DNA of 64,000 bases from Candidatus Eremiobacteria bacterium. GTDB taxonomy: Bacteria > Vulcanimicrobiota > Vulcanimicrobiia > Vulcanimicrobiales > Vulcanimicrobiaceae. The notes beneath the pieces were generated by a model. The model saw nothing but the letters and a program-made list of their open reading frames with translations, was not told the DNA's origin and did not search any database. A program made the position numbers and the translations under genes. Below, one piece after another: positions 1-64,000 of this stretch. Location of the stretch: positions 896,001 through 960,000 of the forward strand of contig CAVTRC010000001.1 in the NCBI GenBank assembly GCA_963737065.1. Direction: 5' to 3'. Positions within the stretch are counted from its first letter, which is position 1. The number at the start of each line of letters is the position of its first letter.

Positions 1-13
1 GTTCGGGTACCGT

Positions 14-1291
14 ATGCTCTCGCCGATTCGCGCGGTCGCCGCGCGTTCGCTCGCCGCGATGTCGAACCGGCGTGGATACGAGGAGCGGTTTGCGCTGCGC
101 ATGGACGGCGTCGCGGCGGAGCTCTGGGAGCAAATTCGCGCGGCGAACGCGGGTGCAGCGATGTATCGGCTCTTCCTGCGGTACAACGATTTCTGCAACG
201 CGATCGGCTGGGCCATGAAACGTCCGGGAGATCGTTTTGCATTGATTCCCGCGATTATGACGACGATGATCGCGGCGTGGGCCGAAGGCGGCCGATTCAG
301 CGAAGGGTTGATGTGGGTCGAACGCCTGGAGAGCGTCGCCGATCGGTTGAAACCGAACCTACGCGGACGCATCCATTACTTAGGTCTTTGCGTTGCGCAC
401 GCGGCCGGCGAATACCAGCGTATGCTCGTTCGAGCGCCCGCAACGATCTCGTCGTTTACGATTTCCGGCGATCGTCTCGGCCTCGCGCGCGCGTATAACG
501 CACTCGCTGCCGCGGCATTTCACACCGGCGTTTTGGATGACGCATGGAAATACGCAGAAATGGCGCTCCACCTCTACGATCAAATGGGACACAAGCGCGG
601 CGTCGCCGCGGCGCTGGTAAATCAAGGGAACGTCGTTCTAGAAGGTTACGATGATGCCGGTCGCGCGCGGCTGGTGTTCCGTAATGCGCACGCGCTCTTA
701 GAAACCGACGGAACCGACGCGCTCATCGGTATCGCGCTCGGAAATCTCGCCGAGGTCGAGTACGTGACGATGGAGTACGACAAAAGCAACGAGTATGCGG
801 TCGCGGCGACGGCGCGCTTCGAAGCCGCGGCAAGCCTCGCGCATATTGCGTGGGCGCATGAAACGCAAGCGCGCGTCGCGATCGCGCGCAGCCTTGCGCC
901 GGCGGCGAAAGAGCACCTTCATCTCGCTTGCGATTTACTGCGTCGCACGCCGCAGCCGCAATTCATCGCGCGTTTGGGCGAGGTGATCGCCCGGCTGCTG
1001 ATTTTCGTCGGACAGGATCAGGAGGCTGCGCTCGCGCTGACCGCGTCGAGCCGGTTGCGCCACGCGCGCTCGCTCGTTCGCATGGGATTCATCGAGCGCG
1101 AGACGACGACGGACGAAGCGATTCTGCGTGACCGCCTAGGCGAAAGTGCGCTCGCCAACGTCGCGACGCGCGTCGGAGGCTGGGATTTGGGACATCTGAC
1201 GAGCTTTTTCCAAGCGCTGCTGGTCGGGATAGGTCGAAGCGAAACGTGGCGAACACCTGATATAGTAGGCGAGCCGAAAATCCACAGTTAA
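14..1291 (+). CDS. TPR-like helical repeat protein, resembling the C-terminal region of ATPase/TPR regulators; possibly 5'-truncated by the window edge
   Basis: 425-aa ORF with TPR-like helices (ARAYNALAAAAFHTG, AAALVNQGNV, GIALGNLAEVEY); frame is open upstream to position 2. Confidence 0.6.
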   Translation: MLSPIRAVAARSLAAMSNRRGYEERFALRMDGVAAELWEQIRAANAGAAMYRLFLRYNDFCNAIGWAMKRPGDRFALIPAIMTTMIAAWAEGGRFSEGLMWVERLESVADRLKPNLRGRIHYLGLCVAHAAGEYQRMLVRAPATISSFTISGDRLGLARAYNALAAAAFHTGVLDDAWKYAEMALHLYDQMGHKRGVAAALVNQGNVVLEGYDDAGRARLVFRNAHALLETDGTDALIGIALGNLAEVEYVTMEYDKSNEYAVAATARFEAAASLAHIAWAHETQARVAIARSLAPAAKEHLHLACDLLRRTPQPQFIARLGEVIARLLIFVGQDQEAALALTASSRLRHARSLVRMGFIERETTTDEAILRDRLGESALANVATRVGGWDLGHLTSFFQALLVGIGRSETWRTPDIVGEPKIHS

Positions 1292-1320
1292 GTGGTTCGC
1301 CGTTAGAACAGGAGTTAGCA

Positions 1321-2766
1321 GTGGCGCAACATCAGGTCGACGCGGTCGTGATCGGAGCCGGACCGGGCGGATATCATGCGGCCATCCGGCTGGGACAATT
1401 GGGAAAGAAAGTCGTCTGTGTCGACCGCGATGAGGTCGGCGGTGTTTGCCTCAACTGGGGCTGCATTCCGACGAAAGCGTTGCTTCACGTAGGCGAAGTT
1501 ATTCGTCATATCGATCACGCGGCAGCGATCGGGCTCAAGGTTCCGAAAGCCGACGTGGATCGCGAAGGCGTCGCGAAGTTCAAGACCGACGTCGTCAATG
1601 CGAACGTCGGCGGCGTGAAGACGCTCTTCAAGGCAAACAACGTTGAATTCATGTACGGCGACGCGAGCTTCAAAGACGCGAACACCGTGGTCGTCAAGAA
1701 AAAGGACGGCGGCGAAGACGAACTCTCCGCGCAGAGCGTCGTGATCGCGACCGGCTCCGCACCAATCGACGTCAAGGCGTGGCCGCGCGACGGCGAGTAC
1801 ATCATCAACTCGGATGACGCGGTGCAAATGAAACGGATTCCGAAAAACATGCTCGTCATCGGCGGCGGTGTGATCGGGCTGGAGTTCGCAACCGTATTCA
1901 CGCGCGTCGGCGCGAAGGTTCTCGTGATCGAAGCACTGCCGCAAATTCTCACCGGTACCGATCTCGAAATCTCGAAGACGCTGCAACGTATCCTCAAGAA
2001 ACAGGGCGTCGAGATCATGCTCGATACGAAAGTGGGTGCACTCGAGAAATCCAAGAACGGCGTTAAAGCGACGTTCAACGGCGAAGGCACGAACGGAAAA
2101 GACGAGACGCGCGAGTTCGACATGGTGCTCGTCGCCGTCGGCCGTCGTCCTGTGACCGATACGCTGAACCTTTCGGCAGCGGGTCTGGCGACGGACGATA
2201 AGGGGTTCATCACAACCGATGCCCAGATGCGCACAAACCTGGCGAACGTCTTTGCCATCGGCGACGTCACCGGTCAGCCGCTGCTCGCACACCGCGCGAT
2301 GAAACAAGGCGTCGTCGCGGCAGAAGCAATCTCCGGCGACAAATCCGCCGCATTCGACCCCGTAGCAATACCGAATTGCGTGTACACCGATCCTGAAGTC
2401 GCCACCGTCGGATTGTCGGAGGAAGAAGCGAAAGCCAAAGGCTACGAAGTGCGCATCGGGAAGTTCCCGCTCGCCGCGAGCGGCCGCGCGCGCACGATGA
2501 ACGAAACCGACGGCTTGATCAAACTCGTCGGAGATGCAAAAACCGACATGCTCCTCGGCATGCACGTCGTGGCACCGCAAGCGGAGTCTCTGATCGGCGA
2601 AGGGGTTATCGCGCTCGAAATGGGCGCAACGCTCGAGGACATCGGCCTGTCCGTGCACCCGCATCCGACGCTTACCGAAGGCATCATGGACGCGGCCGAA
2701 GCGGCGCACGGCAAAGCGATCCACATCGTGAATCCCAAGCCGAAGACTCCCGTAGGCGCGAAGTAG
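1321..2766 (+). CDS. lpdA: Dihydrolipoamide dehydrogenase (E3/L-protein)
   Basis: GAGPGG FAD motif, redox disulfide GGVCLNWGCIPTK, GGGVIGLE NAD motif, C-terminal HPTLTE; AGGAG SD before GTG. Confidence 0.97.
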   Translation: MAQHQVDAVVIGAGPGGYHAAIRLGQLGKKVVCVDRDEVGGVCLNWGCIPTKALLHVGEVIRHIDHAAAIGLKVPKADVDREGVAKFKTDVVNANVGGVKTLFKANNVEFMYGDASFKDANTVVVKKKDGGEDELSAQSVVIATGSAPIDVKAWPRDGEYIINSDDAVQMKRIPKNMLVIGGGVIGLEFATVFTRVGAKVLVIEALPQILTGTDLEISKTLQRILKKQGVEIMLDTKVGALEKSKNGVKATFNGEGTNGKDETREFDMVLVAVGRRPVTDTLNLSAAGLATDDKGFITTDAQMRTNLANVFAIGDVTGQPLLAHRAMKQGVVAAEAISGDKSAAFDPVAIPNCVYTDPEVATVGLSEEEAKAKGYEVRIGKFPLAASGRARTMNETDGLIKLVGDAKTDMLLGMHVVAPQAESLIGEGVIALEMGATLEDIGLSVHPHPTLTEGIMDAAEAAHGKAIHIVNPKPKTPVGAK

Positions 2767-2788
2767 GGCAGCGCTGCGTATCCCCGCG

Positions 2789-2944
2789 GTTGAGATTCAG
2801 CGCTCTGAGGCGTTAGTCGTGGGGACGCCCGATTTTTCACGTCGTGTGAAAAATCGGCCTCGCCTCGTCGTCGCTCCAGCGCATCCTGCGCCCGCTCCTC
2901 CTCACACGCCCCGCGACCAACGCCTCAGAGCGCTGAACCTCAAC
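2789..2944. repeat. MITE/REP-like element with 36-bp terminal inverted repeats and an internal 12-bp hairpin
   Basis: 2789-2824 matches the reverse complement of 2909-2944 at 33/36; internal perfect IR ccgatttttcac/gtgaaaaatcgg at 2829-2857. Confidence 0.75.
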
Positions 2945-2970
2945 GGCTCTATACGAGCGTTGTAAACATA

Positions 2971-3645
2971 ATGGCATCGCAAGCGAAGTTGCTCGATCTC
3001 GGTTTGCGTCCGTACCGCGAGGTTTGGGGGATTCAGCATGCGATTCACGATGCGGTGGCGAGGGGGGAATCGGCGGATACATGGATTTTCGTCGAGCACA
3101 CGCCGGTCGTTACGATGGGGCGCAACGCCAAGCGCGAGAATGTTTTGCTTTCCGCGCAAGTGCTGGAGCGGCGCGGTGTGGATCTCGTTGAGATTGAACG
3201 GGGCGGAGATGTCACGTATCACGGTCCCGGGCAGTTGGTCGTCTATCCGATTCGGAAGATGGAGCGGTTTCGCGAAGTCGTGCCGTTGGTGCGAGCGCTC
3301 GAAGGCGCGGTGATCGATATGGTGAGCGGATACGGCATAGTGGCCGAGCGGTGGAAGGAGCACGCGGGCGTGTGGGTCGGCCGGGATCAGATTTGCGCGA
3401 TTGGCCTCGCCGTACAGAAAATGGTATCGTTGCACGGGATTGCGCTCAACGTATCGACCGAGTTGGAGTATGACCGGTTGATCAATCCTTGCGGGCTGAC
3501 CGATCGGGGTGTGACGTCGATTTCGGAACAACTCGGCCGCACGGTCTGCGTCGCTGAAGCGAAACCGCTCCTAGAAGCGGCGCTGGCACGAGGCTTCGAC
3601 ATAGAATTCGTCCGGGACACTTCATGGCAGTTGACATCGACTTAA
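2971..3645 (+). CDS. lipB: Lipoyl(octanoyl) transferase
   Basis: EHTPVVTMG, RGGDVTYHGPGQLV, HGIALNV, INPCG motifs; adjacent to lipA. Confidence 0.95.
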   Translation: MASQAKLLDLGLRPYREVWGIQHAIHDAVARGESADTWIFVEHTPVVTMGRNAKRENVLLSAQVLERRGVDLVEIERGGDVTYHGPGQLVVYPIRKMERFREVVPLVRALEGAVIDMVSGYGIVAERWKEHAGVWVGRDQICAIGLAVQKMVSLHGIALNVSTELEYDRLINPCGLTDRGVTSISEQLGRTVCVAEAKPLLEAALARGFDIEFVRDTSWQLTST

Positions 3646-4553
3646 TCAATAACCCGCTTTCGGCTCCCAAGCGCGGGTTCGCGCCCGAAGCCCCAAGGCA
3701 TGTTCGTAAGCCCGATTGGCTGCGTGTTTCGCTGCCGATCGGCGACGATTACGAGCGGGTCAAGGCTAAGGTGAACGCGCTGCGGCTGAACACGGTGTGT
3801 AAGGAAGCAGCGTGTCCGAATATTGCCGAGTGCTGGGGCGCCGGCACGGCGACGATCATGATTCTCGGCGACACGTGCACGCGCGGATGCCGCTTCTGCA
3901 ATGTGAAAACCGGTAACCCGAAAGGCGTGGTCGACTGGATGGAGCCGGTTCGCGTCGCGGAAGCCGTCCGCGATCTCGGCTGGAACTACCTCGTGTTGAC
4001 TGCGGTCGACCGTGATGATCTGCCCGACGGCGGCGCGCTTATCTTCGCAAACACGGTGCGTGCGATTCACGAACGCGTGCCCGGGTCGAAAGTGGAAATT
4101 CTGAGCGGCGATTATCGGGGCGACCACAACGCGCTCGATATCGTGATGGATGCGAAGCCCGACGTATTTGCTCACAACTTGGAAACGGTGCGTCGCCTAA
4201 CACCGACCGTGCGCGATAAGCGCGCGGCTTACGATCAGTCGTTGCGAATCTTGGAACATGCCAAAAAGCGGGCACCGGAGCGTTATACGAAGACGTCGCT
4301 GATGCTCGGTCTCGGTGAAGCCGACGAAGAAATCGAGGCGGCAATGAACGACGCCCGCAACGCCGGCGTGGACATTTTCACGATGGGCCAGTATCTTCAA
4401 CCGACGAAAAAGCACCTACGCGTCGCAGAGTTCGTTACACCGGAGAAGTTCGCGCGTCTCGGCGCTTTAGCGCGTGGAAAAGGCTTCCATCAAGTGGTTT
4501 CGAGTCCGCTATCCCGATCGTCATATCACGCAGAGCAAGCTTTTTTGCCTTGA
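3624..4553 (+). CDS. lipA: Lipoyl synthase (radical SAM)
   Basis: CKEAACPNIAEC auxiliary cluster motif, CTRGCRFC radical-SAM motif, C-terminal RSSY. Confidence 0.97.
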   Translation: MAVDIDLINNPLSAPKRGFAPEAPRHVRKPDWLRVSLPIGDDYERVKAKVNALRLNTVCKEAACPNIAECWGAGTATIMILGDTCTRGCRFCNVKTGNPKGVVDWMEPVRVAEAVRDLGWNYLVLTAVDRDDLPDGGALIFANTVRAIHERVPGSKVEILSGDYRGDHNALDIVMDAKPDVFAHNLETVRRLTPTVRDKRAAYDQSLRILEHAKKRAPERYTKTSLMLGLGEADEEIEAAMNDARNAGVDIFTMGQYLQPTKKHLRVAEFVTPEKFARLGALARGKGFHQVVSSPLSRSSYHAEQAFLP

Positions 4554-4594
4554 GATGCAACCCGGGTCGTAATCTTGAACCTTAGAAGGTTGAT

Positions 4595-7500
4595 ATGACG
4601 GCGTTCTTCCTCAAGCGGCCGATTATGGCCATCGTCTGCTCCGTGGTCATTATCATCATGGGGCTGGTCGCAATTCCGATTCTGCCGATCTCGCAGTATC
4701 CGCAGATTACGCCTCCCGTCGTGACGGTGTCGGCAACATATCTCGGTGCGAGCCCGCAATCGGTCGAAAGCGCCGTCACCACTCCGCTCGAGAACGCGAT
4801 CAACGGCGTCGAAGGGCTACGGTACATCAGTTCGACGAGCAGCCAGGGACAGTCGACCGTTACGGCGACGTTCAATCTCGGGACGAACCTTGATATTGCG
4901 GCGACCGACGTGCAAAACGCGGTGCAATCGGCACTCGGGCTTCTGCCGAACGAAGTCAAACAAATCGGCGTCACCGTAAGCAAGAACAACGGTTCATTCG
5001 TGATGGCGCTCGCGCTGCTTTCGAACAACGGTTCGCACGACTCCATTTTCCTCAGCAACTACGCCGAGCTAAACATCGTCAACGATCTCAAACGCGTTCC
5101 CGGCGTTTCGAGCGTGATGATCTTCGGACAACGCCGCTACGCGATGCGTATCTGGCTCAATCCGCACGAATTGCAAGCGCGCGGGCTTGCCACGACCGAC
5201 GTCGTGAGCGCGCTTCAGGAGCAGAACGTCAACGTCGCGGCCGGCAGCATCGGGAGCGCGCCGCAGCCGGCGAACCAACCGTATACGATCGCGGTCAACG
5301 CCGTCGGACGCTTGAGCGATCCCAAGCAATTCGCGAACATCATTTTGCGTGCCGACCCGAACGGTGGGTTCACGAAGCTCGGCGACGTCGCGCGGATAGA
5401 ACTCGGCGCCGAGGATTACAACAGTTTCATCCGTTTCGACGGCAACCAGAACGTCGTCGGTCTCGGCATTCAGCAACTGCCCTCCGCCAACGCGCTGACC
5501 GTTGCGCAGGGCGTCCGCACGCGGCTGGACCAGCTCGCGAAGAGCTTTCCGCCGGATGTCAAGTACAAGGTTGCGTTCGACACGACGCTCTTCGTCAAAG
5601 AATCGATCAAGGAAGTCGTCATCACACTTCTGCTATCCATTTTGCTTGTCGTGCTCGTGATTTACCTATTTCTGCAGAGCGGCCGTTCGACGTTAATTCC
5701 GGCGACGACGATTCCGATTTCATTGATCGGGACGTTCTTCGTCATGAAGATCTTCGACTTCACGATCAACACGATCACGCTTTTCGGATTGACGCTCGCC
5801 GCGGGTCTCGTCGTCGACGACGCCATCGTGGTCATCGAAAATATCGCGCGCTACATGAAAGAACACCACCTGGGCGGCATCGACGGCGCGAAGGCCGCGA
5901 TGGAGGAGATCCAAAGCGCCGTCGTCGCGTCGTCGCTCGTCCTCTTTTCGGTGTTCACGCCCGTGGCGTTCTTTCCCGGAACGACGGGCCTGCTCTACAA
6001 GCAGTTCGCGCTGACGATCACGGCCTCGATCTGCATTTCACTGTTCGCGGCTTTGACGCTTACGCCGGTTCTCTCGTCGATTCTTCTGCACGACAAGCCG
6101 GAAGCGACGACCGGATTCTTCGGCGCCTTCAACCGCACGTTCTACGGATTCCGCGAGTGGTACGGCAAGGAGCTGCCGCACTATTTCCGGCGGCGCTGGA
6201 TCGTCGTCGGACTGTTCGCGCTCGCACTCGCGCTGACCGGATTCCTCTTCGTGAAGACGCCGAAAGGCTTCATTCCGACCGAAGATCAGGGGTTCTTGAT
6301 GGTCTTCGTTCAAGCGCCCGAAGGAACGTCGCTCGCGAACGAACACAAGGTCGCGCTGAAGGCGGAAAACATCGTGCGCAACACGGACGGCGTACACGAC
6401 GTGTTCGACGTCGGCGGTTTCAGCTTCACGGGCGCGCAGCCGAACCTCGGAATCATGTTCGTTCAGCTCGATCCTTGGAGCGACCGGAAAACGATGTCAA
6501 CGTCGCCGCTCGGCATGCTCTACGTCGGTCCGAATGCGATGCAACCAAAGTTCACCAAGCAGATTCCCGAGGCAAGCGTATTCGGTATTCAGCCGCCGCC
6601 GATCTTCGGTATCGATACGCTCGGCTTCAGTTGGGAATTGGAAGATCGCGGCAACGTCGGCTTGCCGAAGCTCTATTCGATTGCGCAAAAATATATCGCC
6701 GCCGCACCGCAAGGCAACACGACCGAGCCGTTCTCGCTGTTGACCCAGTACCGCATCGATTCGCCACAGCTTCAGATGAACATCGACCGCAACAAGGCCA
6801 AGTCGATCGGCGTATCGCTTTCCGACGTGTTCAACACGTTGCAAGTGAACCTGGGATCGCTTTATGTCAATGACTTCAATTACTTAAACCGGTCATATCA
6901 CGTCTACGTGCAGGCCGACGAACCGTATCGCACGCGCGTTACCGATCTCCAGGACCTCTACGTCCGTTCGAACAACGGTGGACTGAGCCCGATTGCGGCC
7001 CTTGCAAATACCAGCCTGCAGAACACGGCGCCGAACATCACGCACTATAATCTGTTCCGCAACATCGAACTGAGCGGACAGGTTGCGCCGGGCGCAAGCT
7101 CCGGTACGGCGATCGCCGGCATGCAAAAGCTCGCGAAGACGCTCGATCCTCCGGGCGTCTCGTACGAGTGGTCCGGCTTGACGCTCGATGAGATTCAGTC
7201 CGGATCGCAGACGATCATCATCTTCTCGCTCGGCATCATCTTCGTCTTTTTGGTGCTCGCCGCGCAATACGAAAGCTTCATCGATCCGCTGATCGTACTT
7301 CTTGCGGTGCCGGCGGCGCTGCTCGGCGCATTGATCTTCATGAATTACCGCGACATCATGAGCATCGGCTTCTTCATCTTGCCGGAGAAGTTGCATTTCA
7401 TTCCGTGGTTTTTGGCCGGCGCCCAGCCGGGAATCTCGCAGGACGCATACGCGCAAGTCGGCTACGTTATGCTGATCGGTCTCGCCGCAAAGAGCGCCAT

Positions 7501-7855
7501 TTTGATCGTCGAGTTTGCCAACCAGCAGGTGCGCGCCGGAGCCGACGTGGTGACGGCGGCGATGCGGGCCGCGCGCACGCGACTCCGCCCGATCCTCATG
7601 ACGTCGATCGCGTTCGTCATTGCGATGCTGCCGCTGGTCTACGCGTCGGGCGCGGGCAGCGCCGCCCGGCACTCCCTCGGAACCGTCGTGTTCGGCGGCA
7701 TGCTCTTCGCGACGTTGCTGAATCTCGCGATCACGCCGGTGCTTTACGTGATCATCAAGGGCTTCGAGCTGCGCGGCCACCGCGGCCGCAACGGCAAGCT
7801 GCGCGACGGCCACGCTGTCACGGACGAAGCAACGCCGGTACCTTCCAACGTTTAG
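4595..7855 (+). CDS. AcrB/HAE1-family RND efflux transporter permease
   Basis: 1086 aa; LPISQYPQITPP, GLVVDDAIVVIENI, GLAAKSAILIVEF, RLRPILMTS (proton-relay residues intact). Confidence 0.93.
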   Translation: MTAFFLKRPIMAIVCSVVIIIMGLVAIPILPISQYPQITPPVVTVSATYLGASPQSVESAVTTPLENAINGVEGLRYISSTSSQGQSTVTATFNLGTNLDIAATDVQNAVQSALGLLPNEVKQIGVTVSKNNGSFVMALALLSNNGSHDSIFLSNYAELNIVNDLKRVPGVSSVMIFGQRRYAMRIWLNPHELQARGLATTDVVSALQEQNVNVAAGSIGSAPQPANQPYTIAVNAVGRLSDPKQFANIILRADPNGGFTKLGDVARIELGAEDYNSFIRFDGNQNVVGLGIQQLPSANALTVAQGVRTRLDQLAKSFPPDVKYKVAFDTTLFVKESIKEVVITLLLSILLVVLVIYLFLQSGRSTLIPATTIPISLIGTFFVMKIFDFTINTITLFGLTLAAGLVVDDAIVVIENIARYMKEHHLGGIDGAKAAMEEIQSAVVASSLVLFSVFTPVAFFPGTTGLLYKQFALTITASICISLFAALTLTPVLSSILLHDKPEATTGFFGAFNRTFYGFREWYGKELPHYFRRRWIVVGLFALALALTGFLFVKTPKGFIPTEDQGFLMVFVQAPEGTSLANEHKVALKAENIVRNTDGVHDVFDVGGFSFTGAQPNLGIMFVQLDPWSDRKTMSTSPLGMLYVGPNAMQPKFTKQIPEASVFGIQPPPIFGIDTLGFSWELEDRGNVGLPKLYSIAQKYIAAAPQGNTTEPFSLLTQYRIDSPQLQMNIDRNKAKSIGVSLSDVFNTLQVNLGSLYVNDFNYLNRSYHVYVQADEPYRTRVTDLQDLYVRSNNGGLSPIAALANTSLQNTAPNITHYNLFRNIELSGQVAPGASSGTAIAGMQKLAKTLDPPGVSYEWSGLTLDEIQSGSQTIIIFSLGIIFVFLVLAAQYESFIDPLIVLLAVPAALLGALIFMNYRDIMSIGFFILPEKLHFIPWFLAGAQPGISQDAYAQVGYVMLIGLAAKSAILIVEFANQQVRAGADVVTAAMRAARTRLRPILMTSIAFVIAMLPLVYASGAGSAARHSLGTVVFGGMLFATLLNLAITPVLYVIIKGFELRGHRGRNGKLRDGHAVTDEATPVPSNV

Positions 7856-7988
7856 TACCTCCGGGCCGGACGCGTGCGACTTCTGACCTAGTTCGACGAA
7901 GGATTTAACGTTCGCTGAAGCAATGGTCCGTGCACCGGAATCTGATACTTTTAATACTCCGGTCCTCCATTGCTTGGGAGTTCACTCT

Positions 7989-9230
7989 ATGCTCAAGTCC
8001 CTCGTCCGGACGGGTGTGGCGCTTCTTATTGCCACGTCGTTCGGTCTTCAGGCGCTTCCGGCGTCTGCCGACGCCGTCGGCGACGCTCTGAGCCAGTCGG
8101 TCGTTCAGGGCGCCAACGTCGGCATCCGGAACGCGATGGACGCGCAGCAGCAACCGAAAGCTCCGTCGGATCAGCCGGTGACGCAGAAGAGCGACCGTGG
8201 TTCGAACGTGGCTCAGGTGCCCCCCGTTGCGCAGGCGCCCGTTGGAGCAGCGATCGGTCTTCCGACCGGCCTGACGTACAGCGCCGACATCTCCGCTGCG
8301 TGGCCGATGGGCGATATCGGCACGACCGGGCACAACTGGCTCCCCGGGGGCGTCGATTTGGTTGCCGGGTACGGGTTCAATCCAACGACGCGCTTCGTTG
8401 CGCAAGTGTACCAATTACAGCACTATCCGGTCGGGTTCAATACGGGGCAAGTGCCGGTGTATCTGCGCGGCTTTGCCAATCCCATTGGCTGCGCGAGCCT
8501 CGACAACACGACCGGTCCGAACGGAAACTGCTCGCCGTCGAATATCAACGTCGCGACGAAAGATTCGATCAATCTATTCAACCTCGAAAAGTTGTTCCTG
8601 ATCGGCGGTTTGCCGGGTGGAAAGAAGCTTCCGATTATTGTTACGCCGACGTATATCGCACGCGTTTCGAAGATTTCGCAATCGGCAGGCAACGCAGACG
8701 TCGTTCCGTTCGCAATCAATCCGCCTGACGGACCGACGTACTACGGCGTGCACACGCGCAGCGCGCAACTGTACGCACTTGCCGTGACGCTTCCGTTTCT
8801 CAAGACACCGAAAATGTTCGGAACGTTCACCGCAGCACCGAGCTGGCTCGTTCATCTCGGAGGCGCGAACATCGAGAACCACACGCAGATTTACCAGATT
8901 CTCTACCTGGAATACCATCCGTATCAGAAGCTCAATCTTTTCTTCGAGCCGCAAAGCTCGCGCGATTACTTGCCGACCGATCGATACGCGCAGCACCTAA
9001 TTGCATATTTCGCCGGTGCGCAGTGGAAATTTAATCCGTACAGCTTCTTCCAAGTTACGCTCAACAGCGGCGGCCCGACGAATGAAGGGGCGTACGGCGT
9101 TCACTCGATCATGTGCGACAACCTCGCACAAGCTGCGACCGGAAATTGCCCGGTGAACATCGGCGGTCTAAAGGCGACGCAGATTCAATTCGCTTACGGC
9201 ATCGGTTCGCCGAGCGTCATTCCATTCTAA
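7989..9230 (+). CDS. Secreted hypothetical protein, possible outer-membrane beta-barrel
   Basis: GGGAG SD before ATG 7989; signal peptide ending PASA; amphipathic aromatic-rich strands, Cys pairs, C-terminal Phe. Confidence 0.6.
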   Translation: MLKSLVRTGVALLIATSFGLQALPASADAVGDALSQSVVQGANVGIRNAMDAQQQPKAPSDQPVTQKSDRGSNVAQVPPVAQAPVGAAIGLPTGLTYSADISAAWPMGDIGTTGHNWLPGGVDLVAGYGFNPTTRFVAQVYQLQHYPVGFNTGQVPVYLRGFANPIGCASLDNTTGPNGNCSPSNINVATKDSINLFNLEKLFLIGGLPGGKKLPIIVTPTYIARVSKISQSAGNADVVPFAINPPDGPTYYGVHTRSAQLYALAVTLPFLKTPKMFGTFTAAPSWLVHLGGANIENHTQIYQILYLEYHPYQKLNLFFEPQSSRDYLPTDRYAQHLIAYFAGAQWKFNPYSFFQVTLNSGGPTNEGAYGVHSIMCDNLAQAATGNCPVNIGGLKATQIQFAYGIGSPSVIPF

Positions 9231-9244
9231 GGCGGGGTTAGCAT

Positions 9245-10918
9245 ATGAAATTTCAGTTTGTCTCGCGCCTCGTCGCGGCAGTGGTTGCAGCGTCGTTTCT
9301 CGCCGCATGCAGCGGTAATGGCGGGTCTACGCCCAACGTTCCGCCGCCCACGCCCGGCCCCGCGAATCCGGCACTCGGATTCACCGGCCTCGGCGACAGC
9401 CTTACCGCGGGAGAACAATCCGGCGGTGTGTTCGGCGGGTTTGCGCCCGCGGGCACGCCGTCGGTTCCCGATCCGCTTTGCGTTCTTCCCGACTGCGCAT
9501 GGGCGGCGACCGGCATCGGCGTTCCGCCGACGCAAGAAAACGGCTTTTGGTCGCAGATCTGGATGCAAATAAACGGCGCGACGCAAGCGCAATATATTCA
9601 GATCGCTAGCCCGGGTTCGAGCGTATTGCCGCTGATTGCGGGGCCGGGCCTCGGTAATCAAATCGTACCGGCTAGCCCGTCTATTACAAAAGGCCCTCCG
9701 TTTGCAACGTTGCCGGGCCGTAGCAGTTGCGACGCGTTCAATCAGGCCGCGTACTCACCGAAAACCGTTGCATCGACCGTCCGCGAAAATCCGACGACGA
9801 TGGCGCACGACCTCGGCATTCCGGGCATGACGCTTCACGAAGCGATCGCGATGAATCAACCACCGTCGCCGACCTGCGTGCCGTTTCCCGGTGCACCGCC
9901 CACACTTACCGGCTTGCAAGCGCTATTGAGCGAAAGCGGCTCGTACTATCCGGTGCTCACCGGCTTTCCGTTCTCCACGTCGCTGACGCCGTTGAATGCC
10001 GCGGTCTCGTTACGTCCGACACTTACCACGGTGTGGCTCGGTGCGAATGACGTTCTGCACTACGCGTTTAGCGGCGGCGCATTCACAGCGGTTGACGGAG
10101 TCAACGGAAATTCGGCACAAGTGCAGCAAGACATGACGACGATCATCACGACGCTGCAAAAAGCAAAGGCAAACGTCGTCGTTGCCAATCTTCCCGACGT
10201 ATTGGGCACCGCTTTTTACATGAGCGTCGCTCCGTTGCCGAGCGCTGCCTCATGTGCCGCGGGTGGACCTGGGTCGGTTCAGACATTCCTTGCATGCGTG
10301 CTCGTCGAAGCCGGGATTCCGTACGCGAACGCTGACGCGATTCGCGCACAAGTCGCGGCGGCGTACGCGTTGAACCCCGGAAGCGGCAATTCGGCGATCA
10401 ACGGCGGCTACGGGTATGTCACTCTCGCCGGAACCACCACGATCCTCACCGCGATAGGTGCCGGGACCCAACCGAACCTCGATCCCAACGGCAAAGGCTC
10501 CGGACTTGGATCACAGTACGTCACGCCTGCGCTCGCGGCAAACATTCAGACGCTCAACACGACACTCAACACCGGCATTGATGCCGCGGTCAAAGCAACG
10601 GGCGTTGGATTCGTCGACGTTCACAGGCTCTTTACCGACGTTGCGTCGGGTTGCGCCGGCGGTTGCGCGAGCGATCCGCTTGCGCTCCAAGCACTAACGC
10701 TCAATCCCGGCAAGTGCTGCACGCTCGCGTTCGGTGGAGGCCTCCTTAGTTTTGATGGCATTCATCCTTCGAATACGGGATACGCGTTTATAGCTCAGGC
10801 GTTCATTCAAGCGATCGACTCGAAGTACGCGCAGAACATTCCGGCTTTGAACATCCTGGCACAATACTCCGGAAGCGGTGGAACAATTCCGTATCCCGAT
10901 CCGTACGCACAGCACTAG
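9245..10918 (+). CDS. SGNH/GDSL-family hydrolase lipoprotein
   Basis: Lipobox FLAAC; GLGDSLTAG (block I), WLGANDV (block III), FDGIHPS (block V). Confidence 0.85.
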   Translation: MKFQFVSRLVAAVVAASFLAACSGNGGSTPNVPPPTPGPANPALGFTGLGDSLTAGEQSGGVFGGFAPAGTPSVPDPLCVLPDCAWAATGIGVPPTQENGFWSQIWMQINGATQAQYIQIASPGSSVLPLIAGPGLGNQIVPASPSITKGPPFATLPGRSSCDAFNQAAYSPKTVASTVRENPTTMAHDLGIPGMTLHEAIAMNQPPSPTCVPFPGAPPTLTGLQALLSESGSYYPVLTGFPFSTSLTPLNAAVSLRPTLTTVWLGANDVLHYAFSGGAFTAVDGVNGNSAQVQQDMTTIITTLQKAKANVVVANLPDVLGTAFYMSVAPLPSAASCAAGGPGSVQTFLACVLVEAGIPYANADAIRAQVAAAYALNPGSGNSAINGGYGYVTLAGTTTILTAIGAGTQPNLDPNGKGSGLGSQYVTPALAANIQTLNTTLNTGIDAAVKATGVGFVDVHRLFTDVASGCAGGCASDPLALQALTLNPGKCCTLAFGGGLLSFDGIHPSNTGYAFIAQAFIQAIDSKYAQNIPALNILAQYSGSGGTIPYPDPYAQH

Positions 10919-10927
10919 TCCGCGAAC

Positions 10928-11227
10928 ATGAGCGAAGGCAAGATCGATCCGTACACGTTGGCGCGCGATACGTCGCTTCGAGTGTTCGATATCCGCAAAG
11001 CGCCCGACGATCAGCAGATTCCCGGATCGGAACGCTACGACGGCCGGCGTCTGGAATCGGGCGACGTGCCCTTTGACGAAGATGAGCGCGTCGTATTGTA
11101 TTGCGGCAGCGGCAACTCGTGCAGCCGCATTGCGACGGAGCTGCGCGAGCGAGGCTATGATGCGGTCGCGCTCGACGGTGGATATAAAGCGTGGAAAGAT
11201 GCCGGGCTACCGACGGAACGGCGTTAG
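10928..11227 (+). CDS. Single-domain rhodanese-like protein
   Basis: FDIR...IPGS, VVLYCGSG active-site loop, LDGGYKAWKDAGLP. Confidence 0.85.
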   Translation: MSEGKIDPYTLARDTSLRVFDIRKAPDDQQIPGSERYDGRRLESGDVPFDEDERVVLYCGSGNSCSRIATELRERGYDAVALDGGYKAWKDAGLPTERR

Positions 11228-11245
11228 TCCACCAATCGCGCCGTT

Positions 11246-12739
11246 CTAGGTGTTTTCCGCGAGCGCGATCTCCATGCCCCGGCCGCTGATGACCCGAACT
11301 GCAATTGCGAGAGCGAGCGCCGCAATTCCGGCGTAGGCAACGAGTCCGCCGATCAAACCGGCGCTGAGGTTGTGAAATACGATCGCACCCAGCGCCGCAC
11401 CGCCTACCGCGATTGCGGCCGCGACATACGTAATGAGCGTACGTACGATCAAACCCGGTCCGCGCTGATCGGCTTTCGCCGGTGAAATTGCATAGCCGAG
11501 CATCGCAATCATCCGAAGTCCCGCGGGCACCGTAATCGCGAAAGCCGTACCGACGACGAAGATCGACGGTTGACGCAACAGCAATGAAGCCGTGAGGCAT
11601 CCCGTGACAATTACAAACAGGATCGGCAAGACAGCCGCCGCGATGCACGCGCAGAGATGCGAGAACAGCGAGCCGTCAACCATCCACCAGATCGGCTTTG
11701 AGAGATCCTTCGCCAAGCTCACGCTGCTAAGCATCGTTATGCCGATGACGGCGACCAGCACGAAACTAGCCCCGACGGACGCGACGTGGGGGTGGTGCAC
11801 TACCAAGAACGCCTCGATCGCGCCGAGCGCGGGCCCCAGCACGACGAGCCACACGCCGATGGTTCGTCCGTTGCCGCGGCGCAAATACGCCAGTTGTTTC
11901 CAGATTTCGACGTACGGTCCGCGCAAAAAGCTGCGCCGTGCCGACTTCGATGCACGATTGCGGACGCCGTGACGGGCACCTAGCCGCTCGCGCAGCGATT
12001 CCAGCTTTGCGGCGCGTTCGTAGAGTTCCGGAAAGAAGTCGCGCACGAACGCGCTGCACGCGAGTGCGGCCAGGATCGCGGCGCATAGCGACACCGTAAC
12101 CGTCGCATCGCCGCTCCAGACACGGATGAAGAACAACGAGTACGCGCGGACGCTGTCCGGCGCGACAAAAGCGAGCGCGATTAAGATCACGCCGGCAACG
12201 GCGATCGCGCGGCTAAGCACGCGCGCGGTCGTCCGTGACCGGCGCGCGAGCACATAGGCCGGAATCGCGACGACATCGATAAGCAAAAGAATTGCGGTGA
12301 AATTGATGACGGTGAACGATTGCGGATTGCGCCCGAGATTCACCAACAGAACGCAGACCACCACCACACCGGTCGTAAATTGCTTCGCGATCGAGCCAAG
12401 GTACAGCCAAAGAAAGATGAGCCGTTCGTCGATGTTGGTACGTTCGAGCATCATTGCGCCGGCCGCCGACGTCGTGACCGGCGGCATGCCGAGCTTTACA
12501 ATCGAGAATACGCGCAGGCCGACGAAGAGCAGAATCGCTCCGGCGATGACTGCGGCCAGCTGCTGCGTCAGGAGCGGAAAGAAGTAGGCGTGCGTGCGGC
12601 TTCGCGTCCACATGGTGAAGGTGAACCAGCATAAAAACAACAGCCATGACGTCAGCCGCGACGGCTTTTGGAAGATCCTTCGTATGGTGTTGCGCAGCCG
12701 GAATGTCTCAAGCACAATGAGCGCGCGCGCGCCGCTCAT
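11246..12739 (-). CDS. Putative ABC exporter membrane subunit
   Basis: Many hydrophobic TM segments; overlaps the ABC ATPase stop by 4 nt. Confidence 0.7.
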   Translation of the reverse strand: MSGARALIVLETFRLRNTIRRIFQKPSRLTSWLLFLCWFTFTMWTRSRTHAYFFPLLTQQLAAVIAGAILLFVGLRVFSIVKLGMPPVTTSAAGAMMLERTNIDERLIFLWLYLGSIAKQFTTGVVVVCVLLVNLGRNPQSFTVINFTAILLLIDVVAIPAYVLARRSRTTARVLSRAIAVAGVILIALAFVAPDSVRAYSLFFIRVWSGDATVTVSLCAAILAALACSAFVRDFFPELYERAAKLESLRERLGARHGVRNRASKSARRSFLRGPYVEIWKQLAYLRRGNGRTIGVWLVVLGPALGAIEAFLVVHHPHVASVGASFVLVAVIGITMLSSVSLAKDLSKPIWWMVDGSLFSHLCACIAAAVLPILFVIVTGCLTASLLLRQPSIFVVGTAFAITVPAGLRMIAMLGYAISPAKADQRGPGLIVRTLITYVAAAIAVGGAALGAIVFHNLSAGLIGGLVAYAGIAALALAIAVRVISGRGMEIALAENT

Positions 12740-13431
12740 GCAGTCACCCGCAAAAATGCACGTTCGAGGTCGCCGTCTTCGCCGGAGAAGGCCTCGATTG
12801 CGCCCTCATAGATCTTGCGGCCTCGCTTCATCACGAGCGCGCGGTCGCTCATGGTACGCGCTGCATCGAGCATGTGCGTGCTGATGACGATCGATATGCC
12901 CTCCGCGCGCAACTCCGCAATGAGATCGCGAAGTTCGTGTTGTCCCGCCGGATCGAGCCCAACCATCGGCTCGTCGAGCATCAGCGCGGGCGGATCGACG
13001 AGCAGCGTCGTCGCAATGAGCGTCTTTTGGCGCATGCCCTTCGAGAGCGAAATTCCGGTCTTGTCGCGCTCGTCCCATAGGTTGAAACGGCGCAGCAGCG
13101 CTTGCGCGCGTTCTTCCCAGCCCGCAGCGAGGTTGCATCCGGCAGCAATAAACGCGAGATGCTCCCATATTGTGAGCAGGTCGTACACTTCGGGTGTTTC
13201 GGGAATGATCGCGATCGTTCGACCGCGGCGCGCGCCGAGCTCACGTCCGTTCCACTCGACGGACCCGGCGTCGGGACGAACGAGACCTGCGACGCAAAGC
13301 AACGTCGTACTTTTTCCGGCACCGTTGGGCCCGAGCAGCGCCAGCGACTCACCGGGGTGCACCTCGAACGAGAGATCGTCAACTGCGACAGTAGAGCCGA
13401 AACGTTTGGTCAGATTGCAAATACGCAGCAC
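12736..13431 (-). CDS. ABC transporter ATP-binding protein
   Basis: GPNGAGKS, LSKGMRQK signature, LMLDEP, ISTH. Confidence 0.93.
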   Translation of the reverse strand: MLRICNLTKRFGSTVAVDDLSFEVHPGESLALLGPNGAGKSTTLLCVAGLVRPDAGSVEWNGRELGARRGRTIAIIPETPEVYDLLTIWEHLAFIAAGCNLAAGWEERAQALLRRFNLWDERDKTGISLSKGMRQKTLIATTLLVDPPALMLDEPMVGLDPAGQHELRDLIAELRAEGISIVISTHMLDAARTMSDRALVMKRGRKIYEGAIEAFSGEDGDLERAFLRVTA

Positions 13432-13520
13432 TCGAACAATATTCGCTGCGGCGTTTCGCCGAAACTGCGGCGCCCGAGGTAGCCCCGCGCGCCTGCCAAA
13501 CGGGTCGCTTTGCCTAAGAC

Positions 13521-14780
13521 TTACGCATAGATGCCGCGGAGTTTCAGCGCCTTCACGACGCGGTCGATCGCGAGCGCGTACGCTGCCGTGCGGAACGAGG
13601 CGTTCCGCGCATTTTTGATCGTACGCAGTTCGTGCAGATTGCTGAGCAGCACGTCTTCGAGGCGCTCGTTAACTTCCGACTCCTTCCAAAAATAGCCCAT
13701 GCGGTCCTGAGCCCACTCGAAATACGACACCGTCACACCGCCGGCGTTCGCCATGATGTCGGGAATCACTACGATGCCGTTCTGTTTGAAAATATGGTCT
13801 GCTTCCGGTGTCGTCGGCCCGTTTGCGCCCTCGACGATGAGCTTCGCCTTGACCTTGGATGCATTCTCGTGCGTGAAAACCTTCTCGAGTGCGGCAGGTA
13901 CGAGCACGTCGCAGGCGGTTGTCAGCAGTTCCGCGTTGCTGATCTTGTCGCCCCCTTTGAAACCTTCGAGGTTGCGATTCTTTTGCGCGTGCTCGATCGC
14001 ACTAAAGACGTCGATGCCTCTGTCGTTGTAGTACGCGCCTGTTACATCAGAGATACCGACGACCTTACAGCCGCGTTCTGCGAACAACTTCGCGGCGTGC
14101 AAGCCCACATTTCCGAATCCTTGAATCACGATGCGCGCCTGCTCGGGCACCATTCGCATCTCGTTCATTTCGTCGAGCGCGCAGATCGTTACACCGCGTC
14201 CCGTCGCTTCAACGCGCCCGCGCGATCCGCCGATTTCAAGCGGCTTGCCCGTGACGACGCCCGGTATGTTTTGACGAACATGCATCGAGTATGTATCCAT
14301 GAACCACGCCATGACTTGCGGGGTCGTGTTGACGTCGGGCGCGGGCACGTCTTTATCCGGCCCGACCACTTCGACGAGTTCCGCTGCGTACCGGCGCGTG
14401 ATGCGTTCGAGTTCGTTTGCCGAGAGCGTGCTCGGGTCGCACGTGACTCCGCCTTTACCGCCGCCGAACGGAAGATCGACCACCGCGCATTTCCATGTCA
14501 TCCAAAACGCGAGCGCGGTAACTTCGTCGAGCGTTACCCCGGGATGATAACGTATGCCGCCCTTCGCGGGACCGCGCGCGAAGTTGTACTGAACGCGGTA
14601 TCCCGTGTACACTTCGAACTCGCCGCTATCGCGCTGAAACGGAATCGAGAAAATAATTTGACGCGAAGGATGTGTCAGGATACGGCGCATCCCGGCATCG
14701 AGTTCGAGCAGGTCGGCGGCCTCGTTAAAATAGGCAATCCCGTCTCCGAAAACCGAGACTTCGCGCACAGCAGTCGTCAT
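13521..14780 (-). CDS. gdhA: Glu/Leu/Phe/Val dehydrogenase (glutamate dehydrogenase)
   Basis: GPAKGGIRY, PFGGGKGG, DVPAPDV, QGFGNVG, EGANGP, NAGGVTVSYFEW. Confidence 0.93.
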   Translation of the reverse strand: MTTAVREVSVFGDGIAYFNEAADLLELDAGMRRILTHPSRQIIFSIPFQRDSGEFEVYTGYRVQYNFARGPAKGGIRYHPGVTLDEVTALAFWMTWKCAVVDLPFGGGKGGVTCDPSTLSANELERITRRYAAELVEVVGPDKDVPAPDVNTTPQVMAWFMDTYSMHVRQNIPGVVTGKPLEIGGSRGRVEATGRGVTICALDEMNEMRMVPEQARIVIQGFGNVGLHAAKLFAERGCKVVGISDVTGAYYNDRGIDVFSAIEHAQKNRNLEGFKGGDKISNAELLTTACDVLVPAALEKVFTHENASKVKAKLIVEGANGPTTPEADHIFKQNGIVVIPDIMANAGGVTVSYFEWAQDRMGYFWKESEVNERLEDVLLSNLHELRTIKNARNASFRTAAYALAIDRVVKALKLRGIYA

Positions 14781-14936
14781 AGAATGATTTCAGTCCTCCG
14801 GGCGGAGTTCAAACCCTTGAAACTTGGGGATTTCTCGCGCAAACCCTGGCCTGAAAAGTCGCAAAATCCTGAGTTGGCGAGCCAAGCGGCCTGCTATGGC
14901 ACGCGTTTGACGAAACGAACCGGCGCCGACGACGCT

Positions 14937-16031
14937 TCAAACGTTGAAGCGGAAATTTACGACATCGCCTTCTTGCATGACGTACTCCTTGCCTTCGCTC
15001 CGCAGTTTACCCGCGGTACGAAGCGCATCCATCGTCTTGTATTCGACGTAGTCGTCGTACGATACGATCTCGGCACGAATGAACCCGCGCTCGATGTCCG
15101 TGTGAATCTTTCCGGCAGCGTGCGGCGCTTTCGTGCCTTTTTCAATCGTCCACGCACGAACTTCTTTTTCGCCGGCCGTGAGGAATGTCATGAGGCCGAG
15201 CAGGTCGTATGCGCTGAGCGCGAGTTCATCAAGTCCGCTGCGGCTTATTCCGAGTTCCGTGCAGAATTCGCGTGCCTCTTCCGCAGTAAGCCCGGCAAGT
15301 TCCGACTCGATCTTTCCAGACAATACGACGACGGGGCTGTTCTCGCGCGCGGCGACTTCACGAACAACCGTAACGAGCGGGCCCGGATTTCCGATTTGCT
15401 CCTCATCGACGTTCGCAACGTAGAGCAACGGCTTTGCGGTCAGCAAAAACGATTCGCGCGCGGCTTCCGCTTCAAGGGAGTCACGAGCAAACGAACGCGC
15501 CGGTTTGCCTTCTTCGAGCGCGGCGATCACGTTGTTCGCTGCCTCCACGTTCGAGCGTAGCTTCGGATTCGCGCGCGCTTCGCGTTCGAGTTTGTCGAGG
15601 CGCTTCTTCATCGTAGCGAGGTCGGCAAGCGCGAGTTCGATGGAAATGATTTCGATGTCACGCCGCGGTTCGGGCGCTCCTTCGACGTGCGTGACATTGC
15701 TGTCTTCAAAACAGCGAACTACCATCGCAATCGCATCGGTCTCGCGGATGTGGCTCAGAAACGCATTGCCGAGTCCTTGACCTGTGCTTGCCCCGCGAAC
15801 CAAGCCCGCAATATCCACGAAGCGGACGGTCGCCGGAACGATCCGCTGGCCGTTTACCAAGGCTTGAAGCACGTGCAAACGGTCGTCCGGGATCGCGACC
15901 TCGCCAACGTTCGGCTCAATCGTTGCGAAGGGATAGTTTGCTGCGAGCGCTTGCGCTGACCGCGTGAGCGCGTTGAAAATGGTGGACTTGCCGACGTTCG
16001 GCAAGCCGACGATACCGCACGATAAAGCCAT
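14937..16031 (-). CDS. ychF: Redox-regulated ribosome-binding ATPase YchF
   Basis: GIVGLPNVGKSTIFNALT, NYPFATIEPN, DIAGLVRGA, TGS end GDVVNFRFNV; start taken at ATG 16031. Confidence 0.96.
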   Translation of the reverse strand: MALSCGIVGLPNVGKSTIFNALTRSAQALAANYPFATIEPNVGEVAIPDDRLHVLQALVNGQRIVPATVRFVDIAGLVRGASTGQGLGNAFLSHIRETDAIAMVVRCFEDSNVTHVEGAPEPRRDIEIISIELALADLATMKKRLDKLEREARANPKLRSNVEAANNVIAALEEGKPARSFARDSLEAEAARESFLLTAKPLLYVANVDEEQIGNPGPLVTVVREVAARENSPVVVLSGKIESELAGLTAEEAREFCTELGISRSGLDELALSAYDLLGLMTFLTAGEKEVRAWTIEKGTKAPHAAGKIHTDIERGFIRAEIVSYDDYVEYKTMDALRTAGKLRSEGKEYVMQEGDVVNFRFNV

Positions 16032-16108
16032 GGTGAACGGGCCTCGGTTCGGCGGACGGCGGCGGCGACCTGGCAAGAGAAACCGTTGAGCGCGTCGGAT
16101 AGGACTGC

Positions 16109-16585
16109 ATGCGTCAAATGAAGGTCGACAAACTCGGCATCGACCTCTTAACCCACGATCCCGTTGTGATCCTCAAGGACATGGATGGCTCGCACTATCT
16201 TCCGATTCTGATCGGCCCGTTCGAAGCGACGGCGATCGCGCTCGCGCTCGAGGGCGCTCCCGTCCCCCGCCCGCTCTCGCACGATCTCATGCGGAATATC
16301 CTCGAGTCGCTCGACACGTCGCTCGAACAAGTCATCATTCACGACATCAAAGACTCGACGTTCTTCGCAAAACTGATCCTACGGACCGACGGCGACTTAC
16401 AAGAAATCGACGCACGCCCCTCCGATGGCATCGCGCTCGCGCTGCGAATGCAAGCGCCGATCTACGTTTCGGACAAAATTGTCCTCGAAGAATCCACACA
16501 AGAAAAGAAAGCCGTCGACGACACCGAGATCGCCCGCTTCAAGAAATTCCTTGACGACTTAAAACCGAGCGATTTCAATAGGTAG
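16109..16585 (+). CDS. Bifunctional nuclease family protein (DUF151)
   Basis: LPILIGPFEATAIA, PRPLSHDL, IDARPSDGIALALR. Confidence 0.92.
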   Translation: MRQMKVDKLGIDLLTHDPVVILKDMDGSHYLPILIGPFEATAIALALEGAPVPRPLSHDLMRNILESLDTSLEQVIIHDIKDSTFFAKLILRTDGDLQEIDARPSDGIALALRMQAPIYVSDKIVLEESTQEKKAVDDTEIARFKKFLDDLKPSDFNR

Positions 16586-16740
16586 CGCCCCGCGCATGAG
16601 GCTTCGTTTCAGACCGGAAACGATCGTTGCACGCGGTCAATCTTATTTCAAGTGATGTCCGATTCAGCAATGCACGCGCAAACGTCGCGATCAACGATGA
16701 TTTCCGGCGCGTAAGCGTGCAGCGTTGCGGAACTGTGGCG

Positions 16741-18363
16741 CTAAATTTCCCACTCCCAGGCGTTGTACCACGGGGTGGACGTCGGATTGACTTTGTAGTT
16801 TTTTAAATCGGGATTGCGAACGATGATGCGCCGAAGTTCCGAGATCGGCATGTATGCCGCGGTTTCCCACAAGATCTTGTCCGCTTTCGCATAAAGCGGT
16901 GCCCGAACAGCGGGATCATCGCTCTGCAAGCCTTGCGCTTCAAGGCGGTCGTACTCCGGGTTGCAGTAGCGATAGAAGTTCTGTCCTTTCGGATACCACT
17001 GATCGCAGCCGTAGTACACGTGCGAGTCCGGATCCCATGAGAGCGCCGTTCCGTAGATTGCCATATCATACTTGTATGTATCGAGCGGGCCGCTGAAGTC
17101 GAAGATTTGGTTGTACGGATAGCCCTTGATGTGAATCGCGAAGCCCGCCTGCGAGAGCATCTGCTGCATGAGCACGGCCATCCGATTCAAAAGCGCGGAA
17201 CCGGCGATTGTGGCAATCGTGTACTCCAGACGCGCACCGTTTTTCGAGCGTACCCCGTCGCTTCCGCGCCTCCACCCGTCGGCATCGAGTATGGCGTTGG
17301 CCTTGCGAAGATCGAACGGCACCGGATCTTGCTCCGTATATCCGATAGCGGTCGGCGCGATCACGTCTAGCGGCACGTCGCCGACACCCGGCGCAACGTG
17401 ATCGATCAAGCTTTGGCGATCGCTCGCATAGAGAATCGCCTTTCGAACGGTCTCGTCGCTCAGTCCCGGCCTTCCGGTGTTCCAAACAATGACGATTTGG
17501 CCGTTCCATGGCGCCGTGTAGACGGCTTCGTCGGGAATGGACTTGTATTGCCGCATTAGCGGCGGCGTAGGCGAATAAATCATGTCGATCTGATGCGTGC
17601 GCGCTTGCGTCATCATGGTCTGGACGTCGGGCACGAACGTCAACTCGATTCGCTGCAGCTTCGGGCGCCCGCGGAAATAATCGCCGTTGGCAACGAACGT
17701 CATCCGTTCACCGTGTTTCCATTCCTTTAGCTTGAATGGGCCCGTACCCACCGGCACCGACTCAAGCGATCCGTGATTGAAGTCGCGCTCGCGGTCCAGA
17801 ATGTGCGCGGGCAATATTGGTTTGCCGCCTTCCTGAAGCGGCGCAAAGAATTGCGACACAAACGCAGGATACCGCGCCTTCAAATGAACGACCGCCGTAT
17901 ACTGGTCCGGCGTGGAAATCGATACGATTTGATCGTAGCCTTGACGAAAGATCGTGAGATTGCGCGGATTGACAACCGCCTCCCACGATGCGAAGACATC
18001 GTGCGAGGTAAACGGCATGCCGTCATGCCAGCGAACGCCGTGGCGCAGGTGATATGTATACGTGCGGCCGTCCTTCGATATGCCGCCGTTCGCTAGCGAC
18101 GGAACATCGGTCGCGAGATCACCGATAAGCCGTCCGCGATCGTCCGCAACGACGAGATACGAATACACGAGGGAAGAAACGCCGTACGCGATGTCCATTT
18201 CGGAAAGGTACGGATTCAGGTGATCCGGCTCGGCAAGATCGGCAACGCGCAACACGTGCGGGATCGTCCATTGATGTCGCTGTCCGGCGCGCGTTTCCGT
18301 AACGCGCGTACACGCGCTCAGGAAAAGGGCGACCATGCAAACAGCCGCCGATACTCGTCGCAT
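16741..18363 (-). CDS. Peptide/nickel ABC substrate-binding lipoprotein (family 5)
   Basis: Lipobox FLSAC; TYHLRHGVRWHDG, VGTGPFKL; no cognate permeases adjacent. Confidence 0.88.
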   Translation of the reverse strand: MRRVSAAVCMVALFLSACTRVTETRAGQRHQWTIPHVLRVADLAEPDHLNPYLSEMDIAYGVSSLVYSYLVVADDRGRLIGDLATDVPSLANGGISKDGRTYTYHLRHGVRWHDGMPFTSHDVFASWEAVVNPRNLTIFRQGYDQIVSISTPDQYTAVVHLKARYPAFVSQFFAPLQEGGKPILPAHILDRERDFNHGSLESVPVGTGPFKLKEWKHGERMTFVANGDYFRGRPKLQRIELTFVPDVQTMMTQARTHQIDMIYSPTPPLMRQYKSIPDEAVYTAPWNGQIVIVWNTGRPGLSDETVRKAILYASDRQSLIDHVAPGVGDVPLDVIAPTAIGYTEQDPVPFDLRKANAILDADGWRRGSDGVRSKNGARLEYTIATIAGSALLNRMAVLMQQMLSQAGFAIHIKGYPYNQIFDFSGPLDTYKYDMAIYGTALSWDPDSHVYYGCDQWYPKGQNFYRYCNPEYDRLEAQGLQSDDPAVRAPLYAKADKILWETAAYMPISELRRIIVRNPDLKNYKVNPTSTPWYNAWEWEI

Positions 18364-18371
18364 AGATCGCC

Positions 18372-18401
18372 CTTCGAGGGGACCCGTCGCATACCTCGAA
18401 T
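18372..18401. promoter_or_regulatory. Palindromic bidirectional promoter candidate (AGGN-N17-GAA on both strands)
   Basis: Inverted TTCGAGG/CCTCGAA at 18373-18400 between divergent starts at 18363 and 18413. Confidence 0.5.
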
Positions 18402-18412
18402 GCCGCCCCGCT

Positions 18413-19210
18413 ATGGAAAATGCGGAACGCGCCGACATCGGGGTCTTTGGAGGCTCAGGATTTTATTCGCTCATCGAAAACGCACGTGAAGTGTGGATCG
18501 AAACGCCGTACGGCACGCCGAGCGATCGCATTGCGCTCGGCGAGATCGCAGGGAAGCGCGTCGCGTTTCTTCCGCGTCACGGCAAGGATCATCGCTTTCC
18601 GCCCCAATCTATTAACTATCGCGCGAACCTTTGGGCGATGAAGTCGCTTGGCGTAAAGTTCATCATCGCGCCCAATGCTTGCGGCTCGCTAAAAAAGGAA
18701 GTGAAGCCGGGCTCGATGGTCGTGTGCGACCAGCTCGTCGACCGCACGTCGGGGCGCAAAGACACGTTCTTCGATGGACCGGTCACGACGCACGTCAGCT
18801 TCGCCGACCCGTACTGTCCGACGCTGCGACCAATCGCGATCGAAGCGCTGAAGTCGCTCGGCATTGAAACCCACGAGCACGGCACGGTGGTCGTCATTCA
18901 GGGGCCGCGCTTCTCGACGCGTTCGGAATCGAAGTGGTTTCAAAGCCAAGGCTGGGAAGTAATCAACATGACGCAGTATCCGGAATCGTATCTCGCGCGC
19001 GAACTCGAAATCTGCTTCGTCAACATCTCGCTGATCACCGACTACGACGTCGGAATCGAAGGCATTCCGCCGGTATCTCATCATGACGTCATGGAAGTGT
19101 TCGCGAAGAACAACGAACGCGTGAAGAGTGCGATCGGAACGATCGTCGCAACCATCGACATCAACGCTGATTGTTCATGTCACCACGCGCTGCAGGGAGC
19201 GCGCGCATAG
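18413..19210 (+). CDS. mtnP: S-methyl-5'-thioadenosine phosphorylase
   Basis: GVFGGSG, FLPRHGKDH, NYRANLWA, QGPRFSTRSE, INMT, ITDYD. Confidence 0.93.
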   Translation: MENAERADIGVFGGSGFYSLIENAREVWIETPYGTPSDRIALGEIAGKRVAFLPRHGKDHRFPPQSINYRANLWAMKSLGVKFIIAPNACGSLKKEVKPGSMVVCDQLVDRTSGRKDTFFDGPVTTHVSFADPYCPTLRPIAIEALKSLGIETHEHGTVVVIQGPRFSTRSESKWFQSQGWEVINMTQYPESYLARELEICFVNISLITDYDVGIEGIPPVSHHDVMEVFAKNNERVKSAIGTIVATIDINADCSCHHALQGARA

Positions 19211-19212
19211 CC

Positions 19213-19923
19213 ATGCGAGGCGGACGGCAGGGCGTCGACTTGTCGATCTACGGTCGCGCGTTGCCGTATCTCTTTCGCAATCCGTCGATCCTCGCGATGC
19301 CGTTGCTCGCGGCGGTGATCGACATGTTGTTTTCGTACACGGGTCAAGTCACGACCGATGCCCTTGGCGGGCTTGGGAACGGCATCGTCGGGATGATCGT
19401 GCAGATCGTGTATCTATTCGCGTTCGGTGTCGCGATCATTCAAGCGAACAACGTCGCGCGCGGGTATAAAGCGAAGTTCGATGATGCCTGGGATGAGGCG
19501 CGCCGCAAGGCGGGGAGTATCTTCATCGCGGCGATCGGGTTTCAGTTCATCGTTTGGGTCGCCGCATACGCCGGCAGCCTCTTATCGGTCATCCCGCTAC
19601 TTCAGATCGCACTCCAGTTGCTCGCATACTTCTTCTTGATTCTCACAATGCCGGCTGCCGCGATCGGTGGGCTTCCGGGCGGCCTCGCCTTGTCCGGGTC
19701 GTTTCGCGCGGTGCGCGCGAACCCCGTACCGTGTCTCGTGCTCGCGGTGGTGTTCGTTGCATTGTGGATTGGCGTGCCGTTGCTTATCGATATGTACGTT
19801 GGAACGCGATTCGGCTTTTTAGGTTACGAGCTGATCATCGCGGTCGCGCGCGGGATAGTGCTTGCATTGATGGCATTCCCGTTCGCGACAACGTACGACG
19901 ATATCGCGTTCAAGCGGTGGTAG
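19213..19923 (+). CDS. Hypothetical integral membrane protein
   Basis: About 6 TM segments, directly downstream of mtnP. Confidence 0.65.
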   Translation: MRGGRQGVDLSIYGRALPYLFRNPSILAMPLLAAVIDMLFSYTGQVTTDALGGLGNGIVGMIVQIVYLFAFGVAIIQANNVARGYKAKFDDAWDEARRKAGSIFIAAIGFQFIVWVAAYAGSLLSVIPLLQIALQLLAYFFLILTMPAAAIGGLPGGLALSGSFRAVRANPVPCLVLAVVFVALWIGVPLLIDMYVGTRFGFLGYELIIAVARGIVLALMAFPFATTYDDIAFKRW

Positions 19924-19929
19924 AACGGC

Positions 19930-20949
19930 TCAGGAACGCGATGCTTTTGCGGTGAGCGACATTCGCACTAATTCGCTGACCATGTTCGGGCTGACGTTCG
20001 TGCGAGCGATACGTTGCGCGTCGTCGATTTTCGCGAGCATCGCGATCGCGTCGGAGGATTGAAGCCGCGGCAGCTCGCCGATCTCCTGTTCGTAATCCAC
20101 GGCGACAAGAGATGCCGAGGGTCCGGCAACCGAACGCGCCGTCCAATCGCGCACGAACGATTTGAGGATCTCTAGCCCCTCGTGCAGCGTTTCCCGCGTT
20201 GCCCATATCTCTTCGGGTGTATCGCCATCAACCACGGCAAAGAACCACTGCGCGACCTGCGCGCGAAGCGACTCTTCATCGCCGGTGAGCGCGGCGATTG
20301 CGCGGCTGACGCTGCCTTGGCCGAGCGACGCGCCCAAGTGCGCCTGTTCCTCGTCATAGTTCATGGCGCGGAGAATCGACCGCACTTGCGCTTGCGAAAG
20401 CGCAGGAAAGCGAAGCTCGATGAGGCGCGAGCGGATCGTCGCCAGCAACCGTCCCGGTGCAGATGTAGTGAGCAGCAACACGACGCCGCGCGGAGGTTCT
20501 TCGAAAAACTTCAACAGCGCGTTCGCCGCGTGATGCGTGGCGAAATCGACGTCACCCAGCAAAAGCACGCGCATGCCGCCGCTGTAGGACTGCATCGAAA
20601 GCTGACGCACCAAGTCGCGGGCCGTCAACTCCTCACTTTCGTAAAATCCCATCGCGGCATCGCTGTCACCGATCTTTAGGACACCGGTATGCTCGAGAAA
20701 GTCCGGATGGCGCGCAGCCTCGGCGCTCGCAAACAACCGGCAGGAATTACAGGTGCCGTCGTAGCCGAGAATTTCGCGTTTCGGCGCCTCGCACAGAAGC
20801 GATTGCGCGAGCCGCCGCGCAAATGTCTTTTTCCCAACACCGGGCGCGCCCGTGAAGAGATATGCGTGAGCGATCGAATCGCGCTCGAGCTGCCCAAAAT
20901 ATGCTTTCGGGCCGTCGGCTCCCACGACATCGAAATGCAGTTCGGTCAC
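19930..20949 (-). CDS. holB: DNA polymerase III delta' subunit
   Basis: HAYLFTGAPGVGK, HPDF, ANALLKFFEEPP, TIRSR; coupled to tmk. Confidence 0.88.
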   Translation of the reverse strand: MTELHFDVVGADGPKAYFGQLERDSIAHAYLFTGAPGVGKKTFARRLAQSLLCEAPKREILGYDGTCNSCRLFASAEAARHPDFLEHTGVLKIGDSDAAMGFYESEELTARDLVRQLSMQSYSGGMRVLLLGDVDFATHHAANALLKFFEEPPRGVVLLLTTSAPGRLLATIRSRLIELRFPALSQAQVRSILRAMNYDEEQAHLGASLGQGSVSRAIAALTGDEESLRAQVAQWFFAVVDGDTPEEIWATRETLHEGLEILKSFVRDWTARSVAGPSASLVAVDYEQEIGELPRLQSSDAIAMLAKIDDAQRIARTNVSPNMVSELVRMSLTAKASRS

Positions 20950-21554
20950 GATGCGTAATTGAGGATCTCATCGAGTGCGGCGTCGACGAGTTGCTCGGGT
21001 GTTCGAGTCGCATCAAAGACGCGATACCGGCCGCCATCACGGGCGAGCGCAAGAAAACCGTCGCGGACGCGCACGTGGAATGCGTCGTCTTCCGCCTCCA
21101 TGCGGTCCGGGTCTGCCGTGCGCGCACGCACTCGCTCGCGCGAAATCGCGACCGGGAGATCGAGCACGATCGTGAGATCGGGCGTGAGGCCGGCGGTTGC
21201 AATAGTGCAGAGTTCGCGTAGAAGCTCCAGATCGATGCCGCGCGCATAGCCCTGATACGCGAGCGTCGAATCGACGAAACGATCGCACAGGACCGTCGCT
21301 CCGCGGTCGAGCGCGGGTGAAATTACGTCGACGACGTGCTGCGCGCGGGCGGCGTTGATCAGGAGCGCTTCGGTGAGCGCCGCCGGTTTGAGGACCAGTT
21401 TCAGAAATACGTCGCGGATCGCGTCGCCCACGCTGGTCCCCCCGGGCTCTCGCGTAACGATGATTTCACCGCCTCTTTTCCGTAAGCGTGCTGAAAGGCC
21501 GGCGAGCAGTGTACTCTTGCCGCTGCCTTCGATGCCTTCGACGGTGATAAACAT
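20946..21554 (-). CDS. tmk: Thymidylate kinase
   Basis: FITVEGIEGSGKST, TREPGG, CDRFVDSTLAYQG. Confidence 0.96.
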   Translation of the reverse strand: MFITVEGIEGSGKSTLLAGLSARLRKRGGEIIVTREPGGTSVGDAIRDVFLKLVLKPAALTEALLINAARAQHVVDVISPALDRGATVLCDRFVDSTLAYQGYARGIDLELLRELCTIATAGLTPDLTIVLDLPVAISRERVRARTADPDRMEAEDDAFHVRVRDGFLALARDGGRYRVFDATRTPEQLVDAALDEILNYAS

Positions 21555-21644
21555 TACGGTTCAACGTTCGACGGAGCGGCTTTGCATGTCTTTCGCGGCG
21601 TTCGCGAACGCAGGCACGACAAGCGCTGTGCCGGCGCGCGGCGG

Positions 21645-22310
21645 CTACGGCAATTTACCGCCGAACGTTTCGCGTTGCCAGTCGTCGAGAAACGCTTGTA
21701 ACTCCGCGACGCGCGCTGCACCAAGCTTCTTCCCCGTTCTCGTAATGAGTTTCGGTGGAATATCAGTCACGAAGCCGCGAAGCGTCGCAATTTCTTTTGC
21801 GGCGCTTTCACCGTTTGCGCCGGTGAGTGAGATCATCCGCGCTTCACCGATTGCACCGAGAAAATCGAGCGAATCGGCGTCATGTAAGACGATCGCTTCC
21901 GGTTCGTTTCCGGGGTTCGAATAGTACATGTGCCCCCGCATCGCTGCCGCGACGCGGGGAAATTTTTCCATCGGAAACCCGGCCGCGCGGAGGATCGGCT
22001 CGCTCTCTACGGCTGCCACATCGCCGTGCTCGCCTTTTCGTTGATACGGCGGAAATGCAGCCATGTCGTGAAGCATGCATGCGGCGAAGAGCACGTCGGT
22101 ATCGATCGTCAATGCGTCGCCTTCGGCTAATTCGATCGCGAGGCCATAATTGCGTTCGGCGTGCTGCCATCCCCACGCGGGATGCTTGAACCCGGGATGG
22201 ACGAGATGATAGACGGTAACTTTCCATGGCGCATCCAAGGGAATTCCCGTGACCGTTGTTGGAGGCGCCGGTGATGCGACGGCAAGGACGATCGCTAACA
22301 ATAGGCTCAT
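21645..22310 (-). CDS. HD-domain metal-dependent phosphohydrolase, apparently with a signal peptide
   Basis: H(AER), LHDM, HDADSLDFLG; hydrophobic N-terminus. Confidence 0.8.
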   Translation of the reverse strand: MSLLLAIVLAVASPAPPTTVTGIPLDAPWKVTVYHLVHPGFKHPAWGWQHAERNYGLAIELAEGDALTIDTDVLFAACMLHDMAAFPPYQRKGEHGDVAAVESEPILRAAGFPMEKFPRVAAAMRGHMYYSNPGNEPEAIVLHDADSLDFLGAIGEARMISLTGANGESAAKEIATLRGFVTDIPPKLITRTGKKLGAARVAELQAFLDDWQRETFGGKLP

Positions 22311-22363
22311 CTTCCGCCCTCCGGCTCGAAATGCGCAGCGAGTTTTTTAGGATCGTGTCAACG

Positions 22364-23905
22364 CTATTCCGGGACTTTGAAGATCCGTACGCGGCGGTTC
22401 GGCTCGAGACCGGTACTGCGTGATTGCAGGCGGTATTTCTCGGCCAGCTGATGCTGCATTCGGCGCACGTACGAGGTCTGCGGCGAAAGCTCGATGCCTT
22501 GATTCGTCAGCAGAACCTGATACACGGCTTCTTCTGCTTCGCGAAGCGCAATCTCTTCGTTGTCGATTGAGCCCAAGTTGAAAACGTCACGCAGCGCCGT
22601 TTGAATCTGCGTGGTCGTGTTTGTCTTTATCGCATAGATTGGAACGTTGTCGGAGGCAATTTGTTTGAGTTTCGGCTGGCCCTTGCGCTCGAGCGTCTTG
22701 AGCGTTAGTACGACGTCCGCGTCGTCCCAGTTCCGCGCGATCGACGCGTTGACACGCAAATTGTGCACCGCGCGCTCGATCTTGTTGCGCGAAACGCCGT
22801 ACGGGAAGATCATGAGGGGTTTGTCATGCGCTTCGTCGTGCTGGTCGTGGTGCTCGTAGGCTTCCGCAAGTTGCGGCATCGATTCCGTATCCGCCTCCTG
22901 CACGATCGCCACGTCGCCGCTCGCCGTGCGCTGACGGATCTCGGGTTGCGGCTGGTATCCGCGCAAGAGTGCGTCCACGACTTCTGCGACGTTCTTGTGA
23001 ATTGCGAGCCGGTCGCGCTCTTGAATCTCGACGAGAAGGTCGAACGTCGGCGGCGCCTTTCGTTCGAGCACCGTCTTGCGCGTACCGCGGCGGCGCGCTT
23101 CTTCATCCGACAAGGTGACCGCGCTGATGCCGCCCACCAAATCGGAGAGCGTCGGATTCATCAAGAGATTCTCGAGCGTCTGACCGTGCGCGGTGCCGAT
23201 GAGCGTGACGCCTCGCTCCGCAATCGTGCGCGCCGCTTGCGCTTCCGCTTCCGTACCGATCTCATCGATCACAATTACTTCCGGCATGTGATTTTCGACG
23301 GCTTCGATCATAACGGCGTGTTGCAGCGCGGGGTCCGCGACTTGCATGCGGCGCGCGAGACCGATTCCCGGGTGCGGAATGTCGCTGTCGCCGGCGATTT
23401 CATTCGACGTGTCGACGATGACGACGCGCTTGCGGTCTTCCGAGAGTATGCGTGCGCATTCACGAAGCATCGTTGTTTTGCCGACGCCCGGACGTCCGAG
23501 CAAGCAAATCGATTTACCGCTTCGCAACACGTCGAGCAAAATGTCGATCGTGCCGTACACGGCGCGTCCGACGCGACACGTCAGACCGACGATCTTTCCT
23601 TGCCGGTTACGAATAGCGCTGATGCGATGTAGTGTTTGCTCGATACCAGCCCGGTTGTCGGCACCGAACGGCGAGATACGAGAACAAACGTGCGCGATGT
23701 CTTCGTTGGTAACCGGCGTCTCGGAAAGATAGCGGAAGTCCGCAGCAAATCGAGCCTCGGGCGGACGTCCCAGGTCGAGCACGACTTCGATGATCTCTTC
23801 GAGGTTGGGAAGCCGGACTAGCGCTTGCCGGATGGGGAGTGGGAAGATATCGAGCAGTTGGGAGAGCTCCCAACTCGGGGAGATCGATTGCGCCTTAACC
23901 GCCAA
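22364..23905 (-). CDS. SpoIIIAA/Ycf45-like AAA ATPase with C-terminal R3H domain
   Basis: [29 protein letters not shown]3H motif RRMQH. Confidence 0.88.
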
Positions 23906-24133
23906 CAGTGACCCTCGCTTCCAAGGGAGTGTGCGAACGTGTTACCCACATCTTGTGCCCGGCCCTGCCCGCTCGCACTATGCAATGTGGGAGGAATGCC
24001 TCTCTAGCTTTGTATCGGCACGCAAGGCCACTCGTAAGTACCATTCCACAATAAATGACTCGCCTGGGAGACGGTTTGGATGCGAAAAACGTTTACCGAG
24101 CCGCGACGCGCGGCCGCGTTCACGAAGTGATCG

Positions 24134-25648
24134 TCATGTCACGACGCGCACGGTCTTGAGTTCGTCGTCGTATGGGCCCTGGATCCGAACGCCCGCACGC
24201 AATTCGAGGCGTAAATAGTCGATCAGTTCAGGCGTAATCTCTTCGCCCGGCGAGATGACCGGGATACCGGGCGGATACGGTGAGATCGTTTCCGCGCAAA
24301 TCCGCCCGGCCGAATCCTTGAACGGTACGGATTCCGTGTCCGCGAGAAACGCATCGCGCGGGAGCATACGCATCGGCGGAATCGCCGGCAATTCGTAACT
24401 CTTGCGCGTCATGCGCTGTTCGAGGATGCCCGACGGAGCATACATGTCGAGCGGACGTTGGTCGTGCGCCAGCTCTTCGAATGCCGTCACGAAGCGTTCC
24501 GCCGCGTCCCGCGTCGTGCCGATCGTGAACAACGCAACGATATTGAAGAGATCCGCGAGCTCGACTTGGATGTTGTACCGCTTGCGCAGAATTTCGGACG
24601 CTTCGTATCCGGTGTAGCCGAGGCCCGTTACCCGCACGGTGACCTTCGTAGGATCGAGGTCGAATATGCCTTCGCGCCCCTGCAGCTCTTCACCGAAACA
24701 GTAGATCCCTTCGATCGCGTTCAGTCGACTGCGAATCTCGTTCGCGAGTTCGATCGTTTGCGAGAGCAGCGCCGCACCCTCGGTCGCCATTTGTTTGCGC
24801 GCAACGTCGAGCGATGCGACCATCGGCAAATTTGGTGACGTCGACAAAAACATCTTGAGTACCGACTTCAGCCGATCGAGCCGCACGCGATCGCCGATTT
24901 GATGCAGCATCGCGCACTGGGAGAATGCGGAGAGCATCTTGTGCGTTGAATTGATGGACAAATCCGCACCGGCTGCCGTCGCAGAAATCGGGAGCGCCGG
25001 ATGGAAGTGAAAATGCGGCCCCCACGCTTCATCGATGAGCAACATCTTGCCACGTTCGTGCGCGATGCGTTCGATCGAGACGAGATCCGCCGCGACGCCG
25101 TAGTACGTCGGCGACACGAGATAAACGGCTCTAATGTCCGGATGCGCATCCAATGTCCGCTCCACCGTTTCCGGCGTAACGGCATTGTCGATGTGCATCT
25201 CTTGATCCACGGCCGGCTGCATGTAGACCGGCTCCGCGCCACTCATCACCAATCCGCCCAGCATCGACTTGTGCGAATTACGCGGCACGGCGATCTTCTC
25301 GCCGGGATTCAACGCGGTCATCATCATGCACTGATTGCCGCTCGTGGACCCGTTGATGAGGAAAAACGTATGTTCGGCACCATACGCCTGAGCGGCAAGC
25401 TCTTGTGCGTCCTTGATCGATTCCGTCGGCTGCAGCAAATCATCGATGCCTGGCATCGGCGTAAGGTCGATCGCGAGGATATTGTCTCCGACGAATTCGC
25501 GGAAGGCACGATCCGCGCCATGACCTTGCATATGACCGGGCGTATGGAACGGCTGCACGCCGGAATCGACATAGTCGAGCAACGCTTGGAAATACGGCGT
25601 CCGCGTCTGATCGAGCGGCTCGCGATCGGGTCGCGGTTCGGCAGCCAC
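24134..25648 (-). CDS. PLP-dependent Orn/Lys/Arg decarboxylase
   Basis: FHTPGH, NGSTSG, RNSHKS, DEAWGPH, STHK PLP lysine, STSP, PYPPGIP. Confidence 0.92.
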   Translation of the reverse strand: MAAEPRPDREPLDQTRTPYFQALLDYVDSGVQPFHTPGHMQGHGADRAFREFVGDNILAIDLTPMPGIDDLLQPTESIKDAQELAAQAYGAEHTFFLINGSTSGNQCMMMTALNPGEKIAVPRNSHKSMLGGLVMSGAEPVYMQPAVDQEMHIDNAVTPETVERTLDAHPDIRAVYLVSPTYYGVAADLVSIERIAHERGKMLLIDEAWGPHFHFHPALPISATAAGADLSINSTHKMLSAFSQCAMLHQIGDRVRLDRLKSVLKMFLSTSPNLPMVASLDVARKQMATEGAALLSQTIELANEIRSRLNAIEGIYCFGEELQGREGIFDLDPTKVTVRVTGLGYTGYEASEILRKRYNIQVELADLFNIVALFTIGTTRDAAERFVTAFEELAHDQRPLDMYAPSGILEQRMTRKSYELPAIPPMRMLPRDAFLADTESVPFKDSAGRICAETISPYPPGIPVISPGEEITPELIDYLRLELRAGVRIQGPYDDELKTVRVVT

Positions 25649-25652
25649 CCAG

Positions 25653-25982
25653 CTACGCCATTACTTCGAAACCGAGTCGTTCCAGCATCGCGAAGTCATC
25701 TTCGTCTCCGCGGCCGCTCCTCGTCAAGTGGTTTCCAAGCACGATGCCGCTTGCGCCGCTGCGCATGCCGAAATCCTCTAGCATTCGCAGCATGGTTTCA
25801 CGCCGCCGCGAAACCGGACCAATGCGCGCGGCAGCGCGGGACGCGCCATGGCGACGAAACACACCGTGCCGGCGCGAATCGATCGGCGACGTGCTGCCGC
25901 CGCGAACAAAGGTACGCTGCGACGCATCGAAGGACTGCATCTGGGTGAACGAAAGCCAGAGCCGGAACCGAACTTCTACCAT
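25653..25982 (-). CDS. Small hypothetical protein; reality and start uncertain
   Basis: 109-aa ORF ending 4 nt before the decarboxylase start; no recognisable motif. Confidence 0.3.
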   Translation of the reverse strand: MVEVRFRLWLSFTQMQSFDASQRTFVRGGSTSPIDSRRHGVFRRHGASRAAARIGPVSRRRETMLRMLEDFGMRSGASGIVLGNHLTRSGRGDEDDFAMLERLGFEVMA

Positions 25983-26000
25983 GAGTGAGCCGAGCTTCGC

Positions 26001-27485
26001 GTGGACGCCGCGGTAATCATCGTCGGCGGAGGCCCCGTCGGCCTCTCGCTGTCGCTCGGTTTGGCGCGCTACGGCGTGCGTTCTATGCTACTCGAACGCA
26101 ACGCCGAGCCCGTTGCGGAGTCGCGCGCCGTTGTCATCTGGCCGCGTACGCAAGAAATATTCCGCGATTGGGGCGTCTACGATGCCGTGCGCTCGCGCTC
26201 GCGATTCATCGATGAACTGATCGTCGTTAACGCGCGAAACGAAAAAGTACTGGTTGCGCTTGATTGGAACGTTATCGATGACGTCGTCGAGAAACCTGGG
26301 GCCTTGATCATCCCGCAAAACGAAACCGAGAGCGCCTTACGGGAGCTGGTGCGCGCAAATCAGTTGTGCGAATTGCGCACCGGTGTGACGGTTACCGGCC
26401 TGCGCCAAGATCACGAAGCCGTCGACGTAACGTACGCCGACGGCGCAAACAAACATGTCGTGCGCGGCAGCTACGTAGCGGGATGCGACGGCGCGCACGG
26501 GGTCGTGCGCCATCTCGTCGGCCTCGCGCTCCAGGGCACGACGTATGACACTCGCATCGTATTGAGCGACGAGCTGTTCGATGAGGACTTCGACCGCGGC
26601 GTTACCGCACGCGCGCGGCTCGATCACGTACACGTTCGCGGCGCGCTGAAGTTCGGCGAGCGCATGTGGCGCGTCGTCGCCGCCGTTCCTGCTGACGACG
26701 GGAACGACGAAGACATTCTCTCGCAATGCGCACATCAGGAACGTCTTCGCGATATCTTCGGTGACCGCGCGTCGACGACCATGTGGAGCAGCGTATTCAA
26801 CATCCATAAGCGACATGCACAGCAATTTGTGGTGGGCCGTGTCGCGCTCGCAGGGGATGCAGCACACCTGAACAGCCCAGCCGGAGGCCAGGGAATGAAT
26901 GCAGGCATTCAAGATGCGGCAAATTTAGCTTGGAAAATCGCTTACGCGTTGCGCGGTCAGGGAGACGGCCGTACTCTCTTCGGAAGCTTCGATGTCGAGC
27001 GGCGCGAGATGGTCACCGATACGATCGAACGATATACGGACCGCCTGACGCGGGTCGCGCTTGGGGTTTCCACGCGCGCAAAACAATTCGTCGTGCGCGC
27101 GGTATCGCGCGCCATTCGCGGCCGCGGCATGCAGCGTAAGACATGCCGGGCGCTCGGAATGCTAAGCGGACGCTATACGAAATCGCCGATCATCGACATT
27201 AGCCACCCGCTGGCAGGCCGGCGCATCGATGATTTACGGCTTGAACACGGCCGGCGCATCAGTGAGATGCGCAACGGCGATCCCTTACTCGTCGTCGTCG
27301 GAGATTACGAGCTTGCTGTCCCACACGTTACAATTCGCACGCCGCCGAAACGCTGGCACGTGAAACCGCCTGTCGTATTGATCGTGCGTCCCGATGGGTG
27401 CGTGGCGTCCGTCGTGACAAAACCGACGCGCGAACGCATCGAGAGCGCATGGAATAAGGCCTTTTGCGGAACGCTGCGGCTGTGA
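26001..27485 (+). CDS. FAD-dependent monooxygenase (FAD_binding_3)
   Basis: GGGPVG, GCDGAHG, LAGDAAHLNSPAGGQGMN. Confidence 0.9.
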   Translation: MDAAVIIVGGGPVGLSLSLGLARYGVRSMLLERNAEPVAESRAVVIWPRTQEIFRDWGVYDAVRSRSRFIDELIVVNARNEKVLVALDWNVIDDVVEKPGALIIPQNETESALRELVRANQLCELRTGVTVTGLRQDHEAVDVTYADGANKHVVRGSYVAGCDGAHGVVRHLVGLALQGTTYDTRIVLSDELFDEDFDRGVTARARLDHVHVRGALKFGERMWRVVAAVPADDGNDEDILSQCAHQERLRDIFGDRASTTMWSSVFNIHKRHAQQFVVGRVALAGDAAHLNSPAGGQGMNAGIQDAANLAWKIAYALRGQGDGRTLFGSFDVERREMVTDTIERYTDRLTRVALGVSTRAKQFVVRAVSRAIRGRGMQRKTCRALGMLSGRYTKSPIIDISHPLAGRRIDDLRLEHGRRISEMRNGDPLLVVVGDYELAVPHVTIRTPPKRWHVKPPVVLIVRPDGCVASVVTKPTRERIESAWNKAFCGTLRL

Positions 27486-27730
27486 CGGACTGGATTACAT
27501 GGCTGTACATCGGCGGCGGCGTTCTGATGATGATTTCGGCCGTAATCCCGTCCCGCAGCTCTGCCATAACGCGCAGCGGCGCAGCGATCTTCGGATTCGG
27601 CGCACTCATCGTCGGGATTTCGCGCCTGCAATCCGATGCAACACCAATCAGATACGCGGGATCGGTGATTCTCGTCATCGGGGCCGTGGTGTACGTGATC
27701 GGATCGGTACGCGACCGCAAGGTAAAGTAA
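27482..27730 (+). CDS. Small membrane protein (3 TM)
   Basis: GTGA start/stop overlap with the monooxygenase; three hydrophobic segments. Confidence 0.6.
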   Translation: MTDWITWLYIGGGVLMMISAVIPSRSSAITRSGAAIFGFGALIVGISRLQSDATPIRYAGSVILVIGAVVYVIGSVRDRKVK

Positions 27731-27758
27731 ACCGGCACACCGAGCCGCAGAAGTATAC

Positions 27759-28289
27759 TTATCCTTCGATGCGCTCGTCGATCGATACGTTGTAGAGGAA
27801 TAAGAACTTGCCCCATTCATCGGGCAGCGTGTTGCGCTTGATTTGAATCCAGGGGATGTACTTCGGCTGACGTGGTTTCTTTTTCAACGTCAGATTGCAT
27901 TCGTTCGGCGTGCGGTTGTTCTTGCGGTTGTTACAGCGCATACACGCGCAGACAAGATTCTCCCACGTCGACGGTCCGCCGCGGCTCTTCGGCACGACGT
28001 GATCGACGGTCATGAGCTTCTCGCCGCGGACGCCGCAGTACTGACACGTGTGATTGTCACGAATCAAAACGTTCTTCTTCGTCAACGCGACTTTTTGCAT
28101 GGGCCGCCGGATGTAGTACAACATCCGGATGATGGAGGGCATGCGCATCTCGTAGCGCGTCGATGCAAGAATCCGGTCGCGGTCGTGAACGATCTCCGCT
28201 TTACCGGAAAACAGCAACTTGACCGCGCGCTGGAAGCTCGTGATGTTCAGGGCTTCATACGTAAAATTCAAGACGAGCACGTCGCTCAC
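27759..28289 (-). CDS. HNH endonuclease (McrA-like)
   Basis: VLVLN..YE, CQYCG, TVDHVVPKSRGG, WENLVCACMRCN. Confidence 0.92.
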   Translation of the reverse strand: MSDVLVLNFTYEALNITSFQRAVKLLFSGKAEIVHDRDRILASTRYEMRMPSIIRMLYYIRRPMQKVALTKKNVLIRDNHTCQYCGVRGEKLMTVDHVVPKSRGGPSTWENLVCACMRCNNRKNNRTPNECNLTLKKKPRQPKYIPWIQIKRNTLPDEWGKFLFLYNVSIDERIEG

Positions 28290-28355
28290 AATCGCTGTCC
28301 TCCTTCAGCGCGCGGCGGCGGATATCGGTGACAACATGCAAGAAAGCGAGACACT

Positions 28356-28646
28356 TTAGGTGCCTCGCTTTTTTACGAACGTCATTCGGGTTTCGGTCAG
28401 CATCTGCGTGATCGCTAACCTTTCGTCGGGCCGCAACCTTTCTTTCACCCGTTCGAAAGCGCTCGTCGCGACGTCGATCGCCGCTTCCGCACTGGGGAAA
28501 TCGGGTTCACGTTGGTCCGTGTCCGACAGATACGCATGCGCCGCAAGCGCGAGCGTCGCAATCACTTCGGTGAGCAACGGCTCGAGCGGCGGGATCTGCC
28601 CTTGGAATCCGGCCTGTGCGCCCGGAGGGGCCGCGTGCGAACTCAT
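28356..28646 (-). CDS. Small hypothetical helical protein (DUF1844-like pattern)
   Basis: About 96 aa; AHAYL...AEAAID...LTETRMTFV; follows pdxT. Confidence 0.55.
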   Translation of the reverse strand: MSSHAAPPGAQAGFQGQIPPLEPLLTEVIATLALAAHAYLSDTDQREPDFPSAEAAIDVATSAFERVKERLRPDERLAITQMLTETRMTFVKKRGT

Positions 28647-28658
28647 TTGTCGCACAGA

Positions 28659-29285
28659 TTATGCGGCCGAAGATGTCTTCCCTACGGTTTTTCTCGCCGC
28701 ATCGACGATTTTCAAGAAGTACGCATGAACGCGCGGATCGTTCGTAAGCTCGGGATGGAACGATGTTCCGAGCACGTTTCCCTGGCGAACCATAACGCCG
28801 TGGCCGTCACGTTCGGCGAGCAATTCGACCGAGGGACCGACGCGTTCGATCCACGGCGCGCGAATGAAGATCGCGGGAAACGGCTGCGCACCGAGCACGT
28901 CGATCTGCAGATCCACTTCGGCGGAGTCGTTCTGCCGGCCGAACGCATTGCGACGCACGGTAATGTCGATCAAGTCAAGCGTCGGCTGGTTGACACCCGC
29001 AACATCGTGCGCCGCGACGATCATGCCCATGCATGTGCCCCACAGCGGCATGCCGTTGTGCACGCGCGACGTGATCGGCGCGTGCAATGCGAATCGCTCG
29101 AGTAACTTCATGACCGTGGTCGACTCGCCGCCGGGAATCACGAGCCCATCGACTTTATCGAGATCCGCCTGGGTCTTCACCGCAATCGCGCGCGCCCCGG
29201 CCCGTTCGAGCGAGGCGATGTGTTCGATGACATCGCCTTGCAATGCGAGCACCCCGATGAGAGCCGGCGCGTTGCTAGTTTCCAC
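28659..29285 (-). CDS. pdxT: PLP synthase glutaminase subunit
   Basis: GVLALQG, IPGGEST, GTCMG, RNAFGRQ, FIRAP, FHPEL; GTG start overlapping the pdxS end. Confidence 0.95.
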
Positions 29286-30171
29286 GCGTTGCGAGCAGTT
29301 CCGAGTCCGCAAGCTTGCGCACATCGATGCCCGGCATCGCATCCGACGTCCCGAGCGAACGGCACGCTTCGGCCACGACCTTCGCATCGTTGAAGTGCGT
29401 CGTTGCATCGACGATCGCTTTTGCGAACTTCTTCGGGTCGTTCGACTTGAAAATGCCGCTGCCGACGAAAATCCCTTCCGCGCCGAGTTGCATCATGAGC
29501 GCGGCGTCGGCCGGCGTAGAAACGCCGCCGGCGCAGAACAGCACGACCGGAAGCTTACCGGCCTCGGCGACTTCACGAACGAGCTCGTAGCTCGCGCCGA
29601 GATCGCGGGCGCGCGCAACCAGTTCTTCCTTCGGTGCAACGGTCAGCATGGATATCGCGTCATTGATCGCGCGAATGTGCCGCACGGCTTCGACGATGTT
29701 CCCGCTTCCGGCTTCACCCTTACTGCGAATCATCGCGGCGCCTTCCGTAATGCGGCGCAGCGCTTCACCGAGATCGCGCGCGCCGCAGACAAACGGCGTC
29801 GTAAACGCGTGTTTGTCGCAGTGATACAGATCGTCGGCGGGCGTGAGCACCTCCGATTCGTCGATGTAATCGACGCCGACCGATTGCAGCACTTGCGCCT
29901 CGGCAAAATGGCCGATGCGGACCTTCGCCATGACCGGAATCGTAACGGCGTCCATGATTCCTTGAATCAGCTCGACCGAGCTCATGCGCGCAACCCCACC
30001 CGCCGCGCGGATGTCGGAGGGGATTCGCTCGAGCGCCATCACCGCGACCGCGCCGGCGTCCTGTGCAATGACCGCCTGGTCGGGCGTCACGACATCCATG
30101 ATGACGCCGCCCTTGAGCATCTGCGCGAGTCCGCGCTTGACGGTGACGGTTCCGGTTTGCTGGTCGGCCAC
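29275..30171 (-). CDS. pdxS: PLP synthase lyase subunit
   Basis: [44 protein letters not shown]. Confidence 0.97.
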
Positions 30172-30244
30172 GATGGAACTCCTCTAAAACGACGCTTTGT
30201 CTCTATCGTATCAGCGGATTCCAATAAAGACATTAGGTACAACC

Positions 30245-30712
30245 CTACGGGGCGGACGTGGGTGTCGTACCAGGCGATGGCTCCGGGCTAGCGCTCGCTT
30301 GTGGAACGGGTGAAAACGGCGGAGGCGTAAGCGTCGGCTTCGGCGAGCCGTTTGGCGGAAACGTCTGGTCCCAAATTGGGATCTTCGGATTGGGCGTCCA
30401 CTTCGGCGTCTTGCGCGGGCCCGGCGTCGGCGTGGGTTCCAGCGTCGGCAACGGCTTCGGCGGGATGCGCGGGTCGGGGAAGCTCGGATCGCCGGCAGCG
30501 GTGATCGTCTGCTCGCGTTTCCAATCAGGGCCGTAGGTTACCGGCGTCTCGGCGGGGACCGGCGTTATGACCGGTGTCGTGTCGAGCGTGCCCGAATTCG
30601 TCGCTTGAACGAGGACGTGCGTACCCATTCGTTGGCCGATGTAGATCGCGGCAAGAAGAACGACGACACCAATGCCGAGAACGACCGTGACAAAACGTTT
30701 AGATGGATCCAT
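30245..30712 (-). CDS. Membrane-anchored Pro/Thr-rich hypothetical protein
   Basis: Single N-terminal TM helix followed by a Pro/Thr-rich tail. Confidence 0.6.
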   Translation of the reverse strand: MDPSKRFVTVVLGIGVVVLLAAIYIGQRMGTHVLVQATNSGTLDTTPVITPVPAETPVTYGPDWKREQTITAAGDPSFPDPRIPPKPLPTLEPTPTPGPRKTPKWTPNPKIPIWDQTFPPNGSPKPTLTPPPFSPVPQASASPEPSPGTTPTSAP

Positions 30713-30879
30713 CGAAGGGCGCTAACATTCGGCGCGAGCGGCGTGCGGACTCCTTTGCCGTGAAGCCGCCGGTCGACGTACCCGTCGAGAGTTCGAATCC
30801 CGCTAACGTGCTGACGCGCGGAACCATCTCAAGGTGCCAATGAAGTGACCGCGCCAGCATGCCGGTGCGCGGATCGCGG
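30699..30879 (-). pseudogene. Remnant of a galactose-1-phosphate uridylyltransferase (GalT/HIT-like) C-terminus
   Basis: Translates LHWHLEMVPRVSTLAGFELSTG...KESARR, matching the HWHxEIxPR...AGFExxxG...PEEAA C-terminal GalT pattern; the rest of the gene is absent. Confidence 0.6.
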
Positions 30880-33330
30880 TTAAACGCGGGCCGGGCGCGC
30901 GGGAACCACATCGAGACGCGTCGCGCGCGCTTTACGATCGGTCGGCTTGCCGATCATTTGCACCTCTCGCAATTCGCCGGCCGGCATTTCGACCCGCACC
31001 GTATGACCGCGAAACTCGACGAGCACGTTGCGGTCCCGGTCGAGCATGTTGCATACGAAGATGCGGACGGCTCCCGCTTCATCTTCGAAGGCAATCGCGC
31101 CGACGTCAACGGGCGACATCATCACTTCATCGCTGACGTCTCGCCCGGCAAAGATGCACGTGTACGGCTCTTCAGCAGAGAGCTGCGGCATGTCGCCGTA
31201 AATGACGTCGCGCTTGAAATCAATCACGTAGGTACAACGACGGCCGCCCCAGTGCACGCGGGCCGCGGCCATCCATTGCCAGTTATGCGGACGCAACGGA
31301 ACGAGATGCGGACGTCCGCTCGTGCGGTATCCGTCGAGGCCGCCAATCGTTTCGGCAACAGCCCACAAGTACTTTGCGCCGGTCCACGGTGAAAGGTACA
31401 TGCCGCGATTCGACAGCGAACCACCGTCAAACCATTCACCAAATTCGCCGGGCACGGTGTTGCGCGGACTACCGGTCTCCATCGCATCGTAGACGACATT
31501 GAGAAACCGGACGCACTCATCGACGAAACCGTTACGCGCGAGCGTGAGCGCAAACCACAACGTCAGGTCCGGCCAAATACCTCCCAGCAAACCAAAGCCA
31601 TACGACGGAAAATACCACGCGTCCGCCGTCGAAATGGTCCGCAGCCCTACCGGCGTGACGAAATCGGCCTCGAGCAGGCGCTTGAGAATCGCCTTGCGCT
31701 GTTCCGGGTTGGCAACATTGAAGAGTACCGGAAACACTTCATCGGCCGTGAAGTTGTCTTGATAGTTTTTGTTTTGATCGTAGTTGAGGACGAACGCGCC
31801 CGTGTCATCGTTGAAGAGATAAGTCATCATCGCGCCGCGCAGCGACTGCGCTTCGAACGAGTATTTTTCCCAATGCTCGGTGTCGCCGGCGACCGCGCAG
31901 AGCATTGCAGCGGCCTCGAGCGCAAATACGCCTTCCGCACAGATCTCCGTTACGGCGCCGTCGAGCGTGTAGTACGGAATGATGTTACGCCACGATGAAA
32001 TGCCGTACATATCGACGCCCTTCGCACGGCAGAACAACAGCCCCTGATCGTCGCGCTGCGTCAACATGTAGTCCGTCAAGCGGACGACGAGATCGAGCCG
32101 CTGGCGCACCCATTCCTCGTCGAGCGTGGCGTTGTAATAGTGGAGCATCGCGATCAAGTGCAGCGGTGTATCGTCGTTGATGTTTAAGTCGTACGCCGTT
32201 TTGTAGCCGCTGACGCCGCGGATGTATTCGATCATCAGCCCCGAGTCTTCGATGGCGTTATTGAACACCTCGAGGCAATCGCGGCTGAAGCGCGGCCAAA
32301 AGTAGTCGAAGCCGTGGACGAACCACGACGTATCGCGCGACACGAGAATATCGGAAGGCGGCGAATTCGTCGATCCCCAGCCGTGCGGATAATCCTTGAC
32401 GATGCGGATCATATTCGCCTTCGCCCACACGACGCCGCGGTTGATCGTCGGAAACGGCGTCATGAATCGCGCGTCGGCAAGGCGGTTTGCGTAGTAGCGC
32501 TGCGTATCGTGCAGCGTTCGTTTGTCGGCGAGAAGCCGCTCGAGAACGGGTCGGCTCTTCTCGCGTCCGTCCTTGTGATACACCACCGCAAGGCGAAGCG
32601 ATTCGCGCGCACCCGGTGCAACGGTCAAACGGTATTCAAACGCGCCGAAGATGCGCCGGCTCACGAAACGCGCAAGCTCGGGCGTTACATGGCCGAAACC
32701 GGGGACGTCCTGCGGAATCAACGTTCCGCGGCCCATATTCGCGAGCAGCACTTGCTCGCGTAACGAGAGCTCGCAGCCGATCGGCTTGCGCGATCCGCCC
32801 CACCAGCGCTCGGCTCCGGTCTCCGCGTTTTTCGAGCAAATGTACGGGCCGTCGCTCCATGCTTCGACCTCGTGTTCCGGCTCGCCGTAAAACCGTTGCC
32901 CCACAAGCATTGCCCACGGAAAAATCGAAACGTCGAGCGATGCGCGGCCGGGATTATAGAGGGTGACGTCGACGACGAAACAGACCGTGCGCTCGAACTC
33001 CGGACCGAACGGCACGTAGAATGCTTCCGTTACGTGAATGCGGTGTTCGAGCGTAAATTCCGAGATTTGGGCGTACGGAAGAAACGTGAACTCGCGCGTA
33101 ATTTGGTGGGGAAAAAGTGTTTGCTCGCCGCCGCGGACGCGATAGGCAATTTGGTGCGTACCGAAGATGATTTGATCGGTATCCGCGTCCCACAGACCCC
33201 GTACGCCGCCTTTTGCGGTCGATTGTGCGAACGTTTTGTAGTTCCCGAGCAGCAGCCCGTACGGCGTTTGCGTTTCGGGAACCACGTACGCACAATATTC
33301 ATTCCGCTGCGCGTCGTAACTTGGCCCCAT
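30880..33330 (-). CDS. (alpha/alpha)6-barrel glycoside hydrolase (amylo-alpha-1,6-glucosidase/debranching-like)
   Basis: 816 aa; SRDTSW, DDTPLHL, GLRTIS, GGIWP, EWFDG motifs. Confidence 0.75.
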   Translation of the reverse strand: MGPSYDAQRNEYCAYVVPETQTPYGLLLGNYKTFAQSTAKGGVRGLWDADTDQIIFGTHQIAYRVRGGEQTLFPHQITREFTFLPYAQISEFTLEHRIHVTEAFYVPFGPEFERTVCFVVDVTLYNPGRASLDVSIFPWAMLVGQRFYGEPEHEVEAWSDGPYICSKNAETGAERWWGGSRKPIGCELSLREQVLLANMGRGTLIPQDVPGFGHVTPELARFVSRRIFGAFEYRLTVAPGARESLRLAVVYHKDGREKSRPVLERLLADKRTLHDTQRYYANRLADARFMTPFPTINRGVVWAKANMIRIVKDYPHGWGSTNSPPSDILVSRDTSWFVHGFDYFWPRFSRDCLEVFNNAIEDSGLMIEYIRGVSGYKTAYDLNINDDTPLHLIAMLHYYNATLDEEWVRQRLDLVVRLTDYMLTQRDDQGLLFCRAKGVDMYGISSWRNIIPYYTLDGAVTEICAEGVFALEAAAMLCAVAGDTEHWEKYSFEAQSLRGAMMTYLFNDDTGAFVLNYDQNKNYQDNFTADEVFPVLFNVANPEQRKAILKRLLEADFVTPVGLRTISTADAWYFPSYGFGLLGGIWPDLTLWFALTLARNGFVDECVRFLNVVYDAMETGSPRNTVPGEFGEWFDGGSLSNRGMYLSPWTGAKYLWAVAETIGGLDGYRTSGRPHLVPLRPHNWQWMAAARVHWGGRRCTYVIDFKRDVIYGDMPQLSAEEPYTCIFAGRDVSDEVMMSPVDVGAIAFEDEAGAVRIFVCNMLDRDRNVLVEFRGHTVRVEMPAGELREVQMIGKPTDRKARATRLDVVPARPARV

Positions 33331-33450
33331 GCGCTGGCTCTACGCCTTCGGGTTCGGCGCCCCTCTTGAGCTTCGCCACTCTGCGTTGAACGCAGCAGAT
33401 AACAAGCGCCCAAGGAACGGCCCGCCGGGACCGGAAACGCGCTGCTTCGG

Positions 33451-34308
33451 ATGACTATTGCGTGCCCTGCAAAGATCAATCTCACGCTGGAAGTACTCGA
33501 CCGCCGTGCAGACGGCTACCACACGATTCGTACCGTGATGGTCCCGCTCGAGCTCGCGGACGAACTGAAGATTTACCCGTCGGCGGCGTTCACGTTCCGT
33601 TGCAGCGATCCGCACATTGAAACGCATGATAACCTTGCGGTTCGCGCCGCGCGCGCGGTCGCATCGAAGCTCGATGTCGCGCTCGAGCTCGACAAGCATA
33701 TTCCGATGCAAGCCGGACTCGGCGGTGGATCGAGCGATGCAGCGGGCGTACTGCTTGCCGCGACGCGAGGAACGTTTGGTGCAGTGGACGCAGATTGGAT
33801 CGCGGTCGCGCGCGAGCTCGGGTCGGATGTGCCGTTTTTTCTCGTCGAGTCGGGCGCGCTCGTAGAAGGCACGGGTGAACGCGTCACCGCGATCGGCGCG
33901 CTCCCGCCCTGGCACGTCTTGATCGTCAAGCCGCCGACCGGCGTTTCGACCGCGGCCGCATACGCGCAATTGGATCTAAGGCCGCGACGGTCGCGACCGC
34001 GCTCCACGTCGGTATCGCTCGAAATGGTGGCCGCAGTGCAGCGCGCCGACCTCGCACGCGTGCACGCGTTGCTTTGCAATGACTTCAGCGATGTCGTGAG
34101 CGACGCGGTGCCGGTCGTCGCGCAGGCGATCGACGCGCTCGTGCGCGCGGGCGCAACGCAGCCGCTCCTCACCGGTTCGGGCTCTGCCGCTTTCGCACTG
34201 GCCGAATCCGCGGAAGCGATTGCGTCGATCGCCGGACGTCTCGATCTTCCATTAGAATTCGTTCGCATTTCGACCGCATTACGAAGGAGCGCTACGTGGC
34301 GCGCGTAA
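33451..34308 (+). CDS. ispE: 4-diphosphocytidyl-2-C-methyl-D-erythritol kinase
   Basis: PAKINLTLEV, DGYH, KHIPMQAGLGGGSSDAA, GSDVPFF, TGSGS. Confidence 0.95.
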   Translation: MTIACPAKINLTLEVLDRRADGYHTIRTVMVPLELADELKIYPSAAFTFRCSDPHIETHDNLAVRAARAVASKLDVALELDKHIPMQAGLGGGSSDAAGVLLAATRGTFGAVDADWIAVARELGSDVPFFLVESGALVEGTGERVTAIGALPPWHVLIVKPPTGVSTAAAYAQLDLRPRRSRPRSTSVSLEMVAAVQRADLARVHALLCNDFSDVVSDAVPVVAQAIDALVRAGATQPLLTGSGSAAFALAESAEAIASIAGRLDLPLEFVRISTALRRSATWRA

Positions 34309-35057
34309 CGGCGGTCGTGCTGGCGGGAGGACCGCCGGACGATGTCGCGCGTCTCGAGCCCGGCGCGCCGAACAAGGCGTTCGTTCACGTCGCCGGCGTA
34401 ACGTTGCTCGAACGAACGCTGCGGGCGCTACGAGCAGCCGATGCGGTCGATCGCATCATCGTCGTCGCGCCGAAAACGGCCGATGGCGACTCGGTTCTCG
34501 AGCTCGCGGACGAGCGGCGCGACGACGGCGACAAAATTCGGGTCAGTTTGCGCAACGGGCTCGCCGGTCTCCCGCCCGACGACATCGTGCTCGTCACAAC
34601 ATCGGACTTGCCGGTGCTTACCGCGCGAAGCGTCGACGACTTCGTCGAGCGCGCGCATCGCCTCGATCCGGATCTCGGCTACGGCTGCCTGGAACGGTCG
34701 GTGCACGAAGCCGCATATCCCAACGTGCCGCATACCTGGGCGCGCTTGCGTGACGGAACGTTCTGCGGCGGCGGACTGATTGCAGTGAAGCCGCGCGCGA
34801 TGCCGGAACTGGAGCGATTCATCGAACGGCTCGGCGCGGCGCGCAAGAACGTCGTTCGTTTGGCGTCGCTTTTCGGCTGGGATATGCTCGCGCGCTTCGT
34901 ATTCGGCCGGCTCTCGATCGCGCAAGCCGAGCAGCGCGCGTCCGATCTGCTTTGTGCGCGCGTGCGCGCAATCATTTCACCCTACGCGGAAACCGCCGTG
35001 AACGTCGATCGCGTCGGCGACGTCGCGCTCGCCGAAAACTTGCTAGGCAACGTTTAA
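34296..35057 (+). CDS. MobA-like nucleotidyltransferase
   Basis: VVLAGG, NKAF, TSDLP, NVDR. Confidence 0.8.
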   Translation: MARVTAVVLAGGPPDDVARLEPGAPNKAFVHVAGVTLLERTLRALRAADAVDRIIVVAPKTADGDSVLELADERRDDGDKIRVSLRNGLAGLPPDDIVLVTTSDLPVLTARSVDDFVERAHRLDPDLGYGCLERSVHEAAYPNVPHTWARLRDGTFCGGGLIAVKPRAMPELERFIERLGAARKNVVRLASLFGWDMLARFVFGRLSIAQAEQRASDLLCARVRAIISPYAETAVNVDRVGDVALAENLLGNV

Positions 35058-35617
35058 GGCGTGCGCCAGCGCTTGAATAGCTCGTTCTGAATGCCGAACT
35101 GATCGAGAGCTTTACCAACCGTGTGCGCGATGATATCGTCGACGCTCTGCGGCGCGGCGTACATCGCCGGAATCGGGGGAAGAATCACCGCGCCGATTTC
35201 CGCGAGTTGCGTGAGGGTACGCAGATGCCCCAAGTGAAGCGGCGTTTCACGCACGACCAAGACAAGCTTGCGCTTCTCTTTCAGGCAGACGTCCGCCGAA
35301 CGAGTGAGAAGGTTATCGTTCAATGAATATGCAATCGAGCTCGCGCTCTTCATCGAGCACGGGATTATCAGCATTCCTTCGGTGACAAACGATCCGCTCG
35401 AGATCGCCGCAGCCAGATCGTCGTCGCGATGCACGACATCCGCCAACGCTTCGAAGCCGTCGGCCTGCATATCCATCTCGAGTTCGATCGTACGTCGAGC
35501 GGCTTCGCTGATTACGAGGTGCGTTTCGACTCCGCCGATTGCACGCAGCGCTTGGAGCGTCATGTATCCGTACGCGCTGCCGCTCGCGCCGCTAATGCCG
35601 ACGATTATGCGTCGCAT
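35054..35617 (-). CDS. ubiX: Flavin prenyltransferase UbiX
   Basis: GISGASG, ISSGS, PCSMKS, RETPL, PPIPAMY. Confidence 0.95.
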   Translation of the reverse strand: MRRIIVGISGASGSAYGYMTLQALRAIGGVETHLVISEAARRTIELEMDMQADGFEALADVVHRDDDLAAAISSGSFVTEGMLIIPCSMKSASSIAYSLNDNLLTRSADVCLKEKRKLVLVVRETPLHLGHLRTLTQLAEIGAVILPPIPAMYAAPQSVDDIIAHTVGKALDQFGIQNELFKRWRTP

Positions 35618-35691
35618 ACGGCCGCATTACACATTTTGTGCAGGGGCGCCTTGTGCCGCCCCGTACCATTGGGAAGACCAAAGCAACGATC

Positions 35692-36948
35692 GTGAACGCT
35701 AGTCTCGCTCGCGCATTTGCCGACGATCTGCACGCGTGGCAACGCACCGGAAACGATGCTGTGCTGGCGCGCGCGCTTCGTTCTCCCTGCTCGGGCGTGC
35801 CGCACGATACTGCGGCGGCGTACGCGACCGCCGCATCACGCATCGGCTCGTTGCTGGACGCGATCGCACGCTCGCGCATCGCCGTCCCCGCCGGCGAACG
35901 CGACGCGTTGATACGCTTTTCGGAACGCGTCCGCGCAATCACCGAAGAGACCGACGTTACCGCGCTCTTCGATTTGGATGTGAGGCCGGATTGCCGAAGC
36001 GAAGATGGAGATTCGGATTTCCAACTAGCTGACGCAGAGAGCGCGGATCCGCCCGGACCGGTTCGTGCGCGACAAAGTCATTTCAGCGCGTCGGCGCTCA
36101 ATGCGTATGCCGAATGCGCGCGGAAGTGGTACTACCGCTATGCGTGTGCCGCCGTGGAAGACCCCGGTTCATCAGCGTCGACGTACGGCACCGCATTTCA
36201 TGCTGCACTCGAAGATTTCCATGCCGAATTCCCTCGACCGTCGGCCGCCCTCGAACGCGAAATGCGTCAGAAGGTCGAGGGTTATGTCAACTGGGCGTTC
36301 GAGCGTTTTCGCGACGACTTCGATACAGCCGTTGAACTCGAGCTGCATAAACGGCGCGCGCAGCGCACCGCGCAACGTTACGTTGACTGGCTGATCGCGG
36401 AGTCGAAACGGGCGCCGTTTACGGTGATCGCGCGCGAAATCGCGGCGCAGCTCGATCTCGACGGGTTCGCGTTCGTCGGTTACATCGACCGCATAGACCG
36501 CGATGACGGCACAGGAAGCGTCGCGATTATCGATTATAAAACCGGATCTATTGCCACGAGCGCCGCCGAATATCGCGACAAGGTACGGCGATTCCGCGAA
36601 TTTCAGTTGCCGTTTTACTACTGGGCGCGCACGGCCGAAGGCGACCACGTTGCGCGCCTCGCGCTCGTTCCGCTCAGAGACGCGCTTCTCGACGTTGCAC
36701 CGGTCTCGCTCGAAGTCGTACCGGTCGCGTGCAGCGAAACGAACCGCACCGATGCACCGTCCGGAACGATCGCAATCGGCGACTTGGAGCTTGCGCGCGC
36801 GAAGATGATCGAGATTTGCCGGGATCTCACCTCCGGCACGATCCAGCGATTTCCGGTGACGACCGATGCATCGGCATGTACCTATTGCGCGTATGCATAT
36901 GCGTGTTCCGATAAACCGTACGACGAGCGCCAGCGGTTCGGCCGATGA
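35692..36948 (+). CDS. RecB/AddB-family PD-(D/E)XK nuclease with 4-Cys Fe-S staple
   Basis: FSASALNAYAEC, GTAFH, GYIDRID...IIDYKTG, FQLPFY, CTYCAYAYAC; start uncertain (GTG 35692). Confidence 0.85.
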   Translation: MNASLARAFADDLHAWQRTGNDAVLARALRSPCSGVPHDTAAAYATAASRIGSLLDAIARSRIAVPAGERDALIRFSERVRAITEETDVTALFDLDVRPDCRSEDGDSDFQLADAESADPPGPVRARQSHFSASALNAYAECARKWYYRYACAAVEDPGSSASTYGTAFHAALEDFHAEFPRPSAALEREMRQKVEGYVNWAFERFRDDFDTAVELELHKRRAQRTAQRYVDWLIAESKRAPFTVIAREIAAQLDLDGFAFVGYIDRIDRDDGTGSVAIIDYKTGSIATSAAEYRDKVRRFREFQLPFYYWARTAEGDHVARLALVPLRDALLDVAPVSLEVVPVACSETNRTDAPSGTIAIGDLELARAKMIEICRDLTSGTIQRFPVTTDASACTYCAYAYACSDKPYDERQRFGR

Positions 36949-39119
36949 CGGCGGCGCTCTTACTAGACGAGCAACGCGAAGCGGTCGATGCACCGTTTGG
37001 GCCGTCGCTCGCCATCACCGGCGCTCCGGGAACGGGAAAGACGTCGGCGCTTCGCGCGCGCGTCGCGCGTTTCGCCCGCGAGCATCCCGGCGAACCGTAT
37101 CTGCACGCCGAGCACCCGAACGACCTCGGCGCGCTTGCCGAACACGTCCTGCGCATCGTTGGAAATTCCGTCGCTATCATCGACGACGTCGAAGCGGAGT
37201 GGGTTTTTGCGCGCTGCGCTCAGCCGCTGTTCCACCTCGAATGGGACGAGCTCACGGCCGGTACGATCGATCCCGAAGTCCCCGGACTGCGCTCGCCGGA
37301 CCGTTTCTTAGTTGCCGCGTTCCGCCTCATTCGCAAGCTGCGCGATGCGGCGATCTCGCCGAGCGAGTTTCTCGACCGTTCCCTGCAGGGATCAACGTCG
37401 TTTTACGGCACCCCGCCGAATTTCGCACACCCCGATCTGATCTGTGCGACCAAGGACGCGTATCGCGACTCGCTCGACGTCTCGCCCGCAGAGTTGCAAC
37501 GCCAGTATCGCCGTGAAATCGACCTCGCGAAAGTGGTCGCGAAGCTGTACAAGACGTACGTCGGAGAAGTTCGAGCGTCACGCTTCATGACGCGCCGCGA
37601 CGCCATCGCAGAGGCTCTTGACGCGCTACGAGCCGACGGGCAGATTGCGGCTCGCGCGCGTTCGTTTGCGTCCGCCGCATTCATCGACGAAGCCGAAGAA
37701 TCGACCTTGGGAACACAGCTGATGCTTCGAGCGGTCTACGGTAACGATCTGCGCGGGGTTACGCTGGCCGGCGATGCGTCGTCGGCAACGAGCACGTTCA
37801 GCGGAGCGCGCCCGGATAGCGCCTTCAGCTCCGTTGCAACGAGCGTCATCCTTCGCCAACAGCACCGCAATCCGCTTGCCGTGGAACTCGCGTGCCGCCG
37901 GATCGCGCGCAATCAAGCAAAACTCGACGCGAAGGACGTCGATTGCGCCGTCGTGCTTCATCGTGCGAAATCGGAAGCGGATGAGGCGAAATATGTCGCT
38001 GATGCCGTTCGGACGCGTTTGGCGGCCGGAACACCGCCGCATGAGATCGCCGTCGTGTTCCGCTCCGTTGCGGACGTGCATGCATACGAAGAAGCGCTGC
38101 TCGACTGCAACGTCCCGGTAGCGGTCAGCGGCGACCTCAATATTTTCGCCGATCGCCGCGCGCTCGATGCGCTGGCCGTGCTATGGAACGTTTGGGATCC
38201 ATTCCGCCACGACTGGCTGATTCGTACGTTGCGCGGTCCCGTCTATGCGCTCTCCGATGCGTCGGTTGCAACGTTATGCGCCGAGCCGCCCGATGCCCAA
38301 GCCGCACTGTTCGCATTCGATGATGAGCCCGCACCAACCGCGCGTAGCGGCCGGTGGGATCCCAAGCGCGATCTTCGCTTCGGGTGGAACGTCACACGAG
38401 GCGATCAAGATGATGCCCTCAACCCAACCGCGCGTGCGCGCGTCCGTGCGTTTCGCGCCTCGCGCCAGCGATGGCTTACTGCATTGACGCAGATGCCGTT
38501 CGCCGCGTTCGTACGTGTTGTTTGGCGCGACGGTCTCGCTCGTGAGGGCGCCGCCGGTTCCGCGCGCGCGCTCGCGCAGCAATTGCTTCTTTCGCGTCTG
38601 CTTCGCCGGCTGAACGCATACGCAAACGCGCATCCCGATGCGACGCTCGGCGACGTTCTCGCCTACGCACGAGCCCGCAGCGAAAGCCTGCTCGAATCGT
38701 GTGAGGGCGACGGCGACCCGCGATACGTCAAGATGTTAAACGTCGACGCCGCCCGCGGCCGTTCGTTTGACTACGTCGTCGTGCCCGACGCGCGGGCCGG
38801 CTCGTTCCCGCGCTGGTACGTTCCCGATTCGTTTCTTTTCAGCCCGAAGATCGGCATGATTCCGAAAGAGAACGTCGGGGAAGCGCACGCAGCTCGTACG
38901 GCGAAGTTCAGCTACTACGTCTTTAAAGCAAAGGCACGCGAAGCGTACAACGACGAGGAGCGCCGAGCATTCGTGTACGCGCTTCGGCGCGCCCGGCGCG
39001 GCGTGCTGGTCAGCGCATCGGGCAAAGCGACGCGCGGAACGACCGCTCCGGAGTTTCTCGAAGAATTGCGAAACGCGCGCCTTCCCGGCGCGCTCGATGA
39101 CGTTGGAGAGAATCGATGA
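36945..39119 (+). CDS. UvrD/SF1A helicase-like protein with degenerate motifs
   Basis: Q-motif EQREAV and Walker A GAPGTGKT retained; DEAEE, GDASSATSTFSGA, VDAARGRSFD and EERRAFVYALRRAR deviate from consensus. Confidence 0.8.
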   Translation: MTAALLLDEQREAVDAPFGPSLAITGAPGTGKTSALRARVARFAREHPGEPYLHAEHPNDLGALAEHVLRIVGNSVAIIDDVEAEWVFARCAQPLFHLEWDELTAGTIDPEVPGLRSPDRFLVAAFRLIRKLRDAAISPSEFLDRSLQGSTSFYGTPPNFAHPDLICATKDAYRDSLDVSPAELQRQYRREIDLAKVVAKLYKTYVGEVRASRFMTRRDAIAEALDALRADGQIAARARSFASAAFIDEAEESTLGTQLMLRAVYGNDLRGVTLAGDASSATSTFSGARPDSAFSSVATSVILRQQHRNPLAVELACRRIARNQAKLDAKDVDCAVVLHRAKSEADEAKYVADAVRTRLAAGTPPHEIAVVFRSVADVHAYEEALLDCNVPVAVSGDLNIFADRRALDALAVLWNVWDPFRHDWLIRTLRGPVYALSDASVATLCAEPPDAQAALFAFDDEPAPTARSGRWDPKRDLRFGWNVTRGDQDDALNPTARARVRAFRASRQRWLTALTQMPFAAFVRVVWRDGLAREGAAGSARALAQQLLLSRLLRRLNAYANAHPDATLGDVLAYARARSESLLESCEGDGDPRYVKMLNVDAARGRSFDYVVVPDARAGSFPRWYVPDSFLFSPKIGMIPKENVGEAHAARTAKFSYYVFKAKAREAYNDEERRAFVYALRRARRGVLVSASGKATRGTTAPEFLEELRNARLPGALDDVGENR

Positions 39120-40075
39120 ATCTGGTCGCCCTCGACGCGCACACGTATGCGCGAGAGGTGCTGCCGCTCACGGCGGAAGTATGGGCCGGCAAACGCGATT
39201 TCGAGCGATATGTTTCGCAGAACCTCGAAATCGCGCAGAGCGGATACGGCCGGCGTCATTTCCGCACAATGGGATTGAGCGACGGACAGACGCTGCTTTC
39301 ATCGTTCAAGCGCTACGAACGCGGGATCCACATCGGCGCGCGGCGGTTACGCGCATTAGGAATCGGAGCGCTTTACACGCCGCCGGAGCTGCGTGGACGC
39401 GGCTACGCGAGCGCGATGATTGCGATGGCGATGGATCGCGCGCACGCCGACGGATACGATCTTGCATATTTATTCTCCGACATCCGGCCGCAGTTCTACG
39501 AAGAACTGGGATTCAAACAGCTCGCCTCGCGCGCCATTTCGCTGCGCGCCGATAATTTATCGAACGACCGCGTCGAAGTCGAACGTCTCGAGGAGCGTGA
39601 TTGGAGCGGCGTGCGCCGTTGCTTCGAGTTGCGCGACCGCACCCGTCCGTGGGCGTTCGTCCGCACGCCGCTCCTTTGGGAACTCATTCGCTTGCGCATC
39701 CGGCAAGGCTCCGAACACGGCGCCGGCGTTCAGACGAATCTCGTCGTACGACGCGGGCGCGCGATTGCGGCCTACGTTCTCGGCGTTCGCGCGCCGCAAC
39801 ACGACGCGTATCTGCTCGATGAGTTCGGCTTCGCCGATGCGCACGCGGCGGAACTCATCGGTCCGCTTTTGCGCAGCGCGGCGGGAGATTTACGGCGCGT
39901 CGCCGGCTGGCTTCCGCCCGAATTCGCCCGCGAGCGTCTGCCGAGAGCGTCCGTGCGGCGCCGGAACGAGGCGATCTTCATGGCCGCGGCCCTCTCACCC
40001 CTGGGCAAGAAATGGCTCAAATTCGCTTCTGCACCGTCGGCGGGCGACGGCGTTTGGAGTATGGATCATATCTAG
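39116..40075 (+). CDS. GNAT N-acetyltransferase (Eis-like)
   Basis: GIGALYTPPELRGRGYA, FYEELGF; ATGA overlap with the upstream gene. Confidence 0.85.
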   Translation: MNLVALDAHTYAREVLPLTAEVWAGKRDFERYVSQNLEIAQSGYGRRHFRTMGLSDGQTLLSSFKRYERGIHIGARRLRALGIGALYTPPELRGRGYASAMIAMAMDRAHADGYDLAYLFSDIRPQFYEELGFKQLASRAISLRADNLSNDRVEVERLEERDWSGVRRCFELRDRTRPWAFVRTPLLWELIRLRIRQGSEHGAGVQTNLVVRRGRAIAAYVLGVRAPQHDAYLLDEFGFADAHAAELIGPLLRSAAGDLRRVAGWLPPEFARERLPRASVRRRNEAIFMAAALSPLGKKWLKFASAPSAGDGVWSMDHI

Positions 40076-40082
40076 CACGTTC

Positions 40083-41138
40083 TCATGAAGCGTCGAAAAG
40101 ACTGATCTGCTTCGCGTCGCCTTCGGTCAATGACGCGACGCGCAGGCCGAGCAGACGCACGGGCGCGCCATTGAGTTCCGCGCGCTTGAGGCAATAGATG
40201 GCCGCTCGAAAAATTCGACGGGCATCGCGAGTTGGTTCGGATAGATGCGTCTGTCGTCCGAAGACCCGAAAGTCCGCGCGCTTGATTTTGACACCGACCG
40301 TGGCCGCGCTGAGATTCTCGCGATCGAGTTTCGCGACAATATCCCGGGTTTGCGCTCGCAGCGCCGAGACGAGGTGCTTCTCATCGCGCACGTCATATTC
40401 GAACGTTTCTTCCGACGAAATCGACTTCGTTTCACGATCGGCTTCGACGGCGCGCCGGTCGACGCCGCGCGCAAGGTCGCGTACTTCGATTCCCCACGAG
40501 CCGAAGAGTTGCTTCAACGATGCATCGTCGAGCGCACCGACTTGACCGATCGTCGATATACCGAACGTTTCCAATCGTGACGCGGTTTTCGGGCCGATGC
40601 CCCACAGGCGGCCGGCTGGGAGCGGAGCGAGAAACGCTTCTTCTTCGCCGGGTGCAATCGCAAGGAGGCCGTTGGGTTTACAGCTGTCCGACGCGATTTT
40701 GGCGATCAGCTTGCCGGTCGCAATGCCCGCACTAATCGTCAGATGCGTCTGCGCAAACACTTCGTCGCGAATCTGCTGCGTCAAACTAACGGCGTCGTTG
40801 AGTTCCGTCTCGCCGAGGTCGACGAAGGCCTCATCCATAGAAAGTCCTTGCACTGCGTGTCCGCGCGAACCGAAAATTGCGAAGACTTGCCGGGAGACCA
40901 TCGTATATTTCGCCATGTCGGGTGGGACGACAACGAGCTGCGGGCACAGTTCGCGTGCCCGATAGAGTGGAAGAGCGGAGCGTACGCCGAACGGCCGCGC
41001 TTCATACGACGCGGTAAGGACCACCGCGCGGCGGTGGCTTCCGGCGACGGCGACCGGTTTTCCCGTGAGCGACGGATCGTCGCGCACTGCGACACTTGCG
41101 TAGAACGCATCGATGTCGAAGTGCGCGATGAAACGCAT
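40083..41138 (-). CDS. dinB: DNA polymerase IV
   Basis: HFDIDAFYASV, ASYEARPFGVRS, SMDEAF, KPNG, WGIGPKT; start ATG 41138. Confidence 0.95.
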   Translation of the reverse strand: MRFIAHFDIDAFYASVAVRDDPSLTGKPVAVAGSHRRAVVLTASYEARPFGVRSALPLYRARELCPQLVVVPPDMAKYTMVSRQVFAIFGSRGHAVQGLSMDEAFVDLGETELNDAVSLTQQIRDEVFAQTHLTISAGIATGKLIAKIASDSCKPNGLLAIAPGEEEAFLAPLPAGRLWGIGPKTASRLETFGISTIGQVGALDDASLKQLFGSWGIEVRDLARGVDRRAVEADRETKSISSEETFEYDVRDEKHLVSALRAQTRDIVAKLDRENLSAATVGVKIKRADFRVFGRQTHLSEPTRDARRIFRAAIYCLKRAELNGAPVRLLGLRVASLTEGDAKQISLFDAS

Positions 41139-41146
41139 CGAAGCCG

Positions 41147-42004
41147 TTACCTCGTGCCGTTCGATCGAACCGCGTCGGCGATCGTCAAGATCGTCTTCAT
41201 GTTCCGGATATCGTCCGCATCCTCGCCCGGCGTCTCGAGTATCGCGACCTTCTCGTGCAGTTCGCGGTGCGCGAGGATCGCGCGAAAGCCTTCGAACCCG
41301 ATGACACCTTCGGCGACGTGATGGTGGCGGTCGCGCGCGCTGCCGAGCGGAACTTCCGTATCGTTGAAGTGAAAGACATGCAGGCGGTTGAGGCCGATGT
41401 ATTCTTGCGCCTGAGCGATAAACCGCTCGACCCCGGCGCCCGAATTGATCTCGTAACCCGCGGCCCACGCGTGAGCGGTGTCGAGACAAACGCCGAGTTG
41501 CGGATGATCGAGCGTTCGCATCAGCTCGCCAAGCTCTTCGAGCGTGCCGCCGGCCAAGTTTCCCGCACCGGCGGAATTTTCGATCACCAGATAAACGCCG
41601 GGATGAATCGACGCAAGCACCCCGTCGAGAACACGGCATATCGCGAGGAAACCTTCCTTGCGATCGCGTTTCCCGTACGAACCGAGATGCGTGTTGACGT
41701 AGCGAATCCCGCCGGCCGCAGCGGTCGCGAGATCGGCTTTCAACAGCGCGACCGATCCCGCAAGAACCTTCGGATCGTCGCTCGCAACGTTGATCAAGTA
41801 CGGCGTGTGAATCACGCAGGGATCGATCCCAGCCTCACGTCGCATCGACGCGAACGCATCGAGCGCCGGCTGGTCGATTTTACTCGGGCGATAGCTTCGC
41901 GGATTGCTCGAGAATATTTGGAGCGCGGTACATCCGGCGTTTTTCGCGTGCTCGATCGCTTTGGCGTATCCGCCGGAGACACGAACGTGGATCCCAATGC
42001 GCAT
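41147..42004 (-). CDS. nfo: Endonuclease IV (AP endonuclease 2)
   Basis: HTPYLIN, ENSAG, CLDTAH, HFND, DRH, ILETP. Confidence 0.95.
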   Translation of the reverse strand: MRIGIHVRVSGGYAKAIEHAKNAGCTALQIFSSNPRSYRPSKIDQPALDAFASMRREAGIDPCVIHTPYLINVASDDPKVLAGSVALLKADLATAAAGGIRYVNTHLGSYGKRDRKEGFLAICRVLDGVLASIHPGVYLVIENSAGAGNLAGGTLEELGELMRTLDHPQLGVCLDTAHAWAAGYEINSGAGVERFIAQAQEYIGLNRLHVFHFNDTEVPLGSARDRHHHVAEGVIGFEGFRAILAHRELHEKVAILETPGEDADDIRNMKTILTIADAVRSNGTR

Positions 42005-42031
42005 CAGCGTGTCCCGAGCCTTTTGCGAACG

Positions 42032-42763
42032 CTATTTCTTCGCGAGATACAGATAGTGCGTATAGGCGAGCGGCACGTACGGGTCACCGTCTCCGAAGCG
42101 CTCGCCCAGACGGCGTTCGAAGGCTGCGATGTATGCGTTCAACCGATAGCCCATGCGCTCGCGTACGCTCGCGCGCGAGCGTTCCATTTGCACGACGCGC
42201 GAGAGCGGCATGGACGTACGCCACGGGACAACACGCAGCGTATGATCCCGCCATGGCGCCGCATAGAACTCTTTGAATCCGTTTTTCAAACCGCTCGGCG
42301 GAATATTCATTCTCACTTCCGTCGCCGCCTCGTCGCGCATCATGCTGACGGCGGCGTCACGCATCAGATGCTTCCACCAGATTGCGACGAACCCGTTTGG
42401 TTTGACGACGCGTCGCATTTCTGCGACGGACGCCGCTCGATCCACGCGATGGATCACCTGCGCGCTGATCGCCACATCGAACGATGCGTCAGCGAACGGC
42501 AACTTTTCCGCCGTACCGATCACCCATTGCGCGCGCGGATATCTCCGCTTCGCATGAGCCAGCATCGGCTCTGACGGATCGACTCCGACCACCGTGAAAT
42601 CATTGTCGTGCAATGGACCGCCGGCAAGACCCGTTCCGCAGCCAACGTCGAGAATTCGGTGCTGCCGATTAAGACCGTACTCGAGGAGGTGGTTATAGAT
42701 CTCGTTTGCGTAACCGATGCGGCCGGCGTCGTAATTCTCGGCAATCGGATCGAACGTCGTCAT
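42032..42763 (-). CDS. Class I SAM-dependent methyltransferase
   Basis: LDVGCGTG, GVDPS, AEKLPFADASFD. Confidence 0.9.
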   Translation of the reverse strand: MTTFDPIAENYDAGRIGYANEIYNHLLEYGLNRQHRILDVGCGTGLAGGPLHDNDFTVVGVDPSEPMLAHAKRRYPRAQWVIGTAEKLPFADASFDVAISAQVIHRVDRAASVAEMRRVVKPNGFVAIWWKHLMRDAAVSMMRDEAATEVRMNIPPSGLKNGFKEFYAAPWRDHTLRVVPWRTSMPLSRVVQMERSRASVRERMGYRLNAYIAAFERRLGERFGDGDPYVPLAYTHYLYLAKK

Positions 42764-42769
42764 AGCTCG

Positions 42770-43462
42770 CTACGAAATATCGGCAGAACCGTCGGGCGTT
42801 TCCACCGGTAGGGCGGTGTGCTCGGCTTGCTCCATCTGCGGCGTGGGCACCAACAGATTGAGTTCTAACGGCTGGCCGGGTTCCAACTCGAGCTGCGGAA
42901 GATCGTCCAGCGAATTGAGACCGAACGACTCGAGGAAGATCGATGTCGTTTTATACGTCATCGGACGGCCGACGACGTCTCTGCGCCCGGCTTCGGCGAC
43001 GAGTCCGCGGTCCATGAGCGTATTGACGACGCTGTCGGAATTCACGCCGCGAATTGCCTCGATTTCGCCCTTTGTCACCGGCTGCATATGCGCGACGATG
43101 GCAAGCGCTTCGAGCGCGGGCGCCGACAGCGACGTCTTGGGCGGCAACAGATACGCTTCGACGACCTCGCGCACCGCGGACGACGTTGCCAACCGATAGC
43201 CGCCGGCCACTTCGCGCAGCAGAATTCCGCCGTTGCTATAGCGCTCTTCAAGCTCTTGAATCGCGAGCGCCACCGCCTTCTCGTCTTCTCCCGTCAGCTT
43301 CGCGAGACGTTTCGTTTCGAGCGGTTCGCTCGCGACGAACAACAGCGCTTCAATCGCCGGTGCAATACGTTCTGCGGCGAAGCGCAGCTCTTCGGCTTCT
43401 TCATTGATCTCGCCCGTCGTCCGTTCCATCTCGGCGATCGGCTCGTCGGTCGGCACAATCAT
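42770..43462 (-). CDS. scpB: SMC-Scp complex subunit ScpB
   Basis: IEALLF, LSAPALEALAIVA, IRGVNS, FLESFGLNSLDDLP. Confidence 0.95.
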   Translation of the reverse strand: MIVPTDEPIAEMERTTGEINEEAEELRFAAERIAPAIEALLFVASEPLETKRLAKLTGEDEKAVALAIQELEERYSNGGILLREVAGGYRLATSSAVREVVEAYLLPPKTSLSAPALEALAIVAHMQPVTKGEIEAIRGVNSDSVVNTLMDRGLVAEAGRRDVVGRPMTYKTTSIFLESFGLNSLDDLPQLELEPGQPLELNLLVPTPQMEQAEHTALPVETPDGSADIS

Positions 43463-44253
43463 CCTTCGGCGCGCGTGGATGGGTTCGGCAGGATGCGGAT
43501 GTCATCGTTTAAACTCGGCTGATCGAACGAAATCCGGTGGCGACGCACGAGTTCCAGAATCGCAAGGAACGCGACGATGATCGCTTCCCGCGTCATGCCC
43601 ATCTCATGGCAAAGCGCGGAGAACGCAACTTCGCCGCGCTCTTTGACTTGCCGAGACACGTAGTCCATCATCGCGATGAGCGAAAACGTTTCGCGAACGA
43701 TCTCGCGTTTTTCGGGACGCGCTTGCTGCAGCATGGCAAGGAATGCGCGCTTGAGCTTCTCCGGATCGATCCGATACCGCTGCACGAGCTCGCTCGTCGG
43801 GTCGCCGGATTCGCGGAAATAGTACCCGCTTGCTTCGTCTTGGCGTGCCTTCAATTGTTGTCCGAGTTCGCGATATTTCGAGTACGCAATGAGCCGGCGG
43901 CGCAGCCGTTCCTCGACTTGCTCCGGCGTCTCTTCCGTTTCATCGACGAACTCTTGCGGGATCGGCGGCAACAGCGCTTTCGACTTCAAGAAGACCAGCG
44001 TCGCGGCGATCACGAGGTACTCGGCAGCGACCTCAACATCGAGCGCGTCCATCATGCGGACGTAGTCGAGGTACTGCTCGGCCACGCGCGCGAGCGGAAC
44101 GGTCGCAATATCGAGCTGCTGCTCCTTGATCAAACTGAGCAACAGATCGAGCGGACCATCGAAGACGTCGAGTTGCACACGGAGAGGCTCGGCCTGCGCG
44201 GATTCTGCTTGGATCGAATCCTGCACGGCTTGCGGGGCGCACGTTTCGTTCAA
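43459..44253 (-). CDS. scpA: Segregation and condensation protein ScpA
   Basis: FDGPLDLLLSLI, KSKALLP, FLAILELV. Confidence 0.95.
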   Translation of the reverse strand: MNETCAPQAVQDSIQAESAQAEPLRVQLDVFDGPLDLLLSLIKEQQLDIATVPLARVAEQYLDYVRMMDALDVEVAAEYLVIAATLVFLKSKALLPPIPQEFVDETEETPEQVEERLRRRLIAYSKYRELGQQLKARQDEASGYYFRESGDPTSELVQRYRIDPEKLKRAFLAMLQQARPEKREIVRETFSLIAMMDYVSRQVKERGEVAFSALCHEMGMTREAIIVAFLAILELVRRHRISFDQPSLNDDIRILPNPSTRAEG

Positions 44254-44729
44254 GAGGTTTTCTGTTCGGCCGTTCGAGCGACGACCGGAATATCGCCAAA
44301 GGCAGCGGGAGTCGCGGTGATATAGTCCAGCGCCATATCGACGAGGCGCTTTTCGTTCACGTATTTGAGTGCCCTACGTGCGGCCTTGACCTCAAACCAC
44401 CGTGCCTCGTCCACTTCGTGGTCATGGTTTGCCGTGTCGCCCGAAAGGTATCGCATGAGGAAGAACGTGACCGACTTTTTGTGCTTGGCCTTGCCCACGT
44501 AAAACCAATACGAGATTTCGTTCAGTCGCGTCAGGATTTCGGCCCAGCATCCTGTCTCTTCGCGCACTTCGCGCAGCGCCGCTTGTTCGTTCGATTCTCG
44601 TGCTTCGACATGACCCTTCGGTAACGTCCAAACGCGCGGTTCACCGCGCCCGATCAATAGCGCATCAAACCCGCTCTCGCGGGCCCGCAAGACTAGTCCA
44701 CCGGCCGACACTTCATACTTGATTCGCAT
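44250..44729 (-). CDS. NUDIX hydrolase
   Basis: Nudix box GHVEARESNEQAALREVREETG. Confidence 0.92.
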   Translation of the reverse strand: MRIKYEVSAGGLVLRARESGFDALLIGRGEPRVWTLPKGHVEARESNEQAALREVREETGCWAEILTRLNEISYWFYVGKAKHKKSVTFFLMRYLSGDTANHDHEVDEARWFEVKAARRALKYVNEKRLVDMALDYITATPAAFGDIPVVARTAEQKTS

Positions 44730-44862
44730 GTCGATAGACCCGTAGGAGACAGGGAAGGGGGCGCTGGTCGTGCCCCCTGATTACTTTCATTATAGGCCCC
44801 AGCCCCAAGAAGCACCTGGCGGCAGGATGGCCCTTTTCCGTGGCGTTGGGTATAGGGCGCAC

Positions 44863-45975
44863 GTGGAACAAGACCCAGCGCTCGTCGCTCGTTCGGCCGG
44901 GCTACGCTATGTCAACGACGGGATTCCGGGGATAAAGCGACTGCGCGATGGCAAGCGCTTCCGATATCTCTCGCCCGAGGGGAAGCCGATCTCCGATGAG
45001 ACGGAGTTGGCCCGGATTCATGCGATCGGCGTGCCGCCCGCGTACGAGGACGTCTGGATCTCGCCGGTCGCCAACGGCCACCTGCAGGCAACCGCGGTGG
45101 ACGCACGGGGCCGCAAACAATACCGGTACCATAAGAAGTGGCGCGAGCTTCGCGACGAGACGAAGTATCATCGCATGGTCGACTTCGCAGCCGCGCTGCC
45201 GAAAATCCGCGCACGAGTCGAACGCGACTTACAACTTCCCGGCATGCCGCGCGACAAAGTCCTCGCCGCTGTAGTGCGTCTGCTCGAAGAAACGACCATT
45301 CGTGTCGGCAACGAGGAGTATAAGAAGGAGAACGACTCGTACGGCCTCACGACGATGCTCAACAAGCACGCGAAGGTCGACGGCGCGCAAGTGCGCTTCA
45401 GCTTTAAAGGCAAGAGCGGCGTCAAGCACACGATCGCGTTGCGCGACAAACCGCTTGCAAAGATCATCCGCGCGTGCCAAGACCTTCCGGGACAGGAACT
45501 CTTTGCGTACCTGGAAGATGACGGCACGCCGCGTGACGTCGGTTCCAACGACGTGAACGACTATATCAAGGAAGTTTCCGGCGGCGACTTCACTGCGAAA
45601 GACTTCCGCACGTGGGTCGGGACCGTTCAGTGCGCGTTGCTGCTCGCGGAAGAAGAGGCCATGGAGACGCAATCGGACCGCAAGCGCCGGCTCAACGACG
45701 TCATCAAGCAAGTCGCAGCGCGTTTGGGCAATACACCGGCGGTTGCGAAGAAAAGCTACATCCATCCGGAAGTGATCGCCGCGTACACCGAAGACGGTAC
45801 AATCGGTCAGATGCTGCGCGGCAAACCGGCAAAAGGTTTACTCCCGGAAGAAAAGTTCGTCGTCGACTTCTTGAAGAAACGCGAACGCGAAACGCCGCAA
45901 GCGCGAACGACGAAGAAACTGAAACAAAGCCTCGCCGCCGCAAAAAGAGGCACGTCGTCCAATTCACGGGCTTGA
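44863..45975 (+). CDS. DNA topoisomerase IB
   Basis: GRKQYRYH, RVGNEEY, FKGKSG, AKDFRTW, LGNTPAVAKKSYIHP (catalytic Tyr). Confidence 0.93.
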   Translation: MEQDPALVARSAGLRYVNDGIPGIKRLRDGKRFRYLSPEGKPISDETELARIHAIGVPPAYEDVWISPVANGHLQATAVDARGRKQYRYHKKWRELRDETKYHRMVDFAAALPKIRARVERDLQLPGMPRDKVLAAVVRLLEETTIRVGNEEYKKENDSYGLTTMLNKHAKVDGAQVRFSFKGKSGVKHTIALRDKPLAKIIRACQDLPGQELFAYLEDDGTPRDVGSNDVNDYIKEVSGGDFTAKDFRTWVGTVQCALLLAEEEAMETQSDRKRRLNDVIKQVAARLGNTPAVAKKSYIHPEVIAAYTEDGTIGQMLRGKPAKGLLPEEKFVVDFLKKRERETPQARTTKKLKQSLAAAKRGTSSNSRA

Positions 45976-46038
45976 AAACCCAGCGCAGCGCAAAGTGCGG
46001 CACTGGCCGTTCGCGTTTGCGGTTCTTACAGTATCTTA

Positions 46039-47688
46039 CTACGATCGATGGGGGCCTCGTACTTCAGACAGTACGTGTTCCGTTGCTTCGCTCGAAACGT
46101 CCAATGCGTGGAGTGCCGCCTCGGCAAAGCTGAGCGCACCTTCGACTTCCGGCACGATGACCACCGACGCGCCGTTGGAATAAAGCTCGTCGACATCGGA
46201 GCTTTGCTGCGCGCGCGCAATAACGCGAGCGCCGGTCCTCGCCTTCGCTCGTTGCGCCAAGATGTCGGCCGTTGCGCTCTCTGGAACCGTTATAACAAAG
46301 ACTTCGACGCCGAGCGTCAGTACGCGATCAAACGCCTGCGGATCGAGCGCATCGCCGAGGATCACGTTGTCGCCCGCTGCGCGCATGTGCGCAACGAGTT
46401 CACCATCGCGTTCGATTGCGACGTAAGGGATTCGCGCTTGACGTAGCACGGTTGCAACCGTTTGGCCGACGCGCCCAAAACCAACGACGGCGACGCGCGC
46501 GCCTGCTCGCGCGTCGCCCTCGGATTGCACGCGTTCGTTCATGTGCGCCGCTCGAAGGCGCGATAACCACGGACCGGGTACGACGCACGCAATCATCGTT
46601 ACGAAGGTAACGCCGAGCAGAACTTGTGCTTCCGCGCCGGACAGGCGCGACGCGTGGTGCGCTTGCGTAATGAGCACGACGTTGAACTCGCCGAGCGATG
46701 CCATACCGACGCCCACGAACGCTGCGCCGGCGGCCGTCATTAGGCTCAAACGCGCCAGCACGAACCACAACGCGCATCGAAGCACGGCGAGAACGACCCC
46801 TGCAGCGACGATCTCGATCCAGTGCGACGCGAAGAACGATATGTCGATCAGCATTCCGACCGACACGAAGAATAACGTGACGAAGAGCGATCGGAACGGT
46901 GCGACGACCGACGCGATCACCGCGCTCCCCGCCGCCTCGGAAATCACCGCTCCGGCGACGAATGCGCCGAACTCAAACGACAGTCCGGCAATGTACCCGA
47001 GCCACGCCGCTACCAACGCCAGCGCAGAGAATATTCCAAAGAGCACATCGGCCGACGCGTGCAGGACCGTTCGTCGAACGAACGTATGAAGAACCGTTGC
47101 TCCAAGAACAAGCGCGATCGCGACGAACAACGCCGCTTTGATCAACGGAACGACGATCCCCGCTATCGTCAGCTCGGCCGCGGGCGCGGTCACGACAACG
47201 ATCAACGCCACAGCGACGAGGTCTTGCACGATCTGTTGCGCGATCGTGAAGCGGCCCGGCCCGCTGGACTCGATATTCCAAGCGCGAAGCAATGCAACGG
47301 CGACGGCCGTACTCGAAACGCACGTTGCAACGGCGCCGGTCCACGGATGCGAAAACCCGAGGAGCAGACACACGACTACGGCGCTTACCGTCGCAAGCAC
47401 CATCACGATGAGATTTCCGCCGATCGCACGCGCGCCGAGCTTCCTTACTTCATCAATCGAGAAGCCGAGGCCGATGCTAAAAAGAAGAAAAATCAGCCCC
47501 AGCTGCGCGAGCGTTTCGACGTTCTCAGGATTCGCTACGTAACCGGAGGTAAACCGGCCGATCAGTACGCCCGCAACAAGGTAGCCCACGATCGCGCTGA
47601 TCCGAAAGCGCTCCGCGATAATTCCGAGGATCATCGCCGCGGTCAGCGCGATGGTCAGGTCGGCCAGGAAATTGACGCTGGCGTTCAC
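46039..47688 (-). CDS. CPA2/Kef-type cation:proton antiporter with TrkA-N (RCK) domain
   Basis: About 12 TM helices, IVQDLVAV, LGEF; C-terminal VVGFGRVG. Confidence 0.88.
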   Translation of the reverse strand: MNASVNFLADLTIALTAAMILGIIAERFRISAIVGYLVAGVLIGRFTSGYVANPENVETLAQLGLIFLLFSIGLGFSIDEVRKLGARAIGGNLIVMVLATVSAVVVCLLLGFSHPWTGAVATCVSSTAVAVALLRAWNIESSGPGRFTIAQQIVQDLVAVALIVVVTAPAAELTIAGIVVPLIKAALFVAIALVLGATVLHTFVRRTVLHASADVLFGIFSALALVAAWLGYIAGLSFEFGAFVAGAVISEAAGSAVIASVVAPFRSLFVTLFFVSVGMLIDISFFASHWIEIVAAGVVLAVLRCALWFVLARLSLMTAAGAAFVGVGMASLGEFNVVLITQAHHASRLSGAEAQVLLGVTFVTMIACVVPGPWLSRLRAAHMNERVQSEGDARAGARVAVVGFGRVGQTVATVLRQARIPYVAIERDGELVAHMRAAGDNVILGDALDPQAFDRVLTLGVEVFVITVPESATADILAQRAKARTGARVIARAQQSSDVDELYSNGASVVIVPEVEGALSFAEAALHALDVSSEATEHVLSEVRGPHRS

Positions 47689-47740
47689 AGTGCGTCTCGC
47701 TCACTCACAAGATAGAGCGGCAGCCGCGACGGTGAGCGTC

Positions 47741-49273
47741 CTACGCGGGCTCCCACTTCAAATCGGGATTGCGGGCCGCACGCGTCTCGTCGACGCGGCT
47801 CACCACGGTCGTTACCGGCGCCGCCATCACCGCCTCGGGATCGCGCTTCGCTTCTTCGACGATTTCGCGCAGCACGCCGACGAATGCGTCGAGCGTTTCC
47901 TTCGACTCGGTTTCCGTCGGCTCGATCATCAAGCACTCGGGAACGATCAGCGGGAAATACATCGTCGGCGCCATCATGCCGTGATCGAGCAGCGCCTTCG
48001 CGAGGTCGAGCGCTTTAACGCCCGTTTGTTTCTTCAATTCCTGTGCCGACGCAACGAATTCATGACGGCAGATCTCCGGATACGGGGTATCGAGAAATTC
48101 GGCGACTTTGACCCGCACGTAGTTTGCATTGAGCACGGCGAGTTGCGAAACCGTTTTCAAACCGTCCGCGCCGTTTGCGTAGATGTATGCGAGCGCGCGC
48201 ACCGCGTGCGCGAAGTTCGACCAGAACGAACGCATCGGACCGATCGATTTGGGACGGTCGAAGTCAAGCGAGAACGTATACCTGTCGCTCGGCGCCGCAT
48301 TGGCGTCGCCGTTGGTCTTCGGCGTTGCGCGCACGACGGGCGTGGGCAGGTAGTCGACGAGATGCGCTGCGACACCGAGCGGTCCATGACCCGCACCGCC
48401 GCCGCCGTGTGGAATCGTGAACGTTTTATGTGTGTTGAGATGCATCAGATCGAAGCCCATGTCTCCGGGACGCACGTTGCCCATGATCGCGTTCGCATTC
48501 GCACCGTCGTAATACATCAGCCCGCCCGCATCATGGACGGCTTGCGCAATTTCATGAATATGATCTTCGAAAAGCCCAAGAGTGTTGGGATTCGTCATCA
48601 TGCAGACAGCGGTATCGTCGCCGAGGACTTTCTCGATTTCCGCGACGCTCACACGTCCGCGCTGATCGGACGGCAAGCTGATGACTTTGAACCCGCACAT
48701 CGCCGCGGAAGCGGGATTCGTTCCGTGCGCCGTGTCGGGCACGATGACCTTGTCGCGCCCGGTCTCGCTCTTGTCTTTGAAGTACTTCTTCGCGATCAAG
48801 AGTGCCGCAAGTTCCGCGTGCGCACCGGCCGAGGGATTGAGCGAAAACGCCGCCATACCGAAGAGCGAAGAGAGCGAACGCTCCAGCTCATACATCACCT
48901 GCAGCGCGCCTTGCGCGAGCTGGTCGGGCGTATACGGATGCAACCTGGCGAATCCGCGCTTCGTCGCGATCGCGTCATTGATGCGCGGGTTATACTTCAT
49001 CGTGCAGGATCCGAGCGGATAGAAGCCCAGATCGATGCCGAACGTGCGTTGCGAAAGCTTCGTGAAATGACGGATGACGTCGAGCTCGCTGTTATCCGGA
49101 AGCGGCAAGTCGTCGCGAAGCAGCGATTTCGGTAAAAACTCCGTCATCGGACGCGCATCCTCGACGTACTTGTTCGCGCGACCGTCTTGCCCGAGATCGA
49201 AAATCAGCTCGGGAGCCGCCGCCTCGGCGTGCCGGGCTCGCTGCGGATTTCCATCAAACGTTTGCGTGGACAC
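47741..49273 (-). CDS. gcvPB: Glycine dehydrogenase subunit 2
   Basis: YPLGSCTMKYNP, AHGTNPASA, HLNTHKTF..PHGGGG, EPTETES. Confidence 0.96.
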   Translation of the reverse strand: MSTQTFDGNPQRARHAEAAAPELIFDLGQDGRANKYVEDARPMTEFLPKSLLRDDLPLPDNSELDVIRHFTKLSQRTFGIDLGFYPLGSCTMKYNPRINDAIATKRGFARLHPYTPDQLAQGALQVMYELERSLSSLFGMAAFSLNPSAGAHAELAALLIAKKYFKDKSETGRDKVIVPDTAHGTNPASAAMCGFKVISLPSDQRGRVSVAEIEKVLGDDTAVCMMTNPNTLGLFEDHIHEIAQAVHDAGGLMYYDGANANAIMGNVRPGDMGFDLMHLNTHKTFTIPHGGGGAGHGPLGVAAHLVDYLPTPVVRATPKTNGDANAAPSDRYTFSLDFDRPKSIGPMRSFWSNFAHAVRALAYIYANGADGLKTVSQLAVLNANYVRVKVAEFLDTPYPEICRHEFVASAQELKKQTGVKALDLAKALLDHGMMAPTMYFPLIVPECLMIEPTETESKETLDAFVGVLREIVEEAKRDPEAVMAAPVTTVVSRVDETRAARNPDLKWEPA

Positions 49274-50615
49274 GGACGATCTCTCCCAGAGCGTTGGCAA
49301 GTGCGTCGATCTCACCCGTTGTCGTGAGTTCGGTAGCGTTCATCAGGACGCAGGTCGACAGCTCCGGATACCAGCGACCCAGATCGACACCGCCTAGAAT
49401 ACCGCGTTCCTGCAATTCCGCGAGCACCGGTGCCGCCGGCTGATGCACGTCGACGACGATTTCGTTGAAGAACGGCGAGCTGAACTTCAAATCGATGCCC
49501 TGGACGCTCGAAACAGCGGTCGCGAGCTCGCGCGAACGTTGGAGGTTCAGCGCGGCCACGTCGTGCAGGCCGGTCTTACCCATCAGCGCGAGGTAGATCG
49601 TCGCAATAAGTGCGCAGTGCGCTTGATTCGTGCAAATGTTCGATGTGGCGCGCTCGCGTCGTATGTGTTGCTCGCGCGCCTGCAACGTCAACACGTAGGC
49701 GGTTTTCTTCTCTTTATCGACCGTCTTGCCGACGAGCCGTCCCGGAATGCGACGCATGTGCTCTTTAGTGGACGCAATGAACCCGACATACGGACCGCCG
49801 TACGCCATCGCGACACCGAAGCTTTGCGCTTCACCAACTACGATCTCGGCACCCCACGAGGCCGGCGTTGCGAGCGCGGCGAGCGAAATTGCCTCGGAGA
49901 CGACGGCGATCGGTACCGTCCCACTCTCTCGCACGGCGGACGCAGTTTCACGGTCGAACGCTTCGATATTTCCGAAGAAGTTCGGCGTCTGCAGCGCCAC
50001 GCAAGCATACTGTTTCGATGCAACCGCGGTCTTTAACGCATCGAGATCCGTCGTTCCGTTCGCGCTCACCGGCAATTCATCCATTGCAACGTCGAGACCG
50101 TCGCAGTACGTCTTGAGCACCGCGCGGTAATTCGGATCGACGGCTCGCGAAACGAGGACGGTTTTCCGTCCGTTCGCATTGAGCGCCATGATCGCCGCTT
50201 CAGCGAGCGCCGTCGCTCCGTCGTAGACCGACGCGTTTGCGATGTCCATGCCGGTGAGCAGGCAGATGTAGCTCTGCCACTCGTAGATCGCTTGCAGATA
50301 ACCCTGTGAGACTTCCGCTTGATACGGCGTGTACGCCGTGAGAAACTCGCCGCGCATCGCGAGCGCACCGATCGCCGGCGGCGCATAGTGACGATATGAA
50401 CCCGCACCGAGGAATGAGACGTAATCGACGCCGGCATTCTTCTTCGCGAAGTGCTCGAAACGCCGCGCGATTTGATATTCCGGCAACGCCGGAACGACGT
50501 CGAGCTGCGTCTTTAGCGCGACGGCGTCGGGGACTTTGAGCAGTTCATCGAGCGACCCGGCGCCGATCGCGTCGAGCATCGCACGAATATCTTCCTCGGT
50601 GTGCGGCGTGTACAA
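49254..50615 (-). CDS. gcvPA: Glycine dehydrogenase subunit 1
   Basis: EFLTAYTPYQAEVSQG, NASVYDGATA, REQHIRRERATSNICTN; TTG start. Confidence 0.96.
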   Translation of the reverse strand: MYTPHTEEDIRAMLDAIGAGSLDELLKVPDAVALKTQLDVVPALPEYQIARRFEHFAKKNAGVDYVSFLGAGSYRHYAPPAIGALAMRGEFLTAYTPYQAEVSQGYLQAIYEWQSYICLLTGMDIANASVYDGATALAEAAIMALNANGRKTVLVSRAVDPNYRAVLKTYCDGLDVAMDELPVSANGTTDLDALKTAVASKQYACVALQTPNFFGNIEAFDRETASAVRESGTVPIAVVSEAISLAALATPASWGAEIVVGEAQSFGVAMAYGGPYVGFIASTKEHMRRIPGRLVGKTVDKEKKTAYVLTLQAREQHIRRERATSNICTNQAHCALIATIYLALMGKTGLHDVAALNLQRSRELATAVSSVQGIDLKFSSPFFNEIVVDVHQPAAPVLAELQERGILGGVDLGRWYPELSTCVLMNATELTTTGEIDALANALGEIVRVHANV

Positions 50616-50622
50616 TTAGACG

Positions 50623-50861
50623 GCGCTCCGCCCCAGGCTCCGCGCCCCCCATTTCATGGGGCCCCCGGGCCGTGGGGTGCATTTAACGTGAGTGGTAAGC
50701 ATTTCTCTCCCCTAGGGCACCCCTAAAGGACTCCTCGGCGGACAGCGCTCCGCCCCAGGCTGAGCTGTCCTGAGCGAAGTCGAAGGACGCCCCCCATTTC
50801 ATGGGGCCCCCGGGCCGTGGGGTGCATTTAACGTGACTGGTAAGCATTTCTCTCCCCTAGG
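50623..50861. repeat. Tandem direct repeat (two 74-bp cores at 73/74 identity plus 17-bp flanks), with a REP-like hairpin inserted in one copy
   Basis: 50643-50716 vs 50788-50861; gcgctccgccccaggct at 50623 and 50745; insert at 50762-50787 containing gtcctgagcgaagtcgaagga. Confidence 0.9.
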
Positions 50862-50877
50862 CAGCTTAAAGCATCGC

Positions 50878-51258
50878 TCAGTCGACTGAAATTTTTTCGT
50901 AATCATCGGGCGAGAGTAGGTTGTTCTTTTCATTTGCGTCTTTGAGCTTGACTTTGAAGAGCCAGCCTTCACCATATGGGTCGCGATTTACCGCGGCCGG
51001 ATCCGCGTCGAGCGCAGCGTTCACTTCGACGATCTCACCACCGATCGGCGTAAAGAGATCGGAAACGGCCTTTACCGACTCGATCACGCCGACGTTACCG
51101 AATTGATCGATCTGTTTGCCGACGCGCGGAAGTTCGACGTACACAATGTCGCCTAGCGAGTTCTGCGCGTAATCGGTAATGCCGATCGCCGCGGTGTCGC
51201 CGTCGACTCTCACCCACTCGTGTTCCTTGCTATACAGCAGATCCGCTGGCTGCGCCAT
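50878..51258 (-). CDS. gcvH: Glycine cleavage system H protein
   Basis: EHEW, GITDYAQ..LGD, ESVKAVSD lipoyl lysine, DPYGEGW. Confidence 0.97.
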   Translation of the reverse strand: MAQPADLLYSKEHEWVRVDGDTAAIGITDYAQNSLGDIVYVELPRVGKQIDQFGNVGVIESVKAVSDLFTPIGGEIVEVNAALDADPAAVNRDPYGEGWLFKVKLKDANEKNNLLSPDDYEKISVD

Positions 51259-51277
51259 GTACGACCGTACTCCTTAT

Positions 51278-52381
51278 TTACTTTGCTCGTTTATAGAACG
51301 GCAGCGCCACAACCGTGGCGTCGTGCTTCGTGCCGCGTATCTCGACCGCAAGCCGCGTGCCTTCGGTTGCGGCCTCTTTGGCAACCAGCGCGGTGGCGAT
51401 ATTCTTGTTCTCGACCGCGGGCGCCATGGATCCGCTGCGAATTTCGCCGACTTCGCGGTCGCCGAGAAAGACCTTGTATCCCTCGCGCGCCGGAGCACGG
51501 CTTGACATGACGAGGGCGACGATACGCGCGTAGTCGTCGCGTTCCATCTGCTCGACGAGCGCGTTGCGCCCGATGAACTCCGGTTTGCTCGTCTTGAGCG
51601 CCCATTGCAATCCCGCTTGCACGGGCGTGATGTTTTCGGTCAGCTCGTGACCGTACAGCGGCATGCCGGCTTCCAAGCGCAGCACATCGCGCGCACCTAA
51701 ACCGCACGCTTCCAACCCGTTGGCGCCTTCGTCGCGCAGCAGACTACGCCAAATCTCCGGCGCATGTTCGCCAAAAACGAAGAGCTCGAACCCATCTTCA
51801 CCGGTGTAACCCGTGCGCGCGATAATCGCCGGTCTGCCGTACACATTGCCTTCGGCGCAGAAGTAGTACTTCAGCGCGTCGAGATCGACGTCGACGTGCG
51901 GCTGCAAGAGCGCGATGGATTTTGGACCTTGAATCGCGATCAACGCATTACGCCCGTGCAGATTTTCGAGGCGTACGCCGTCGGCGAGATTCGCGTTCAA
52001 GTGGTTCCACATTTTATCGGCGTTCGCGCCGTTCACGACAAGCAGCCAGCGCTGCGCAAGACGATAGAAAATCGTATCGTCGTGCGCGCCGCCTTCGGGA
52101 TTGCAAAAGATGTTATAACGCGCCTGCATGGGTTTCATCGTGCCAACCGCGTTGATCGTCAACGTATCTGCCCACGAAGCGACATTCGGGCCTTCCAGAA
52201 CGAACTGGCCCATGTGCGAGAGATCGAACAGTCCGGCGCGATGACGTACGGCGTCGTGCTCTTTCAAAATGCCGGCGTACTGCACGGGCATTTCGAAGCC
52301 GGCGAAGGGCACGAGCCGCGCACCGAGCTTCGCATGTTCGTCGTAGAGCGCCGTGCGACGCAAGTCAGTCGAAGCAGTCAT
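51278..52381 (-). CDS. gcvT: Aminomethyltransferase (T protein)
   Basis: [44 protein letters not shown]. Confidence 0.96.
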
Positions 52382-52836
52382 TCGGGCGGCCCTTTCGCCC
52401 CGTGAAAGGGCGCGGCGTTCTCATTTGCGTACGTATTAAGGAAGTTCAGCGTGGCGTGCGCGACGAGCTTTTCGTTACTCTTCACCTGCACTTCGCCGTA
52501 ACAAATTCGCCTTCCAGCGCGAAGCACGGTCGCTTCCGCGATCAAATCGTGTGGCGGCAACGCCGGCGCAAGAAAATTGCACTGCAGCGAAGCGGTCACC
52601 GTGTCTTGTTCTCGACCGTAAATAGAAGCAAGCGCCACGTAGAACACGGTGTCGCACAAGCTCACGATCGCACCGCCGTGCACGGCGCCCGCGCCGTTGG
52701 CAATGTCCGGACGGAACGGCATGCGCATGACGGCCTTTCCGCGGTCGACCGACTCGAGTTTCAAGTCGAGGAGCGCGACGAAATGCGACTTTTCCTTTTC
52801 CCAGCGATGGGGAGCCGAGGCGAAATCGATGCTCAT
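52378..52836 (-). CDS. PaaI-family hotdog thioesterase
   Basis: ANGAGAVHGGAIVSLCD; overlaps the gcvT start. Confidence 0.88.
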   Translation of the reverse strand: MSIDFASAPHRWEKEKSHFVALLDLKLESVDRGKAVMRMPFRPDIANGAGAVHGGAIVSLCDTVFYVALASIYGREQDTVTASLQCNFLAPALPPHDLIAEATVLRAGRRICYGEVQVKSNEKLVAHATLNFLNTYANENAAPFHGAKGPPE

Positions 52837-52881
52837 GAACCTCCGAAGCGTACTGACAGCGGGCCCGTGCGTCTACGGCTT

Positions 52882-53799
52882 TTAGCTAAAGACCGGCCCG
52901 GGAGCGGCGAGCGCGCGCCGCACGTAGAGCGGAAGTGAAAACAACCGCTTGTGCGTTTCGCCGTCGTAGAAGAAATTCTCGCCTTTGAGCCCCGCGCAAT
53001 ACTGATCGACGGCAGCAACACTCAGCTCCGCGAGATTGACGCCGTCACTGCACGCGAGAAACGCCCAGTCGGTGTCAAAGGCGGGCACGGAATGAAAGAA
53101 CGACGTGACGTATCTATAGTGCTTCATCAACGTGCGCGCCATTTTCGCATGCAACGATAAGTTGTGGAACGCAAGCGTACTCGCTTGGAGAACGTAAATG
53201 CCGTGTTCGGTCAAACGCGACTTGACGAGCTTGAAGACACCCTCGTTGAAGAGGACGTTACTCGGCGAATCTTCGAGCGGCTCCGTGAGGTCCGAGATGA
53301 TGACGCCGTAACGGCCGTCGTTTTGCCGCATGAATTCCAGCGCGTCGCCGATCATGACGCGCGCCCGCGGATCGTCGAATGCGCCGTCGCTCCATTCCGG
53401 GAGATACTGTTTCGAAAGATCGACGACTAAGCCGTCGATATCGACCATCGTGCACCGCTCGACGTCGGAACGGCGTAACACTTCGCGTAATGTCGCGCCT
53501 TCGCCGCCGCCGAGAATCAAGACCTCGCGCCGGTCGGTCGCGCCGGCGAGCGCCGGATGCACGAGCGCCTCGTGATAAATCTTCTCGTCGTGCTGCGAGC
53601 TCTGCGTGTCGCCGTCGAGAATCAGCATCTTGCCGAACACCGGCGAGCTGATGATCGAAACTTGTTGAAACTGCGAGCGTCCCGCGTAATACACGGTATC
53701 GATCGCGTGGTGATGCTGTTCGGTCGGAGCAAACTCCTCAACGTACCACTGCCAATGTTCGGTCTTCGGCATAGCGGGCAGCGCTTTCGCCAAGCACAA
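52882..53799 (-). CDS. speE: Polyamine aminopropyltransferase (spermidine synthase family)
   Basis: YHEALVHP, LILGGGEGATLREV, VDID, ISDLTEP; start TTG 53799 or ATG 53772. Confidence 0.92.
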   Translation of the reverse strand: MCLAKALPAMPKTEHWQWYVEEFAPTEQHHHAIDTVYYAGRSQFQQVSIISSPVFGKMLILDGDTQSSQHDEKIYHEALVHPALAGATDRREVLILGGGEGATLREVLRRSDVERCTMVDIDGLVVDLSKQYLPEWSDGAFDDPRARVMIGDALEFMRQNDGRYGVIISDLTEPLEDSPSNVLFNEGVFKLVKSRLTEHGIYVLQASTLAFHNLSLHAKMARTLMKHYRYVTSFFHSVPAFDTDWAFLACSDGVNLAELSVAAVDQYCAGLKGENFFYDGETHKRLFSLPLYVRRALAAPGPVFS

Positions 53800-53823
53800 A
53801 GGGCACCCCCTCGGGATGCCCTT
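53799..53823 (-). promoter_or_regulatory. Stem-loop covering the speE ribosome-binding region (terminator or translational control)
   Basis: Minus strand aagggcatccc-gag-ggggtgccctt, 11-bp stem with one G-U pair. Confidence 0.5.
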
Positions 53824-53845
53824 CGAGCCGCTCGAACTCGCGACG

Positions 53846-55613
53846 CTATCGCATGCGATAGCTCAGCCGGTGTTTGCGAATCACGTTATCCGCAACAACG
53901 CCTTGCACGTAGGGCGCAATTGCAGCCGGCAGCGTTATGGACGACACGTTGGCATAGCGCCGGCCGTAGCGACCTTCGTAGACGTTGTGAATCGCGGTAC
54001 GGAAGTAGCCATTCACGAGCGATGCGGGAGCAGTTGCTTGGATCAACAGGTGGCTCGGATACGTTCGCGTTACGGTGAAACCGGCCGCTTGCAACGCGGC
54101 GATCACGGTTCGTTCGTCTTGCGCAGCGGTCGGAGCCGCGCGCATGACGATCGAAACGGGTGTCGGCGCATCGGCGTTACGGCCGCCGAGGTCGGACATG
54201 AAGCGAACGTTCACCGCATTTTTCAGGTCCGTATCGCGCGCGGCGCCGCGGCTTTGCTCGGCAAACGCTTGCGCTCGCGCGACGAACGTCCAGCTGCGCG
54301 ACGGACACATCCGCGCGGCGACGGTTTCTCCGTTCGGAAGTCCAAGCCCGGTTGCGTCGTCGTAGCCCTTCACGGCCGTGTAGTACGGCGACGATGAGCC
54401 GAAGCGATTGTTTCCTGACGTTACATCAAAAAACGCTGAACCGTTCGAACGAGTATACGCGGTGTAAAGCGCGGCAACCGCACTCGCCGGCGTACCGTGA
54501 CAATACTCGTCGAGTTCCGCTATGAGTGCCGCGGTTTGCGGCGCACCCCACGATGTGCCGCCGAAGATTTGCCACGAGCCTCCATAATAGATGCCGACGG
54601 CTTCGGACGGCATCGCGATATCCGGTACGTTACGGTACGTCATCGATGCCACGCCGGAGATCGTCGCTTGATACGATGGAATCGGGAAATTCGACGAGAC
54701 TCCGCCGCCGGTCGCACCCTGACTCGGATTGCCGGAGCCGTTCTGAAAGAAGAAGTCGTTCCATGCGACGGCCGACGTCAGGGTCGTCAAGGTGTATTTC
54801 GAGCCCGACGACGTTGACGTTTTCATTGCCGCCGACGCCGATCACGTTCGGATTGCTGGCGGGATAATTGGGTCCGGGCGTGTACGTCGTGCCGCTCACA
54901 TAACACTCGTTGCCTTGATCGCCCGACGACGCGGTGTATGCAATGCCCTTCCCGGCGGCCTGAGCGAACAGTGAATCTTCCGCGCTGCTGTTGTATTCGC
55001 AGCCGCCGAACGACTCACTGACGACGATCGGTTTCAACGAATCGGTCAAAACGTGTTGTTCGGCTGCGAGGAACGCCGATGTATCGAGGTTCGGAATTGC
55101 GAGGAACTCGACCGTCGCGCCGGGCGCCATTGCAAGCGCCGTTTCGACATCGAGCGCCGCCTCTTGATCGTCACCGTTTGCCGCGCCGGTGCCGTCGGGA
55201 CCACCGTCGATGTTGACGACTTTTAACGCGCCGCCGGCACGGGCAGTCAATCCTACGCCGGCCAGAAAACCGTTCACGTCGGCCGGACTCGGCGTCGCGT
55301 CGCCGACGATCGCGATCGTTTGTCCTACACCGCTGTAACCGCCGATCACCGGGAACTTCAACGCAGATGCGACCTGGTACGGAGCCCATATTCCGCGCTG
55401 CGGCAATTCGCTGATCGGGGGCATCGTCGCATCGGCGCCGGGCGCGAACGTACCCGTCGGAACCGGGGTCGGCGTCGGAGTTTGCTGCGGAGTAGGCGTC
55501 GTGTTGGTTTGCGGCGTAACGCCGCCACCACCGCCTCCGCCGCATGCCGCGAGCAAGGCGCATGTCGCAACGGCGATGGCGCCGCCGATACGAACCCCGA
55601 GTCGACTGTTCAT
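53846..55613 (-). pseudogene. S53 (sedolisin) peptidase lipoprotein with C-terminal prodomain-like region, split by a +1 frameshift near 54820-54823
   Basis: ORF1: lipobox LLAAC, EAALDVE, SSGDQG, YPASNPNVIGVGG. ORF2: RNVPDI, GGTSWGAP, DVTSGNN, GYDDATGLG, then a pro-kumamolisin-like segment. Confidence 0.8.
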
Positions 55614-55775
55614 CTGAAGGACCGGTCCTTGAGAAGAGTGATTATAGAGCGACGAGTACACGCGCGCCTAAAGACACTTCTCGCGCGGGCAGCGTTGCTT
55701 TGCTACCGTTAAACGCTTTCCATGCCGGAACTATCGCACGTACTCACGTTATCGAGCGCATCTGAGTCAAAAATT

Positions 55776-55805
55776 AAACGAGCACCGCCGTCGCGGTGCT
55801 CGTTT
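55776..55805. terminator. Intrinsic terminator downstream of speD (bidirectional form)
   Basis: aaacgagcaccgc-cgtc-gcggtgctcgttt 13-bp perfect stem with T-rich tails on both strands. Confidence 0.8.
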
Positions 55806-55825
55806 CTTCTTGAAACCGGAGATCG

Positions 55826-56236
55826 CTACGCCGAGAGCGCCACGGTTTCGTGATCGCGGGTCACGGCGTGCGTGAAGGTTCCGCTCGGTTGCGCGATGCC
55901 GCGCTTCACTTCGGTCGTCTGCATGACCTTCGCATCGAGCACCTTGGCGGCGTGCTCGCAGGCCAGCCACGGGTCGGTGTGATCGCCGCACGTATAGAAA
56001 TCCATCGCGGCATAGCCCATTTCCGGCCAGGTGTGGATCGAGATATGGGACTCGGCGAGGACGACCACGCCGGATACCCCTTGAGGCTCGAATCTGTGGA
56101 AGGCGACTTCCATGACGGTTGCGCGCGATGCCCTTGCTGCGCCGATCATCATGTCGCGAACCGCGTCGACATCGGTGAGCGCCGCTGCATCACAGCCCGA
56201 CAGCTCGCACACGATGTGCGTTCCGAGTGCTTTCAC
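55826..56236 (-). CDS. speD: S-adenosylmethionine decarboxylase proenzyme
   Basis: LGTHIVCEL, FEPQGVSGVVVLAESHISIHTWPE (self-cleavage at ES), DFYTCG; start GTG 56236. Confidence 0.94.
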   Translation of the reverse strand: MKALGTHIVCELSGCDAAALTDVDAVRDMMIGAARASRATVMEVAFHRFEPQGVSGVVVLAESHISIHTWPEMGYAAMDFYTCGDHTDPWLACEHAAKVLDAKVMQTTEVKRGIAQPSGTFTHAVTRDHETVALSA

Positions 56237-56445
56237 TTCTATCGCTCTCCTCAGAGCCTTGGGGGAATCCCACCTCCGGACTTCGTCGGCTGGCGCCTGC
56301 AGTGCAGTCACGTCCCCGACCTATCGACGAACTCTTGCCGGCGCTTTTCGGTGCACGGGCGATTCGTCGCGATGGCGCGAAAAGGCGCGCCCTCCTGAAA
56401 CCGTGGACCGCACGCCACAGAGAAGTAGCCTCGGGTCCGGCGAAC

Positions 56446-56474
56446 ATAATAACCCCCCAAGACCCCCCTGTAAA
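56446..56474 (-). promoter_or_regulatory. Sigma70-type promoter for speD
   Basis: Minus strand TTTACA-N17-TATTAT. Confidence 0.7.
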
Positions 56475-56538
56475 CCCCTTCCGGATAGCGAGCCGCCAAT
56501 CTCCCCAGGCGGGATTTTGAAGTTATGACTTCACTATC

Positions 56539-56567
56539 TTGACTATATCCCCGGTGGGGCTTACCCT
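56539..56567 (+). promoter_or_regulatory. Sigma70-type promoter for sufB (near-leaderless)
   Basis: TTGACT-N17-TACCCT ending 9 nt before ATG 56577; no SD. Confidence 0.55.
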
Positions 56568-56576
56568 CAGATAGTC

Positions 56577-57992
56577 ATGACGACCCCCGTTCAGAGCCAA
56601 CCGATTATCTCCGAGGATTACCGCCACGGATTCCACGACCCGGAGAACTACGTTTTCAAGTCCGATAAGGGCTTGACGCGCGACATCGTGGAGCGCATTA
56701 GCGCGATGAAGGCCGAGCCCGACTGGATGCGCGATTTCCGGCTGAAGGCCTACGAGATCTTCATTAGTAAGCCGATGCCCACGTGGGGCGATACCGAACG
56801 GCTCAGCCAGATCGATTTCGCGGACATCCACTACTTCGTGAAGTCGACGGACCGCACCGAACGTTCGTGGGATGACGTTCCCGACGACATCAAGCGCACG
56901 TTCGATCGTCTCGGCATCCCGGAGGCCGAACGGAAGTTTCTCGCGGGTGTCTCCGCACAATACGAGTCGGAAGTCGTCTACCACAGCGTCAGCAAAGAGC
57001 TCGAAGCGCAAGGCGTGCTCTTCTGCGACATGGACACGGCGGTCAAGAAGTATCCCGACATCGTCAGAAAGTACTTCGCGACGGTGATTCCGGCCGCGGA
57101 CAATAAATTCGCGGCGCTCAATTCCTCGGTGTGGTCGGGTGGTTCGTTCATCTACGTTCCGCCGGGCGCCGAAGTGAAAATGCCGCTTCAGGCGTACTTC
57201 CGCATCAACGCCGAGAACATGGGTCAATTCGAGCGCACGCTGATCATCGCGGATAAGGGAGCGAAGGTCCACTACATCGAGGGATGTACGGCACCGAAGT
57301 TCTCCACGGCGTCATTGCACAGCGCGGTCGTGGAACTTGTGGCGCTCGATGATGCGTCGATCCGCTATACGACGATTCAAAATTGGTACCGCAACATCTA
57401 CAATCTCGTCACCAAACGCGCGCTCGCGCACAAGAATGCGACGGTCGAGTGGGTCGACGGAAACATCGGCTCTAAACTGACGATGAAGTATCCCTCGATC
57501 TATCTCATGGGCGAAGGCGCGCGCGGCGAAATTCTCTCGATGGCGTTCGCCGGCGAGGGCCAGCATCAGGATGCCGGCGCGAAAGTGATTCACGCCGCAC
57601 CGAACACGACGTCGGTCGTCACGAACAAGAGTGTAAGCGCGCACGGCGGTAAAACGACGTACCGCGGCCTCGTCGAAGTCTTCCCGGGGGCGACCGGCGC
57701 GAAGACGCGCGTGAAGTGCGATGCGCTCATCATGGACGATCAATCATCGAGCGATACGAAGCCGACGATGAAGATTCACGAACAGCGCTCGACGGTCGAA
57801 CACGAGGCGAGCGTTTCGAAGATCGGTGAGGAGCAACTCTTCTACGCGATGTCGCGCGGATTGAGCGAAGCCGATGCGACGGCGATGATCGTCAACGGCT
57901 TCTTCGATTTCTTCGTCAAGGAATTGCCGATGGAGTACGCCGTCGAGCTCAACCGCCTCGTCAAAATGGAGATGGAAGGCGCAGTAGGCTAA
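56577..57992 (+). CDS. sufB: Fe-S cluster assembly protein SufB
   Basis: [51 protein letters not shown]. Confidence 0.96.
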
Positions 57993-58011
57993 ACACAGAA
58001 GGGCTCCCGCG

Positions 58012-58599
58012 ATGCGGCGAGCCCTTCCGGTTTCTACGATCGCACTATTTTCGGCGCTTTCGGTGGTGCCGGCAAACGCCGACGTTACCTGCAATCTTAC
58101 GATCCCGGCGACCATGGTCGATACCATGGATACGGCCAACACGTATCCCGGCGAGCATTTTCGTTTCAAGACGACTGCGCATGCATCGTTCGGCGACGTC
58201 GACATTCCCGAGGGCACGCAGGGATGGGGCGTCGTTCGCTACGTGCAAGCTGCGCGCTCGCGCAATCGCGGCGGTTCGATCATACTCGAGCCGCGTTTCA
58301 TCGCGATCGGTGAAACGCGCATTTCGGTTATGTCGGATCCGCGCGAAACGGCCGAATTCGCGCACTCCGCCACGTTACTCGATGAAGGCATCGGCATGAT
58401 TCCGATCGGCATGCTGCAGACGGGACTTCACTACTTGCGGCCGGGAAGTAACCTCAGGCTGGGACCGGGGTTCACATTTCACGTCGTCGTCATGCCTGAT
58501 CTCGTTACGAGCGAACCGTGCAGCCCTGCGGCCCCGAGCAGTGAACGGCGCCAATCTTCGCCGTCGCCGTCGCCATCGCCGTCGCCCGAAACTCAATGA
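58012..58599 (+). CDS. Secreted hypothetical protein, TrbI/VirB10-like beta-domain pattern (paralog 1)
   Basis: Signal peptide ending PANA; IPATMVDT..., IPEGTQGWGVV...RGGSIIL. Confidence 0.65.
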   Translation: MRRALPVSTIALFSALSVVPANADVTCNLTIPATMVDTMDTANTYPGEHFRFKTTAHASFGDVDIPEGTQGWGVVRYVQAARSRNRGGSIILEPRFIAIGETRISVMSDPRETAEFAHSATLLDEGIGMIPIGMLQTGLHYLRPGSNLRLGPGFTFHVVVMPDLVTSEPCSPAAPSSERRQSSPSPSPSPSPETQ

Positions 58600-59123
58600 T
58601 GCGTTGTTGCTCGCTCGCAGTTCTTCTGCTGCTCGCAACCGCAACGCCGGCGAATGCCTGGGTGACGATGTGTAACGCGGCGATTCCGGCCACGATGGTC
58701 GACAGCGTAAGTTCGAGAACGGCGTATCCCGGAATGCTGTTTCGCTTCAAAATTACCGCGGATGCGAATATTCTCGGTACGATCGTTCCGGCAGACACGG
58801 TCGGATACGGTTACGTGCGCGAGGTGACCGGAGCGAGCAATCACGATCGCAACGGCTCGTTGGCGCTCGATATGCGTGAAGTGATCTATCGCGGCAAAGA
58901 GATTCAAGTGATCAACGACCCGCGCGATACCGCCATCTGGGCGCCGGCGGAGACCACGGTCGAGCGCGCAACCGGCTATCTTCCGGTTCCGGGACTCGTT
59001 CGACAGGCGGTGAACGAAGTGCGCCACGGCAAAGACGTCACGCTCGGTCCCGGCTTCAACTTTCACATCATCGGCTGGGGTGATCCGCGCAAGACGCACC
59101 CTTGCCGTAAAGTCGGAAGTTAG
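58596..59123 (+). CDS. Secreted hypothetical protein, paralog of the upstream gene
   Basis: Signal peptide ending PANA; IPATMVDS..., YPG..FRFK, RNGSLAL, LGPGFNFH shared with the upstream ORF. Confidence 0.65.
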   Translation: MMRCCSLAVLLLLATATPANAWVTMCNAAIPATMVDSVSSRTAYPGMLFRFKITADANILGTIVPADTVGYGYVREVTGASNHDRNGSLALDMREVIYRGKEIQVINDPRDTAIWAPAETTVERATGYLPVPGLVRQAVNEVRHGKDVTLGPGFNFHIIGWGDPRKTHPCRKVGS

Positions 59124-59136
59124 GGAGACTCCCTGG

Positions 59137-59442
59137 ATGCAACACCGATTAGAGGGAGCGGCGAAATCGATCGAGGCCGGAAGTGCAAAGAGCTTCCCGA
59201 TCGACGGCGTCGACATCTTAGTCTGCAATGTCGGCGGATCGTTCTACGCAATCGAGGACGTCTGTACGCATGACGGCGCTCCGCTCGATCAAGGCTATCT
59301 TGAAGGAAAGTCCGTCGTTTGTCCGCGCCACGGCGCCACGTTCGATGTTGAAACCGGTGAAGCGTTGACGCTCCCGGCCGTCATTCCGCTCATGACGTTT
59401 GCGGTCAACATTCAAGGCGACGATCTGCTCGTCGATTGTTGA
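59137..59442 (+). CDS. Rieske-type [2Fe-2S] ferredoxin
   Basis: CTH and CPRH ligands; GGGAG SD. Confidence 0.92.
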   Translation: MQHRLEGAAKSIEAGSAKSFPIDGVDILVCNVGGSFYAIEDVCTHDGAPLDQGYLEGKSVVCPRHGATFDVETGEALTLPAVIPLMTFAVNIQGDDLLVDC

Positions 59443-61526
59443 TGCGCGGGCCGCTGCGCGTTGCGGCGATCGTCGCCGCCGTCGTCATCGCCATCGTGGT
59501 TGCATACGTCACGAATATTGCGCTCGGCATGCGCGCCCGCGCGCAAACGTCCGGAACGATCGCAGGCGTCGACGTCCGGGAACCGGTCGAAATCTTGCGC
59601 GACGCGCGCGGAATTCCGCACGTTCGCGCGCGCGACCGGTACGACATGTTCTTCGCGCAAGGATTCGTGGAAGCGAGCGATCGCGGATTTCAACTCGATC
59701 TGCTGCGACGATTCGTCTACGGAGAGCTCGCAGAAGTGCTTGGGCGCCCAGCCGTTACAACCGATGAAACCTCGCGCGTCGTGCCGGTGCGCGACCTCGT
59801 CGCGCAGCAATGGCAACGGCTCGATGCGAACAACAAACTGATCCTCCGAGCGTTTGCGGCCGGCGTCAATGCGGCATTCGCACGTGAATCCACGCCGGTC
59901 GAGTTTCGCATTCTCACGTATAAGCCGAGGCGGTGGCGTCCGGAAGATTCGCTCGCCGTCGGCTTCGCAACCGTGCTCGATCTCGCCGATACGTGGAACG
60001 ACATCGCCGGCCGCATTCGTAAGGACGATCCGCTAAGCGATCCGTGCTACGACGCCCCCGTTACTGAAGGTCTCTCGAAGATCGCCGATCCCGCGCGCTG
60101 CACGTCGAAGACGGCCTTGTTGCGATCGCTCTTCGATCGCCGGCCGCCTGTCGGTAGCAATGAGTGGGCTTCCGGAGCCGCGCATACCATAACGGGACGA
60201 GCCTTGTTGGCAAACGATCCGCACTTGCGGTTGGGCATTCCGGGCGTATGGTACCTGGTCGATCTGCAATCGCCCGGGTTTCACGCGGCGGGCGCAGTGC
60301 TCGCAGGCGTGCCGGGCGTCGTGCTCGGGCACAATGACGCCCTCGCATGGGGCGCGACAAACGGAACGGTAACGGCGATGTCGGTGTTCGACCCACCGGC
60401 ACATCTCGATGCACGGTATTGGAAGACCGAGACGTTCGGCGTGCGTTTCGGAATCAGTGTCTCGAAGCGGTACTACCGCGCGCCGCGGGAGTTCGGCGCC
60501 ACGATTAAGGTTGGTGGCCACGATCGATTCGTGCTCGTTCGCTGGGACGCATATGCGAGACCCGTTTCACCGCTCCCGACATTCGCTGCACTCGACGAAG
60601 CGCGCAACATCGACGACGGCATCAACGCATTGCGCGCGTATCCCGGGCCGACACAAAACTTCGCACTCGCCGACACGAGCGGACGCGTGGCGTATCAATT
60701 GGCCGGCGAAGTCCCGGCCGATCCCTTGTGGTCACGCGGCATTCACCCGGCTACCGATCTCGCAAAGACGTATGCCGCGATTCCGTTCGATGCGTTGCCG
60801 CACGTCGCGCCGTCGCGCACGGCGATCGTATGGTCGGCAAACAACAAGATGTACGGGCCGCGGTATCCATATCGTCTCACGGCAGAGTTCCGCCCGCCAT
60901 ACCGCGCGCATCGCATCGCGGAACTCTTGCGCGCGCGCCCTCGCTACGACGCCGCCTATTTCTCATCGATGCAAATGGACACACTCTCGCTCGCGGAACG
61001 CGAGTTCGCACGCTATTTCAAAGAGTTGCGTTCGTGGGACGGGCGCTTCACGCCGAATTCCACGCAAGCCACCGCCGCGTTCGCCGCGCGCGAGCAGCTC
61101 ACGAAACGCTACGACGAGTTCGCGGCGGGACTGATCGCCGCTCGAACGCGAGCGGGCGTTGTCGCGACCATCACGCTGCCTGCGTCGCCTGCGCCGTGGG
61201 GGACGGCGGGCGCGGTAACGGTGCCTCATCCGCTCGCAGCACTCGGCATGCGGTTCTTGAACGGATCGACATTCGCAGGTGACGGCGACGCGTACACCGT
61301 TCACGTGCAAAACAACGGCTTTTCGCAAAGTTTCCGCGCGGTATGGGACGTCGGAAACTGGGATGCGGGCGGCATCACGATTCCCCAAGGGAACTCGGGA
61401 CGTCCGGGAAGCGGTCATTACACCGATGAAGCGGCCGATTGGATCGCCGGACGGTTACGTGCGCTGCCGTACTCGAATCACGCGGTCGATCAGGCGGCAG
61501 TCGAGCGGCTCATCCTTACGCCATAG
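59442..61526 (+). CDS. Penicillin acylase / peptidase S45 family Ntn-hydrolase
   Basis: RDARGIPHV, FFAQGF, GSNEWA nucleophile Ser, LLANDPHL, SANN, GNSGRPGSGHY. Confidence 0.9.
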   Translation: MRGPLRVAAIVAAVVIAIVVAYVTNIALGMRARAQTSGTIAGVDVREPVEILRDARGIPHVRARDRYDMFFAQGFVEASDRGFQLDLLRRFVYGELAEVLGRPAVTTDETSRVVPVRDLVAQQWQRLDANNKLILRAFAAGVNAAFARESTPVEFRILTYKPRRWRPEDSLAVGFATVLDLADTWNDIAGRIRKDDPLSDPCYDAPVTEGLSKIADPARCTSKTALLRSLFDRRPPVGSNEWASGAAHTITGRALLANDPHLRLGIPGVWYLVDLQSPGFHAAGAVLAGVPGVVLGHNDALAWGATNGTVTAMSVFDPPAHLDARYWKTETFGVRFGISVSKRYYRAPREFGATIKVGGHDRFVLVRWDAYARPVSPLPTFAALDEARNIDDGINALRAYPGPTQNFALADTSGRVAYQLAGEVPADPLWSRGIHPATDLAKTYAAIPFDALPHVAPSRTAIVWSANNKMYGPRYPYRLTAEFRPPYRAHRIAELLRARPRYDAAYFSSMQMDTLSLAEREFARYFKELRSWDGRFTPNSTQATAAFAAREQLTKRYDEFAAGLIAARTRAGVVATITLPASPAPWGTAGAVTVPHPLAALGMRFLNGSTFAGDGDAYTVHVQNNGFSQSFRAVWDVGNWDAGGITIPQGNSGRPGSGHYTDEAADWIAGRLRALPYSNHAVDQAAVERLILTP

Positions 61527-61618
61527 CCTGCAAGCGAAGGAAACTTCTTTCTCCATTCACTAGATCGGCTGATTGCGCTGGTATGCTCGCGCTTGTCCAA
61601 AAGCGAAGGGGCAATATC

Positions 61619-61930
61619 ATGAGATCTTTGTACTTCAAACGACTTGGCGCCGTGGCGACCGCGATCGGAATCCTCGTACTCGCTCCGGTCGTTGCGCACT
61701 CACAGACGTCGCCCGAACCGTCGCCCTCGGCATCACCGTCAATGGCCCCCTGCGGCGACGCGAATATGAACAAAACGAGCACCGGCAGCCAACCGATTCA
61801 AAGTAGCGGTTCTGCCTCCAATTCACCGTCCGGAGCAACGACGCAACCTGGATCGCAGACGGCCGACATGTCGGACTGCAATAGCGGGACGATGGCCTCA
61901 CCAAGCCCCGCGCCGATCTCTCACGCATAA
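61619..61930 (+). CDS. Small secreted Ser/Pro-rich protein
   Basis: AGGGG SD, signal peptide, low-complexity body with two Cys. Confidence 0.6.
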   Translation: MRSLYFKRLGAVATAIGILVLAPVVAHSQTSPEPSPSASPSMAPCGDANMNKTSTGSQPIQSSGSASNSPSGATTQPGSQTADMSDCNSGTMASPSPAPISHA

Positions 61931-62661
61931 CGCGTGCGTTCATCGCGCCGATAGCCGAACACCGCAACAACCGAAAACGCCACCGAGAACAACGCAAGCG
62001 CGAACACCGCGTGCGTGGCATCGTGGCCCGGACCGCCGATGCTCCAGAGCAGTTCGCCGTACTGGCGCGTCGGTAGGTATGGCGAGATCATCGCGGCGAC
62101 CCACGGAAGCGCTTGCGGCGGAATCCAAAATCCGCCCGCAAACGCGCACAGCAGATAGATGATGTTCGTGACGGGCAGCGCGCCCCGCGGCGGCACGATG
62201 TAGGCGATTGCGATCCCGAGCATAACGAACGGCACGGCGCCGGCGATCGCGAAGATCGCCAACGTCGTCCACTGCACTGCATCGAACGAAACAGGCGTCA
62301 AAACTCTTCCTATCACCGCAACGAGCAACGATGCCATCGCGGCAATCACGACCGCGACGATGATCCGTGCGATGAAACGAATCTCGACCGGGACCGGCAA
62401 CGTCCGAAGATAGCGCTCCCACGGACGGCCGCGTTCGCTTGCAATGCCGACGCCGAATTGAAAGAGCGCTACGCCGACGACCGCAAACGCCACGAACGAC
62501 GCGAGCGTTTGATTTGCCGCATCGCTGCTCCCCCGCGCATCCGGTACGCCGAATATCGTGTAAAGCATCGCGGGAAAGAGAACCGCGGGAACAACAAAGG
62601 CCGGCGTCCGCACGATGTCGCGCAATAGAACGCACGCGTGCGCGTAAACTAAGCGAATCAT
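61921..62661 (-). CDS. ABC-2 type transporter permease
   Basis: 6 TM segments; SERGRPWERYLRTLP; GGFWIP. Confidence 0.88.
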   Translation of the reverse strand: MIRLVYAHACVLLRDIVRTPAFVVPAVLFPAMLYTIFGVPDARGSSDAANQTLASFVAFAVVGVALFQFGVGIASERGRPWERYLRTLPVPVEIRFIARIIVAVVIAAMASLLVAVIGRVLTPVSFDAVQWTTLAIFAIAGAVPFVMLGIAIAYIVPPRGALPVTNIIYLLCAFAGGFWIPPQALPWVAAMISPYLPTRQYGELLWSIGGPGHDATHAVFALALFSVAFSVVAVFGYRRDERTRYA

Positions 62662-63497
62662 TGACGAGCTCCCGTTACTTCGAGAAAGATGTCTTCGAAC
62701 GACGATTGCGTGATCGAAAGGGCCGAGAACGGCACGTTCGCGGTCACGAGCGCGCGAACGTAGGCGTCGGTATCGTCAGTCGTCACGATCGTGCGCGCCC
62801 CGGCTTGCACGATCGACGCGTTCGGCATGGTCAACGGAGCGCCGATGTACTCCACCCGCCGGCGCCCGAAGCGTCCGCGAAAACTCGACGGCGATCCGTC
62901 AAAGACGACGCACCCGACGTCGATGACGATGATCCGCGTCGCAAGCGCCTCGGCTTCTTCCATATAGTGGGTGGTGAAGAGCATCGTGCGGTTCGAGATC
63001 CCGGACGCGAGTTGCGACCATAAACGGCGGCGGGATTCTGCGTCGAGCCCGGTCGTGGGTTCATCGAGAATAACGATATCGGTGTTTGCTCCGCATGCGA
63101 GCGCAAGCGCCACGCGGCGCTGTGCGCCGCCGGAAAGCGTGCCGACGCGCGTGTCCGCAACGCTGCGCAGGTCGAAAGCATCGAGAATTGCATCAGCCGC
63201 GAGCGCGTTCGGATAGTGAACGGCAACGAAATCGAGCAGTTCGCGCACGCTCAGCACGTCCGGGAAACCGGTCGTTTGCGGCGTACATGCGACGGTTCCG
63301 GTCATCCGCGCACTGCCGCTATCCGCTCGACGTAATCCCAGAAGAATCTCGAGCGCGGTCGTCTTGCCGGCGCCGTTCGGGCCGAGTAACGCAACGCATT
63401 CGCCGCGCTCTACCGAGAACGAAACGTTGCGCAACGCCGCCGTCTCGCCGTAGTGTTTGCAGACCTCGTGAACTTCGATGCTCGCTTCCATTTGCAT
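62658..63497 (-). CDS. ABC transporter ATP-binding protein
   Basis: GPNGAGKTT, LSGG, LDEPTTGLD, TTHYMEEA. Confidence 0.93.
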   Translation of the reverse strand: MQMEASIEVHEVCKHYGETAALRNVSFSVERGECVALLGPNGAGKTTALEILLGLRRADSGSARMTGTVACTPQTTGFPDVLSVRELLDFVAVHYPNALAADAILDAFDLRSVADTRVGTLSGGAQRRVALALACGANTDIVILDEPTTGLDAESRRRLWSQLASGISNRTMLFTTHYMEEAEALATRIIVIDVGCVVFDGSPSSFRGRFGRRRVEYIGAPLTMPNASIVQAGARTIVTTDDTDAYVRALVTANVPFSALSITQSSFEDIFLEVTGARQ

Positions 63498-63502
63498 TCC
63501 TT

Positions 63503-64000
63503 CTATGCTTCAGCGTATCTCGGGCGTCGAACGCGCAGCGCATACGCATACCCGATCCACGGCTCCAAGACGAGGTTGATGATGAAGTGCGCGACGACGC
63601 ACGGCAATAGCGCACGCCCGGACACGACATACACGATTGCGAGGGCCGCACCGAGAACCGCCATCGATACGACGGCGCTCACCAGAGAACGCGCGCCGCC
63701 GCGCACCGCCCACACGGCGTGAACAGCGCCGAAGGCGAGCGCCGATGCGACGATCTGTACTGCAACGCCGTAATGCGCGAGGGCAAGCAGGTTCATGAGC
63801 GTCATACGGAAGACGCCTTCTTCGAGAATCGAACTCGGAATCGCGATCACGAGCGCGAGCACTTTAAACGGCGTAACTTTTGTCAATAGCGGCCACAGAT
63901 CGAGCGCGCGTGCAGTATAGACGATCGTTGCGAGCGCAACGAAGGCCGAGAGAATCCAGCCGACAACCGGCACGTCGCCCGCCCGAACCGCGAGCGCGGT
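63503..64000 (-). CDS. CPBP (CAAX/Abi) intramembrane metalloprotease, probably 5'-truncated by the window edge
   Basis: EEGVFR, FGAVH, HFIIN motifs. Confidence 0.85.
   Translation of the reverse strand, partial: TALAVRAGDVPVVGWILSAFVALATIVYTARALDLWPLLTKVTPFKVLALVIAIPSSILEEGVFRMTLMNLLALAHYGVAVQIVASALAFGAVHAVWAVRGGARSLVSAVVSMAVLGAALAIVYVVSGRALLPCVVAHFIINLVLEPWIGYAYALRVRRPRYAEA

Follow-up and report, generated by a model that had tools for sequence, protein, structure and literature searches.

A family of putative lipoprotein sedolisins in Vulcanimicrobiota with the prodomain at the C-terminus

Subtilase and sedolisin prodomains are textbook N-terminal intramolecular chaperones, which fold first and then template the protease. 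A sedolisin (family S53) gene of a Candidatus Eremiobacteria bacterium, found in a stretch of 64,000 nucleotides that is here called the window and to which all plain coordinates refer, raises the question of whether such a prodomain can also stand behind the catalytic domain of a lipid-anchored protease, and what this order would mean for folding and activation. In this study, the gene, its protein domains, its relatives and its genomic setting were analyzed computationally, focusing on domain order, distribution, phylogeny and possible mechanism.

Two minus-strand ORFs overlap at this locus in different frames, namely 54630..55661 (343 aa) and 53846..54826 (326 aa). The former holds the lipobox LLAAC, a Gly run, a Pro/Thr-rich linker and the motifs EAALD and SSGD, and the latter holds GGTSWGAP and GYDDATGLG followed by about 145 further residues that end in a basic tail. 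Positions 55613..53846 of the minus strand are one S53 gene, split by a single extra base. Its extent was taken from the ORFs, the starts of the homologs P0001 and P0002 and the ortholog of locus L001; intact homologs begin with MNSRLG and the true start is therefore the ATG at 55613, while the stop codon occupies 53846-53848. The gene length of 1768 nt equals 3 x 589 + 1, and DNA alignment with the L001 ortholog, which is intact and encodes 574 aa, places the extra base at about 54803-54807 of the minus strand, in or beside a GGG run. An earlier note on this DNA had claimed both the extent 53846..55613 and a lipobox with a Gly/Pro-Thr linker ahead of the S53 motifs, and both claims agree with these results.

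The S53 gene sits between the genes for AdoMet decarboxylase (55826..56311) and spermidine synthase (52882..53799), with a thioesterase gene downstream and SufB upstream on the other strand. A family member occupies this speH-speE slot in seven loci (L001, L002, L006, L010, L015, L023 and L025), of which L025 is cut by a contig end ahead of speE. Compared with those of the window, the slot neighbours are 81-98% identical in the five closest loci and 64-78% identical in L010 and L025, and the protease of the five closest loci is only 42-77% identical to that of the window. Conserved neighbours and a diverged protease in a shared slot indicate a gene that has long been kept and evolves fast. The DNA of the window probably belongs to an organism closely related to that of L001.

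Several further features of the window were recorded. The minus-strand interval 52378-56311 looks like a polyamine operon of AdoMet decarboxylase, S53 protease, spermidine synthase and thioesterase, and immediately behind these genes, at 47741-52420 of the same strand, a complete glycine cleavage set (T, H and two P subunits) is encoded. An Orn/Lys/Arg decarboxylase is encoded at 24137-25660. A small HNH endonuclease ORF (27762-28304, minus strand) stands beside the Pfam-less ORFs 27308-27883 and 28360-30288, and this region may be a mobile or defence-related islet.

The window copy of the S53 gene is either a recent pseudogene or the product of a sequencing error. The former, in which the frameshift is genuine and functional protein is absent from this genome, falls in our estimate only slightly short of even odds. 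It is favoured by the one base in excess of the intact L001 ortholog and by the state of the remaining window, in which the split-domain signature was found in none of the 41 further ORFs (29 matching Pfam families and 12 without a match) and six other same-strand overlapping ORF pairs are separate genes rather than split ones, so that the assembly is not generally riddled with indels. A further point in favour of a pseudogene is that the copy of L006 is split too, into two overlapping ORFs but elsewhere in the gene (L006:3968-6453; catalytic HMM position about 300). Against a dead gene, both halves are similar throughout to intact orthologs (76-77% identity) and are without in-frame stops, the frameshift lies in or beside a homopolymer, as is typical of sequencing error, and the speH-speE slot is occupied by a family member in the seven loci above, including the split L006 and the truncated L025. 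A programmed frameshift was also considered and is unlikely, since the first frame continues without a stop for roughly another 57 codons past the frameshift and 26 of the 27 family loci have a single ORF, L006 being the one that is split.

The catalytic domain runs across both frames of the minus strand. Its first part (54803..55385) carries the Glu and Asp of EAALD and the Asp of SSGD, as assigned from the kumamolisin match of P0001, and its second part (54290..54802) carries the Ser of GGTSWGAP and the motif GYDDATGLG, as assigned from the sequence, the invariant S347 and the comparison of the model with 1T1G. Pfam returned no family at E<=1 for the first ORF. The homolog P0001, 76-77% identical to the second ORF of the window, matches kumamolisin-As (1SIO) over its catalytic domain with E 5e-33 and about 33% identity, and its full-length model (pTM 0.83, C-domain pLDDT >90, tether of low confidence) matches kumamolisin 1T1G with E 4.1e-24 and a TM of 0.84 normalised by target length. 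Across 21 sequences no variation was seen at E144, D148, D225 and S347 (P0001 numbering), which lie within motifs aligning with kumamolisin and represent the catalytic Ser-Glu-Asp triad and the oxyanion-hole Asp. The ESM Atlas offered generic S53 clusters only and held no structure for the S53 protein of the window. Among the features of membership in MEROPS S53, the catalytic residue set and the subtilisin-like catalytic fold are present, but the prodomain is located at the extreme C-terminus and not at the N-terminus; the protein is an S53 member by its catalytic domain, but without the usual domain order of the family.

Behind the catalytic domain, an unconserved interdomain linker of about 20 aa (54230..54289, minus strand), delimited from the linkers of the family and the pLDDT <50 of P0001 residues 437-443, leads to a Pro-kuma_activ-like domain of about 115 aa (53885..54229, minus strand), placed by Pfam, AF2 and Foldseek. 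Pfam assigned PF09286 (Pro-kuma_activ) to residues 233-311 of the second ORF with E 2.9e-9 and 37.8 bits against a cut-off of 23.5; the match covers only positions 59-138 of the 143 in the profile, part of the canonical prodomain being missing. The last 145 residues of the window protein, modelled alone by AF2 from an 83-row alignment, gave a pLDDT of 93.7, a pTM of 0.84 and a strand-helix pattern. At E<=0.001 the only PDB matches of this model in Foldseek were the S53 zymogens 1T1E, 3EE6 and 3EDY, the match to pro-kumamolisin 1T1E having E 4.8e-7 and a TM of 0.67 normalised by query length; the subtilisin BPN' prosegment (1SPB_P) appeared at rank 13 with a probability of 0.89, a non-significant E of 0.18 and a target-normalised TM of 0.58.

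Sequence profiles gave a similar picture. An HMM of the C-domain, built from 21 family members, also recognises the N-terminal prodomain in 109 canonical proteins, the lowest E being 1e-32. When the family profile was compared with 1T1E_A, the order of the two domains was swapped, with chain 483-550 matching the end of the catalytic domain (i-E 6e-6) and chain 115-160 matching the C-domain with an i-E of 20, which is weak alone; a C-domain match at chain 20-52 was not significant. Among 66 members, the catalytic domains share a mean pairwise identity of 46% and the C-domains one of 43%, which suggests similar constraint on both. Judged by these profiles and by the predicted structure, the C-terminal region is a homolog of the sedolisin prodomain in sequence and fold. 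The prodomain that the earlier note had proposed at the C-terminus was thus borne out by a Pfam score above the cut-off and by a fold matching 1T1E, 3EE6 and 3EDY, and its statement that characterised sedolisins carry this domain N-terminally holds for the solved S53 zymogens and for the swapped order of the 1T1E comparison.

The distribution of this order was then analyzed in protein and genome collections. A word-index search for longer proteins returned 102 matches; in all 21 best homologs (40-76% identity, 87-98% query coverage) PF09286 was found only at the extreme C-terminus, and in the four weaker matches that were scanned (P0022, P0025, P0033 and P0036) it was found at the N-terminus. 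An exhaustive search retrieved 4231 cluster representatives at E<=0.001, 86 of them at E<=1e-30. A total of 246 fetched proteins were classified with two HMMs (catalytic and C-domain), among which 84 had the prodomain at the C-terminus (hereafter permuted), 109 had it at the N-terminus (canonical), 42 had the catalytic domain only, 9 had the prodomain only, one was ambiguous in arrangement and one matched neither HMM. None of the 84 permuted proteins carried an N-terminal prodomain in addition. At the genome level, 42 loci from species-representative genomes comprised 27 permuted, 11 canonical and 2 catalytic-only loci and 2 in which the contig ends before the C-domain. The permuted loci carry Vulcanimicrobiota/Eremiobacterota-type names in 23 cases and are from an unclassified 'bacterium' in the remaining 4, and the loci from Acidiferrales and Verrucomicrobiota are canonical or catalytic-only. 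A misassembly, or a fusion with the prodomain of a neighbour, which the earlier note had named as a danger to its reading, was rejected on the recurrence of the same order in these 21 of 21 best homologs, 84 of 246 proteins and 27 of 42 loci; moreover, the ORF ends 4-40 aa past the C-domain in 84/84 proteins, and the unrelated speE follows in six loci.

An unrooted FastTree phylogeny was reconstructed from 171 catalytic domains (66 permuted and 105 canonical), with 75 rows left out as fragments, catalytic-only, prodomain-only or ambiguous. The permuted class forms one side of a single branch with a local support of 100, and one change of arrangement is required. The sister group of this class is made up of 9 canonical proteins, one of which, P0025, comes from an Eremiobacteraeota MAG. 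On this tree, the permuted arrangement arose once, beside canonical lipoprotein paralogs of the same phylum. The classical route to a circular permutation is a tandem duplicate that is fused and trimmed at both ends. Tandem gene pairs were found for permuted members in L002 (730-5587) and L028 (188-5611) and for canonical members in L032 and L036, and such S53 pairs could have been the raw material for tandem duplication, fusion and end trimming in this family.

At the N-terminus, a signal peptide with lipobox (residues 1-24, ending LLAAC; 55542..55613, minus strand) was delimited from the sequence and from Cys24, which is found in at least 90% of the 21-sequence alignment, and the Gly run and Pro/Thr-rich linker (residues 25-76; 55386..55541, minus strand) were delimited from the sequence and from the pLDDT <50 of P0001 residues 1-50. 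The beginning MNSR...LLAAC with its Gly run fits the lipoprotein pattern of a basic n-region, a hydrophobic h-region and a lipobox Cys within about 40 residues; lipoboxes were called throughout by sequence pattern, without a dedicated predictor. Lipobox-like N-termini were found in 50/66 or 49/66 complete family members, depending on the pattern, and several of the members outside it are variants or N-terminally truncated ORFs. A lipobox is also present in 24 of 107 canonical relatives, and the permuted form is thus not set apart by its anchor. Since most of the sister canonical proteins, at least 6 of the 9, carry one (P0179, P0025, P0168, P0023 and P0165, for example), the lipid anchor is probably older than the permutation, which would then change the piece that keeps the anchor.

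Many members (P0003-P0021 and relatives) carry, between lipobox and catalytic domain, either an insert of about 200 aa without a Pfam family, at about 30-240 in P0003, or Tectonin repeats. In the canonical sisters (P0025, P0168, P0023 and others), the prodomain is separated from the catalytic domain by about 200 unassigned residues, a much longer stretch than in kumamolisin. A shared origin of the insert and this canonical middle region is without support: an HMM of 25 inserts matched 28 proteins, all of them permuted.

Taken as a whole, the protein is best read as a lipoprotein sedolisin with circularly permuted zymogen domains, in which the C-domain would be a tethered chaperone and inhibitor whose removal would leave the enzyme lipid-anchored, as the earlier note had also proposed, a reading to which we give a probability of roughly 0.6. 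The domains follow each other as lipid anchor, linker, catalytic domain, new tether of 18-40 aa, prodomain and short basic tail. After export, the C-terminal prodomain would help the catalytic domain to fold and would then cap it in the manner of the N-terminal prodomain of pro-kumamolisin and pro-TPP1, with the basic tail filling the stretch of the substrate groove that is taken up in canonical zymogens by the beginning of the linker. Acidification would loosen the prodomain, and the tether would be cleaved either by the same enzyme molecule or by one nearby, possibly in trans; the released prodomain would be degraded, and the active enzyme would remain on its N-terminal lipid anchor at the cell surface.

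The basic tail allows this proposal to be compared with the canonical zymogens residue by residue. In the window protein it consists of 12 aa (VIRKHRLSYRMR; 53849..53884, minus strand), and in the 84 family members the conserved ...DN motif is followed by 4-40 residues (median 12) with a high content of Arg, His and Pro. The last Val of YVQGVV in the window protein is aligned to 1T1E chain position 160, and the offsets of the P0001/kumamolisin alignment indicate that the 1T1E chain index equals pro-numbering. Counted linearly from this alignment, on the assumption of no gaps, the last residue of the window chain falls near pro-kumamolisin position 175, and that of family members with tails of 7-13 residues at about 170-176. 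According to PMC2635056, the catalytic domain of pro-TPP1 and pro-kumamolisin is enveloped by the prodomain, and the linker behind the prodomain runs through the substrate groove. For pro-kumamolisin, a pairing of Arg169 in this linker with the oxyanion-hole Asp and an autocleavage site at His171-Phe172 are described. With an end at about 175 and a canonical cut at 171-172, the permuted chain would stop near the canonical self-cleavage site, and the basic tail appears from this alignment to correspond to the groove-threading part of the canonical linker.

These positions suggest a more specific form of the proposal, which we put forward tentatively and with appreciable doubt. The permuted proteins would be natural 'pre-cut' zymogens, in which the tail would sit in the groove like a bound product, acid would release the prodomain, the tether would be cleaved in trans rather than through the active site of the same molecule, the chaperone would act from the C-terminus, and the cell could use the permutation to turn a protease that is released into one that stays anchored at the surface. 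A fixed, product-like fit of the tail in the active site is not universal, since tail length ranges from 4 to 40 aa and a terminal Arg is present in no more than 35 of the 84 members.

Alternatively, the C-domain may never be cut off, serving as a permanent tethered lid with pH-driven, reversible autoinhibition in place of a one-way zymogen. We consider this unlikely, although the free end of the tail near the equivalent of the canonical cleavage site would allow the groove to be freed without a cut, conservation of the C-domain almost reaches that of the catalytic domain, and just 7 residues of the tether (437-443 of P0001) have a pLDDT below 50. Characterised S53 and subtilase prodomains are removed and degraded, as described in PMC2635056, and the tether of the permuted proteins is unconserved and 18-40 aa long among 66 members, as expected of a disposable, cleavable linker. 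It is quite improbable that the C-domain has been co-opted for substrate or cell-wall binding or for oligomerisation and is neither chaperone nor inhibitor, as the partial match to the Pfam profile and the further non-catalytic modules of many members (the insert of about 200 aa or the Tectonin repeats) might suggest, since 0/84 members have an N-terminal prodomain or another source of the folding help that S53 enzymes normally need, the C-domain fold matches, at E<=0.001, S53 prodomains only, and the pTM of 0.83 for P0001 suggests fixed packing against the catalytic domain.

The preferred reading, a permuted zymogen whose enzyme stays on its lipid anchor, can be set against known systems. Pro-kumamolisin (1T1E) and kumamolisin-As share with the permuted proteins a homologous catalytic domain, the same Glu/Asp/Asp/Ser set and the same prodomain fold; in the permuted protein, however, a lipobox stands at the N-terminus, the prodomain follows the catalytic domain and lacks a part, the linker that threads the groove is replaced by a tether of 18-40 aa, and the chain stops close to the position that corresponds to the canonical cut. 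The human TPP1 precursor (3EDY and 3EE6), for which an acid-triggered activation model is described in PMC2635056, is likewise an S53 zymogen with a prodomain capping the catalytic domain and supplied the second and third structural matches of the C-domain, but its prodomain is N-terminal, the protein is a soluble lysosomal glycoprotein and the sequence match is weak (E 0.001).

The nearest relatives on the catalytic-domain tree are the canonical lipoprotein S53 paralogs (P0025, P0168, P0179 and P0023), which have lipobox N-termini and strong matches to the C-domain HMM. Their order differs, being lipobox, prodomain, about 200 aa and catalytic domain, and the same activation would instead cut the enzyme loose, with removal of the prodomain detaching it from the anchor. 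The prosegment of subtilisin BPN' (1SPB chain P), an intramolecular chaperone and inhibitor, has the same general alpha/beta prodomain fold but is N-terminal, 77 aa long and of family S8. C-terminal propeptides of other subtilases are generally unrelated in fold to the prodomain and occur alongside a retained N-terminal one. An example of a removable C-terminal propeptide on a clan SB protease is that of TKSP of Thermococcus kodakarensis (PMC12474785).

A full-text search of openly accessible literature returned no description of a sedolisin or subtilase with a Pro-kuma_activ prodomain at the C-terminus, and the names given to the permuted proteins in public sources are 'hypothetical protein' or 'kumamolisin'. 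The natural occurrence of a conserved family in which the prodomain comes after the catalytic domain provides a test of whether folding depends on the order of the chain. If the pre-cut form of the proposal is true, an intramolecular chaperone of the subtilase type can do its work at the C-terminus, once the catalytic domain has been exported, and the family offers a putative zymogen that is barred from the canonical activation cut. The permuted architecture is also a ready design for anchored or tethered-inhibitor proteases. Several record names in the phylum point to palsa, bog and SPRUCE samples. For the bacteria that carry it, the permutation would provide a simple logic for keeping a putative acid protease on the cell surface.
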